Source of the DNA: Octopus vulgaris
Lineage: Eukaryota
DNA length: 64,000 bases
Direction of reading: 5' to 3'
NCBI GenBank assembly: GCA_951406725.2
Contig: OX597819.1
Span: 79,050,001 to 79,114,000 of the forward strand
A model generated the notes under the pieces. It was not told where the DNA came from and did not search any database. It saw only the letters and a program-made list of their open reading frames with translations. Within the stretch, counting starts at the first letter, position 1; each line of letters begins with the position of its first letter. Shown here in pieces: positions 1 through 64,000 of the stretch. Both the position numbers and the translations under genes were made by a program.

Positions 1-265
1 GTTGAGAAAGCAGCCGTCACATTTGGCGCAATGTGCAGGGCGAGTGGTGCAGCAAGAGCAAGCTCTGAGTATGGTAGAAACATTTGGCCTAGAGTCGCAA
101 CATCTGACACAAAAAATCTCACACTGTTGTGAGGGAGTTTTATCGCCTACATCGGCGCGTGGTCCTGGACGCCGGAACACCGACAGAATTGCTTCACCCA
201 CCTGATGAAGCATTCAGAGATGGTATTCAGCAACACTCTCAGCAGACAAGTGTTTACCTCAAATA
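1..265 (-). pseudogene. Heavily decayed mariner-type transposase catalytic-domain fragment
   Basis: The minus strand gives LLLHH.. then ..HIAPNVTAAF across a frameshift (cf. mariner LLHHDNARPH), with GEAILSVF upstream (cf. KVMLSVFWD). No intact frame. Confidence 0.35.
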
Positions 266-274
266 TAGGTCATA

Positions 275-1550
275 CACGAGGCGGTATCAAAAAGTGTCCG
301 CACTAGTTCTGTAGCGCGCCAACAGATGTCAGCACACGGTTGCGTGCGCAGTGAGAGCTAGTAGCGACCTTCACGAAGCAGTGTGCCGAGTGACATCACT
401 AATTCGCAAGGTGTGAAATTTGTGTTTTTGTTATTACATGTATGCTGTAGTCTACGATTTTTGTCATGGACAGGAAGCTGGAACAAAGAGCCAACGTGAA
501 ATTCAGTGTTAAACTTGGAAAGTCTGCTACAGAGATATTGAGCATGCTTCGGCAAGCTTACGGCGACGAGGCACTGGGTCGTACGCAATGTTTCGACTGG
601 CACGGGCGCATGACAGAGCTGCAACTCAATCAAGTACATTCTCATCGATTTGTTTTCGACATCCGCGGTATTGTGCATCAAAAATTCGTCCCTCGGAGCC
701 AAACCGTCAATTGAGAATTCTACTGCGACGTTTTGAAGCGTTTGAGGGAAGACATTCGGTGAAAGCGACCGGATCTGTGGAGTGCGAAGAATTGAATTAT
801 TCACGATGACAATACACCCTACCACAGAGCTCTCCTCATTAGTGAGTTTCTCGCCAAAAACGACATGGTATCGCTTCCGCACCGCACCCACCCTATTCGC
901 CATCTCCTCCCCAAGATGAAAATGCAGCTAGCTCAAAGGTCGCCGTTTTAACACTGTCACCGAGATCAAGAGCGAATCGCAGAGGGTCCTCGATTCCCTT
1001 ACGGAAAACGTCTTCCAGGCCGGATTCGAAAAGTAGCAGGAACACTGGGTCCAGTGTATTGCTGCGCAAGGTAGCTATTTCGAAGGAGATAAATAATTTT
1101 TTTAAAATTAAGCATAACATAGGCGCAGGAGTGGCTGTGTGATAAGTAGCTTGCTTACCAACCACATAGTTCCGGGTTCAGTCCCACTGCGTGGCATCTT
1201 GGGCAAGTGTCTTCTGCTATAGCCTCGGGCCGACCAAAGTCTTGTGAGTGGATTTGGTAGACAGAAACTAAAAGAAGCCTGTCGTATATATATATATGTA
1301 TGTGTGTGTATATGTTTGTGTGTCTGTGTTTGTCCCCCAAACATCGCTTGACAACCGATGCTGGTGTGTTTACGTCCCCGTCACTTAGCGGTTCGGCAAA
1401 AGATACCGATAGAATAAGTACTGGGCTTACAAAGAATAAGCCCCGGGGTCGATTTGCTCGACTAAAGGCGGTGCTCCAGCATGGCCGCAGTCAAATGTCT
1501 GAAACAAGTAAAAAGAGAAAGAGAAACTAATCCGGGAACCTTGTATGCTA
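275..1550 (+). mobile_element. Mariner DNA transposon relic, internally deleted, with a SINE inserted before the right end
   Basis: TA followed by CACGAGGCGGTATCAAAAAGTGTCCGCACTAGT left TIR at 275. Transposase fragments: MDRKLEQRANVKFSVKLGKSATE..AYGDEALGRTQCFDWHGR (HTH, 466), FDIRGIVHQKFVP..QTVN, IIHDDN, and WVQCIAAQGSYFEGDK* (~1093). Degenerate right-TIR-like ACTAATCCGGGAACCTT at ~1526. Confidence 0.85.
1121..1524 (+). mobile_element. tRNA-derived SINE family A (CORE-like, internal (TA/TG)n tract), full length
   Basis: A box TGGCTGTGTG(G/A)TA, B box GGTTCAGTCC, CTTGGGCAAGTGTC core-like motif, central microsatellite, tail GCATGGCCGCAGTCAAATG..GAAACAAGTAAAAGAG. More than 10 copies in the window. 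Confidence 0.9.
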
Positions 1551-1734
1551 ATAACGTAAAGAATCATACTTGTAACGCGGTATTTTAGTCATTTAGGGTT
1601 GATCTTTATTTTGCTTAACTCACTGAAAACAAATCTATTGAAATATATTCAATTTTAAACAAATTTTCCAAATTTTTAATTAGTTGTTCTTTAGAGACAG
1701 AAAGAGGAAAAAAATTTTCACCTCTATAATAATT

Positions 1735-1810
1735 ACCTTTGTTTTGGCCAAGTGGTTACGGTGAAGTACTGACGATCACTAGATCATTGGTTCGGTTTCA
1801 TCTCACGTTC
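1735..1810 (+). pseudogene. Degenerate tRNA-like sequence
   Basis: A-box-like TGGCCAAGTGGTTA and B-box-like GGTTCGGTTTC at tRNA spacing. Stems pair poorly. Confidence 0.3.
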
Positions 1811-1942
1811 CTCTGTAGATTCGACATCTGACGTGTAGCACAACGTGCATCTGTACGTACAATATCAAATCATGTATGTATGCTTGAGTGTGTGTGTATA
1901 TATATATATATCATGTGTATATATATGTATATATCATGTATA

Positions 1943-2020
<78 letters not shown>

Positions 2021-2021
<1 letters not shown>

Positions 2022-2127
2022 TTTATTTAAAGCAGCAGAAAATTCTAGCAAAAACTGTCCGACGAACGGGAACGTGAAACTCAGAGTAACAGGTTTTGTT
2101 GAATTTTCTGCTACTTTAAATAAAGCA
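2021..2127 (+). ncRNA. Type I hammerhead ribozyme (CCGACGA core variant) in a short PLE-LTR-like repeat inserted in (TA)n
   Basis: Stem I CTGT(2055-58)/ACAG(2089-92), extendable to ~38 bp. Core CCGACGA 2059-65. Stem II ACG-GGAA-CGT. GAAA 2076-79. Stem III ACTC-A-GAGT. GUA cleavage after 2088. Confidence 0.7.
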
Positions 2128-2262
2128 TATTACTCTACCACTGGTATTTGAGTACTCTTTTTTCCACCTTGTTTCATATTTATGTGTTTACTCCGGTATA
2201 TATATATATATATATCATGTGTATATATATATGTATATATCATGTATATATATATATATATC

Positions 2263-2302
<40 letters not shown>

Positions 2303-2331
2303 TGTGTATATATATTTACATATCATGTATA

Positions 2332-2398
<67 letters not shown>

Positions 2399-2467
2399 TA
2401 TATATATAATGTATACATATATATATCATGTATGTATATATATATATATATCATACATATATACGAT

Positions 2468-2822
2468 CCAATAATATTGAAATCCTGGCACTGTGGTGAC
2501 CAGGTAAGATGTTCAACTTCACTAGAATGTTCCTCATGCCATTCAGTAACAACTTTTGCTGTGTGAATTGGTGCATTATCATCCTGAAAGATTGCGTTTC
2601 CCGCCAGAAACTGTTCCGCAACCATAGGACGAATTTGATCAGATAAAATCCTTAAATAGTCTCAACTATTAATTCTGCCATGAAGGGAAACCACTGGGCC
2701 GACGGCTTTCCAAGATATAGCACCCCAGATCATCATCCCCCATGTTTAACAGTTGGAAGAAGGCAGTCTGGATCAAATGCTTCTTTTGGCTGTCTCCACA
2801 CGTAAACTCGGCCGCTAATGGT
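2468..2822 (-). pseudogene. Tc1-family DDE transposase fragment
   Basis: RVYVWRQPKEAFDPDCLLPTVKHGG..MIWGAIS..IFQDDNAPIHTAKVVTEWHEEH..LTWSPQCQDFNII (cf. Tc1 WPxQSPDLNPIE). Confidence 0.85.
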
Positions 2823-2834
2823 CTAGAGGCAAAC

Positions 2835-3020
2835 TCAGACACAAAGACGCATTCTTACACACATCTTTCAGTTTCCGTCAACCAAGTCCACTCATCAGAC
2901 TGCTCGACTCGATGCTATAGCAGAAGAAGCTTTCCCAAAGTGTCACGCAGTGGGACTGAACTCGGAACCCGGAATCGCGTGGTTGGGAAGCAAGCTTCTT
3001 ACCACGCAGCCACGCCTGCG
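2835..3020 (-). mobile_element. SINE family A, head half
   Basis: Reverse complement of the 1121-1290 consensus (CACGCAGTGGGACTGAAC..ACCACGCAGCCACGCCTGC). Confidence 0.75.
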
Positions 3021-3241
3021 GTCGTGTAATTTTAGGCTTAGCGACACCATTCGTACCGGATGACTGTAGTCATCTCGAATTGTTGCATTTCAAGCTTTTT
3101 GTAAGACAAAAATATGGAAACAAATTCTCTCTCTCTCTCTCACTCACTCACTCTCACATACACACGCACATTCATACATAATAGTGTGTGTGACTGGCAA
3201 TGGTTGTATACTAAGAAGCGAGTAAGAAGTATATATATATG

Positions 3242-3624
<383 letters not shown>

Positions 3625-3908
3625 TATGTATGTATGCATGTATATATATATATATGTGTGTGTGCGTGTGTATGTATGTATGTTTAAAACTGAGAAATTC
3701 GATGTGGCGTATTTATTACCAGGAGCTGTGGATTTTCCTTTTATGTATTACTTTTATTAAAGTATTTTTTTTGTTTTAATGTTTTTTTATTTACATTTAG
3801 CTTAAGAATTGCAACTGCTGTAAGTATTTTACCTGAAGACCGTTTCCATCAGGAAACCTCAGTAATAAATATGTCACTTTGAATTTGTCAATATACATAC
3901 ATATATAT

Positions 3909-3996
<88 letters not shown>

Positions 3997-4072
3997 ACAT
4001 GTCTTTACATACACACACACACATACATATATACATATAGATGTTTACATATCTTTACATATTTTTAAATAC

Positions 4073-4114
<42 letters not shown>

Positions 4115-4309
4115 ACACACACACACACACAAACACGTACAACGTAAACCAGTAATAACCGTGCTTGTTATCAAGTGGTTATTGTTATCAAAAACCGTTA
4201 GTCCCGAATTTTATTTAATGTGAAATATTGATTTTTTTTTTTTTTTCATTTCTTAGAATCATAACTCTGGATATTATTAAGATGTTGAAGTAAGCAATAT
4301 CAGAACTAA

Positions 4310-4535
4310 TATTTGGTTTCAAAGTTTTGACACAAGGTCAGCAATTTCGGAGGAGGGAGAAGTCGATTACATTGGCCCCCCCCCAGTGCTCAGCCGGAAC
4401 GCATTTCATCGACCCCCGAAGCGATAAAAGGAAAAGTCGACCTTGGCGAAATTTGAACTCAGAACGTAGAGACGGATGAAATGCCACAATTTATTTTGTT
4501 CAGCGTGCTAACTACTCTGCCAGCGTACCACCTTT
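4310..4535 (-). mobile_element. tRNA-derived SINE family B (GCCTTTCATCC..GGGGTCGATAAA..GTACCAG central domain, Meta/Nin-like)
   Basis: Matches other copies: AAAGTCGACC..GAATTTGAACTCAGAACGTA..GAAATGCC..TGCCAG. The superfamily label is recalled, not verified. Confidence 0.8.
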
Positions 4536-4538
4536 TCG

Positions 4539-4617
<79 letters not shown>

Positions 4618-4859
4618 CTTTCCATACAATAACCATCAGAGCATCACAACAAATCACAGCACATACCCAAGGCACACAGAGCTGCGCTCGGTAGTGAAGT
4701 GAAAGCACGCTATAAAAATAAAACTACTGAATAATAATAACAATAATTTCATTCTGCCATAGGCTCAAGGCAAGGAATCTGGGGGTGGGGTGTAAGTCAG
4801 TTACATCAAAACCCGCCTGTATTTACAGATAATTTTTTTTCCACCCCCTTTATAAATTG

Positions 4860-6040
4860 ACAATTCTTTTGATAAATATTTCTCTTCTTGATGGCTGTAA
4901 CGACGACAATATACAAACAGTTAACCTTGATCTTCCTGTTTGCGTGACTTAGTTATATCGCAGGAAGATCGATCTCATGCCTCATTCTCATTTTTACTAC
5001 TTCCATAATTTGGTGAATTAGTGTCCAGTGTAATGTAAACTCCAAGTAAGTCAGTCATGCATATAGATGCATTCTTCTTTGGTTAAAACTAGGCTGAGAG
5101 AGACAATGCGGATAATAGTTTCTTCTCAATGTCCACATGCCCTATCGCCGTTATCTTTTGTATCCTCTTCATTAGATACGTTTTAGTAATTGCTAGTGAG
5201 AATATTTTGATGTTATATTGTTTGTTTTCAGTCTCAACTTTGAGTGAGGCGCAGTTGCAATTTTTTTCATGTGTCTGTAGAATATTTTCTTGCCATTAAT
5301 TTAGCATGGAATTCTGTAGTTTACATTTTAGGATTTTCACAATTTCTCTTGTTTCTCTTTTGTCATTTCAACCACTGTCACATATTATCTGGCTTCCTTG
5401 AAGAATTATAACAGTTTCTTTTTTTAATTGTTTTGTTCGTGTTTTGTAACTATTTGCATTTGTCTTCCATTATTCTTTACTAAATACTTTCATTGCGGCA
5501 CAATGGATATTTTATAATAGATTTCTAGTTGTATTAGCCCCGTGATTCTTGTATTCATGGCAAACATAATCTTTCTTTGTCAAATTTTGGGTGCTGTATA
5601 ACAAATGCAGTCCATTATTTTTCTTGTTCTACCGCCTAGTTTTGCTAATTCATGTAGCGTTTAGTTGAGAATATTATAACTATAATTTATTACTGGCACA
5701 GCTGGAGTATTGATGCCTATTATCTTATATTTTTATTAAGCTGTTTTAAGTATTGAACAAATTTTTCTATAACATTCTTTCTAACTTTTCTGTCATTTGT
5801 GAATGTTGTACACTGTGTAGTTAATTTATTCCTAAACATTTGTATATCTATATTTGATTTAATATTCCTATCTCTGTTTCTTTATCTAACATGACGTTAG
5901 TGTTCTTAATTAAATTTCTCTTCAAGCTTGCTTTGGCGCATTTTTCTAATTCGAATCTTATATGGATTGCAATAATAAATCCGTGCACTGTATGTAGCAA
6001 TGTTTCTGATTCCTCACCATCTGCAATATGCAAACTAAGG
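4860..6040 (-). pseudogene. Decayed non-LTR retrotransposon (R4/Dong-like RT-RLE), RT C-terminus onward
   Basis: ORF 5848-6033 ETLLHTVHGF..IRFELEKCAKASLKR..MLDKETEIGIL resembles the R4/Dong LLxTVxxFSxDIGMxFGLDKCAK motif, followed by a YKxLGI-like segment. Many stops. Confidence 0.7.
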
Positions 6041-6754
6041 GCTGCTTACATATATTAATTGTTCTCTCTAGTATTTACTCGAATCTAGCCTAGTTTAACT
6101 AAAGGTTGTTGTTATTGCTGCTGCCTCATAACCAAGGACTGACATGCTTGGTCTGGATTGAGCCAAAACAATCCAGTCGTGACTATCCTGTTTTATTTTC
6201 AGGCATAAAAGTTTTTGCATCATATCATTTAATGTTCAGTTTTAAGATAGTTGAGTCTAATTTGCTAGACGTCTAGCTACTATTTCTAGCAGGTAGAGAA
6301 GTTACATAGAAATACACTCCAGGTCAGAAAGGAATAGAAAAAAAATAATCTCCTTGCAATGTGCTTCTTTTTAATGGATATGGGATTACTCTTATAATTC
6401 GCTTTCATCTGTATCTGCATAAGAAACAACACAACTTTTCATCTTTTAATTTGAATGCTAGAATTCTTTGAAAGTCAACAAAAGACTGGTCAATGATACG
6501 TATGAAATCGTTTGGGAAGAGACGAAAGCAAATAGTATCAAACTACTTGAGTCACAGACAAACAGCCGGTTACTGATATAATAACCTTGTAAACTTTATG
6601 AGATTTTACATGTCAACCAACCACAGGACGTGGGCCCCTATATACCCACCTTGACACAAAAACCTTTCGCGGAAGATTAATAACTTTTTGGTATTGAATA
6701 CTTTATAGAGATATTGCAAAGCTTCCAGCGGAATGCCATTATCATGTTTCCAGA

Positions 6755-6976
6755 GGTGAATTATTCAAACCCCAAAGAATCCCTCTCAACACATAGCTAT
6801 GACTACTTCTACTTATGATCAGAGATGCACATATCGTCAGCCACTAAGGGACATGGTCAACTGGTTACGGTCAAACAACTGACAAGCAAATCTGTGGTAT
6901 TGAGCAGAATATTTGCTGTAGCCCATCTTTTATACCAAGACAAATTAATGTACATGATAACACTTCCAATCAGTTA
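6755..6976. repeat. Unclassified interspersed repeat; second copy inverted at ~34250-34420
   Basis: CAAACCCCAAAGAAT..GTCAGCCACTAAGGGACATG..AAGCAAATCTGTGGTATTGA matches the reverse complement of 34250-34420. Confidence 0.7.
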
Positions 6977-7012
6977 TTATTATTATTATTGTTGTTGTTG
7001 TTGTTGTTGTTA

Positions 7013-7207
7013 AAGAAGCGAGCTGGCAGAATCATTAACGACATTTCTTCTGTCGCAACGTTCTGAGTGGAAATTCCGCCGAGGTTGACTTTGCCTTTCA
7101 TCCTCTCGGGGTCGATAAATTAAGTACCAGTTGAATACTGGTGTAGATGTAATCGACTAGTCCCTCCCACCAAATTTCAGGTCTTGTGCCTTTAGTAGAA
7201 AAGATTA
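7013..7207 (+). mobile_element. SINE family B
   Basis: GCGAGCTGGCAGAATC..TTCCGCCGAGGTTGACTTTGCCTTTCATCC..GGGGTCGATAAATTAAGTACCAG. Confidence 0.85.
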
Positions 7208-8092
7208 TTACTATTATTGCTACTTGTCTCTTTTGTTGCGTTGTCCCTATGTATTTTGTGTCCAATTATTATTATTATTATTATTATTGTGTCCAATTAT
7301 TATTATTATTATTAATTAGATTTTTTTTTAAACGGACATGTCAGACACATCTCCACAAATTCAGATTTACCATGTAGCTGCTAACAAATTTTAAAAATTA
7401 TTTTAAATCTTTTCTTTACTCCTTTGCCAATATAAGCCTTTTGGAACATTTCAATATCCACTCTGATAACCTTCGGGTAGAAAAATATGATTTGTCCTTA
7501 GACATTTCAAATTTTGTAAATATTCGTTTACTTGCGTTTTAACAGAGTTTCTTCTTTTGGAGTGTAGCGGTAGCGGTGAGAGGTACATTGAAGGTTGCAT
7601 TGATCATGCCTGCTAGGAGGAAAGAAAATTATATAAACAATTACGTAATTTAAAAAAATCACAACTAAAACCAAATTATACAAAAAAACATGACATTTAA
7701 ACAAGTGAATACAAACATTTGTACTTTAAAAAAATACACAGAAAAGTGTCAATTCCACAACCGTATACATTTATAAAGACAAACTCTCACACTATAACAT
7801 ATATAAATAGCAACAAAACCATAAAAAAAGCAGTTTTCCAGTGTTATTCATGGGTCAGCTACATCAAAGAAATATAGATCTACACGGCAAGAAGAAAAGT
7901 GAAGAAATGACTGTGTTTCATTGTTTTTAGAATACGTTGAAGAAAGGTATGACACGTTTTGGCACAGCTGTCTTGGCGCCGCGTATTTGGTGTTGCTGAT
8001 TCGATACTGACTTATTTGACATCAGCAATTTTAAAGCTTTTTTTCATTTTAATGTTTCTTTTGTTTTCTTTCTTTCTTTCTTTCTTTTTTCT

Positions 8093-10380
8093 TTAGCTTT
8101 TTAAGGGACATTGTGAAGTAATCATGTCTTGTGACAAAGGAGTTTTGCCATTTTAGATATTTGAAAAATAAGAATGAGTCTAGAGAGTGGACAAAGGGAG
8201 GCAACAAGTGGCAAGTGGGGAAACTCACTCTTCAGTATAATTGTTGAAATAGGAATGTGTAAGGATCAAGTAGTCAAGTTTGTATATTAAGGTGTGGTTT
8301 GTGCTTTTGTATGAACAGGTTTTCCTTGATTAGGCATTCTTGTAAGGAGATTGAATCTTTGCACTGGTGTAATGGAAAAATATGGAAATTCGGTGTTTTA
8401 TTTCTTGCGCATCTGTCAATATGTTCGCTTGGGCTATCTGCCTGTATCGAGGAAAACGAATCTGTTCTTTATGCAGTGTAACTCTGCGTCTCAAAGTAAG
8501 GCTCGTTTGGCCCACATAATTGTGGCCACAACCTGAGCAGGTTAGGACATAGATAAGGTTCTGGGAAGCACATATGAAGTTGGTCTTGAAAATTTCCCCC
8601 TTGCTGGAATGTGAATTCCGAGCCTTCATTTAGGTATGGGCATGTACCACAACGGGGTCGTCTGCATTTTTTAACTGTCGGTATCGTATGTGTTGAGTAT
8701 AATTTGGCATTTGTTAGGAGTCTCTTAAGTGATTTGTGTTGTCTTTTGCATTTGAGGAGTTTATGTGTATTTAGAATGTTGTTCATTTTCGGGTCTTGAG
8801 TGAGCAGAGGGAGATTTTGTATAATTGTGTTGTATGTGTCATTGTTTCTGGGGTTGTGGGTTGATATGTATGGGAGTGATTTAGAGTGAGGTGTGGTGTT
8901 TTGTTTTGTTGTTCTTAGTGTGTCCAATTTCTTGGCACGTTTAATTCCATGGTCTATAAGTGCGGGTGGGTATTGACGTTCAATGCGTGTTATTTTGAGG
9001 TCTTGTAGGCGAAGTTCCCGAGTAGTTGTGTCAGATACAATTGTACAGATCCTTTTTGCTAGATTGAATGGGATATTTATTTTGCTGTGTTTAGGATGGC
9101 ATGAACTGAAAAGGAGATACTGTTTTGAGTTTGTTATTTTGTAGTAGGTGTCAGTTGCAATTTGGTTGTTGGATTTTTTATAATCAAAATGTCCAGAAAT
9201 GAGAGCTGTTCCTTGCTATATTCCATTGTAAATTGAATACTGGAGTTTATATTGTTCAGTGTAGATTTGAAATCCAGAAGTTTATCATAGGTTTCATTCC
9301 AGATGATAAAACAATCGTCTATGTATCTTTTCCAGTTTTCTCTTATATACTGGAGGAATGAGGGTCCAAATTTTTGGAACGACAGTTCATATAGGGTAAA
9401 TTCAAAGAAACCCATTATTAGGTTCGCAAGGACAGGCGCTGCTTTGGCTCCCATCGCAATACCGCATTTTTAGTCGTAGTATGTTTCATCCAGTAGGAAG
9501 TAATTGTTTTGTAGGATGAACTTCAGGGATTCTATGACAAAAGTTTGGTTCATGCGGTCCGGGAGGAATTCGGGGAATTTTTCTAACCAGAATTTTTATT
9601 GCCTCTATTCCGTAGTCATGTGGAATATTAGTTAGAAGTTGGTGACATCGAAGGAAAGTAATAGAGCTTCTTCGTTGTTGGTTTTTGGTAGATGCTGTAG
9701 CATGACCAGATCGTCTCTCATGAAACTTTTAATGTATCTGAGGAAAGGTTTCAATAGTATGTTCAGAAAGTTGCTTAGGCGTTGTGTTTCACAGGCTGGG
9801 TTCGCTATAATAGGCCTTAATTTTAAGTCTTCTGGTGTTGGGATATTTATGTATAGACCTGGATTTTATTTGCAGGCATTAGTAATTATTTAACTCTTGT
9901 GGATTTGGGGGAGGCCATAGAAAAAGCTTGGCTTGCATTTAAAGTTTGTGACATAGTCTTTTTCTTTTTCTTTTTCTGTGAGGTCTTTTCCATGTTTGAG
10001 TATTAAAGATGCAAGATCTTTTAATGTTTTTTGCTGCCTATAATTTGCAACTTTTTCATAAAAGGAGTCATTTTCTAGTATGGACAATGCTAGTTTTTTA
10101 TAGTATTGTGTGTCCATCAGGACTACAGCACTACCTTTGCTTCTTTGATTGTCAGGTCTTTGTCATTTTTTAGTTGTAGTAGGTGCTCCCATTGTACGTT
10201 GTTGAAGTTTGGTACAATTTTTGGTTTATAGAGAGTGTGAGGAAAATTCTGGATACGGTTGCAGAAGTCGTCTAGTGTTTTATAGATAATTATTTTTGGT
10301 TTTCACTAGTGATTTGTCATCGTTGTTGTAGTTGGTTAGTGCTTCTGTCAATGGAAGTTTTAAACAGAATTATCCAATAT
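8093..10380 (-). mobile_element. Penelope-like retroelement (Neptune-like): disrupted RT plus GIY-YIG endonuclease, with 3' pLTR remnant
   Basis: RT motifs FYGLPQIHK, LRPIIA, SFDVTN, MGAKAAPVLANL, WKRYIDDCF, FLDI. Thumb SSCHPKH..IPFNLAKRI. Zn linker KCRRPRCGTC. GIY-YIG CASQNLIYVLTCSGCGHNYVGQT..RVTLHK. Several frameshifts and stops. Confidence 0.92.
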
Positions 10381-10384
10381 TATC

Positions 10385-11790
10385 TTTAGACTCATTCTTA
10401 CTTTTCAAGTATCCAAAATGGTGAGAATCCTTTGTCACAAGAAATGATTACTTCACAATGTCTCTTGAAAAGCTAATTTAAATCGCGAAAACCGGTTGGA
10501 TATCACGACACTTATAAAATATGTATATATATAAATTTTTATTATGAAAAGATATTAAATTATGTGAAACGAAGGCATTTCTCTTCCACCTTTTATATAT
10601 GTTTTCCACGTATTTTCAACTCATAATTTTTCTGTGTTATATTCTGATTCTCCAGTATTTTTTCTCCTTTTATATTTCTATCATTTGCCTCACGTGGTAC
10701 TCAAAATGTCTGCGAAACCTACCTCCACCTCATCGGATAAAATTTCCAACGAGGACATCCTTAAAGAATTAAAAGAAATAAACACAAATTTAGTCACTCT
10801 AACCAACAAAATCGATGTACTATACCACCAAACCTGAGAAGTCTTAGAAAACGATCAAAGAAAGCAATCTACAGAGAAGATCATTCAAAATCTAAGTGAA
10901 CTATGCACTACATTAAATGAATTCTTTACCAGCATTTTCACAAACAATGCCGTAAAAGATACACTACAAAAATCACCCACCCCAAATGAAAACACACCAA
11001 TTGCAGCATGTTTTATTAAAAACCGTGTTAGTCACACTTGGTCCCAAAACCTCAACACCAGAAAACTCTCATCCTGGAACATGGTAAAAAATAACAATAA
11101 GCCACAAATATATGAAAAATGGATCAACTCTACACCGTTAATCTTGCCACGCAAATTCCAAATCAAACCCATCTCAGATGAACCAGAACAACAACCGGAG
11201 AAACTAGCACTAGCACTAGAAAAAAATGAGAACAAAAATTGAATTACTTAAGAATCATGCACAAAAATATAAAACGGTCGATGACGTGATGATCACAGAA
11301 CCCAAGATACATGCCAATGAACAACTTCTACAAAATGTTATTAAACTATGGAAAGACGGCTGTGAATCGGAAGAAATTAATTCACTACAAAAATGGGAAA
11401 ACAATATTAACTTTTTCCTCAACTACGAATCTCAATTCAAAGGAGACTACACCTCAGACAACCTCTTTAAAAAAAATCCAAAACAAATACATCCACAGAA
11501 ACCAATAATCGTACACCCAGATCAAACTATAAATACAGACACAAAACTACCCCACCAGTGGGAAATCAACTACCACCTACCTTACAATAGGAATCCCCCA
11601 TTAATAGGAAACACCCTAGGACTAGGAATAATAATAATGATTATTATTATTTCAATTCTTTCCCTCCAACAACTAGAGACAGGGGATCTTACCTGCTCCT
11701 CAACATAGGAATTCAACTTTCGGAACTTCAACTCTCTCACCCAGACAAAAAGAACAATTAGGAATAAGGATAAGTTAAAATTACTACCTG
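10385..11790 (+). mobile_element. Inverted pLTR plus decayed N-terminal ORF of the same PLE (head-to-head arm)
   Basis: 10385-10476 is the reverse complement of 8093-8184. It carries a hammerhead remnant (TTGAAAA 10465-71, GC..GC stem II, GAAA-ACCGGTT). A broken frame follows from ATG 10706 (MSAKPT..; WSQNLNTRK..IYEKW..LILPRKFQIKPI). Confidence 0.75.
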
Positions 11791-11942
11791 CTTTTATAGC
11801 AAGTTGATGCCACCACCGTTTGCGTCGACATCATCTCCGCCTTTCGTTCCTCTTCGACTTTTAGTTCATGCAATTGAAAAACCGCATTATTTATGGGATG
11901 ACCCAATGTATATATATATATATATTATTATTATTATTATTA

Positions 11943-11974
<32 letters not shown>

Positions 11975-12325
11975 GAGACCCCCTTCGGTCATGACTGACC
12001 GTGGGATTGCACCTAGAAAGTTACCCTCCGAGGCACAAGTCTGGGCAAGAATGTTTATGGAAGACCAGCAGTCGCCCATGCATACCAGCCTCCTGTCTCC
12101 ACGCCACCAGTGTTATCCAAGGGAAAGGCAAAGGCCGATACAGCTTGGCACCTGTGACATCGCAACTCATTTCTACAGCTGAATGAACTGGAGCAACATG
12201 AAATAAAGTGTCTTGCTCAAGAACACAACAAGTGTCTTGCTCAAGAACACGCAGCCCGGTCCGGGATTCGAGCTCACAATCTCACGATCGTAAGCGCTAC
12301 GCTCTAACCACTGAGCCATGCGCCT
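11975..12325 (-). mobile_element. tRNA-derived CORE-like SINE family C
   Basis: Head GGCGCATGGCTCAGTGGTTAGAGC..GCTCGAATCCCGG, core TTCTTGAGCAAGACAC (duplicated here), tail ..CATGACCGAAGGGGGTC. Related copies at 26832 and 48123. Confidence 0.88.
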
Positions 12326-12358
12326 CCACACACACACACACACACACATATATATACA

Positions 12359-12437
<79 letters not shown>

Positions 12438-12442
12438 TAGAT

Positions 12443-12800
12443 AGGCGCAGGAGTGGCTGTGTGGTAAGTAGCTTGCTAACCAGCCACACGGTTGCGGGTT
12501 CAGTCCCACTGCGTGGCATCTTGGGCAGGTGTCTTCTGCTATAGCCCCGGGCCGACCAATGCCTTGTGAGTGGATTTGGTAGACGGAAACTGAAAGAAGC
12601 CTGTCGTATATATGTATATATATGTATGTGTGTGTGTGTTTGTGTGTCTGTGTTTGTCCCCCTAGCATTGCTTGACAACCGATGCTGGTGTGTTTATGTC
12701 CCCGTTACTTAGCGGTTCGGCAAAAAGAGACCGATAGAATAAGTACTAAAGGTGGTGCTCCAGCATGGCCGCAGTCAAATGACTGAAACAAGTAAAAGAG
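12443..12800 (+). mobile_element. SINE family A, inserted at the Helitron 3' terminus
   Basis: Near-full match to 1121-1524. Preceded by CTAG at 12438 and followed by TAGCTGAAGG at 12801. Confidence 0.9.
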
Positions 12801-14175
12801 TAGCTGAAGGTGACCCGCTCTACGCGCGGGCAAGAGTGTGGTATATACATAAATGTATACAAATTATATATATATATATATATATATAAATACAGATATA
12901 TACACTTTGTATATATACATTATATATACATATTTATATATAGATACACACACACACACACACATATATATAAATTAATTTCATTTTGAGGTCTCTGCTA
13001 ATGTCATGTGTAAGTGGTCGTCATTGAGAAGTAGTCCGCGCCTCAAACATGCTTCCCTGTAAGTGGCGCAGATGATACCATCAACCGTGCGAAGATCAGC
13101 AAAAGACTTCGGTCCAGTAACTACATGAAGCAGCATTCTCAAAAAGAAGATTTCCTGTTTGGTAGGATGAATATTATACACACGCCCAATGACGTTCTTC
13201 CTAGAAACACCGGGCCAATTGTCAAGTTCTGTTCCATGTGACCTGCGCTTCCAATTATTGTTGTTGTATGTGTAATATTCCGGTACTTCAGGGTAAATGA
13301 GAGTAGCAGCAAACTCATCAGCTGAACACAATTTAAAAAACGCTGTAAGCGTAGTCCATTTTGGATTTTCAATGACTTGACGTGCATTTTTCTCTGAAGT
13401 AAACCAGCTGTCTCTTCTGTAAATGAACATTCAGGTGGAAAACTGATGGTGAGCTTAGATGAATCTCGTATCCAAAAATGCGTCACGCTGCATAATTGGA
13501 GGATACATACATACCGAAAACGAATTGTTTAATTTCGTCATGTCTAAGGTCTTCATCACTGAAAACAAACACGGCCATATCATCGCCCTTATTAATGTAC
13601 TTGCAGAGGTATTGTATGCATCTCACCGAACTGCAGTACTCAACATTAATGTGTGCATTAAATGTTTTGGAAAGCAAAGGGTTGAATGGAACAATCCAGG
13701 CATTATCAACATCGAATGTTATTAACCGTTGTCTAACTGTAGCTGTGCGGCCACCCAAACCTGTTTGGTGGTGGTGGTGGCGATAATTGTCTGTATGAAT
13801 GCAGACAGACGTGTAGAGAGAGAGAGAGTGAGAGAGAGAGAGAGAGAGAGTGTGTGTGAAAGCGCTGTAGAACGCCGGTTGACGAATCGACGTTATGTAT
13901 AGAAAGTGATGGGAAGGGAGGAAATAGAGTGAGTGAGTGAGGAAGACAGATACATAAAAGACTGAGTGTGGACTTGTCAAAGTGGGTTTTTGGCCCTAGC
14001 AACGACACCTTTTAAGATAGGGATTTCTAACGTAACCTACGGGCATCGTCACCTCACTTTACGTGTCCCTGTAAATTTTGGAGTCAATCCGACGGGGATG
14101 TAGTGGCGTTGAAAGCGGGTCAAGCGGTCGAGTCAAACAAACAAACTTTTCGCATTTCAGTTTTATAAATAGAGA
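12801..14175 (-). mobile_element. Internally deleted Helitron carrying Rep (HUH) domain fragments
   Basis: 5' TCTCTATTTATAAAA at 14175. Subterminal hairpin CCCGC..GCGGG at ~12814-12830, then the CTA(G) end. Rep fragments DNAWIVPFNPLLSKTFNAHINVEYC..IQYLCKYINKG and TTLTAFF..IGRVYNIHP..FFLRMLLHVVTGPKSFADLRTVDG..TYREAC..GLL. Confidence 0.93.
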
Positions 14176-14178
14176 TAA

Positions 14179-14244
<66 letters not shown>

Positions 14245-14249
<5 letters not shown>

Positions 14250-14412
14250 GGTTTAGTGGAGTGGTTAGGTTACTCGGCTCACGATCGTATAGCTGTGAGT
14301 TCGATTCTAGGTGACATGTTTTGTCCTTGAGCAAGACACTTTATTTCACATTGCTCCAGTCCACTCATCTGGCAAAAATGAGTTGTACTTGCAATTCACG
14401 CTCAATCTCCCT
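14245..14412 (+). mobile_element. CORE-like SINE family D, 5' part
   Basis: GCGCGTGGTTTAGTGG..GAGTTCGATTC..CCTTGAGCAAGACACTTTATTTCAC..AATGAGTTGTAC. Confidence 0.75.
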
Positions 14413-15242
14413 AAATTTCTTCTTCTTCGTCACAATCACCGCCACTGTCGTCACCATGACTGTCGTCGACGCCACCGTTTGCGTCGACATCATCTCCGCC
14501 TTTCGTCACCACCGCCTTCGTCACCGTCGTCGTATTCATCGTCACCGTTTTTGTTGTTGATGTCAAGGATGCATATTTCTGTTTTCTGAAGGTGTACGCC
14601 ACACATTGTTTATTCAACTACGCAATGTCGGTCGTTCGCCTCAGTCAAGCTTTGCCAATGACAATTTCATCATCATTATCATCATCATCATCATCATCAT
14701 CGTCGTCGTCGTCATCATCACCATCACTCGTTTTAAGTATTTATATAACTATATTTAACTGTATTACATGATAAGAGTAGCTGAAGAAGACGTTGCTGAC
14801 ACAATCCTTCCTCCAGGTGTGTTTGTAATTTTGTCATGTCCAGAAGCTCTTGAGTCTTAGAATTTCCATATTTGTTTCTTGTATTTTTTTCCCGTGAGCA
14901 CAGAATACGTCATGTGTTCATGGTGAAGTTAAAAGTCGTGTATCATGCATTTTGTATTTCTGTAGTCTCTATAGATGTAATCTTTTGCGGGGAAATGTTT
15001 CCGTAAAATATGTTTGATAAGACTGGTTTAAAGCTGTTTTCCAAATATGAATGTGTTACTAAAATATGTAGTTGTTTCAGCCTTGGGTCAGCCCTGATCA
15101 AAGAGGTTTGTTATGATCAAAGCCGTTGTAGCCTTGTTCGTTTCACCTTTTCTTTAAAGCATGGATAGTATTTTTTTTGTTTTTGTTTTTGATTTTTAAA
15201 AAATGGTGAAGACTTTTGGTATGACTATATGTTTAAGAAGCT

Positions 15243-15455
15243 CACGTGCGTTCAGTTCCACTGCACGGCAACCCGAACAGGTGTCTTCTATATAGTCCTA
15301 GGCTGACCAGTACTTTGTGAGTGAATTTGCCAGACGGAAACTGTGGAAGCCGGTCGCATATATACGTATGTGCGTGTAAGTGCTTGTGTTTTTTTGTTTG
15401 TGTTTGTGGCTCCTCCACTTGATAATCGCTGTTGGTTTGTTTACATCTCCGTAAA
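15243..15455 (-). mobile_element. Diverged SINE family A fragment (reads on + strand; label tentative)
   Basis: GTTCAGTTCCACTGCACGG..GTGAGTGAATTTG..AGACGGAAACTGTGGAAGC resembles family A in + orientation. The copy is decayed. Confidence 0.5.
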
Positions 15456-15461
15456 CTAGAT

Positions 15462-15548
<87 letters not shown>

Positions 15549-15944
15549 GCTGAAATTGATGGGTGAGCGTTTGGCCCAAATGGATGCACAAAGAGCCGTG
15601 TAAGCGTTGATTTGTGGGTTCGATTTCGGCCTGGGCTAGCTCATCATTTTTCAGTCAATTGTTTATATATAAATGTTACTTTAAATCGGAGTATATATAT
15701 TATTATTATGATATATGTATATATGTAGATGTGTATATGTATGTATGTGTATACACACACACACATATAAAAACACATATATGATGGTTATTTCCTTGTA
15801 AATTTGTTAACTATTAATTTTATTTTTTTCTGTTGTGTGTAATGTAGTTTATGGGTATTGTAAAGTTGTTACATGTGTAGTGAAATTAATTTTATAATTG
15901 CATGTCTAGATTTAAATACTCGGAAATCGGCTCCAGGTGTAAGT

Positions 15945-16370
15945 CTCTAATGATTGGTCATGCGACCAGTCATGTGACACTGAAATACTTTGTCCAGTCA
16001 AGCATTTGGATTGGTCTAGTTTACGCAGGATATGAAGTGCGTTGCAAAATAGACCACCAGACGCGGCAAGTTAAAAATGTTAGCCTGAGCCTCAATTTGT
16101 CAATAAATAGCCTGAAATTTTTCGTTTTCACCAGTGAGGTGAGAAAGAGAGAGCATGGAGAAGGGAGAATATGTTTTCAAGAAGCCACGTCACATAATTT
16201 TTGTTCCTGTTGAAGCACGTGTAATCAAGTTTGACTGAGTTGAAAAGCCACCTGTGAAAAGCTACTTGTGAAAAACCGCTTATTTTCTACAGTTCTACAG
16301 TTCATAGCCATCTATGAAAAGCCACCTATTTTCTACAGTTCACATTTTCTTCGCCATGTATTCATCAGGT
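15945..16370 (+). promoter_or_regulatory. Candidate promoter-like unique island
   Basis: ATTGG boxes at 15953 and 16010, GTCATGTGAC at 15969, CCACGTCA at 16185, CACGTG at 16216, GCCATG at 16353, and CAG|GT at 16369. Motif evidence only. Confidence 0.25.
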
Positions 16371-17729
16371 TCGTTGTATAATTTTATTTAGCTGAAGATT
16401 AGTGACGCTCTTTAATAGAAATCGTGTTTTTGCATCATTTCCATCATTTTATATGCAATTCATGAGAAGTAAGAATTTGTATTAAAAAGCCCAGAGACAC
16501 GACCTTCCAGCTAAACATAATTTTTATCAAATTGGTTATTTCATTTGTGTAATTTGGGTATTGCTTTTATGTTTTTTTTTGTGAGTTACACTTTTTTAAG
16601 AAACTGAAATGATTTCTATGTAATATAATTGCGACATTACATGTTATTTAGTTTATATTTTCAAATTTTTGACGTAACCCTTTACAGGGCTGTCGAAACT
16701 GGTGGGAGTAAAAGAAGTAGGGAGGAAGAAAATATCCTCAAACCGAAGATGTGCCTCGAATTCTTGCAACTATGTGGACTAGCCTCCACTAAAACCATCC
16801 CAGGTGCTTGTTGGTGGTGTTAAACCAAGGGACGGATTAAGTCTAACCCCAACCCACCCTCGAGCAGGCCATTGTGAGATTTTAACTCAGAATGCAAGGA
16901 TCTAGAAGAAGCGATGTGATGGCATCAAGCATGGCGTTCTTACAGTTCTACCAAACCATCATCATGGATTGGTACTTTATTTATCGATCAAGGAAGGATG
17001 AAAGGCAAGGTTGACTTTCATCGGCGGGATTTGAACTCAGAGTGGAGAAAGTTGGAACAAATGCTGAAAGTGAGTATTGTAACTGTCGCTGAAATGACTC
17101 TTGTCAGTTGACTGCTTTTATAGGATATATCATCATCGTCGTCGTCGTCACGATGAAGAGGAAAATTTTCTTTTAGAAAAGCAAGACTGAAAATTTGATA
17201 TTTCTTGAGATTTGTAAAAAATCAAAAAAAAAAAAAAGAAAAAAAAAAGTTGTTGCTGTGCAACTTTTATGTTGTACCACTATCCTTGTATTTATCATCA
17301 TACTCTGGTGTAGATTATATCGACTTCGGCTCTATACCTCCTTAACAAAACTAAACAAAATGAAAAAGACATCTGTGGACTTGCATTAATATGAGACATT
17401 ACTATTATTTCCACCTCCTCATCTGCTTCATTTTACAACATGTCGCCTTGTCATCGTCGTATACTGCGACTCTCTCTCTCCTTCTCCCGGCCATTATCAT
17501 TATTATGGGTTGTGTAGTACGGAGTCAACCTGTGAGCTATATATGTGCTTGCATGAGAACTGTACAATTAACTGAACCCTGACTACAGTCTCACTCAGGT
17601 AAGTATTTGAGTAGATACTAACGTGACCTGTTTTCACTATTACACACAATAGATCATACAGAATACCAGGAACCAAAATAAAAATCACCGCTTACTCTAA
17701 CATGAGCAAAATCAGATATTCAGTAGCAG

Positions 17730-18280
17730 AACATTAAAGACCAGAAAGCTGCAGTGACTGTTGAATATCACAAGGCAGTTGCAGAAAGCATATATTAATA
17801 TTGCACGCTATCTTTCTAACTAACGAAAAGTTTCTCAATGCCACGGCAGAATATGGTGGCCTCTGTAGTAATAAATCAATCATTTGAGTTGCAATGAAAT
17901 TCTCGTAAGAATCTGGATGAGAATTCCAATAGCTATGGTAACTGCCAAAATGGACATAAAAATGGCAAATCAAATGACAATTTTGAAGAACCATGAATAT
18001 ATTCCCCTCTTCAGTATTTCCATGAACTGAATGTTCTACATTTAAATAACAAACTATTCGTAGTTTGATGAAAAAAAAAAAATTATGTAGCTTAACTAGC
18101 AAAGAAGCAACAACAATTTATGTTGAAGAATCAGCTATCATTACGATATGCATGGAATGGAATATCTATAAAACCTGTCACATTGGATGATAAATGTCAC
18201 CTGTGTAACACGGAACAACAATACACCATTTTCTATGTCAGATGGAATAATATATCATATCCTCTCAGGACATGATGTAT
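17730..18280 (+). pseudogene. Very decayed RLE-type LINE fragment (zinc-knuckle region)
   Basis: DDKCHLCNTEQ..(I)YHILSG near 18188-18270 resembles the CRxC..ETxxHILSGC knuckle. The rest is heavily disrupted. Confidence 0.4.
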
Positions 18281-18332
18281 TGTTCTAATTATTATCTTCG
18301 CTAATATATGCATACGTAGCATATATAGCATG

Positions 18333-18456
<124 letters not shown>

Positions 18457-18552
18457 TAGACATATATGCAGGCATACATACGTATAGATAAATAGGTACA
18501 TGGATAGACTGATAGATATACACACACATCTATATGCGTATATATAATATCA

Positions 18553-18588
<36 letters not shown>

Positions 18589-18645
18589 CTATATATCTAT
18601 ATGTATATATACATATACATATATATATGCATGTATATATATGTG

Positions 18646-18690
<45 letters not shown>

Positions 18691-19240
18691 TTATATATGT
18701 GTATATGTTTGTATATACATAGATATATATACATGTGTTTATATATACATATGTATACATATACGCGTGTGTATATATATGTATATATGTGCATATTTAT
18801 GTATATATATAATGCAATATATATATGTTTGTATGTAAATATGTATATTTATACTGATATGTATATATCTATGTGTATATATATATATGTTTGTATGTGT
18901 GCGTATGCATACATACATACACGCACATATATGTATGTATATTTGTATGTATGTATGCACACAGACATATAAGCAGGTGTAAATGACGAGAGGTAGAGAT
19001 CAAAACATAGCGATGGATGTATTAAGACACACCGCAAGCTGCATCTTTTGATTACCGGATAAACGTGCTAAAGTTTACACAGCACAATAAAGTGGCCGTT
19101 ATTTTTACTTATATTTCAATCTCTGTAATTATTATACTTACATCTATTTTCAGTACTACTACTAATTCATTTCAACAGGAATCATCTTACGATCCGTTTC
19201 CACTCAGTTTATCATATAATTATGCGGAACAATAGACATT

Positions 19241-19336
<96 letters not shown>

Positions 19337-19338
<2 letters not shown>

Positions 19339-19868
19339 TTTGGGCTCTACCTCAATGTCATGAAAACGAAGATCATGTCAACAGCAGCCACAACAAACAT
19401 CAGCATCAGGATCGATAATGAAGAGATTGAAGTGGTTGGCTCCAAAATAAATCGAGATGGTGACTGCACTCCAGAAATAAGACGGCGGATAGTACTAGGC
19501 AGAGAGGCAATGGTCAGCATGAGCAGGGTCTGGAAGAGTAGAGACATAAGACTCGCTACCAAATGCAGATTGGTGAATGCAATTGTCTTCCCAATAGCAA
19601 CATATGGATGCGAGACCTGGACACTAAAGAAAGCTGACCAGAAGAGAATTAATGCATTCGAGCTTTGGTGTTGGAGAAGACTTTTGCGGATTGCATAAAC
19701 AGCGAGGTTCACCAATGGAGAAGTTCTTAAGCCAGATAAGGCCAAAAATGTCGCTAGAAGCTGGGATCAGCAAGCGTAGATTGGCATATTTCTGTCATAT
19801 TATGCGGAGAAAATCCCCGGAGAAGAACATCATGCTCGGAATGGTCAATGGCAAGAGAGGAAGAGGCG
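19337..19868 (+). pseudogene. RTE (BovB-like) LINE, 3' RT/C-terminal fragment
   Basis: GLYLNVMKTKIM..GSKINRDGDCTPEIRRRI..TKCRLVNAIVFPIATYGCETWTLKKADQKRINAFELWCWRRLLRI..YFCHIMRR..MLGMVNGKRGRG. Confidence 0.92.
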
Positions 19869-19924
19869 TGCGTGTGTGTGCATCAGGGGTGGCTGTAGGC
19901 GCAGTCATGATGGCCGTAGGGACA

Positions 19925-20130
19925 GGCATGGCTATGTGGTAAGAGGCATGCTTTATTATCGGTTGCATTTTGGAGCTCCAAGAGCGTCGTTGTCTCTCCC
20001 TTGTTTATTAGGCATTTCGTTGCAATCTCCTGTTCTAAGATTGCAAATTCATAACCTTCGAAGTGTGATGTGATATAGCAGTCAAGAGTGCGGGAGAGAC
20101 TGCGTTTCATGTCGATAGTATTGCAAGGCC
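19925..20130 (-). pseudogene. R4/Dong-like LINE fragment
   Basis: YITSHFEGYEFAILEQEIATK matches 41039-41296 YITSHFEGYALTIQEQEIATK. Confidence 0.75.
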
Positions 20131-20314
20131 ATCTTAGCAGTATTATAAACCGCCAGGCAAATCAATGCTCTGGTTCCCACAGTAGTTATTTATTGAGAAG
20201 AAGCCACACCATATATAGATTAAAATCGGGCCCTTAAACTTGTGATGTCCCTGGGCAACTGTTCAGTAATGCCCATGTCTTAAGACAGCATATATATTAT
20301 TGTAAATAAATAAA

Positions 20315-20515
20315 TGCGCCCTTTTAAAGCCTAGCCAGGCTCATGGACCAGGTTTCCTGGTTTCTATGGCGTATGTGTTCCCCAGCTGGACGGGACGTCT
20401 GTCCATCGCAGCGTTACTCATTTTTGCTAACTGAGTGGATTGGAGCAACGTGAAAGGAAGTGTTTTGCTCAAGAACACAACGTGTCGCCCGGTCCAGGAA
20501 TCGAAACCACAATCG
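20315..20515 (-). mobile_element. CORE-like SINE with a distinct tail (family E)
   Basis: Shares TTGCTCAAGAACACAAC..CCGGTCC.GGAATCGAA head and core with family C but has a different 3' tail. Confidence 0.65.
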
Positions 20516-20519
20516 TTTT

Positions 20520-21155
20520 TGGAATAGCTTTCAAATCTTCACTGTGCCACTAACAGATTGGATTTGCAGGATCCGCATCAGTTTCTTATTTCTTTATTGC
20601 CCACAAGGGGCTAAACATAGAAGGGACAAACAAGGACAGACAACGGGATTAAGTCGATTACATCGACCCCAGTGTTTCACTGGTACTTAATTTATCGACC
20701 CCGAAAGGATGAAAGGCAAAGTCGACCTCGGCGGAATTTCAACTCAGAACGTAAAGACAGACGAAATACCTATTTCATTGCTGCCCACAAGGGGCTACAC
20801 ACAGAGGGGACAAACAACGACAGACAAACGGATTAAGTCAATTATATCGACCCCAGTGCGTAACTGGTACATATTTAATCGCCCTCCGAAAGGATGAAAG
20901 GCAAAGTCGACCTCGGTGGAATTTGAACTCAGAACGTAACGGCAGACGAAATACGGCTACGCATTTCGCCCGGCGTGCTGACGTTTCTGCCAGCTCGTTG
21001 ACTTTTCTTTTGTTCTTTCCCCGCATCAGTTTCTTCGGCTCTTTTCCCAAGAAACCGAGCACTTCTAGGTTAAGCACAAATGAGAATTCGTAATCAGGGA
21101 ACAACAGCTGTAAGTTCTGCATTAATTTGCCATAAATGTTCTCATTTTCCTGGAC
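20520..21155 (-). pseudogene. R4/Dong-like RLE-domain C-terminus split by a SINE dimer
   Basis: KVQENENIYGKLMQNLQLLFPDYEFSF..LGFLGKEPKKLMR (21155-21021) resumes as KKLMRILQIQSVSGTVKI (20587-20535). Confidence 0.8.
20588..21020 (-). mobile_element. Dimeric SINE B insertion with 15-bp TSD
   Basis: Two tandem monomers flanked by CCGCATCAGTTTCTT at 20573-20587 and 21021-21035. Confidence 0.88.
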
Positions 21156-21164
21156 TTTTGATTG

Positions 21165-21385
21165 TATGTATGTATATGAGCAGATTTGTATGTTTTGCTT
21201 TATACATGTATTCTCATGCATTTAGTTTCATATCTAGACATGCTCATATATATTTAAATGCTAAACTTCTGGAAAGTTTTACAGATTTTTACAATTCCAG
21301 TGATGGATTCGATCTGAAGTCTTCGAATAAGCTTTCTCCTTTCTGGTATTGAGAAGCCTAATTTCTCAAGATTGAGAAATTAGGC
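21165..21385 (-). pseudogene. 3' end of an R4/Dong-like LINE (same subfamily as 31700-32120)
   Basis: [29 protein letters not shown] plus a 3' UTR ending GCAAAACATACAAATCTGC, shared with 32040-32118. Confidence 0.8.
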
Positions 21386-21408
21386 AGTGTTATGTCTGTC
21401 TGTCTGTC

Positions 21409-21440
<32 letters not shown>

Positions 21441-21464
21441 TGTATGTATGTATGTATGTATGTA

Positions 21465-21833
21465 TGTATTCTTTTATTTGTTTCCGTCATTTTAGTCGGA
21501 CAAATCGACCCCAGGAATTATTCTTTGTAAGCCTAGTACTTATTCTATCGGTCTCATTTGCCGAACTGCTAAGTTAAGGTGACATAAACACACCAACATC
21601 GGTTGTCAAACGATGACGAGGAGACAATCATAGACACAAAGACACACATACATAGATATATATATACATATATACGACGGGCTTCTTTCAGTTTCCGCCT
21701 ACCAAATCCACTCACAAGGCTTTGGTCGGCCTGCGGCTATAGTCGAAGATACTAGCCCAAGGTGCCACGCAGTGGGACTGAGCCGGGAACTATGTGGTTG
21801 GGAAGCGAACTTCTTACCACACAGCCATGCCTG
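21465..21833 (-). mobile_element. SINE family A
   Basis: Reverse complement match to 1121-1524. Confidence 0.88.
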
Positions 21834-22324
21834 TATGTATGTATAAACACAAAGCCAGCTCAATAATGCCAATAATTGCACTGGAAATATTTTTCACACC
21901 TCCAGTTTATGAATGAAGTATCAGCAACACTAGAGAATGGCCAGGCCAGTAACAAAAGTCGGGAAGAGTAAGGAAATGAAAGAAGAAAGAGAGAGGGAGA
22001 GAGGAAACATACGCTTTCATAACAGTTGAGAAACATAGCGTGTGACCTTAGCATATTGCTTCATCGTGATTTTTAAAATCTGTTTAATTTGCTAAATTGA
22101 CAAAATATATTCAATAACATTAATAAAATTAGAAATAATCCGACTTGTGAGTTGAAAGAAAATTTAATTTGTCTCTGTTCGATTTAAGAAACAAACGATT
22201 TGGGCAGATGTAAAAAGAAATAGCTGTGTCTGTGTTTTAAAATTAGAAGTTATGTAAATTCAGTTAGAAAAACAAAGAACAAAACAGCGCCATTTTGTTT
22301 TTGCTTCTTAGTTTTTATTCAAAT

Positions 22325-22995
22325 CTTTTATCTTTTACTCGTTTCAGTCATTGAGCTGCGGCCATACTGGGGCTCTACCCTAAAGGGTTTAGTCGAATAA
22401 ATAGATTGCAGCGCATATTCTTTAAGTTGGGTCCTTATTCTATCCGTCATTTTTGTCGAATCGCTCAGTTACGGTTGCGTAAACAAGCCAACAAGCCAAC
22501 ATCGGTTGTAAAGCAGTGTTGGGACAATCACAAAGACACACATACGCATACATAACAAGCTTCCACACAGTTTCCGTCTACTGTATCCACTCATAAGACA
22601 TTGGTCGATCCAGGGCTTAAGGTGCCGCACAGTAGAATTGAACTTAAAACCACGTAGTTGCAAAACAAGCTTCTTAACTACACATATTTTAAGACCCAGG
22701 TTTTCGTAAAACATAACACGTCAACACCTATTCAAAAAAAATGGTAATGCTGAATATAGTACGAAATATATGTACTCTTTCACTTGTTTCAGTCACTGGA
22801 CTGCGACCATGCTGCAGCACTGCATTGAATAGTGTAATCGATCAAATCGACCCCAGTATTTATCTCACAAGTTTGGCGCTTGTTCTGTCGGTGTCTTTTG
22901 CCGAATTGCTACGTTGCGAAAACGTAAACAAAACGCTAAGCAGTATGAGGACAAACACAAAGGCATGCACACCCGCCCGCACACAAACACAATAA
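22325..22995 (-). mobile_element. Two diverged SINE family A copies (22325-22685 and a tail half at 22775-22995)
   Basis: TTTCAGTCA..CTGCG.CCAT.CTG tails and AACATCGGTTGT motifs. Confidence 0.7.
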
Positions 22996-23095
22996 CACAC
23001 ACGCACACCGGTGTTGCACACAGTTTATTGACTTCAGATGGTTGAAAGGCAAATAAACCTTAAACGAGTATTCAAGCTCAAAATGTGTGTGTGAA

Positions 23096-23181
<86 letters not shown>

Positions 23182-23204
23182 GTTGTGCCTTTTTTTGTTG
23201 GGTG

Positions 23205-23785
23205 AATGTGCGTGGATTAGTGATTATGGGTATTCGGCTCATGATCGAAAGGTCGTGAGTTCGATACACGGGGGGCGGGAGGCGCATTGTGTCCTTGGGC
23301 AAGATACTTTATTTCACTAAGGCGGCGAGCTGGTAGAATCGTTAGCACGCCAGGTGAAATGTTTAGTGGGTATTTCGTCTGTTTTTACGTTCTGAGTTCA
23401 AATTCCGCCGAGGTCTTCTTTGCCTTTCATCCTTTCGGGGTCGATGAATTAAGTACTAGTTACGCACTTGGGTCGATGTAATTGACTTAATCCCTTTGTC
23501 TGTCCTTGTTTGTCTCCTCTATGTTTAGACCCTTGTGGGCAATAAAGAAATAAGATACTTTATTTCACGTTCTTCCAGTCCACTCAGCCGGTAAAAACAA
23601 GTTGTACCTGTAATTCAAAGGACCAGCCTCGTCACATTCTGTGTCATGCTGATTCTCCCTGAGAACTACATTAAGGGTAGACGTGACTGTGGAGTGCTCA
23701 ACCACTTGTACGTTAATTTCACAGGCAGGCTGTTCTGTTGATAGGATCAACTGGAGCCCTCGTCGCCGTAACCGACGGAGTGCCA
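23205..23785 (+). mobile_element. SINE family D interrupted by SINE B (23318-23551) with 17-bp TSD
   Basis: AAGATACTTTATTTCAC at 23301-23317 and 23552-23568. D tail ..TCGCCGTAACCGACGGAGTGCC. Confidence 0.88.
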
Positions 23786-23959
23786 AATTATTTGTGTGTA
23801 TGAGTTTATGTATTTCTCTTTTACTTTCTCTTTTACTTGTTTCAGTCATTTGACTGCGGCCATGCTGGAGCACCGCCTTTAATCGATGTTTATATTTATT
23901 ACATACTTTTTATGAAACCAACACCAATGAAACTTTGAAGTAAATAATCTCATCTAGTA

Positions 23960-24150
23960 ATCCTTTCTGCTAAAGGCACATGACCCTGAAGTTTTTAGGG
24001 GAAGTGGCTAGTCGATTACATCGACCCCAGAGCACCACTGGTACGTATTTCATCGACCCCGAAAGGATAGACGGCAAAGTCGACCTCGGCGGAATTTGAA
24101 CTCAGAGCATAAAGACTGACGAAATGGCGCTAAGCATTTTAGCCAGAGTC
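23960..24150 (-). mobile_element. SINE family B
   Basis: GTCGATTACATCGACCCCAG..GGCAAAGTCGACCTCGGCGGAATTTGAACTCAG. Confidence 0.8.
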
Positions 24151-24699
24151 TCCATTAATAATGAAAATAAATGTCATTTTTATTCGTATTGAGTACTTCT
24201 TTCAGTGTATGTTCAGCGTATATAGGTACACACTACTATTAAACAAGAAAGTGTGTGTGTGTGTGTGTGTGTGTGAGTGTGTGTGTGTGTGTGTATGTGT
24301 GTACACTTAAACACGCTAAGTGAATGACCACTAAATATAGTAAAAAGTATGAAACCATAAAACTATTCTTATACAGTAAAAGCTGATAGTAACTTCGCAG
24401 TTTCGTCGTTTCGTGGCTTTAGCAAACAACATGTACATTCATACTTACAAACATGCAAACAAATATGCATACATATATTGATACATACATGCATTTACAC
24501 ATACATATATACATACACACACATATCTATTAAGAAAGAAAATCTCAACAATTGAAGACATCATGCAAAAATAAAAATCACCATTTTTGCCGGCGTATAA
24601 GACGTATTTCCTATTTTGTAGAAAAAATAAACAAACTCTGTGTTTCTCTATACACTCATTTAAAAATATTTGAAGGTGGCTTGCAAAGGAAAAATGCAA

Positions 24700-25020
24700 C
24701 GAGACTACAAAGCCAAAAACATGGCCAACAGGATGGGACACAGTAGTCGTTCTGATTGTGTCCGAACACCCGAATTCACCCCAGCATTTTTGAACAGGAA
24801 GTTGGGGTCAATCTCGGTGATGTTAAATTACAGGAGACTGTGGTCAAAACCTGGCTAGAAAGACACCAACGCACTGTCTGCAACATCAAGACGAAACTTG
24901 TGACCAAGATTAATAAGGAGTTCGTAGATCTTTCCAGGGACATAGTGAGAAACGCATGCGCTAGGTTCTGTAGCCGTCTTGAGTCGTGGGGGAAGATGAG
25001 AGCGACTACTTAGAGTAAAC
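24700..25020 (+). pseudogene. Tc1/mariner transposase C-terminal relic
   Basis: RTVCNIKTKLVTKINKEFVDLSRDIVRNACARFCSRLE..DYLE* resembles the Tc1-like ending ACxxFRxRLExVxxxxGxYxE*. Confidence 0.6.
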
Positions 25021-25075
25021 TGCTATCTCTCAGTCATCATCTAGTTGATATTCATTATTTTGATATTTTAAAATA

Positions 25076-26182
25076 CAGTAATGCTTCGATATACAAGTTG
25101 ATTTATTCCTGGAGACCGCTCGTAAAGCGAAACCTTGTAAAGCAGAGCAATAATTTCTCATAGTAGCAATGTTATAAAACCTAATTCGTTCCCACAAAAA
25201 TATTTTACCTATAAAATTTATGACACTCGTAAATCAATGACAAAACAGCTGTAGAATGTAAAGAATATTTTATGCAAAGTAAAAAGAATGTCAAGATCAT
25301 TTATAATAAAATATATTACTACAAGCAAAACGACCCCCGTCCAATGGACGGTGCTGAGTTGTCAAACATTTAAACCAAATTTTCTCAAAACAACTTGTCC
25401 GACCGTCCCATAGGCCTCCTCTTTGAGAGACACTGATTAAACCTAAATTTGAGACACCAGCAAAGGAAGAAATAAAGATAGATTTTTTTCTATTCCAAAG
25501 AAAAACGATTTTATTCACACAAATATGCAACCGAAGAGTTTAAAGTACCAGTAATGATAAGGCTGTTGACTGGGAGAACACAAACATGATTTAAATAGTA
25601 AGCTTGGCAGGAAAGAAACGTGCCTTTAAGCAGTACAAAAACAACAAAAAAATGTAAGATGCAGTTATGTACAAGTTGACGGAAGAAAAGCAGGACAAAA
25701 ACGGTTTTATCGATCGCATTCTTGACTGGAATCGATTTTTGTAATTTTTTCAAGACTTATACACGCCCTGATACCGTCGGTATCTACATATCAGATTTGA
25801 GCGCAATCGGATGGAGGATGCCCGAGAGTCTAGAAGACACACTCACAGACAGACTGAACGGATTTTATATAGTAGATTATAATCGTTTTCTAAATCACTT
25901 TCACTCGCACTAGACTCGCACACACCATCACTTGTAGACGTGATCGCCGATTCATAAGCACTCGTACACGGACTTGTAGGTTTCGTTTTAAAAAACAAGT
26001 CTAGAGTTGTTTGCTTAAACGCTTTATTTCGCTCTCTATAAATTTCTCGGTAACATGCAGAAATATTTGTTATGGTTGTAGAAACTTGCACTTCGTTCAA
26101 AATTTGGATCTTGTGCTTGAAAAATAAGACTCGTAAACCCGGGATCTTTTAAAGAGGGTCCTCGTAAAGTGAGGTATTATTG
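25076..26182 (-). mobile_element. Tigger/pogo-like deleted DNA transposon
   Basis: TA-CAGTAATGCTTCGATATACAAG and CTCGTAAAGTGAGGTATTATTG-TA form imperfect TIRs. ORF 25843-26100 CYREIYRERNKAFKQTTLDLFFK is the Tigger C-terminal motif. Confidence 0.8.
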
Positions 26183-26831
26183 TACTTTAATTTTGGACGG
26201 ACTATTATGTTTTCATTTCTTGTTATGCTGACTGTCAACTTTAGCCCGAATATCCTGTATAAATTACGTAATACGAATAATATCTTCTTTCAGATTTTGT
26301 CCATGAGAATTGCCATGCAGTATGTAAAATTCCTATTTTTGGCTACATTATTTTGTGTTACAGCGATCGGCCAACTGAGAGGTGTGCACTACCGCTATGA
26401 TTTTGTCGTCATCCACTCATTGCAAATAGCTAGAAGCGTATGAAAGTTCAACACTTCTTTCATCTTTGTTGGAAAATGTTCATTTACATAATTAAAATTA
26501 AAGCAAGTCAGTCATAAGATAATGTTGACACATATCAGCTGTGTGTTATGTATGCTGGGGAAGGAGATAAAATGAGATGACATGACCTGCCTACATAACT
26601 GCCGATGTTCTGTAAGTAATTTATTGTAAGTTTGTGGCAAGAGACTTGTTTTAATATTTCATTGTTAGTAACAATTATTGTGCCTAGCTGACTTCTGTTC
26701 ATCCCGCTATCGGGCCTATGGCACACGGTTTTCCATCCGGGATACTGCCATATTAGACGCAGAGCAATTTATTTGATATATTTAAAAATAATAATAAAAA
26801 GTGCGTCGTATATTCTACAAATACAATAAAT

Positions 26832-27520
26832 AGGCTCAGTAGTTAAAGCGTCGGCATCACAATCATGAAGTAGTGAGTTCGATTCCCGGACCGGACTGTG
26901 TGTTGTGTTCTTGAGCAAGACACTTTATTTTCACGTTGCTCCAGTTCACTCAGCTATTGAAATGCGTTGCAACATCACTGGTGCGAAGCTGTGCTGACTT
27001 TTGCCTTTCCCTCAGATAACATTGGTGATGTAGAGAGGGGAAGCTGGTATGCATCAGTGACTGCTGGTCTTCCATAAAACAACCTTGCCCGGACTTTCTC
27101 GTAATCCCATGGTCATTCATGATCGAAGGGGGTCTTTACCCAATCCCATGGTCATTCATGACCAGAGGGAGCTTTGCCCTCTTTAAAGTCCCTGTAAAGG
27201 CGCATGGTTTAGTGGTTAGGGTAGTCAGCTCACGATCGTAAAGTCATGAGTTCGACCCCACCTCGGTGCACTGCGTCCTTGAGCAAGGCGCTTTATTTCC
27301 CGTTGCTCCTATCCAGTCATCTGACAAAAATAAGTTGTACTTGTAAATCAAGCGATCAGCTTTGTCGTATCCTTTCTCATGCTGATTCTTCCTGAGAACT
27401 GTGTTGAGGGTACGGGTGTTTGTGCAGTACTCAGTCGCTGGTACTTTAATTTCACGAACAGGTTGTTCCGTTTCTGAGATCAACTGAAACACTCATCGTT
27501 GTAACCGACGAAGTACCAGG
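26832..27520 (+). mobile_element. Adjacent SINE C (26832-27180, tail duplicated) and SINE D (27198-27520)
   Basis: tRNA heads, CTTGAGCAAG core and family-specific tails. AATCCCATGGTCATTCATGA occurs twice. Confidence 0.85.
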
Positions 27521-27610
27521 TAATGATTAATATAAGGTTCCGCCTTACCTAAATAATTGGGAAGCCATAAGGTAGAAATAACTTGTAAAAACTATAAGAT
27601 GATAGAAATA

Positions 27611-27833
27611 CAATAATCCCTCGGCTATCGCGGGTGTTACGTTCAAAACCCCACCGCGATAGGTGAAAATCCGCGAAGTAGAAACAGTTCTATACTGTAT
27701 ATTTTTAAAAATCATTTTTATTATTTGTATATATTTATTTTATTATAAATGCAAAGCAACACCACGGAGTAATCGACGTAAGCTTAAATAATAAACTTCG
27801 ATAGGTGAACAGTGATATGACGAGGAATTACTG
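27611..27833. mobile_element. Tigger-like MITE
   Basis: TA-CAATAATCCCTCG..CGAGGAATTACTG-TA TIRs. Same family as 49940-50780. Confidence 0.8.
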
Positions 27834-28587
27834 TAATTTGTAAAGTTGTAGTAAAAAAATGCTACGAAAGTACAACCAAGGGAAGAAAAAGCAAGTTTTA
27901 GAGAACGAATCGGGATTGGATGAAAAAAAAAAAAAGATTTACTGTATAGGTCACATAGTTTAACTGATCAGAAGGACATTGAAATTATAATTAAGAATAT
28001 AATAACTTCTAATGGTTAATCGAAAGTTGTTTACAGCTAATACATCGGTATCATTGATTTATATATTAAAAATAAAATATAAAAGTATGTACATGGTTCT
28101 TCTATGCAAGGGGACTAACTCGTATTTATTACCAATACGTGAATTATTAATAATAGTCGAAAATGATACTAATTAAAAAAATATATATTAATTAAAATGC
28201 AATGTATGTACTACACTAATTAATATTAAAAACGATCTGTTCTCGATGTTGACGATAAATCAATTCCGAGCAAAATTTGTTTATATAGTAAAACAGTAAT
28301 TATAGCAGTAATACGGTAAAAGTGAAAGTCTCTTGTTTATCTGTTATTCCGAAGGCTTAAGTAGCTTTGTTTAATATCTTATTTGATTTTAATTAATATA
28401 TACTAATTTGGAAACTGTTAAGACGAAGATGTTTTCAACCTAGATTTTCAGCCTTTCAGCGACATTAAAATAAAATAAAATAAATGAAATATCTGTAAGA
28501 CGAGTTATCGAAGGAATATATGAATTTGATATATTGCTATTCTATTGTTTTATTAACTATTTTCACACACACGCACACGCATGCATG

Positions 28588-28620
<33 letters not shown>

Positions 28621-28716
28621 TTTCACGCACGCATACGCATACATGTATATATATGTATGTATATATATATGTATATAATATATATATATATATACATGTA
28701 TATATATATGTATATA

Positions 28717-28782
<66 letters not shown>

Positions 28783-28785
<3 letters not shown>

Positions 28786-28968
28786 GGAGAATTCATGAAA
28801 AAATAATAGACGAATACAGGTGATGTAGAAAGCAAACAGATGTATTAGTATAACGCTCGGGAAATGAAAAAGTTTTTAACGTTTCGAGCCTACGCTCTTC
28901 CACAGAAAGGGACACAGAAAGAAACAAGGAGAGAAAAAAATGTGTGTAGTGGCTATCGATCTATCATA
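28783..28968 (-). repeat. Short PLE-LTR-like repeat in (TA)n; further copies at 50900-51090 (+) and upstream parts at 58330-58447 and 61743-61850
   Basis: Shared GAGCGTAGGCTCGAAACGTT..CCCGAGCGTTATACTAATAC and ATGATAGATC..AGCCACTAC segments. Confidence 0.7.
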
Positions 28969-29189
28969 TATATTATACATATATATATATATCTATACTA
29001 AGTAATTAAGGGTTTAGCAACGAATTGCCTCACCAACACACCGAATTTAGAAATAGCAGTCAAAGAGATATAGCTATTCCTTCTACTAAAAGAGGGATCT
29101 CAGTAAAAACACAGCACTTGAAAGGCAAACACAGACAGGTAAGAAAGAAAGAATGAAATGACGGCAATCTATCATGCAATTTTAAGTTA

Positions 29190-29281
29190 CCTACGGACGT
29201 ACGTTTCGAGATCAAGTTTTAGGATAGCATAAGAATTAGAAAATTCTACTTTACCCAAACTTCTTCTCTCATCGGCGCAGG
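29190..29281 (-). ncRNA. Type I hammerhead ribozyme (inverted twin of 29639-29730)
   Basis: Reverse complement of 29639-29730, with no difference seen by eye. Confidence 0.72.
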
Positions 29282-29638
29282 ATACGACAATTATGAATAA
29301 TTGTATATTAAATTTTGAGATACTAGAATGCATCATCTCAACTCAGTGTCAGAGCGAGCCAAAGCATGACCAGTACCACGAAATTCAAAGTTTGAATGAA
29401 AGTTTGTGTCACCAGCCCCCTTCCACCCGCGTGTAGCCAAGACAAAATGCTGCGGTCATTCACTGGGATAAAATATGGTTATCAGTAATAATAATAAAGG
29501 GTGAAATTAATTAATTAGGGATAATTATCAATTACACCAAGTAGATTTCGGCATGTAAAAGCCCCATTCGAGGAAAATTTAAGTAATACTAAGTAATTAT
29601 CTCAAAATTTAATATACAATTATTCATAATTGTCGTAT

Positions 29639-29730
29639 CCTGCGCCGATGAGAGAAGAAGTTTGGGTAAAGTAGAATTTTCTAATTCTTATGCTATCCTA
29701 AAACTTGATCTCGAAACGTACGTCCGTAGG
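29639..29730 (+). ncRNA. Type I hammerhead ribozyme: CCGATGA core, long stem II, palindromic stem III
   Basis: Stem I CCTGCG/CGTAGG. Core CCGATGA 29645-51. Stem II GAGA..AAGTTT..AAACTT..TCTC. GAAA 29713-16. Stem III ACGTACGT. GUC cleavage after 29724. Confidence 0.72.
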
Positions 29731-30039
29731 TAACTTAAAATTGCATGATAGATTGCCGTCATTTCATTCTTTCTTTCTTACCTGTCTGTGTTTGCCTTTC
29801 AAGTGCTGTGTTTTTACTGAGATCCCTCTTTTAGTAGAAGGAATAGCTATATCTCTTTGACTGCTATTTCTAAATTCGGTGTGTTGGTGAGGCAATTCGT
29901 TGCTAAACCCTTAATTACTTAGTATTACTTAAATTTTCCTCGAATGGGGCTTTTACATGCCGAAATCTACTTGGTGTAATTGATAATTATCCCTAATTAA
30001 TTAATTTCACCCTTTATTATTATTATATATATCTATATA

Positions 30040-30104
<65 letters not shown>

Positions 30105-30232
30105 ATTTATACATGCACGCATACATACATGCATGCACACATACATACTTACACACATACATACAAACATACATACATACATACATACATACATACATAC
30201 ATACATACATACATACATACATACATACATAC

Positions 30233-30783
30233 ATGGTGGCTGCCCCCTTGTTATTCAGTATGGCCATTGCACGAAGCTTAAACAATGTTGTTATCGTGCA
30301 ATGCCTGTGCAAGAAGATTTTTTTTTAAAGTGAGGAAAGGCTGTGCGCTGAGTCAATCCCACTCATTAAGCAACAGCAGCCATAATCCGAAAAGAAGAAC
30401 AAGTCAACATCATCGGTAACCACTGAGCCCCAGGTTTTATATCGGAGTTATTCCAGTTACCTGAGTTACCTTCTCCTAGAAGGATGCCCTAACAAAGGCT
30501 AGGAGTCCTTCACTCCCAATGGTATAACCGCGCGATCGGGTATTCAGTCCGATTATTTCTATGTCCCGCGCATGATACAGCCTTAAGACGTTTATTGGAT
30601 GGCCGTTGACTCTCAAGAGTTCCTCCGCCCTTTGACGGGTTTTGTTTTTCATCCCGCAGGGTGTCTAATAAACACCCTCCTCACCGAGCAAGCTTGGTGG
30701 GGTTGCCGGTGTAGTCGCCGACGACCCGACCATGCAACAGGTTGTACTGGGTTACATGTTACCAGTAGCACTCAAAAGTGACC
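30233..30783 (-). mobile_element. Non-autonomous RTE-derived element (5' UTR-like) with (ATGT)n tail
   Basis: Minus-strand motifs GGGATGAAAAACAAAACCCGTCAAAGGGCGG and CTAGCCTT..TCTAGGAGAAGG..AAACC resemble RTE 5' UTRs (recalled). Flanked by (CATA)n on both sides. Confidence 0.55.
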
Positions 30784-31699
30784 TGACATAACATACATAC
30801 ATACATACATACATACATACATACATACATACATGGAATTTCCCATGCAGGGAGTTTCTACAAACAGCATGACTAGACACAACATCATCAACAACACAAC
30901 CAAGGAACAGAACGAAAATAACAGCTCAACAGGTAAACAGATTCCTTCTAACTGTGGTTATTGAAGGAACCGTAACTACAAAGCTAATTTTTCTTGGACT
31001 TATGAACTGAATGCTTCTAAACACGAAAGACCTGATCAATGATGGCTCATATAGTTATATAAAATTAGTTACGGTGCTGCTTCAGAAAATTTTTAGCCGT
31101 TTTTTTAATATTGTGTAAAAGGAACAAACATATAAAAAGAATATTTATACATAAACTTGATCGGTTCGCGTTTTAGCCACTGCCGGGTTGAATGTTTAAT
31201 TTGTTCACTGAACATCACCACGAATTCCCCCTTGTTTTTCAAAAATTCCCCTAAATAACAAAATAAGGTGGGAAAATCAGCCCTATTTTTCAAATTCTGG
31301 CAGCAACACTGAAGCTGGAAGCAGGATAATAATCTAATTCTACACCTTATCACATTCAAGAATATAAACACGTTTTTAAGCACAACACACGCGGAGTCAA
31401 AAAGAAACACTACCTTTCACCGGCACTGCGTGAACGACAGTGTTGTCTCTCCCTAGCGTGAAACTGCCCGTCTCGGACATGTGAGCATGCGCACCACAGC
31501 CAAGCATCGGGTCGCTGGAACTGTGATGCGCACAGTTCTATACGGGGATTTTTGTATTTTTTTTCGTAAACTAGGGGATGGCTACTGACATTAAGCTTAT
31601 ATTATAAAAGCTTAAAGAAAGAATTGAAGAAAAAGGACTCGTTATATTGAATGCTATCGATAATATTGAGTGGAAATAGAGGGTGCTGCAGTTCCACAA

Positions 31700-32120
31700 T
31701 GGCTATACACGAGCCGCCACTGAACCTGTTATAATGATTTGGGATAGAGAAGAGAAACAGTACAGTTGTGGAAATCAGCTGCCCAACAGATATATAATGT
31801 GAAAAAGAGAACACTTACGCTGGACTATTGAGAAATCTACAGTTACTCTATCCAGATTACATGTTCAGGTTTATACCTGTAATTATTGGGGCACTGGGCT
31901 ATGTAACACACTGCCTAAATACCAGTCTTGAGAAATTAGGCTTCTCAAAACCAGAAAGGCGACAACTGATTCAAAGACTACAGATTCAAGCCGTCACTGG
32001 AACTGTAAAAATCTGTAAAACTTTCCCGAAGTTTATCATTTAAATATATATGGGCATGTCTTATTATATGCGTATCTGCATGAGAAGATATACTTAAAGC
32101 AAAACATACAAATCTGCACA
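31700..32120 (+). pseudogene. R4/Dong-like LINE 3' end (RLE domain)
   Basis: VVEISCPTD..EKENTYAGLLRNLQLLYPDYMFRFIPVIIGALG..GTVKICKTF, then a 3' UTR and (TACA)n tail. Confidence 0.85.
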
Positions 32121-32142
32121 CATACATACATACATACATACA

Positions 32143-32175
<33 letters not shown>

Positions 32176-32364
32176 GCATGCACATAAGCTTACGTACGTA
32201 GATATATACATACATACATATATGCATGCACATAAGCTTACGTACGTAGATATATACATACATACATACGTATGTATGAGAATATTTGAACGTGCCAATA
32301 TCAATCGTAAGCTTGCTTATAACTCACAAGCATTGTACAGAGAGATGAGGAAAGAAAATATTAC

Positions 32365-32585
32365 CTATTTCTTTACTACCCACAGAGAGGACAAACAAGG
32401 ACAGACAAACGGATTAAGTCGATTATATCGACTCCAGTGCGTAACTGCTACTTATTTAATCGACCCCCGAAAGGATGAAAGGCAAAATCGACCTCGGCGG
32501 AATTTGAACTCAGAACGTAACAGCAAACGATATACCGCTAAGCATTTCGCCCGGTGTGCTAGCGTTTCTGCCAGCTCGCCGCCAT
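32365..32585 (-). mobile_element. SINE family B
   Basis: Near full-length match ending CCAGCTCGCCGCC. Confidence 0.88.
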
Positions 32586-33092
32586 AAAGGAAAATATTAC
32601 CATTAAAAAAGCTCCCTCCCAAGAAAATCTACAATCATTCTGGTCAAAAATTTGGAACGAAAAGAGGGATTTCAACCTTTGAATGCATCTTGGTTAAATA
32701 CAATTGAGAGAGAATACTGTAACAACACTAACAGTAAAACATTGGTACAAGTAGCTGATATTTTATAGAAACCAGTTGATATGTAGCGAGGAGTTCGGTG
32801 TTGTAATAACATACAACTCCTCGCGTTGGAAGTACACTGGTTTTGAGCCCTATTAGCGAGTATACGACTTGAACTCGGAGAAACGGAATGAATGCCACAA
32901 TGCTTTTCATCCATCAATGTAACTACACCGCCTATTCGTCGCCTGGAACAAAACAATAACAGTTGCAACAACGAAGACGACGACGGCGACGATAAAACTA
33001 CCATGTGATCACTTTCCTGTTTCCGTCTTAGTTTTTCTTTTAATTCTCCTCCTCCACTCTTTCTTGACCTTCCTGGTTCTATCCACCTCACT

Positions 33093-33166
33093 CTTCTTCT
33101 TCTTCTTCTTCTTCTTCTTCTTCTTCTTCTTCTTCTTCTTCTTCTTCTTCTTCTTCTTCTTCTTCC
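33093..33166. repeat. (CTT)n microsatellite. Others: (ATT)n 33972-34066, (AAG)n 35503-35608, (GAT/GAC)n 54920-55450, (AAT)n 58700-58820
   Basis: Read directly. Confidence 0.95.
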
Positions 33167-33968
33167 AGATCTTTCTCCTTTTTCCCGTCTTTATCCCTTT
33201 CTATCTCTTCCGTCCTTCTTCTGTGTTCCTATATCATCATTGTTGTTGTTCGTTGTGCTTTTGTCCTTACCGTCGTAGTTGTTGCTGTTATTATTATTAT
33301 TGTAGCTGCTATCGTTGTTGCAACTACTGCTGTAACTTTCCTTGCTATTTTATTAAAAAATACTTTACTAATGCTGTTATATGGCTATTATTGTTATTTC
33401 GATTTCTATCTCTCTCTTCCCCCTCTCTATCTCATACTTTCTCTCCCTCTCTCTCGTTCCATATATTCTGCTCTCTCTCTATTTCTCCCAGTTTTGTCAA
33501 AAGTAAAATAGCAGACGACTCTCATTGAAATAAAACCGCCAAATTTCATTGCCATAACCCGACTCCGACTGTCAGTTGTAAAAATATAATATTGTCTTAT
33601 AATTTGGTAGAAAGGGGAGCCAAGTTGGTGTTAGTGCAAATTTTAGTGGTGGTGGTGGTTGTGGTACTTAGGGCGATGTCACTGGATATGCCGGCGACGG
33701 TGGAGGTTGTAATTGATTATGGCGTTAATGACAGAAAAGATTATGGTGGTTGTGGCTATTGTGATGTTGGCGGTGGTCAAATATGTAGGTTAGAGTCGTT
33801 AAGGTGATGATTATAGTGATGTTGATGGCTGTAGCGTAAAAAAAAGTTATTATAGTAATTGTCGTTGTGGTTATGCTACTGTAGGTATTAATGATGGTTA
33901 TGAAGAAGTTAGTGGTGTAAACTGGTCTTTGGCTGTGATCTGCGCCTATAACACTGTGTTACAAAATT

Positions 33969-34066
<98 letters not shown>

Positions 34067-34739
34067 TTTTTTTTTCTTTGGTCAGTAAGTGATATTTCCA
34101 ACTTGCTTCTGTCTAGAAATCAAAGGAAATGACTACTATTGCCTTCAAACTTTGCTTCTGTGACCTGGACAGCGATGTTTTGAAATTGACCTATTTTCCA
34201 TTACATTTCAGACAGGTTCAGTAGCGAGTTACTGAAGCAGAAATATCGTTATGGCAAATATTCTATTCAATACCACTAATTTGCTTGTTAGTTGCTTGAC
34301 ACTAATCTCTTGAGCATGTTCCTTAGTGGCTGACAATATGAGCATCTTTGATCGTGAGCAGGAGTAGTGGAGGAGCATCATAGGCATGTGTTGAGTAAGA
34401 TTCTATGGGGTTTGAATAAATGTAACAAAGTTTGAAGGAAATATTAGCCATTTTCCATACTATCTAGGGATGGGGGTAGAAAATAACAGTTGCTACCCAA
34501 GGACAGAAATCATGTTGCACAGTGTAATCTCAAGTACTTTGTGGTGTACTTTATGATTTATTGTCGTGTGTAGCGGAGAGAGTAGGTCCTCAGGAAGACA
34601 GGTGTAATTCACAATAGATTTAATGCAATGTTTTTCAAAAGAAGAGGGCCTGTAATGATCGAAAATATGGCGACAAATTGCCAAGTTTAAACAAAAATAA
34701 AGATGATTTTTAAGCGTTTCAAGTTTATTCAACACTATG

Positions 34740-35090
34740 ACTTAGAAAGAAGAATTTGCTTTACATCCTTTTGAGGTCGATAAAATAAAGTACCAGTCAA
34801 CTGCTTTATTTGAAAGAAGAATTTTATGGTTGCAAACTATATTTTGATTTCTTATACATAAAGCAGAGCCTGGCGGTGAGCTGGCAGAATTGCTAATGAG
34901 TCGAACAAAATGTTTGTGGACATTTCTTCTGACTCTCTTCGTTCTAAGTTCACATTCTGCCGAGGTCGACATTGCCTTTAATCCTTTCGGAGTCGATAAA
35001 ATAAACTACCAGTCAATTATTGAGTCGGTGTAATCAACTAATCCCATCCCTTAAAATTGTGAGGCCATGTTCCAAAATTTTAAACTATTG
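34740..35090 (+). mobile_element. SINE family B fragment plus full copy
   Basis: GGCGGTGAGCTGGCAGAAT..GCCGAGGTCGAC..GTCGATAAAATAA. Confidence 0.75.
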
Positions 35091-36644
35091 ATATAAAAAA
35101 CGGGAGTTAAAAATCTTCACTAGAATTTTTGTGTTATACGAGCTGGTATTTGTTAGTTTGAGAGATCGAGAGTATTATTTGGGTATCATTATTGTTGGTT
35201 CGTTCTGTTGGCTGAACGTAGTACCTTTGGATTCTCTAAGTATGTTTCGGTGTTGTTGTTTTTTTTATTCATGACCATGTCTTTTATGTCTGCTGTGAAT
35301 TCTGTGGAGATATTTGTTAGAATTGTCATTAAAGTTTCATGTTATATTTAATACCTTCAATGGAAAGACTTAAACAAAGGTTTAAGCCTTGAATTATCAA
35401 TTAAGTCTTTCTAATAAGGATGAAAAGTGGCACGTGAGTCATTGATGGAATCGCGAATGGCGATGAAAGGACTTTGACAAATCTAGGTGACTCAGAACTG
35501 ATGAAGAAGAAGAAGAAGAAGAAGAAGAAGAAGAAGAAGAAGAAGAAGAAGAAGAAGAAGAAGAAGAAGAAGAAGAAGAAAAAGAAGAAGAAGAAGAAGA
35601 AGAAGAAGTTAAATACAACCAGTGTGTATGTTTATTATTGGCATAATGACCGTCCCGAGATTGAGTAAAACGTCCATAGCATTTCCTCCTTTGCAGAAAA
35701 AAATATGGTAATGATTAATTATGAACAAATTAGTCAGCTTCTGGTGTATGATTAAGGAAAACGTAATTGAACATGAAGGTTAATCTCTGGTTATATGAAT
35801 ATGGACACTAGTAAACTTTCATGAATACATTACTCCCTGTGTACTTGAATGACCAGATATCAATATATGTTACATAAAGCCAAATCGGCTTATGGAATGT
35901 AATGAACTTTTTTTTAGATATTTCATCAGTAAAATTTCTACTGCCAAAATCAATTTCTCTAGCAATGCTTGATTCAATATCCAATCTTGCTAAACCAACA
36001 AACCATGTTTAAGACATGTTAGCCCTTATAAAAGTTTATGATATATCTGTCTTTGCTAAGAGATCTTTCTGTTGATGCTGCTGTAACTAGTATTGTCAAC
36101 AATGAACTCAAACTAACGCAAACATTTCGATATATCTTTAATTTGAAATTAAATATAGTGCACAAACAGCATGTCACTGCACTATTCCATCGGTGGATCT
36201 CTAAATTAGTCTTACAGCAAGTTACAGTAAATGGAATCTGCTTGGATGGTTAAGCTTCATGGAACAAAATGCACGAGTCAAATCAATAATGTTATTGCTC
36301 CAATTTTGCATGGAGGGGAGAAAGGGTTAGTTGGGTATAAATTTGTTTGTTAATAATCTAGCAATTTCCGTAAAGTTCGTTAATAAATGTAGCTATTCTA
36401 AACGTTTCAGTTTTGGGTTACCAAAATTTGCTTCAAGTACTAACAGTAAATACTGCACGAATCAAAGTATTATATTTTGCAGATGTATTACGTGGGTTCA
36501 TAGTTTTGAATATCAAAATTCTCCGTTAACATTATGTTGCCCGTTAACATTATTTTTTTCCATCTGTCCACTGCAAATATGTAGATAAATGTTGTTAAAA
36601 CAATTATAGTTGTACAGTAAAGTAAAAAAAAAACTTCCGCCAAA

Positions 36645-36845
36645 TAGGTGCAGTCGTGGCTGTGTGGTAAGAAACTTACTTCCCAACCACATAGTTTCGG
36701 GTTCAGTCCCACTGCGTGGAACCTTGGGTAAATGTCTTCTCCTATAGCTTCGGGCCGACCGAAGCCTTATGAGTGGATTTGATAGACAAAAACTGAAAGC
36801 CTGTCGTATATATATGCGTGTGTGTCTGTGTGTTTGTGTTTGTCT
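36645..36845 (+). mobile_element. SINE family A, head half
   Basis: GTGGCTGTGTGGTAAG..GGTTCAGTCCCACTGCGTGG. Confidence 0.85.
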
Positions 36846-37974
36846 CTTCTCTGTTTCACAAGTTGCCCATGACTAATTAGTGCAGATTTGTGCATGTTTG
36901 TTTGTACGCGGTTTGTAACACTTGTATACAGCATTATTTCAGATACTTGCTACTGACGAAGCCCAAATAGGTAGAAATACATACTTGGCCATCACTACAG
37001 ATGGAAGATTTTCCCCTGTTACTGATATATTTCTGTGTTTTTTAGCACTGTACTTCTGTGAGAGAATCTTTCTTTAGACGAATAGCGCAGTTTATTGATT
37101 CTTCAGCGATGTATATGCTTTAAGTATAGGAAACAATTTGCTTGAAGCATTACAATATGTATAAGGCAGATAAGCATGTACGAAACCTTTGAGCAATGCT
37201 GATGAGAAGTTCAGTAAAATATAAGATAATATCAATAAATAAAAACAAAGAAGAAAAGATGTATTACTTTATATAAAGTTAATCCGAGATGTATTACTTT
37301 ATATAGGTTGTTTAATGATACTATAATATTTCAGGAAAACATTTTATAGGATCGACATTAACTTACATATTTTGCTTAACTTCTCACCTGCATTTTACTT
37401 CAAACATTTATTAAATTATTAATGGTGACAGCAATCCCATGTCAAGCATTAATAAAAACAAGAATATATTTTTTTATTTCAAATAAAATCTTTACATTCG
37501 CCTGCAGTAGATTTTTATGTTTTAATTTAAAAGAGTAAATAAATTCCATTATATATATCTCGTATATTAATAGGGACCCCCCCCCTTACGTGGTGTCCCT
37601 TAGCGGACAGTTAATACAAGGGAAATAATCATTTCTTCATCACATTTGCCTGGATTAAGTTTAACTTTGATATCAAGGAACAAGGAAAAATATGCGTTGA
37701 TTACACATATTTGGTTGTTTTTTCGGTTGCAAATTATTACGAGTTACTTAAAATTTATACCAAAGCCTACCAAAAGGTTGTCCGAGAGACACTGATAACT
37801 ATACATATGTTGCGCATTTTCACAAATAAACTAATCCTAATCATACCTCATCTAATCTAATCTACCTTAATGATAGGATAGGTTAAGTTTGGTACAGTTA
37901 GATTAGTTTATTTACGATAATATACAAAATACATTACAAATGCATTTCTCTATATTTATAGCGGCGGTAATAAT

Positions 37975-38890
37975 GATTTTACATTTTGGCACAAGGCCAG
38001 CAATTTCAGGAATGGGGTTAAGTCAATTGTATAGACCGAAACATTTAACTGGTACTTATTTTACTGACCCTAAAAGGATGAAAGCAAAGATGACCTCGGC
38101 GGAATTTTGAACTCTGAACATAAAGACGGACGAAATGCCGCTAAACGTTTTGCCCGGCATGCTGACAGCAGCAGCAATAATCGTTTCTACTGAATTAAAA
38201 AAAAAAATTAGTTGGGTGGAGGGAAGGAACTAGTCGATTACATCGACCCCAGTATTTTACTGGAGCTTATTTTATCGACCTCGAAAGGATAAAAGGCAAA
38301 GTCGCCCACGGTGGAATTTGAACTCTGAACGTAGCGACGGGCGAAATGCCGCTTATAATTTCGTCCAGCGTGCTAACGATTCTACCAGCACGCCGCCTTA
38401 TATCAGCAGTAATAATCCTTTCTACTATAGGTACAAGGCCTGAAATTTGGGGGGAAGAGACCAATCGATTACATCAACTCCAGTATTTCACTGCTTTATT
38501 TCTTTTCTACTTCAGGCACAAGGACCGACATTTTTAGGGAGGGGGTCGGTCGATTAGATCGACCCCAGTACGCAACTGGTACTTAATTTATAGACCACCA
38601 AAGGATGAAAGGCAAAGCCAACCTCGGCGGAATTTGAACTCAGAACGTAGCGACGGTCGAAATACATCTAAGCATTTCGTCCGGCCTGATAACGATTCTG
38701 CCATCTCGCCGCCTTAGCAGTAGTAATAATAACCTCGATTTCTCTATATTGGTTTCAAATTTTGGCACAAAACCAGCAATCTCGAAGTAATGAGTAAGTT
38801 GATTAGATCGACTTCAGTGCTCAACTGGTACTTATTTTATCGACCCCAAAAGGATGAAAGGCAAAGCTGACCTCGGCGTAATTTGAACCG
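37975..38890 (-). mobile_element. Cluster of 4-5 co-oriented SINE B copies
   Basis: Repeated GGCACAAGG..GTCGATT..AAAGGATGAAAGGCAAAG..GGAATTTGAAC units. Confidence 0.85.
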
Positions 38891-39059
38891 GCGTTGGTTT
38901 GTGTCTGCCCCTTTGCTTAGTCATAGTAAAAATAGTAGTAGCACTTTACTCTAAAAATATGACTAAAAAAATATCACTCCTGAGCCTATATGCGAAATGG
39001 ACCTACATTAGACAATTTAATGCACAAAGAACTTTTTTCTGAATATGCGCTGCTGGAAT

Positions 39060-39400
39060 TGGAATGCATCTTCTATGCTATCAAATACAAATTGGTTCGC
39101 ACCTACAGGTCTCAGAAAAAATATATTCTTTTACCCAAGAAGGCAATGGCCTAATCAGCTTGCAATGAATTGGCCAATATTTAGACACCTGGTTTAAAGT
39201 GGATTCTTTAAAAATCAATATTTTTATTGCTCTCGTTGAGTCTGTTCTGGATTGTTCAAAGGACACGGATATTTTCTATTAAGCTTCATAGATGATAGAT
39301 GGTTGTTGCACTCAACTTGTTGCAGGGTATAAATTCTTTCGCGAAAACCCACATCCGTCACTAAAATAAATTCATAGGACTTCACCACTCATCTCGCAAA
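39060..39400 (+). pseudogene. Decayed RTE-type LINE fragment
   Basis: KAMA*SACNELANI..LKINIFIALVESVL..IDGCCTQL, cf. RTE AWxACxxLxxIW..FxAxVESVLLYG..IDGxYTRL. Confidence 0.55.
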
Positions 39401-39555
39401 TTATGTACCAGTTACGCACTGGGATCGATGTAATCGACTTAATCCCTTTGTCTGTCCTTGTTTGTCACCTCTGTGTTTATCCCCTTGTGATTAGTAAAGA
39501 AATAGGTATTTCGCATATCTTTACGTTGAGTTCAAATTCGCCGAGGTCGACTTTG

Positions 39556-41935
39556 CCTTATTTGCGTATTTATTCCGGCCTTTCATAATCTGAGTTCGAA
39601 TGTTGCCGAGGTGATCTTTTCTTTTTCATCCTCCGAAGTTGGTATCTCCTTTTTTTGATTTTTTTTTTTTGTGTCCTTCAATTTGTTCATTCTTTCTTGA
39701 TCTCTTCCTTTTTCCCAACAATGCAAAATGGCCTTAGTAGAAATGACCAACACCGTCTCGCAAAGCAAATACAATTTGCTGGGCATCGCTTCACAGCAGG
39801 GGATTTTTTTTAGCTATTCTTCTTTGTCTGAAGACCCCTTTGATTATCATTTTATTCTGGTAAGCCTCTATAGCCATTCAATGTTTAAAAACTAGTTTTA
39901 TAGAAACTTCTTTCAAAATTCCTATTTTGTTTTCTACGCATTAAACTTGTGTAAGTTGAACTATGTAAAATGTTAGAGACAGAAACCTAATTTGTTTCGT
40001 GCAATACACACCAATACATACATCTAATGCAAAATACTTTGTGGATCTCCAATTTACTTTTTTGTTGTGTGGACCCCCAACAAAATCTTATATGGACTCC
40101 GGTTGAGAACTAGTGGTTTACAACAAAGAATGGAACAACGTCATCATTCGTCCAGTTGGTGGTAAAACTTGTCTACTCTCCTAGTTTTTTTTTTATTATC
40201 TTTTATTTGTTTCATTTGTTATCTTTTATTTGTTTCAGTCACTGGATTGAAGTCATGATGGGACATAGCCATGAAGGTGTTTAGTGGATCAAATTGATTC
40301 TCAACAGCTACGTTACGGTTGTTAAGCTGTGGATGGGGGCCAAGCACAGACACATAGGCACGCAAACACACACACACACACACACACACACGACTCTTTT
40401 ATTTTTTTATTTATTATAAATCTTCCACTGAGGAGGGAGCCGGTTTTCAGCCAAGATACAAGGCTCCATCTTTGGGATGTAGCTAACACAGACAAATTCA
40501 CATTTGGAACTTGAGAAAAGTCTTGCATACTTTTACTGTTCCACTCACAGATTACGCTTGTAATGTACGAATTAACCAGTCTTTCTGAAAATCCCAGATT
40601 TTCCTTTTTAGCATTTACTAACAAAACCTAGTGCTCCAATTATTATTGGTATGAATATGAATTCATAGTCTGGATATAGAAGCTGTAGGTTTCGAAGCAG
40701 TTGTCCATAGATATCCTCTTTTCTTTGATTTTCAAAGAGATATCTATATCTGCAGGGCAGCTGACCTCTATGATGGTACATACTTTTGCCCCTCCGTTCC
40801 AAACAACAATGTCCAGTCTTTTATGTTTGCATTTGACAGAAGTTTTAATGGGAATATTCCACCAGTATTCCTTGAGTTCGTGTTTATAAATGTATTCCAT
40901 AACAGAGGGATTTTTAAAGTTTATTTCAAGAAAGTCTGTTTTATTGGGTTTTTTTTTATGGATGGCACTGTAAATAGTTTTAGCAACAACATCGTGACGC
41001 ATAAGCAGGTAGTACCGTGAGAAATTTTAGGACAGTTGCTAATCACATGCGTGATTTCTTCCACAGAAACATGACAGCGTACACATGCGGTTGCACTTTG
41101 GGATTACAAGAGCATTACTGTCTCTCTTCTTCACCTGGTACTTTGTGGCAATCTCCTGTTCCTGGATTGTCAACGCATAGCCCTCAAAGTGTGATGTGAT
41201 GTAGTGGTCTTGTGTCCAAGAGAGGCTGCGTATCGTGTCAATTCTACTGCGTTGTATGTATGTGTATATATGTATACATACACGACGGGCTTTCACATAA
41301 TTTCTGTCAAAGTTGCAAACAAGGATTTTGCTCGGCCCGAGGCTGTAGTTGAATATACACGTCCAAAAGTGCCATGCAGTATCACGGAACTTGAAGCAAC
41401 GTTACTGCAAAGTGAACTTGCGTCTACGGCATACAAATGTCATTACCAGAGAATCGGAAAGGAAATGCGTTACTTTGATGAGGTAATGCAGGATCTTGAG
41501 TATCGGGGAGAAGTTTTGAAGTCTTTCTCCTCGGGTTCGCCGTGTAATGACGATGGTAGCGGCTATGGTGGCGTCGGTGGTAGTGATTGTGGTGGTGGTG
41601 TTGTTGGGGTTTTAGCGATGGTAGTAATAACGTTTATTAGTGGTATTATTAATGGCAGTGGCGGGGGGCAATGCTGCAGAACGTGGTTAGAGTAGTACTG
41701 GCAATAGTTTTACTTGTGGCGGTGTCCGGAGCACTACTACTTGTGCTGTTGTAGTGGTTGTAGCTGCAGTGTAGGTCATTTTACTTATTAAAGTAGTGGT
41801 TGTAGTGGTGGTGTACAAGTAATAATAATGATGACGGCGGTGACAATTGTGATGCTGGTGATAGGCGTGTTTGCTGCATTACGACTGGTGGTGGAGGTGG
41901 TAGTGATAGTGATGACTGCAGTGCTACAAATAGTA

Positions 41936-41982
<47 letters not shown>

Positions 41983-42273
41983 GTTGTAGTAGTAGTGTAC
42001 AGGTGGTGGTGGTAGAGATAGTAGTAGCAATAGTAGTATTAGTAGTGGTGGTGGTGGTGGAGATATTTGTAGTAGTAGTGGAGGTGGTGGTGGTGTGGAG
42101 ATAGTAACAGTGGTAGTAGTGGTGGTGAAAATAATTGTAGTAGTAGTAATAGTAGTAATTGTAGTGGTGGTGGTGTTGGTGGGGATGGAGATAGTAGTTG
42201 TAGAGGTGGTGGTGAAGATAATTGTAGTAGTAGTAGTGATGGTTTTGATGTTGGTGTTGGAGACAGTAGTAGT

Positions 42274-42305
<32 letters not shown>

Positions 42306-42872
42306 TAGTAGTAGAGCATAACTTTAAAAGTCATTGCTGCACACCATAAATCACACTAACCCCCATAGACAAACCAACATCAATTATTCCTTACAAACCG
42401 GAAACGGTGGAGTTGTGTGGTGACAGCGATGACTGTGGTGATGATGATGGTGGTAGTGGTAGTGGTAGTAGTGGTGTTGGTAGCAGTGGTATTAACGATG
42501 TTCCGAGGATGATGGTGTTGGTGTTGGTGGTTGTGTGGTGATGTAGTGTAAGTTTATGATAGTAGAGTGATGTGATAGTCATGGCTGAGGGAAGATGAGT
42601 TTTTTTGTCCCTTTCCTTTGGTTTGGTGGTGGCGGTGTCAACATTAAGAGAGTCATGTGGTCGTTTTTGCTGACGATGTTGGTCATTTCTACTAAGGCCA
42701 TTAGTAAGGAAGAGATCAAGGTAGAATGAACAAATTGAGGGCTAAAAAAAACAAAAAAAAAAAAACAGAAATCAGAAAAAGGAGATACCAACTTTAGAGG
42801 GATGAAAAAGAAAAGATCACCTCGGTGACATTCGAACTCAGACTATGAAAGGCCAGAATAGATACGGCAATG
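39556..42872. repeat. Inverted duplication pair (39556-39770 / 42664-42872) around a 2.9-kb spacer
   Basis: Both arms share a SINE-B piece fused to the same unique flank: GAGGTGATCTTTTCTTTTTCATCC..GTTGGTATCTCC..CTTGATCTCTTCC..GGCCTTAGTAGAAATGACCAACA. Confidence 0.85.
40400..41250 (-). pseudogene. R4/Dong-like LINE: zinc knuckle plus restriction-like endonuclease, lying between the two halves of a SINE A
   Basis: QEQEIATK..C..ISNCPK..RHDVVAK..YWWN..KRLDIVVWN..IIEVSCP..K..IIIGALG is the RLE signature (RHD, PD, ExxxP, K). Confidence 0.88.
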
Positions 42873-43770
42873 CAGTTCTGCCTCCGTCCCCGACGCTTTA
42901 ACGATTCTGCTAATCCACCAACCTGGTAATGAAATTATTATTTTCTACTCTAGGCTCAAGGCGCCAAATTTTTGGAGAGGAAGCCAGTCGATTAGATCGA
43001 CCCTAGTACGCAACTGGCACTTAATTTATCAACCCCGAAAGGATGAAAGGCAAAGTCGACCTCGGCGGAATTTGAACTCAGACGAAATAGGCTAAGCATT
43101 TTGCCCGGCGTGCTAACGTTTCTGCCAGCTCACTGCTTTGAAAACGGAATATTCTTTTCTACTGTAGACACAAGGCCTGACATTTTGGGGGAGTGGGCAA
43201 TCAATTAGATCGATTCCAGTACGCAACTAATACTTAATTTATCGACCCCAAAAGGATGAAAGGCAAAGTCGACCTCGACGGAATTCGAACTCAGAATGTA
43301 AAGATAAGCGAAATACCGCTAAGCATTTCACCTGGCGTGCTAACGTTTCTTATTTTTTATTGCCCACAAACGGCTAAGCATAGATGGAGACAAACAAGGA
43401 CAGACAAAGGGATTATTAAGTCGATTACATCGACCCCAGTGCATAACTGGTACTTAATTTATCGACCCCGAAAGGATGAAAGGCAAAGTCGACCTCGGCA
43501 GAATTTGAACTCAGAACGTAACGGCAGACGAAATACCTATTTCTTTATTACCCACAAGGGGATAAACACAGAGGGGACAAACAAGGACAGACATAGGTAT
43601 TAAGTCGATTACATCGACCCAAGTGCGTAACTGGTACTTAATTAATCGACCCCGAAAGGATGAAAGGAAAAGTCGACCACGGCGGAATTTGAACTCAGAA
43701 CGTAACGGCAGACGAAATACCGCTAAGTATTTCGCCCGGCGTGCTAACGTTTCTGCCAGCTCGCCGCCTT
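42790..43770 (-). mobile_element. Tandem array of about 5 SINE B monomers, including a dimer
   Basis: Repeated ATCGACCCCGAAAGGATGAAAGGCAAAGTCGACC. Dimer junction ACGAAATACCTATTTC at ~43528. Confidence 0.88.
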
Positions 43771-44079
43771 TAGTAATGAAATTATTATATATCTTTCTAC
43801 TATTGCTGTGTGTTTCGACCATTTTGTACCTATAGACCACTTTGATATATATTTTCCTCTCCTGGATCATCCTAGTCATTCGATGTTTAAAAAAATCATA
43901 TATTATTATGTTTAATCCAAGTTACGTTGAAAGGGAACAAACAAAGTTTGCTTTAGAAGCGTTGAGATGTATTGAAAGATACAGATAAGGAAATAATTTT
44001 GTTCTCAAACGCAGAATAATGCTAACAATACAGCTCGAACAGGATAAACTATTCATATTTTGCAGAAAAATCTGTCGGC

Positions 44080-44151
44080 GGCCAGCCATGAGACTTGAAC
44101 TTACATCGCTGTGATTACGCGTCAAGTGCTCTACCATTAAGCTAAACTGCC
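44080..44151 (-). pseudogene. tRNA-Thr(CGT)-like pseudogene
   Basis: GGCAGTT-TA-GCTT AATGGTA GAGC-A-CTTGA CG[CGT]AA TCACA..GTAAG TTCAAGT CTCAT-GGCTGGC. The D arm is intact, but the acceptor, anticodon and T stems have mismatches. A T-run follows. Confidence 0.55.
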
Positions 44152-44289
44152 CAGCTGTTCATGCTATATTATTAGCATTATTAAAATATATTGCGTAATG
44201 TAGAAGTATAACCAATTTATTGCAGATGAATTTTAACAAAATCTTATATGGAGCCCAAGGACCACAAGGACCCCGGTTGAGGTCCAATT

Positions 44290-44690
44290 GACTATAGATA
44301 TAAGGCCTGATATTTTGGAGAAAGGGTATAATCAATTACATTGGCCCAATACTTCACTGGTTGCTCTTTTATCAACCGTGAAAGGATGAAAGGCAAAGTC
44401 GATCTCGGCAGAATTTTAATTTAGAGCGTAGAGGCCGGCGGAAATGCCGCTAGGCATTTTATTCAGCGTGATAAGGATTCTATCTGCTCATCGTCTTGGT
44501 AATGAATAAATAAATATTAAATAAATGAATAAATAATCCTTTCTACTATTGACGCAAAGCTTGAAAATTTGGGAGTGGGGAGTTGATTAAGTCGACTCCA
44601 ATACTCAACTGGTACATATTTCATCCCCAAAAGTACGAGAGGTAAAGTTGAACTTGGCGGAATTTGAACTCAGAACGCAAAGGATAAATA
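44290..44690 (-). mobile_element. Two diverged SINE B copies
   Basis: AAAGGATGAAAGGCAAAGTCG and GGCGGAATTTGAACTCAGAAC. Confidence 0.75.
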
Positions 44691-44809
44691 TTACCTCTAG
44701 GTATTAATACCTGCCTGGCTAATCGCGACATCAGTGCCTGTTCCAGCACTGTCAATCTATATATCGCTGGCGGGGAAACGAATCGCTACTGTCTCTAGCG
44801 GTCGAGTGT

Positions 44810-44856
44810 CCATCATTGACAAGACCAAACAAAGTCGAAATCGCATGATCTGGCGG
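44810..44856 (+). ncRNA. Hammerhead-like motif with UUGACAA (U3:A8) core
   Basis: CCATCA-TTGACAA-GAC CAAACAAA GTC-GAAA-TCGCATGA-TC-TGGCGG. One mismatch in stem I. Confidence 0.55.
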
Positions 44857-44879
44857 TCTTTGCGTTGGAGCTGGCAGGG

Positions 44880-47470
<2,591 letters not shown>

Positions 47471-47857
47471 TGGACAATATTTCAAATGTTGCTATATCAG
47501 TGCCAGTATACTCGCCTGAACGCCTAGCCGTTAACAGAACCGAGAACAGTGAAGAAGTTTTCAATGAAAAAATTAAAAATTGCATTACAAATGTAGTACT
47601 TTCCAGTCAAATATGTGTCTGTGTTTGTGTGTGTGTGTATGCATGCTTGTTTGTATACACACATATGTGTGTGTGTATATATAAGGCAGGTTTAGATGCA
47701 AAATAGGTTAGTCATTCTAGTGTACATCAAAGGAGAAAAAACTCCCCTCTTTCATGACGATAGTGTGTTCAACACACTAAACTCTTTGGCAGAGGATTCG
47801 GGGCCATTGGAGTTTTGGTTTGTTTTGGTATATATATATATATATATATACATATAT

Positions 47858-48350
47858 ATACGACGGACTTCTTTCAGTTTCTGTCTACCACATCCACTCA
47901 CAAAGCTTTAATCGGCCTATGACTATAGTAGAAACACTTGCTCAAGGTTCCATGCAGTAGGACTGAACCTGGAACCATGCGTTTAGGTATCAAATCTCTT
48001 ACCACGCGCTGGAAAGCAAGCTTCTTATTACACACACATACACACACACACATATACACACACACACATGCACACACGCACACACACACTCACACACACA
48101 CACACGCACACATATATATGTGAAGGCGCATGGCTCAGTGGCTAGAGCTTCGAGCTTACGATCGTGGGGTTGTGAGCTCGAATCCCGGACCGGGCTGCGT
48201 GTTGTGTTCTTGAGCAAGACAATTTATTTCACGTTGCTCCAGTTCACTCAGCTGTAGAAATGAGTTGCGTAACAGGTGCCAAGCTGTATCGGCTGTTGCC
48301 TTTCCCTTGGATAACCCTGGTGGCGTGGGGAGGGGTGGCCGGTATGCATG
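47858..48350. mobile_element. SINE A head (-, 47858-48030) and SINE C 5' part (+, 48123-48350)
   Basis: Family motifs as above. Confidence 0.8.
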
Positions 48351-48421
48351 AATTCATAAATTCTGATGATCAAATGAACTTTCCTCCTTCTCATTGGTAA
48401 ATCACATTATTGTATTCGTTA

Positions 48422-48599
48422 TTATTTTACTTGTTTCAGTAATATAACTGCGGCCATGCTGAAGCGCCACATTTTAATCGAATAAACCAGCCCCAGGACT
48501 TATTGTTTGTAAGCCTAGTACTTATTCTATCGGGTTCTTCTGCCGAACACCAACATCGGTTGTCAAACAATGGTGGGGGACAAATACACAGATAAATAG

Positions 48600-48671
<72 letters not shown>

Positions 48672-49337
48672 ATAATACAGTGATTGTTTCTTGTCAGGAA
48701 CAAAAAGATTAATAGGACTGCTATAGAAGTGCTCTATTGAAAGAGACAAATATATCAAAATAAGGTTATAGAACAAACAAATGCAAGGTCATCCGCATAG
48801 CATTTCATAATTCGAACATTTAATCATAGAATATACATATAAACATCCCGCAAGATGGAACGTAATTCATCTGTACAAGCATATAAGCATATAATAATAA
48901 TAAGGTGCGACAAAAAAAAATTCTTTCCTCACAGTTTAGAGTTAATACTTTAGCGATTCAGAAAAATACATTTAAAAAAAAAAAACCATTACAACACCTA
49001 GAGAGTAAAAATATAATATAAAGTAATATATAAAAATATATAGGTATATAAAATTTTTTATATACCTATATATTTTTTATATATTACTTTATATTATATT
49101 TTTACTCTCTAGGTGTTGTAATGGTTTTTTAAAAAAAGTGTATTTTTCTGAATCTCTAAAGTATTAACTCTAAACTGTGAGGAAAAAAATTTTTTTTCTC
49201 GCACCTTATTATTATATGCTTATACAGATGAATTATGTTCCATCTTGCGGGATGTTTATATGTATATTCTATGATTAAATGTTCGAATTATGAAATGATA
49301 TGCAGATGACCTTGCATTTGTTTGTTCAATAACTTTA

Positions 49338-49383
<46 letters not shown>

Positions 49384-49562
49384 TATATACAGACACACAC
49401 ACGACGAGCTTCTTTCATTTTCCGTCTGCCAAATCCACTCATAAGGCTTTGGTCGGCCCGAGGCTATAGTAGAAAATACTTGGCCAAGGTGTCACGCAGT
49501 GGGACTGAACCCGGAACTATGTGGTTTGGAAGCAAGCTTCTTACCACAGAGCCACTCCTGCG
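48422..49562 (-). mobile_element. SINE A split in its internal (TA)n by an insertion (tail 48422-48600, head 49395-49562)
   Basis: The two halves are collinear with the family consensus. Confidence 0.8.
48751..49347. repeat. ~600-bp spacerless palindrome (~300-bp arms, centre ~49054)
   Basis: For example CATCCCGCAAGATGGAAC / GTTCCATCTTGCGGGATG and ACAACACCTAGAGAGTAAAA / TTTTACTCTCTAGGTGTTGT. Few substitutions or indels. Confidence 0.92.
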
Positions 49563-49758
49563 CTTATCCATGTATATATCTTCAAAACATATTAAGTACA
49601 CTATATTTATATGCATTTACACTTATTTCGCTATTAATGATTCTATTTCATATATCCCACTATATTCATCTTACTTTTTTTATATTTAACTTACTGAAAG
49701 GTATCGAATACTCAATTTCACCCTATTTACACAGCATGCATGTATTCCTTGCTTTAAG

Positions 49759-49790
<32 letters not shown>

Positions 49791-49939
49791 GAAATAATTT
49801 GAAATTACAGATTGAAAAACTCAGAAGACTGTGTTGTGTTTCTTTGTGTCTACACAAGAAACATTTTCCTTCAGGAATGTTTGCATTGAAGATGAATAAT
49901 AATGCTTATTATGAACATTTATAGCTATTGCACGGAATA

Positions 49940-50431
49940 CAGTAATCGCTTGAAATATCGCGGTTCACCTATCGCGCCCTCAGTACATTGCGGATTTTTC
50001 TGGCTAATATATGTAAATTTATATCGCGGACTCCTCAGTTTATCGCGGGTTTCTGCCACCGATGGGTATTTATATCTTTTTAGATTTTAATTATTTCTGT
50101 GGTAAAACAAGCATTTTCACGCTTAGAAATTAATAAGCTGATAAATTAAAATACAGTACTGCATTGTACAACACATTAATTAAAATGTATTAAAAGAAAA
50201 TACGTCGTGTACCGTAGATGAGTAAACAAAGAATTGCACATACTGTATGGAAAACGAAACTCGAGGGGGGGCGAGTGTGTGGTGTTGGTTTGCGTTTATA
50301 ATAAAATAAATATATACAAATTATAAAAATACAGGAGTGGCTGTGTGCTAAGTAACTTGCTTACGAAGCACATGGTTCCGGGTTCCTTGGGTAAGTGTCT
50401 TTTCTACTATAGCCTCGGAAAGAAACCCGTC

Positions 50432-50477
<46 letters not shown>

Positions 50478-50780
50478 GTGTGTGTGTGTGTGTGTGTGTT
50501 TGTGGGTCTGTGCTTGTCCCCCCAACATCGCTTGACAACCGATGCTGGTGTGTCTACATCTCCGTAAATTAGCGGTTCGGTTAAAAACACCGATAGAATA
50601 AGTGCTAGGCTTACAAAGAATAAGTCCTGGGGTCGATTTGCTCCACTAAAGGCGGTACTCCAGCATGGCCACAGTCAAATGACTGAAACCAGTAAAAGAG
50701 TAAAAGAGTATATATATATACAGTACAGTACTGTTTCTATTTCGCGGATTTTCACCTCTAGCGTGGGGTTTGGAACGTAT
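49940..50780. mobile_element. Tigger-like element containing a SINE A (50331-50710)
   Basis: TA-CAGTAATCGCT..TATCGCGGTTCACCTATCG at the left. The right part TTCGCGGATTTTCACC..GGGGTTTGGAACGTA is the inverse of 27635-27690. Confidence 0.75.
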
Positions 50781-51085
50781 CAACGTAGAACAAAGAATGG
50801 ATCATTGACTAAAACATATTGTACATATTAAAAATAATCATACATACATACGTACATACATACATATATACACACACACGCACATATATATGTATTTTAC
50901 CATGATAGATCCCTAACCACAACACATTCTTTATTTTCTCTCCTTATTTCTTTCTGTGTTCGTTTTCGTGAAAGAGCGTAGGCTCGAAACGTTAAAGACT
51001 TTTTCACTTCCCGAGCGTTATACTAATACTTCTCTTTGTTGTTTACACTACCTGTCTTCGTCTTTTGTTTTTTAGTGAATTCTCC

Positions 51086-51126
<41 letters not shown>

Positions 51127-51569
51127 AGCACATACGTATATATACACGCATACACACACACACATATATGTGTACACACATACACACATATATAAGTACA
51201 TATAGAGAGAAACACACATACGTATGTATGCGCATATATCTTCATCAACCGTATTTGTTAGACCTTCTGTTTTCTGTATGACAGTGACAAAGACATACAA
51301 CACAGTAGGAGGTCGTTAATGTTTATATGACACCTCAACGCAATGTTAAATGTTATTTTACTGTCTACGATATATCGCTGTATTCCTCCTAATTTCATTT
51401 CAGTTTTCTCTTCTGAAATCAGGTCACTTTTCCTCATGCAAATTCCTGTAGAATGAAACAGCTTTATATCCAAGTTCCAATGGAAGTATGTCGATATCCC
51501 ACCTCGTACGATAAGTTAGATTATTGCCCAAATTCTTGTAGATGCAAAGCAGTTTGCCGCCCATGCTCT

Positions 51570-51780
51570 TTGCTCTTTTACTTTGTTTCAGTCATTTGAC
51601 TGCGGCCATGCTGGAGCACCGATTTTAGTCGAACGAATCGAATCCAGGACTTATTTTTTTTGTAAGCCTAGTATTTATTCAATCGGTCTCTTATGCCGAA
51701 CCGCTAAGTTATGGGGACGTAATCACACCAGCATCGGTTGTATAGCGACGGTGGGCGGACAAACACAGACACACAAATAT

Positions 51781-51831
<51 letters not shown>

Positions 51832-52380
51832 CGACGGGCTTCTTTCAGTTCCCGTCTACCAAATCCACTCACAAGGCTTTGGTCGGCCTGAGACTATAGT
51901 AGAAGACACTTAACCAAGGTGATACGCAGTGGGACTGAACCTGAAACCATGTGGTTGTTAAGCAAGCCACTTACTCTTGCGCCTACTAAATCCACTCACA
52001 AGGCTTTGGTCGGCCCGAAGCTATTGGGGAAGACACTTGCCCAAGGTGCCACACAGTGGGACTGAACCCGGAACCGTGTGGTTGGGAAGCAGGCTTTTTA
52101 CCACACAGCCACGCCTGCGCCATTTTCCCACATAAATTTCTATGGAAATACAATAGTTTGTTACTGAATTCTCAACAAGACTGTGTGGTTAAGAATAGGC
52201 TCAGGTAATTATGGTTGTGTGGTTAAGAAGCTAACTTTGCAACCTATTGGTTTCAGTTTCGAGTCCACGCTCGGTTCCACTTTGTACTTCCTTGGGCAAG
52301 TATCTTCTACTAAAGCCGACCGTCCAATGCCTTGCGATTATATTTGGTAGACGGATGCTGTGTGGAAGCCCGTCGTATGT
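51570..52380. mobile_element. SINE A (-, 51570-51985), extra head (-, 51985-52122), diverged head (+, 52180-52380)
   Basis: AAATCCACTCACAAGGCTTTGGTCGGCC occurs twice. Confidence 0.8.
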
Positions 52381-52413
52381 ATGTTTGTGTATGTGAGTAT
52401 ATATTTATGTATG

Positions 52414-52492
<79 letters not shown>

Positions 52493-52544
52493 ATACGGTT
52501 TTTATGCTTTGGAATAGGTTCTCGAAATACATGTAAGGCAATAA

Positions 52545-52815
52545 ATAATCCTTTCCACTACAGGCACAAGGCCTGAAATTTTTGGGAAGGGTAAATCCGA
52601 TAACATTGACCCCAGTACTTGTCTAATACTTATTTGATTGACGCCGAAAGGATGAAAAGCAAAGTCAACTGCAGTTATAAATAATGATTTGCAAATTTTG
52701 GCACGAGGCCAGCAAGTTAGGGAGGAGGAGATAAGTCGATTACCTCGACCCTGTTATTCAGCAAGTACTTATTATATTGACGACGAAAGGCAAAGTCAAC
52801 CTCGGTGGAATTTGA
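52545..52815 (-). mobile_element. Two partial SINE B copies
   Basis: GGCACAAGGCCTGAAATT..GAAAGGATGAAAAGCAAAGTC. Confidence 0.7.
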
Positions 52816-53400
52816 TAAAGCTATAAATTATAGCATGTAAATATTGGTTGAAAAACTCTTTTGGATAGAAAAATGCAATGGTAGAGCGACTGTCATGTCT
52901 ACAGGAGATATGGGTTCAGGTCCCACGGATAGCTTTTGACATTTTCTATCAAAAAGTGTTTTTTCGACTCAATATTTACATACGGTTATTTATAGGTATA
53001 TATGTACTTCGAGCACCAATTAAAAACAAATTCAACGTTCTCTTGAAAGTTTATAAAATTCTAATGACGTCAACAGCACACAGTTTTAATCTAATGCTGT
53101 TTCAAGCTTGTATATTAAATCAATTGTAGTTTGATTTAGCTATCACATATATCAGTACATGTTTTGGTTACCGATTTCTATAAAGGAACAAGCATTTTCA
53201 CTTTAGCTCAGAACGTCTGGAGATTTCGTCACTGAGTGGGTAAAAACATGTCGAAACATCGTGTCTACCAATCCACCAGCATTCTGGGCAAAACTGCTTT
53301 TTAACGCACGAGTCTCTGCGAATTTTCTCTTTGACAAACCATCACAGCTAGTGCCTTTCCACATTTGTATATACATTATATATATATGTGTGTGTATAAA

Positions 53401-54159
53401 CTAGCAGCATAGCCCGGCGTTGCCCGGGTAAGAAACTTTGTCGATAAGCAATGCTCTTTACCTTTTTACCCTTTTTTGTACTCATTGAACCGTTATTTTG
53501 TAAAATGAAGCCTAAAACGCATTCAAGGCACCGTTCCCTTGCATGCATGAAGAAGTAGGGAAAATCTATGTGAACTTTCAAAAAATATCGCAGAAAAATC
53601 GGTTTGCTATGTGTGCCACATATGATGTAATTAACCGATTTTTTCCAGTTATAACATATCCTATTGGAACCAAAAGGGCCATATAGCTCCTTGGAGCAGA
53701 TATGATGCTCGCTGTGAATTTCAAAAAAATTCCTGCCAATTTGTTAAAGATATTGTCGAAAATATGTCATCTTGAATTTGAACGCGATTTCCCAAAATGG
53801 CATGATTTTATCGATTTTTTCTGATGGTAAGGTATTGCATGGAAAACTAACGTCAGAATTAAGTTCCTTAGGGTAACATTAAGCTTCACCTTGAGTTTGG
53901 TGAAAATCGATTGCAAGTTGCGAAAACTACAACGGAAAATGTGTTGCATATGATAAGCTTAGATTCTGGACCCCATGTCAAATTTATCGATTTTTTTCAG
54001 AACTGGGGGAACTTTTCAAAATTTTCGCTGCGTTAGTTTTGAATTATGACATTGGGCTATGTGTGTGTCAAGTTTCATCAGAATCGGTTGAAAGCCGTGG
54101 TCAGGGTGATGGTACAACCTGACAGACACACAGACAGACAAACTGCCTTTTATATATAG

Positions 54160-54164
<5 letters not shown>
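53401..54164 (-). mobile_element. Non-autonomous Helitron
   Basis: 5' TCTCTCTATATATAAAAGGCAGTTTGTCTGTCTG at 54164. 3' hairpin CCCGGGCAACGCCGGG followed by CTAG at 53401. Confidence 0.8.
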
Positions 54165-54208
<44 letters not shown>

Positions 54209-55122
54209 CATGTATGTATATATATATTATTATTAATATTAGGAAATCAATATTAGAAAATTATTCAGAAAGATATATACGTGTGTAAAATAATTGTTGT
54301 ATTAAAAATATAAATATATATAAATATATGTAAATATGTATAAGTATAAATATATAATATATATATGACAGTTTAAAAGTTTTGAGTTAAGTTTTAAAGC
54401 ATCTTACGTTCGTTTCGCAGAAGTGTTGTCCCTATAATAGAATCCTATATTGATAATGCATTTTTGAATATTGATTTCCTGATATTAATAATAATATATT
54501 ATAAAAAATATATATAATCGCTCGTATTAAATACATAAATACTTTAATAGTATTAATACTCTGGTACAATAGAGCACTCAATATAGATTCAGTATATGAT
54601 ACTCTCATTGAATATATTTAACTAAAGATTTATATATATATATATATATATACTGGTTTTTAATTTAATGCTGTTTCAAGGACATGTATCAATTATATTT
54701 CTTATTTCTAAAGGCCATTTATTGAAATCTTGATATTAATGAGTAGTTTGCTAACGACGAATATGCTAATCGATCAATTACTTATAGATAAATTTGCTTA
54801 TCGGTGATTTGTTAGCCGTTAAAATGTTGGTCTGTGAATTTCCCTTTAGCCGCATCTTCGCAGAGAAGGGTGTTGCTGATAGTTTCGTTGCTGTTGTTGT
54901 AGTTGTTGCTGTTGTGTTGTTGTTGATGATGATGATGATGCGGAGGAGCTGGACGATGGTGACAGCGATGGTGGTGGTAGTGATGATGGGGATGATGATA
55001 ATGATGATGATGACGACGACGACGACGATGATGATGATGGTGATGATGATGATGACGACGACGACGACGACGACGACGACGATGATGATGATGATGATGA
55101 TGATGATGACGACGACGACGAC

Positions 55123-55200
<78 letters not shown>

Positions 55201-55538
55201 GATGATGATGAAGATGATAGTGATGTTGATGACTATTATAATGGAGGCAGCGATGACGATGGCGATTTTGATGAGAATGATGCCGATCACGATTGCGCTG
55301 CTGCTGTCGTTGTTGCTGCTGTTGCTGTCGTTGTTGCTGCTGTTGCTGTCGCTGCAGCTGCTTATGACGATGATGATGATGATGATGATGATGATAAGGG
55401 GGAGGAGGAAGAGGAGGAGGAGGATGAAGACGACGATGACGACGACAGCGATGATGGTTAGTAGCGGGTTGGCGAATAAGGTCGGTCGGTTGGCTGGTTG
55501 GTTGGTTAATGAGAGTTACGTGCATGTGTGCTTGTGTG

Positions 55539-55601
<63 letters not shown>

Positions 55602-55962
55602 CTGTGTGTACGTGCATTAGGGCTAGTAGTGTGGTTGTGTGATGGCTGATGTTTCCAAGCAAGCAAGATATGATTGGTTGAGAAGAAAGACGGAATCTTT
55701 ACTATATCAATGTCAAAGAGACTCTCATCAAACTCTACTTATTCATACATATTAGGGGCAAAGTTGGCCCTAAAATGATAGGTCAGCATATCCGTGCTTT
55801 TGACAGGACAGCTTACGGTCCTTAATGAAGAGGCTGGGGGCTGAAGATGGTGGTTGTGCATAGCAGTAAGTGTTTGTGAAACTTCAGAGTGCTTGGCTAG
55901 ATGGGTGGTGCTGATGGGGGAGAGAGTGCGAGGAGAAAGAGTGAGAGATTGAATACAACAGA

Positions 55963-55993
<31 letters not shown>

Positions 55994-56735
55994 GTTGTGA
56001 GAGAGAAGAGAGAGAGAAACAGGTGTAAGTACTTGCATAAAGATAATGGCAAACGAAGGAAGAAAGACAGAGAGAGAGAGAGAAAGAAAAGAGAGAGATG
56101 GAGGGAGAAAAGAGAGAGAGAGGGAGGAGAGAGAGGGAGAAGAGAGAGAGAGGGAGGAGAGAGAGAGAGAAGGAGGTGAGAGAGAGGGAGAAGAGAGAGA
56201 GAGAGAGAAATAGGGAAATCAATGTATATACATACGTGTAGATATATATATTCGCAAAATCACACACACACACACACATACACACACATATATATGCATA
56301 TGTATACACAAACATATGTACACATCTGTACGTCTGTACATGCATACAGATACACACACACACACATAAATACATACATATATACACACATACATACATA
56401 CATACATACATACATGCATACACACATACATACATACATACACACATACATACATACATACATACACACACATACATACATACATACATACATACATACA
56501 TACATACATACATACATACATACATACATACATACACACATACATACATACATACATACATACATGCACATACATACATGTATGTGCATGTATAACGATA
56601 TTCGTATTTTCTGGTGTACATCGTGGTGCATAGTCTTGCATGTGTATTGGATTATATTATTTTGCTCTACATCACTCTATTGAGCACTTAGTATCTATTA
56701 CATAGAGATATACTGATCTATCAATAAAACTAATG

Positions 56736-56811
<76 letters not shown>

Positions 56812-57238
56812 GTATATATATATATAATTATTACAAACAAATACATAAGAGTGTATATATGTGTATAAAGCAGTAGGGAGTTACTTGATAAGATGAAGTG
56901 TAGATTATGAGGAAATGGAGATAAGAATTGCAGAAAGATGGTGAAGGTGAAGGGATATCATATGTAATGAATCTAATTACTCCTTCCCGCCCTCCCCTCT
57001 TGCCTCCCTCCCCTCTTGCCTCCCTCCCCTCCTCACCTTCCTAGCTGTCTCTCTTGTCTGTCTTTTCCTTGTTTCTCTCTCTCTCTCTATATATATATGT
57101 GTGTGTATGTGTGTGTGTGTGTGTTTGTGTATGTGTGCGCGTATGCGTAAGTGTGTGCGTATGCGGTGAATGTATTTGTGTGTATGTGTGTGAATGAGGA
57201 TGAGCACATTTCGGTGTAAGTGTGTATGTGTGTGTATG

Positions 57239-57285
<47 letters not shown>

Positions 57286-57389
57286 GATAGAGAAAGAGAG
57301 AAAGAGAGAGTGAGAGAGAAAGAGAGAGGGAGGGTGCTTGTGATTGTGGGTGTAAAAGAGAGCGCGTGAGAACGTGAGGGAAAGAAAGA

Positions 57390-57446
<57 letters not shown>

Positions 57447-58011
57447 ATCTCTCACCACCCAAATTGATGGGCAGAAATGCAGGATGGACTTAGATGAAAG
57501 ACCGAAAGTAGAAAGAAAAAGAAACAAAACACACACACAACAACAACAAAAACAAAACAAAACAAAATAAAAAAAAAACAAAAGCAAAATGGACACCGGT
57601 GATTATGAAACTTTGGCGGGGTTGCTGTTGGTGCCGGTGTAATAATGGCTGGATTGATGGATGGGTCTATAGTTTCAGCATTATCAGTCAAAAATGGTTA
57701 ATAATGTCCAATGAAAGTCTTCTGTTTTCAATAAAATGCCAATATATTTGTGTGTGTATGTGCGTGAGTATGTGTGTGTGTGTGTTTGTATATGTGTGAG
57801 TTGTGTGTGTGTGTGCGTGCGGGTGTGTGTGTGTGTGTGTGGGTGTATCACGCTTTGTGCATTAACGTTGGTTTACTAATGTATTTGTGATTAGTGTGTG
57901 CTTATGTGTGTGTGTGTGTGTGTGTGTGTGTATCTATATATATGCACATGAATATATGCCTGCATGCGTTTGCATGTGTGTGCGTGTGTGTGCGTGCGTG
58001 TGTGTTCATAT

Positions 58012-58206
58012 ATATGAAGGAGCGCTGAAAATTTCCTGGTTGGAGACCCAATTTTCCGAGTTCTTTTGCAGGTCTTACAAAAACTGAAGGACCGCTGCAA
58101 TAACTGGGTGAATCTGAGAAGAGAATATGTTCAATAAAATCATAATTAACTATTCCCCCATTATTTTCTTTTACCCAAAGCCAGGAACTTTTCAGCACCC
58201 CTCGTG

Positions 58207-58238
<32 letters not shown>

Positions 58239-58645
58239 TGTATGTATGTATGTATGTATGTATGTATGTATGTATCTATGTATGTATGTTTCCACACGCA
58301 TATACAAACTCTCTTATACACACGCACGCACACCTTCGTTTTGGGTTCATCACTACCTTATTATTTCCCCTTCTCCCTAGCTCTCCTGTGTGACCCTTCT
58401 GTGTGATGGATCGCTAGCCACTACTCATTTTTTATTTTCTCTCCTTGGAGGACTGAAAAGTACCTGTCTTTAAGGGTATTGCGAAAGGCCTGGTGGCAGG
58501 TTCAACCTTCCGAGTTCTTTTACAAGGCTTAGAAAAACTGAAGGACCTTTGCAATAAGTGTGTGTATCTGAGAGCGAGATATGTTAAATAAAATCATAAT
58601 TAATTGATCCTACTGTATTTTCTTTTCAGCACCACCTGTGCAGGT
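58012..58645 (+). mobile_element. Two mariner-derived MITE copies (58012-58208 and 58447-58645)
   Basis: TIR GCTGAAAA(G/T)TTCCTGG / CCAGGAACTTTTCAGCACCCCTCG. The interior encodes the mariner C-terminus EFF..KLKDRCNNWVNLRREYVQ*. Confidence 0.75.
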
Positions 58646-58700
58646 ATATATGTATATGTAAAAACGTATGTACAAATATTTACGGTGGTATGTTAAAAAG

Positions 58701-58791
<91 letters not shown>

Positions 58792-58819
58792 TAATGATAA
58801 TGACAATAATGATAATAAT

Positions 58820-59187
58820 AATCTTTTCTATTATAAGCACAAGGCCTGAAAGCATGAAACGCAAATTCGACCTCGGCGGTATCTGAACTCAGAGCGTAAA
58901 GACGGACTAAATGCCGCTAAGCATTCTGCCCGCTGTGCTAACGATTCTGCCACTTCACCGCCTTTACTACTACTACTACTACTATAGGCACAAGGCCTGA
59001 AATTTCGGGGGAGGAGAATAGTCGAGTACATCGACCCTTGTGATTCACTAGTACTTTATTTATCAACCCCGAAAGGATGAACGAAAAAGTCAGCCACGGC
59101 GGAATTTGAACCCAGAACGTAAGGCCGGACGAAATGCCGCTCAGTATTTTGCCCTGCGTGCTAACGATTCTGCCATTTCACCGCCTT

Positions 59188-59255
<68 letters not shown>

Positions 59256-59460
59256 TAGGCACAAGGCCTGAAATTTTGGGGGAGGAGAATAGTCGAGTAC
59301 ATCGACCCTTGTGATTCACTAGTACTTTATTTATCAACCCCGAAAGGATGAACGAAAAAGTCAGCCACGGCGGAATTTGAACCCAGAACGTAAGGACGGA
59401 CGAAATTGCCGCTCAGTATTTTGCCCTGCGTGCTTACGATTCTGCCAGGGCACCGCCTTA
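58820..59460 (-). mobile_element. SINE B copies with a local tandem duplication bounded by (TAC)n
   Basis: 58985-59187 and 59256-59460 share private variants (GAGTACATCGACCCTTGTGATTCACTAG, GAACGAAAAAGTCAGCCACGG). Confidence 0.85.
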
Positions 59461-59495
59461 CAGCCACCACTACCACCACAACAACAACAACATCA

Positions 59496-59529
<34 letters not shown>

Positions 59530-60604
59530 ATAACAATCACAATGATGATGATGATAACAACATCAACACGGTCAACAATATACTTAAAAAATACAAAAAA
59601 ATATGCCTAAATTGCACAGCACACATTTTACGAATGATGATGATTATTTCATCATCATATGACATAGTCGAGCACTGGCATCGCCAGTTGAAATGTGGTC
59701 GTATATCAGTAGTATATCGGTCGAAAATGCTCCAATTCCTGGACGGTCATATTTCGCCATTCATGACGACACCATCCGTAAAGTGGAAAATTCCTCAAGT
59801 CAGTGCCCCCAACATGGTCACGGTCTAATGAGTGAAAAGTAAAACAAGTAAAAAATTAAAAGAATATATATATATATGTTTATACACACACTTATATGTA
59901 TATATGTGTATGTGTGTGTTTGTTCGTTTGTTTGTATGTGTGTGTATCTAATATATATAAATGTATAAATATATATTTATCCACATTTAAACGTGGATGT
60001 TATGTTAGAACAAACTATACTGCTCTAGGTACCACGAGAGAAACTCTCATTTTGGCTTTTAGTACATTATCTGGTCATTGATTTTCTTGTTGGTTTCAAC
60101 CATTGAAATGCAGCCACTGAGGCTCCACGTTCAGAGATATTATTTCATCGATTTTATCAAACGTTGTGCTTAGTCTGGTAACTACTTTTATAGATCTTGT
60201 GCTGAATATACCTACTCTTAAATGTATCTTCAGTTATACCGCTGTATAAATGTATTTTCGGTTATACCGCTGTCCACCGTTCCTCGGAACATTTCATCAT
60301 TTGCATCTCGTATAATTAATTTTTACGTGTTCGACGAAGTGTGTTGGGCAGCTATTTGTTAGACGGAGACTTGCTATGATAAGGAGGATGGTCCTGTATG
60401 CCGCAACTAGGTCTTGTCGTACTCCATATTATTTACGCGTCATAGAACGACTTAGTTAGTGCTGACCACGGGCTAAAGGTACACATACACACACAAAGAC
60501 GCAGTACCATCGCTACCGCCACTGCCGTCGTTCCAGTTGCTGCCACCGTCGCCGTCATCGCTGCCGCCACTACTGCTGCTACCGCCGCCGCTTCTAACGC
60601 CGTT

Positions 60605-60790
<186 letters not shown>

Positions 60791-61311
60791 ACCACCGTTA
60801 CCACCGTTACCACCGTTACCACCGTTACCACCGCTTCCGCCGCTGCCTCTACTACCGCCGCCGCCACAACCACACCACCACCACCACCACCACCACCATC
60901 ATAACCAAGTACATTGATTGTGTCGTCTGTCAAACATCATAATCCATCTTTAGGTTAATTTCACTGACATTGACACAATGATTACATCCTTGCTGCTTTC
61001 TCTCACAAAACTTGGTCTCTCACAACCATTTTCAACGTCTTTCTTTTTACTTTTCTCTCCTTCTCTCCTTCTGTCTTTCTGTATATGTTTCACTTTCACT
61101 CGTCACCTTCCTTCTACTTGACGTCGTCGTCGTCGTCATCATCAAATTCATCATCATATCTTCTGGTCGTCTTTATTTCAATCCAAGTTTTCAATGTTGT
61201 TTCCATTCGCATTAAAATCAAGAAACTCTGTTGAATCCGCTTGCCCACACACATGCCCCCCCCACTGCCCCCCTCCAACACATGCCCCCCCCCCACAGAC
61301 ATACATATATA

Positions 61312-61912
61312 CAGTAGTACCTCGCTTTTCGAACAACTCTGATCGCAAATAAATCGTCCTTTATATATATTCCCACATCCCTCACACCCTTACCCCAACC
61401 CACACCCACCCTTGCATCCCCCACCCTCACATACCCCACACCCCAATACCACATCACACCACACCACACCACATCATGCCACAACGCACCACACACCATC
61501 ACACCACACCACACCACCACAACACAACATACCACATATCACCACACCACATCACACCGCACCATCACACCACAACACAACACACTACACCACACACCAC
61601 CACACCACACCACATCACGCCACCCTGCTCACACTAGCACTGACCACTTCCCAGAACCCAAACCATCATCCATGCACCTACACACGCAAGATCACCAGCC
61701 CCTATCCACACGCACACACATGCTCTCACATACTACGCACAAGCACCTTCGTTTTGGGCTTACCACTACTTTATTATCTCCCCTTCTTCCTGGCTCTCCT
61801 GTCTGACCACCTCTGTCCGGCCATCGCCATGATCGACCGCTAGCTACTAAAGCTATTCGTCTTTATATATATATATATACATATAATTATTATTTGAGGG
61901 AATAAAATCCAA

Positions 61913-61950
<38 letters not shown>

Positions 61951-61997
61951 TATACATATATATATACATTATATATATATATATATATATATATACC

Positions 61998-62070
<73 letters not shown>

Positions 62071-62149
62071 AGAGATAGATAGATATATAGATATATAAAA
62101 ACCACGATTTATTCGTGATCAGAGTTGTTCGAAAATTGATGTTCTATTG
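61312..62149. mobile_element. Tigger-like MITE with ~45-bp TIRs and an internal insertion
   Basis: CAGTAGTACCTCGCTTTTCGAACAACTCTGATCGCAAATAAATCG / CGATTTATTCGTGATCAGAGTTGTTCGAAAATTGATGTTCTATTG. Confidence 0.75.
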
Positions 62150-62724
62150 TGTGTATATATTTATATATCCCCCTCTCTCACATTTCTATGCCTTCTCTTC
62201 TTACTTACTTTCCCTCCACTTTTCACTTCACTGTGTCCCTGTCATCTTTTCTCGCCCCCTCCTTAATTCTTCTGTCCCTCTGCTTCTACTTCTCTCTCTT
62301 CTCTTTCCACGTGACCGATCGGTCAACCCTTTGTATGTGAAATCGTTACATCTCTGCCGTAAGGCTTCATTTCCACAAGCGCCATCTTAATTCCTTAGTC
62401 GCAAGACACCTGTTGTTATGTCCTGTTATCATTTTTATTGTATTTATATTTGTGTAACATTGCCCGTCTTTCTCCCGTCCTTGTTTTTGTATACATTCGC
62501 TGCTTTCTTCCAAGGAATCTCATGCTCTTAGCTTTGTTTTTCGCAAGAAGAATAGGAGGAAGCACAGACAAGAGTGAAAAGTGAAAAATAAGGCTTAAAA
62601 GTTAAAGGAAGTATGAAAAGAGAACAGAAGAAAGAGCGAGGAAGCGGTAAGGATAATGAAGAAAAAGTTAGATATGAATAAGACAAATGCAGGAAAAAAT
62701 GGAAGGACGGAAGAAGAAACAATA

Positions 62725-62800
<76 letters not shown>

Positions 62801-62879
62801 AGGGAAAGATAGAAATACAGATAGACAGAGAGAGAAAACGAGGAGAAAGAAATATCCTTTATGTTTCCCTCGTGTTTAA

Positions 62880-63187
62880 CTCACTGGAATGAAGTCATTC
62901 TGGGACGCCACCTTGTAGGGTCTAGTCGAAGAAATCGGCTCCAGTACTTATTTTTTAAAGTCCGGTACTTATTCTGTTTGCCTTTTTAGTCGAACTGCTA
63001 GGTTACAGGGACGTAAATAAACAAATGTAGGTTGTCAAGCGATGCCGAGGGACAAATACAAACACAAAGACACGCACATGCGCTGACACACATTCCAACC
63101 TCTGCGGAATTTGAACTCAGAACGTAAAGGCAAACGAAATACCGCTAAGCATTTCGCCCGGCGTGCTAACCTTTCTTCCAGCTCGCA
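62880..63187 (-). mobile_element. SINE A tail half and SINE B head
   Basis: Family motifs. Confidence 0.7.
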
Positions 63188-63429
63188 TACATATTGGCTA
63201 ATCATTTGAGGAATGTAGAATCGTAAAAACAGCCATTTTCAAAACTGTTACGAAGACTTCCTCATTTGCTTTTACGTGTGCAATAAAATGTTTGTCTCTT
63301 ATATTACTCGAATCTTGAGTCTGTCAGAGAAAGGCGTCGAGCTGGCGGAACTATTAGCACACTGGAAAACGCCCTTAGAAGAAAGTTCTGAGTTCAACTT
63401 TTTCCGAGGTCGTCCTTGCTTTTTATCTT

Positions 63430-64000
63430 TTCATGGTCACGTACCAGTCAGAGGCCAATGCAAAATTTTCAAAAAGTTTTTATCGTTCTCGACGCAGTCA
63501 TGGAGATCTTGTGCAACCCGAGTGTCTTTTTAGTTAGCTGAAATCAGGTTTGGCACAAACTTGGTAGACACGAATCTCATACCCATATCTTCAGTGATAA
63601 TGGACTGAACTGAACTGAACCGTAACTAATCAGCAGATCTTCTAATAATTCACGAATGGTGATTCGTCGATTTCCCTTCACATTTGCACGTACATTTGTG
63701 ATGTTTTTCTCAGTTTTGCTGGTTGCAAGTCTCCCAGAATTTTCGTCAATATCGACATTTTTCGGCCATCTTGGAAACGTCTGAACCACTCGTCCATTTG
63801 TGTGCGACTTATACACTCCTCTCCATACTCTTTCTGCAACTTTGCATAGGTCTCTGAGCAGGTATCGCCATGCCATCTTTCTCTGTCATGGTCAATGCGA
63901 CGATCACACGGTACACATCTTCATTCGAAGCACTACTGTAAATAGCGGAAGCGAGCTAGAACGTTAAACCTTGGTGCGGATGCCAAGCGGCGTCACTCTG
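63430..64000 (-). pseudogene. Mariner transposase N-terminal relic (runs off the window)
   Basis: GDTCSETYAKLQKEYGEECISRTQMDEWFRRFQDG, SGR..TSKTEKNI..VKGNRRITIREL..ISYGSVQ, and MGMRFVSTKFVP. Confidence 0.85.

Follow-up and report, generated by a model that had tools for sequence, protein, structure and literature searches.

Does the inverted, hammerhead-bearing repeat at 28995..30025 of the window (the whole 64,000-nt stretch of Octopus vulgaris DNA analysed here) belong to a retrozyme-like family, and how did its two opposed arms come to lie in (TA)n? The locus is a single insertion of a young, non-coding hammerhead repeat family. Its unit is 591 nt long, with unit position 1 at 29599 and read on the minus strand. 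The parts of the insertion are as follows.

28995..29599, minus strand: arm 1, unit 1-591 followed by 1-14 (605 nt, exact match), with its outer 3' end in start zone A (unit 14)
29598..30025, plus strand: arm 2, unit 278-591 followed by 1-114 (exact 428-nt match to the doubled unit), with its outer 3' end in start zone B (unit 114)
29598..29599, no strand: head-to-head junction at the 5' ends of both arms, with a 2-nt TA overlap (exact comparison)
29639..29730, plus strand: putative type I hammerhead (core motif, folding, covariation), predicted cut after C29724
29190..29281, minus strand: putative type I hammerhead (core motif), predicted cut after C29196
29833..30025, plus strand: ~190-nt module of arm 2, spanning start zones A (29925) and B (30025) and shared with three sister families
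28995..29087, minus strand: ~190-nt module of arm 1, ending at zone A (sequence match)
28960..28994, no strand: left target remnant, short imperfect (TA)n (sequence)
30026..30095, no strand: right target remnant, (TA)n then (ATAC)n (sequence)

Both arms point outward into (TA)n, and the 328-nt segment common to them is 100% complementary. A frame scan inside the element found no stop-to-stop frame longer than 67 codons, and the GC content of the unit is 36.7%, below the 45% retrozyme limit. The sequence-only reading of this DNA had described a minus arm that opens and closes with the same 14 nt, a circular unit order, identical arms joined by a TA overlap with both outer ends in (TA)n, and one hammerhead per unit without an ORF. 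All of this holds, arm 2 running exactly through 591>1>114 of the doubled unit. What does not hold is the special standing given to a complete monomer with a 14-nt terminal repeat: arms elsewhere may be as short as a few dozen bases or as long as 10.4 units, and the 1.02-unit arm is therefore one draw among many.

The surroundings hold other repeats. The left flank (window 28771-28959, minus strand) is 74% like the 3' end of a young Penelope-like family with ORFs of ~1,070 aa, and this remnant carries its own (TA)n at 28646-28782. Retrozymes often insert into TA tracts left behind by older insertions, as also at loci L090, L184 and L408. Window 8472-9215 (minus strand) is a 248-codon piece of an older Penelope-like RT, ~70% identical to an intact 753/782-aa family, and tandem pairs of 184, 127 and 271 nt with a SINE-type look lie at 43351-43721, 51856-52091 and 58965-59526.

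The ribozyme and the repeat family

In the plus copy, a 6-bp stem I (29639-29644 with 29725-29730) is combined with the core CCGAUGA from 29645 (U4C), a stem II arm of ~60 nt (29652-29712), GAAA from 29713 and C17 at 29724. In the minus copy C17 lies at 29196, and the predicted cut site corresponds to unit 404. Rfam gave no hammerhead match at gathering score or at E<=10 in the window, the element or one sister-family locus, and the predicted type I assignment rests on core motif, folding and covariation. Across 14 aligned variants 92.3% of stem cells are paired, against 23-45% in slid controls, and changes on both sides are found in 4 of the 30 hammerhead pairs (one stem I pair and the base of stem II); since related sequences can beat shuffles without structure, this covariation is support and not proof. 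The ribozyme structure is retained by compensatory change across subfamilies up to ~20% apart. It is not a chance motif, because a 22-nt piece of it has 248 exact matches genome-wide and the reversed control has 0. Its 3' half has 1,863 matches genome-wide (control 7), spaced one unit apart.

The ribozyme had been called atypical for its U4C core, its ~60-nt stem II and its palindromic stem III. The long stem II is borne out, being kept in 14/14 aligned variants. Stem III is indeed palindromic, and this is the usual form: a palindromic stem III shared between two copies is described for most metazoan type I hammerheads (PMC4209133). Folded as a lone RNA, the ribozyme is predicted to form no stem III; two copies would share an 8-bp stem III from the palindrome, and folding favours the dimer (-60.6 vs 2 x -26.9 kcal/mol). 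U4C is, as far as the sequences tell, a recent and derived state: the canonical U4 core is found at 1,122 places genome-wide vs 400 for U4C, and it is the youngest copies and the youngest subfamily that carry U4C. This change is reported to weaken activity in vitro yet to sustain a viroid in vivo (PMC3088659). The hammerhead of the autonomous Penelope-like L181 family (L181:5806-5850) likewise combines a C in position 4 of the core with a stem III that is palindromic. As a closed monomer, the unit is predicted to fold at -154.8 kcal/mol vs -123.0 +/- 5.5 for 30 shuffles (z -5.7), with stem I bridging the ligation point; compensatory change in 6 of the 177 predicted pairs (12 full units) is a modest signal.

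The family is dispersed on many contigs of the 2.8-Gb host genome that was searched. Its subfamilies have units of 583-601 nt with ~76-100% identity to the window unit, and the units adjoin directly, without an ORF in between. We mapped 111 loci, of which 54 stand behind the first 100 listed 22-nt matches (contigs 1-6), 37 come from contig 1 and 20 are hand-picked top matches; 108 of the 111 were classed, three of the contig-1 loci being below the filter. Among 176 pieces, 85 exceed one unit and 27 exceed two, and the longest reaches 6,177 nt (10.4 units). Genome searches of the kind proposed earlier for the 591-mer yielded tandem and variably ended copies, without a linked RT in the loci scanned, as expected of a retrozyme. 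With ~590-nt units, one predicted type I hammerhead in each, 1,863 ribozyme matches and multimers, the earlier idea of a retrozyme-like family is upheld, and by the sequence-level definition this family is in all probability a non-LTR retrozyme.

Retrozymes are a known kind of element, of which this family is a new member, and its value lies in the insertion anatomy. Our literature search found no description of such a hammerhead family for octopus or cephalopods, and the phage records held no match to the unit. Part of the unit is contained in 20 of 24 rows of sequencing runs, none of them recorded as RNA. In four runs that we guessed to be RNA (four studies), contigs cover 21-30 of 30 unit bins and all bridge the end-to-start join; tandem DNA also holds this join, so these contigs say nothing on expression or circles.

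The likeness to animal non-LTR retrozymes extends to non-coding, low-GC tandem units with one predicted type I hammerhead each, to a range from monomers to multimers, to a strongly folded predicted circle and to co-occurrence with Penelope-like elements. The monomer, which had been thought long, lies above the 170-400 nt given for animal non-LTR retrozyme units by Cervera and de la Pena (2020; PMC7229834), but inside the 51-972 bp given for retrozyme units by Li, Clavereau and Pollet (2026; bioRxiv 10.64898/2026.07.22.740005). Unlike what the accessible parts of these two papers describe, the octopus family has defined insertion ends, head-to-head pairs and (TA)n targeting. It also differs from animal non-LTR retrozymes in its ~60-nt stem II, and no pLTR homologue of it was found among the five families compared. 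Where Li et al. (2026) suggest local pLTR expansion, the Octopus vulgaris arrays mostly look clonal at birth.

Insertion ends, shared module and template

Outer 3' ends cluster not at the cut site (404) but in two zones ~100 nt apart, zone A (mostly unit 14 and 20-23) and zone B (106-127). The 108 classed loci comprise 58 head-to-head and 50 one-way insertions. One end in each zone (A+B) was found in 42 of the 58 head-to-head pairs, next to one A+A pair (L021), one B+B pair (L107) and 14 pairs with an end elsewhere; the A+B excess has a binomial p of 6e-11 vs 50%, on zone limits set after the data were seen and on a sample in which 20 of the 111 loci were chosen from top matches. One-way insertions end in A in 40 cases and in B in 10. 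The target is microsatellite DNA, 160 of 166 outer ends running into TA, GATA or TACA repeats. Junctions differ in position among loci and show overlap or flush ends in 47/58. By analogy, the A+B pairing is likely to be the "tail at one end" signature of Penelope, in which both cut target strands prime reverse transcription. We found no account of paired start zones in retrozymes in the literature searched, which included few subscription papers and no Repbase.

Ends coincide with TA-like words of the RNA. At L081 a GATA end lies on a GATA repeat, and at L086 a TAC end lies on an ATAC repeat; short pairing of the RNA with the primer is only suggested by these two loci, and alignment overshoot can mimic it. 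L124:3255-3643 is a near-palindromic insertion whose arms both stop at unit 403/404, where cleavage is predicted, as though reverse transcription had been primed directly on the ends of cut RNA.

Other elements share a ~190-nt module (unit 513>127) with this family, at 69-90% likeness. Three sister hammerhead-repeat families have only this module in common with the present one: one consists of tandem units of 561-562 nt with a different hammerhead (L300, L304, L318), and the two others (L260, L209, L217; L329-L354) each have a hammerhead of their own. As the module spans both start zones, it is likely to be the recognition signal for the reverse transcriptase. Seven natural module copies align with a common hairpin set, supported mostly by one-sided changes. 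By eye, 8 of 10 two-armed loci of a sister family show the one-of-each end pattern, in a set whose query was biased to B ends. Three tandem bare modules, each with a (TA)n tail and with a period of ~198 nt, stand at L327:1300-1885. A ribozyme-free 198-nt family was considered for this locus and rejected, because other members have a hammerhead 3' half upstream.

What RNA served as template? Cut linear monomers are rejected, because 140 of 176 pieces cross the cleavage site (159 of 165 cycles being unchanged across it), the expected 5'-end pile-up there is absent (7 ends vs 4.8 expected) and 85 pieces are longer than one unit. Across 74 loci, a variant known from at least three of them is carried by every copy of the locus in 176 of 187 cases. 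Of the private variants, 26 occur in each copy of the locus concerned (7/7, 6/6, 5/5), several of them in both arms; another 11 are shared by some units of an array only, and 108 occur a single time. Copies diverge by 0.34% inside an arm, by 0.43% from one arm to the other and by 1.64% from locus to locus. The variants fixed locus-wide imply that each insertion is one haplotype and that new variants passed through a one-unit bottleneck. Within an insertion, units and arms are clonal and continue across the cut site, and on balance a circular template is favoured; a monomer circle would give the one-unit bottleneck in one step. Two arrays need an oligomeric template or later duplication, since a single monomer circle does not give them: at L084:3067-6756 unit variants repeat with period 3, and L061:1694-7842 is a two-state mosaic of unit variants. 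The paired zones, the (TA)n ends and the clonal arrays lend support to the Penelope-type insertion and the circular or tandem template that the sequence-only reading had proposed.

Penelope-like elements and the proposed mechanism

Helpers were sought with a GIY-YIG family search and three protein searches, in each of which the best 146-150 of 6,000-17,000 candidates were scored. Five Penelope-like families were found: an intact 781-aa, a 753/782-aa and a ~1,070-aa family, the L181 family and an older short family. Three of them (L165-L180, L367-L386, L387-L410) have many intact or near-identical ORFs (781, 753/782 and ~1,070 aa); the 781-aa and 753/782-aa families carry an upstream ORF, and at least 64 listed copies of the ~1,070-aa family are identical over 262 aa. 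The intact families may be Neptune-like. Pfam recognized RT and GIY-YIG domains in the autonomous ORFs, some below the cut-off. Candidate helpers are the three families that are young, target TA and have long intact ORFs. Neither a BLAST search with the unit nor a module profile matched the ends of the five families (two 3' ends, one 5' end and 20 internal stretches in the case of the ~1,070-aa family), and only separate retrozyme insertions turned up in those loci. One short and one tailed end were found in 2/2 pairs of one autonomous RT and GIY-YIG family (~37-nt tail) and in 5/5 script-classable pairs, from 20 loci, of a second (~48-nt tail). L374, also autonomous, is a possible exception, perhaps with a short end on either side.

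ORF scans of L001-L134 and 37 older loci found no RT and GIY-YIG ORF joined to the unit. Penelope-like ORFs lie near L055/L090, L098 and L408 and also near L255 and L268, and the three inspected are all separate insertions of unrelated families, cut off by (TA)n. The GIY-YIG ORF at L055/L090 was discarded as a partner, as its own hammerhead and (TA)n end it before the unit starts. At L098:2225-5193 a retrozyme insertion interrupts a broken Penelope-like element whose endonuclease lies upstream of its RT, presumably the domain order of Naiad-like elements.

In its anatomy the family resembles EN+ Penelope-like elements (Craig et al. 2021, PMC8557442; Arkhipova et al. 2013, PMC3846280; Frangieh et al. 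2024, PMC11167929): both insert at microsatellites, leave partial tandems together with an inverted copy truncated at its 5' side, bear a tail on only one end, have two RT start sites within the RNA and carry a hammerhead close to their ends. Unlike them, it has no ORF, its tail measures ~100 nt where theirs measure 30-40, a single short unit is run through many times in full, and its ends lie on TA-like words of the RNA. It also resembles the non-autonomous MRC1-type elements of Chlamys (PMC8557442), which are non-coding Penelope-like passengers with multi-copy head-to-tail insertions. These resemble their helper at the 3' end and are mostly without a hammerhead (PMC8557442), whereas each Octopus vulgaris unit has a predicted hammerhead and no helper match was seen among the five families. 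Judged by insertion anatomy, the family would work like a Penelope passenger, with no sequence kinship seen to the ends of the five families compared.

The best overall explanation, which we hold with moderate confidence, is a circular-template, two-start insertion of Penelope type by a retrozyme family; that there were two target-primed starts by a Penelope-like enzyme is highly likely. Transcripts of tandem copies would self-cleave, best as dimers, and be ligated into ~590-nt circles. The ~190-nt module would recruit a dimeric RT-GIY-YIG protein, which would cut both strands of a (TA)n tract and prime reverse transcription twice, once per start zone, the zones lying ~100 nt apart, probably on circular monomer RNA. 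Each cDNA would continue for a variable distance round the circle, and the two cDNA ends would be joined by 0-7 nt of microhomology or short filler; a one-way insertion would result when one arm is very short or lost. There is a precedent in Poseidon of the anole, where the purified protein is reported to cut and extend both strands from two internal RNA start sites that bound the tail, with a predicted dimer and with starts not homologous to the target (PMC11167929). A weak point is the ~100-nt spacing of the zones, greater than the 30-40 nt of Penelope tails and than the ~37 and ~48 nt in this genome.

One possibility is that the same two-start insertion used an uncleaved linear multimer from a tandem array, the ribozyme being idle in mobility and the arrays growing by DNA duplication. 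Arms would cross the cut site here as well, the main substrate of the anole protein is described as uncleaved RNA (PMC11167929), the youngest subfamily carries U4C, and the period-3 array and the mosaic suggest either that templates were mixed or that units were duplicated after insertion. However, copying alone only shortens arrays, yet arms reach 10.4 units, and new variants fixed in all units and both arms need a one-unit bottleneck before copying, although a uniform, unsampled source array may also supply fixed private variants by way of an uncleaved multimer. The ribozyme structure is also kept by compensatory change, and sister families each keep their own ribozyme; we consider the multimer rather unlikely. 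Much less probable is a single priming event followed by fold-back or self-priming, close to the earlier proposal of copying once around and then switching strands, which fails at this locus. The two arms do not nest, and neither is a fold-back copy of the other, because arm 2 has the join 591>1>114 that is absent from arm 1, and arm 1 is longer; both outer ends lie at the start zones used family-wide. Among the other pairs too either arm may be longer (the A arm in 22 of 42 A+B pairs), and 5' ends are offset in 51 of 58. They lie within 15 nt in the other 7, slightly above chance (p 0.03), and L124 is a near-perfect palindrome; the self-priming that Arkhipova et al. 2013 (PMC3846280) proposed for Penelope palindromes may account for a few such cases.

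It is very improbable that the copies are solo pseudo-LTRs of one autonomous Penelope-like element, with no independent replicator. Retrozymes and pLTRs are reported as related in Xenopus (bioRxiv 10.64898/2026.07.22.740005), and the Penelope-like ORFs near L055/L090, L098 and L408 would suit this reading, but consecutive units have no ORF between them, the three neighbours inspected are of unrelated families, and four families with different ribozymes have only the module in common. An assembly or read artefact, for which clustered deletions near the junction in two arms elsewhere (L121, L103) might speak, is scarcely credible when 58 of the 108 classed loci show an inversion, with a separate junction in every case, and follow the A+B rule.

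Insertion from two starts on a circular template bears on two questions. The movement of animal retrozymes has so far been assumed and not demonstrated, and the origin of Penelope head-to-head repeats with a tail at one end is a standing question in PMC8557442, PMC3846280 and PMC11167929. Tentatively, and with somewhat more doubt than conviction, we envisage at least four viroid-like RNA circles of ~560-600 nt, each with its own ribozyme and all with the ~190-nt structured module, that would exploit a dimeric Penelope-like RT to which they bear no resemblance in sequence, two RTs starting 100 nt apart on the same circle and rolling round it from both ends of the cut (TA)n. If true, the reverse transcription of retrozyme circles would for the first time be visible as a footprint at genome scale, and paired priming, not self-priming, would explain Penelope head-to-head repeats and one-sided tails. 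Octopus vulgaris offers in one genome a young family of ~1,900 units with readable ends, its module, its two start zones, its target and intact candidate enzymes, and both mechanistic questions thereby become directly testable in vitro and in germ-line RNA.
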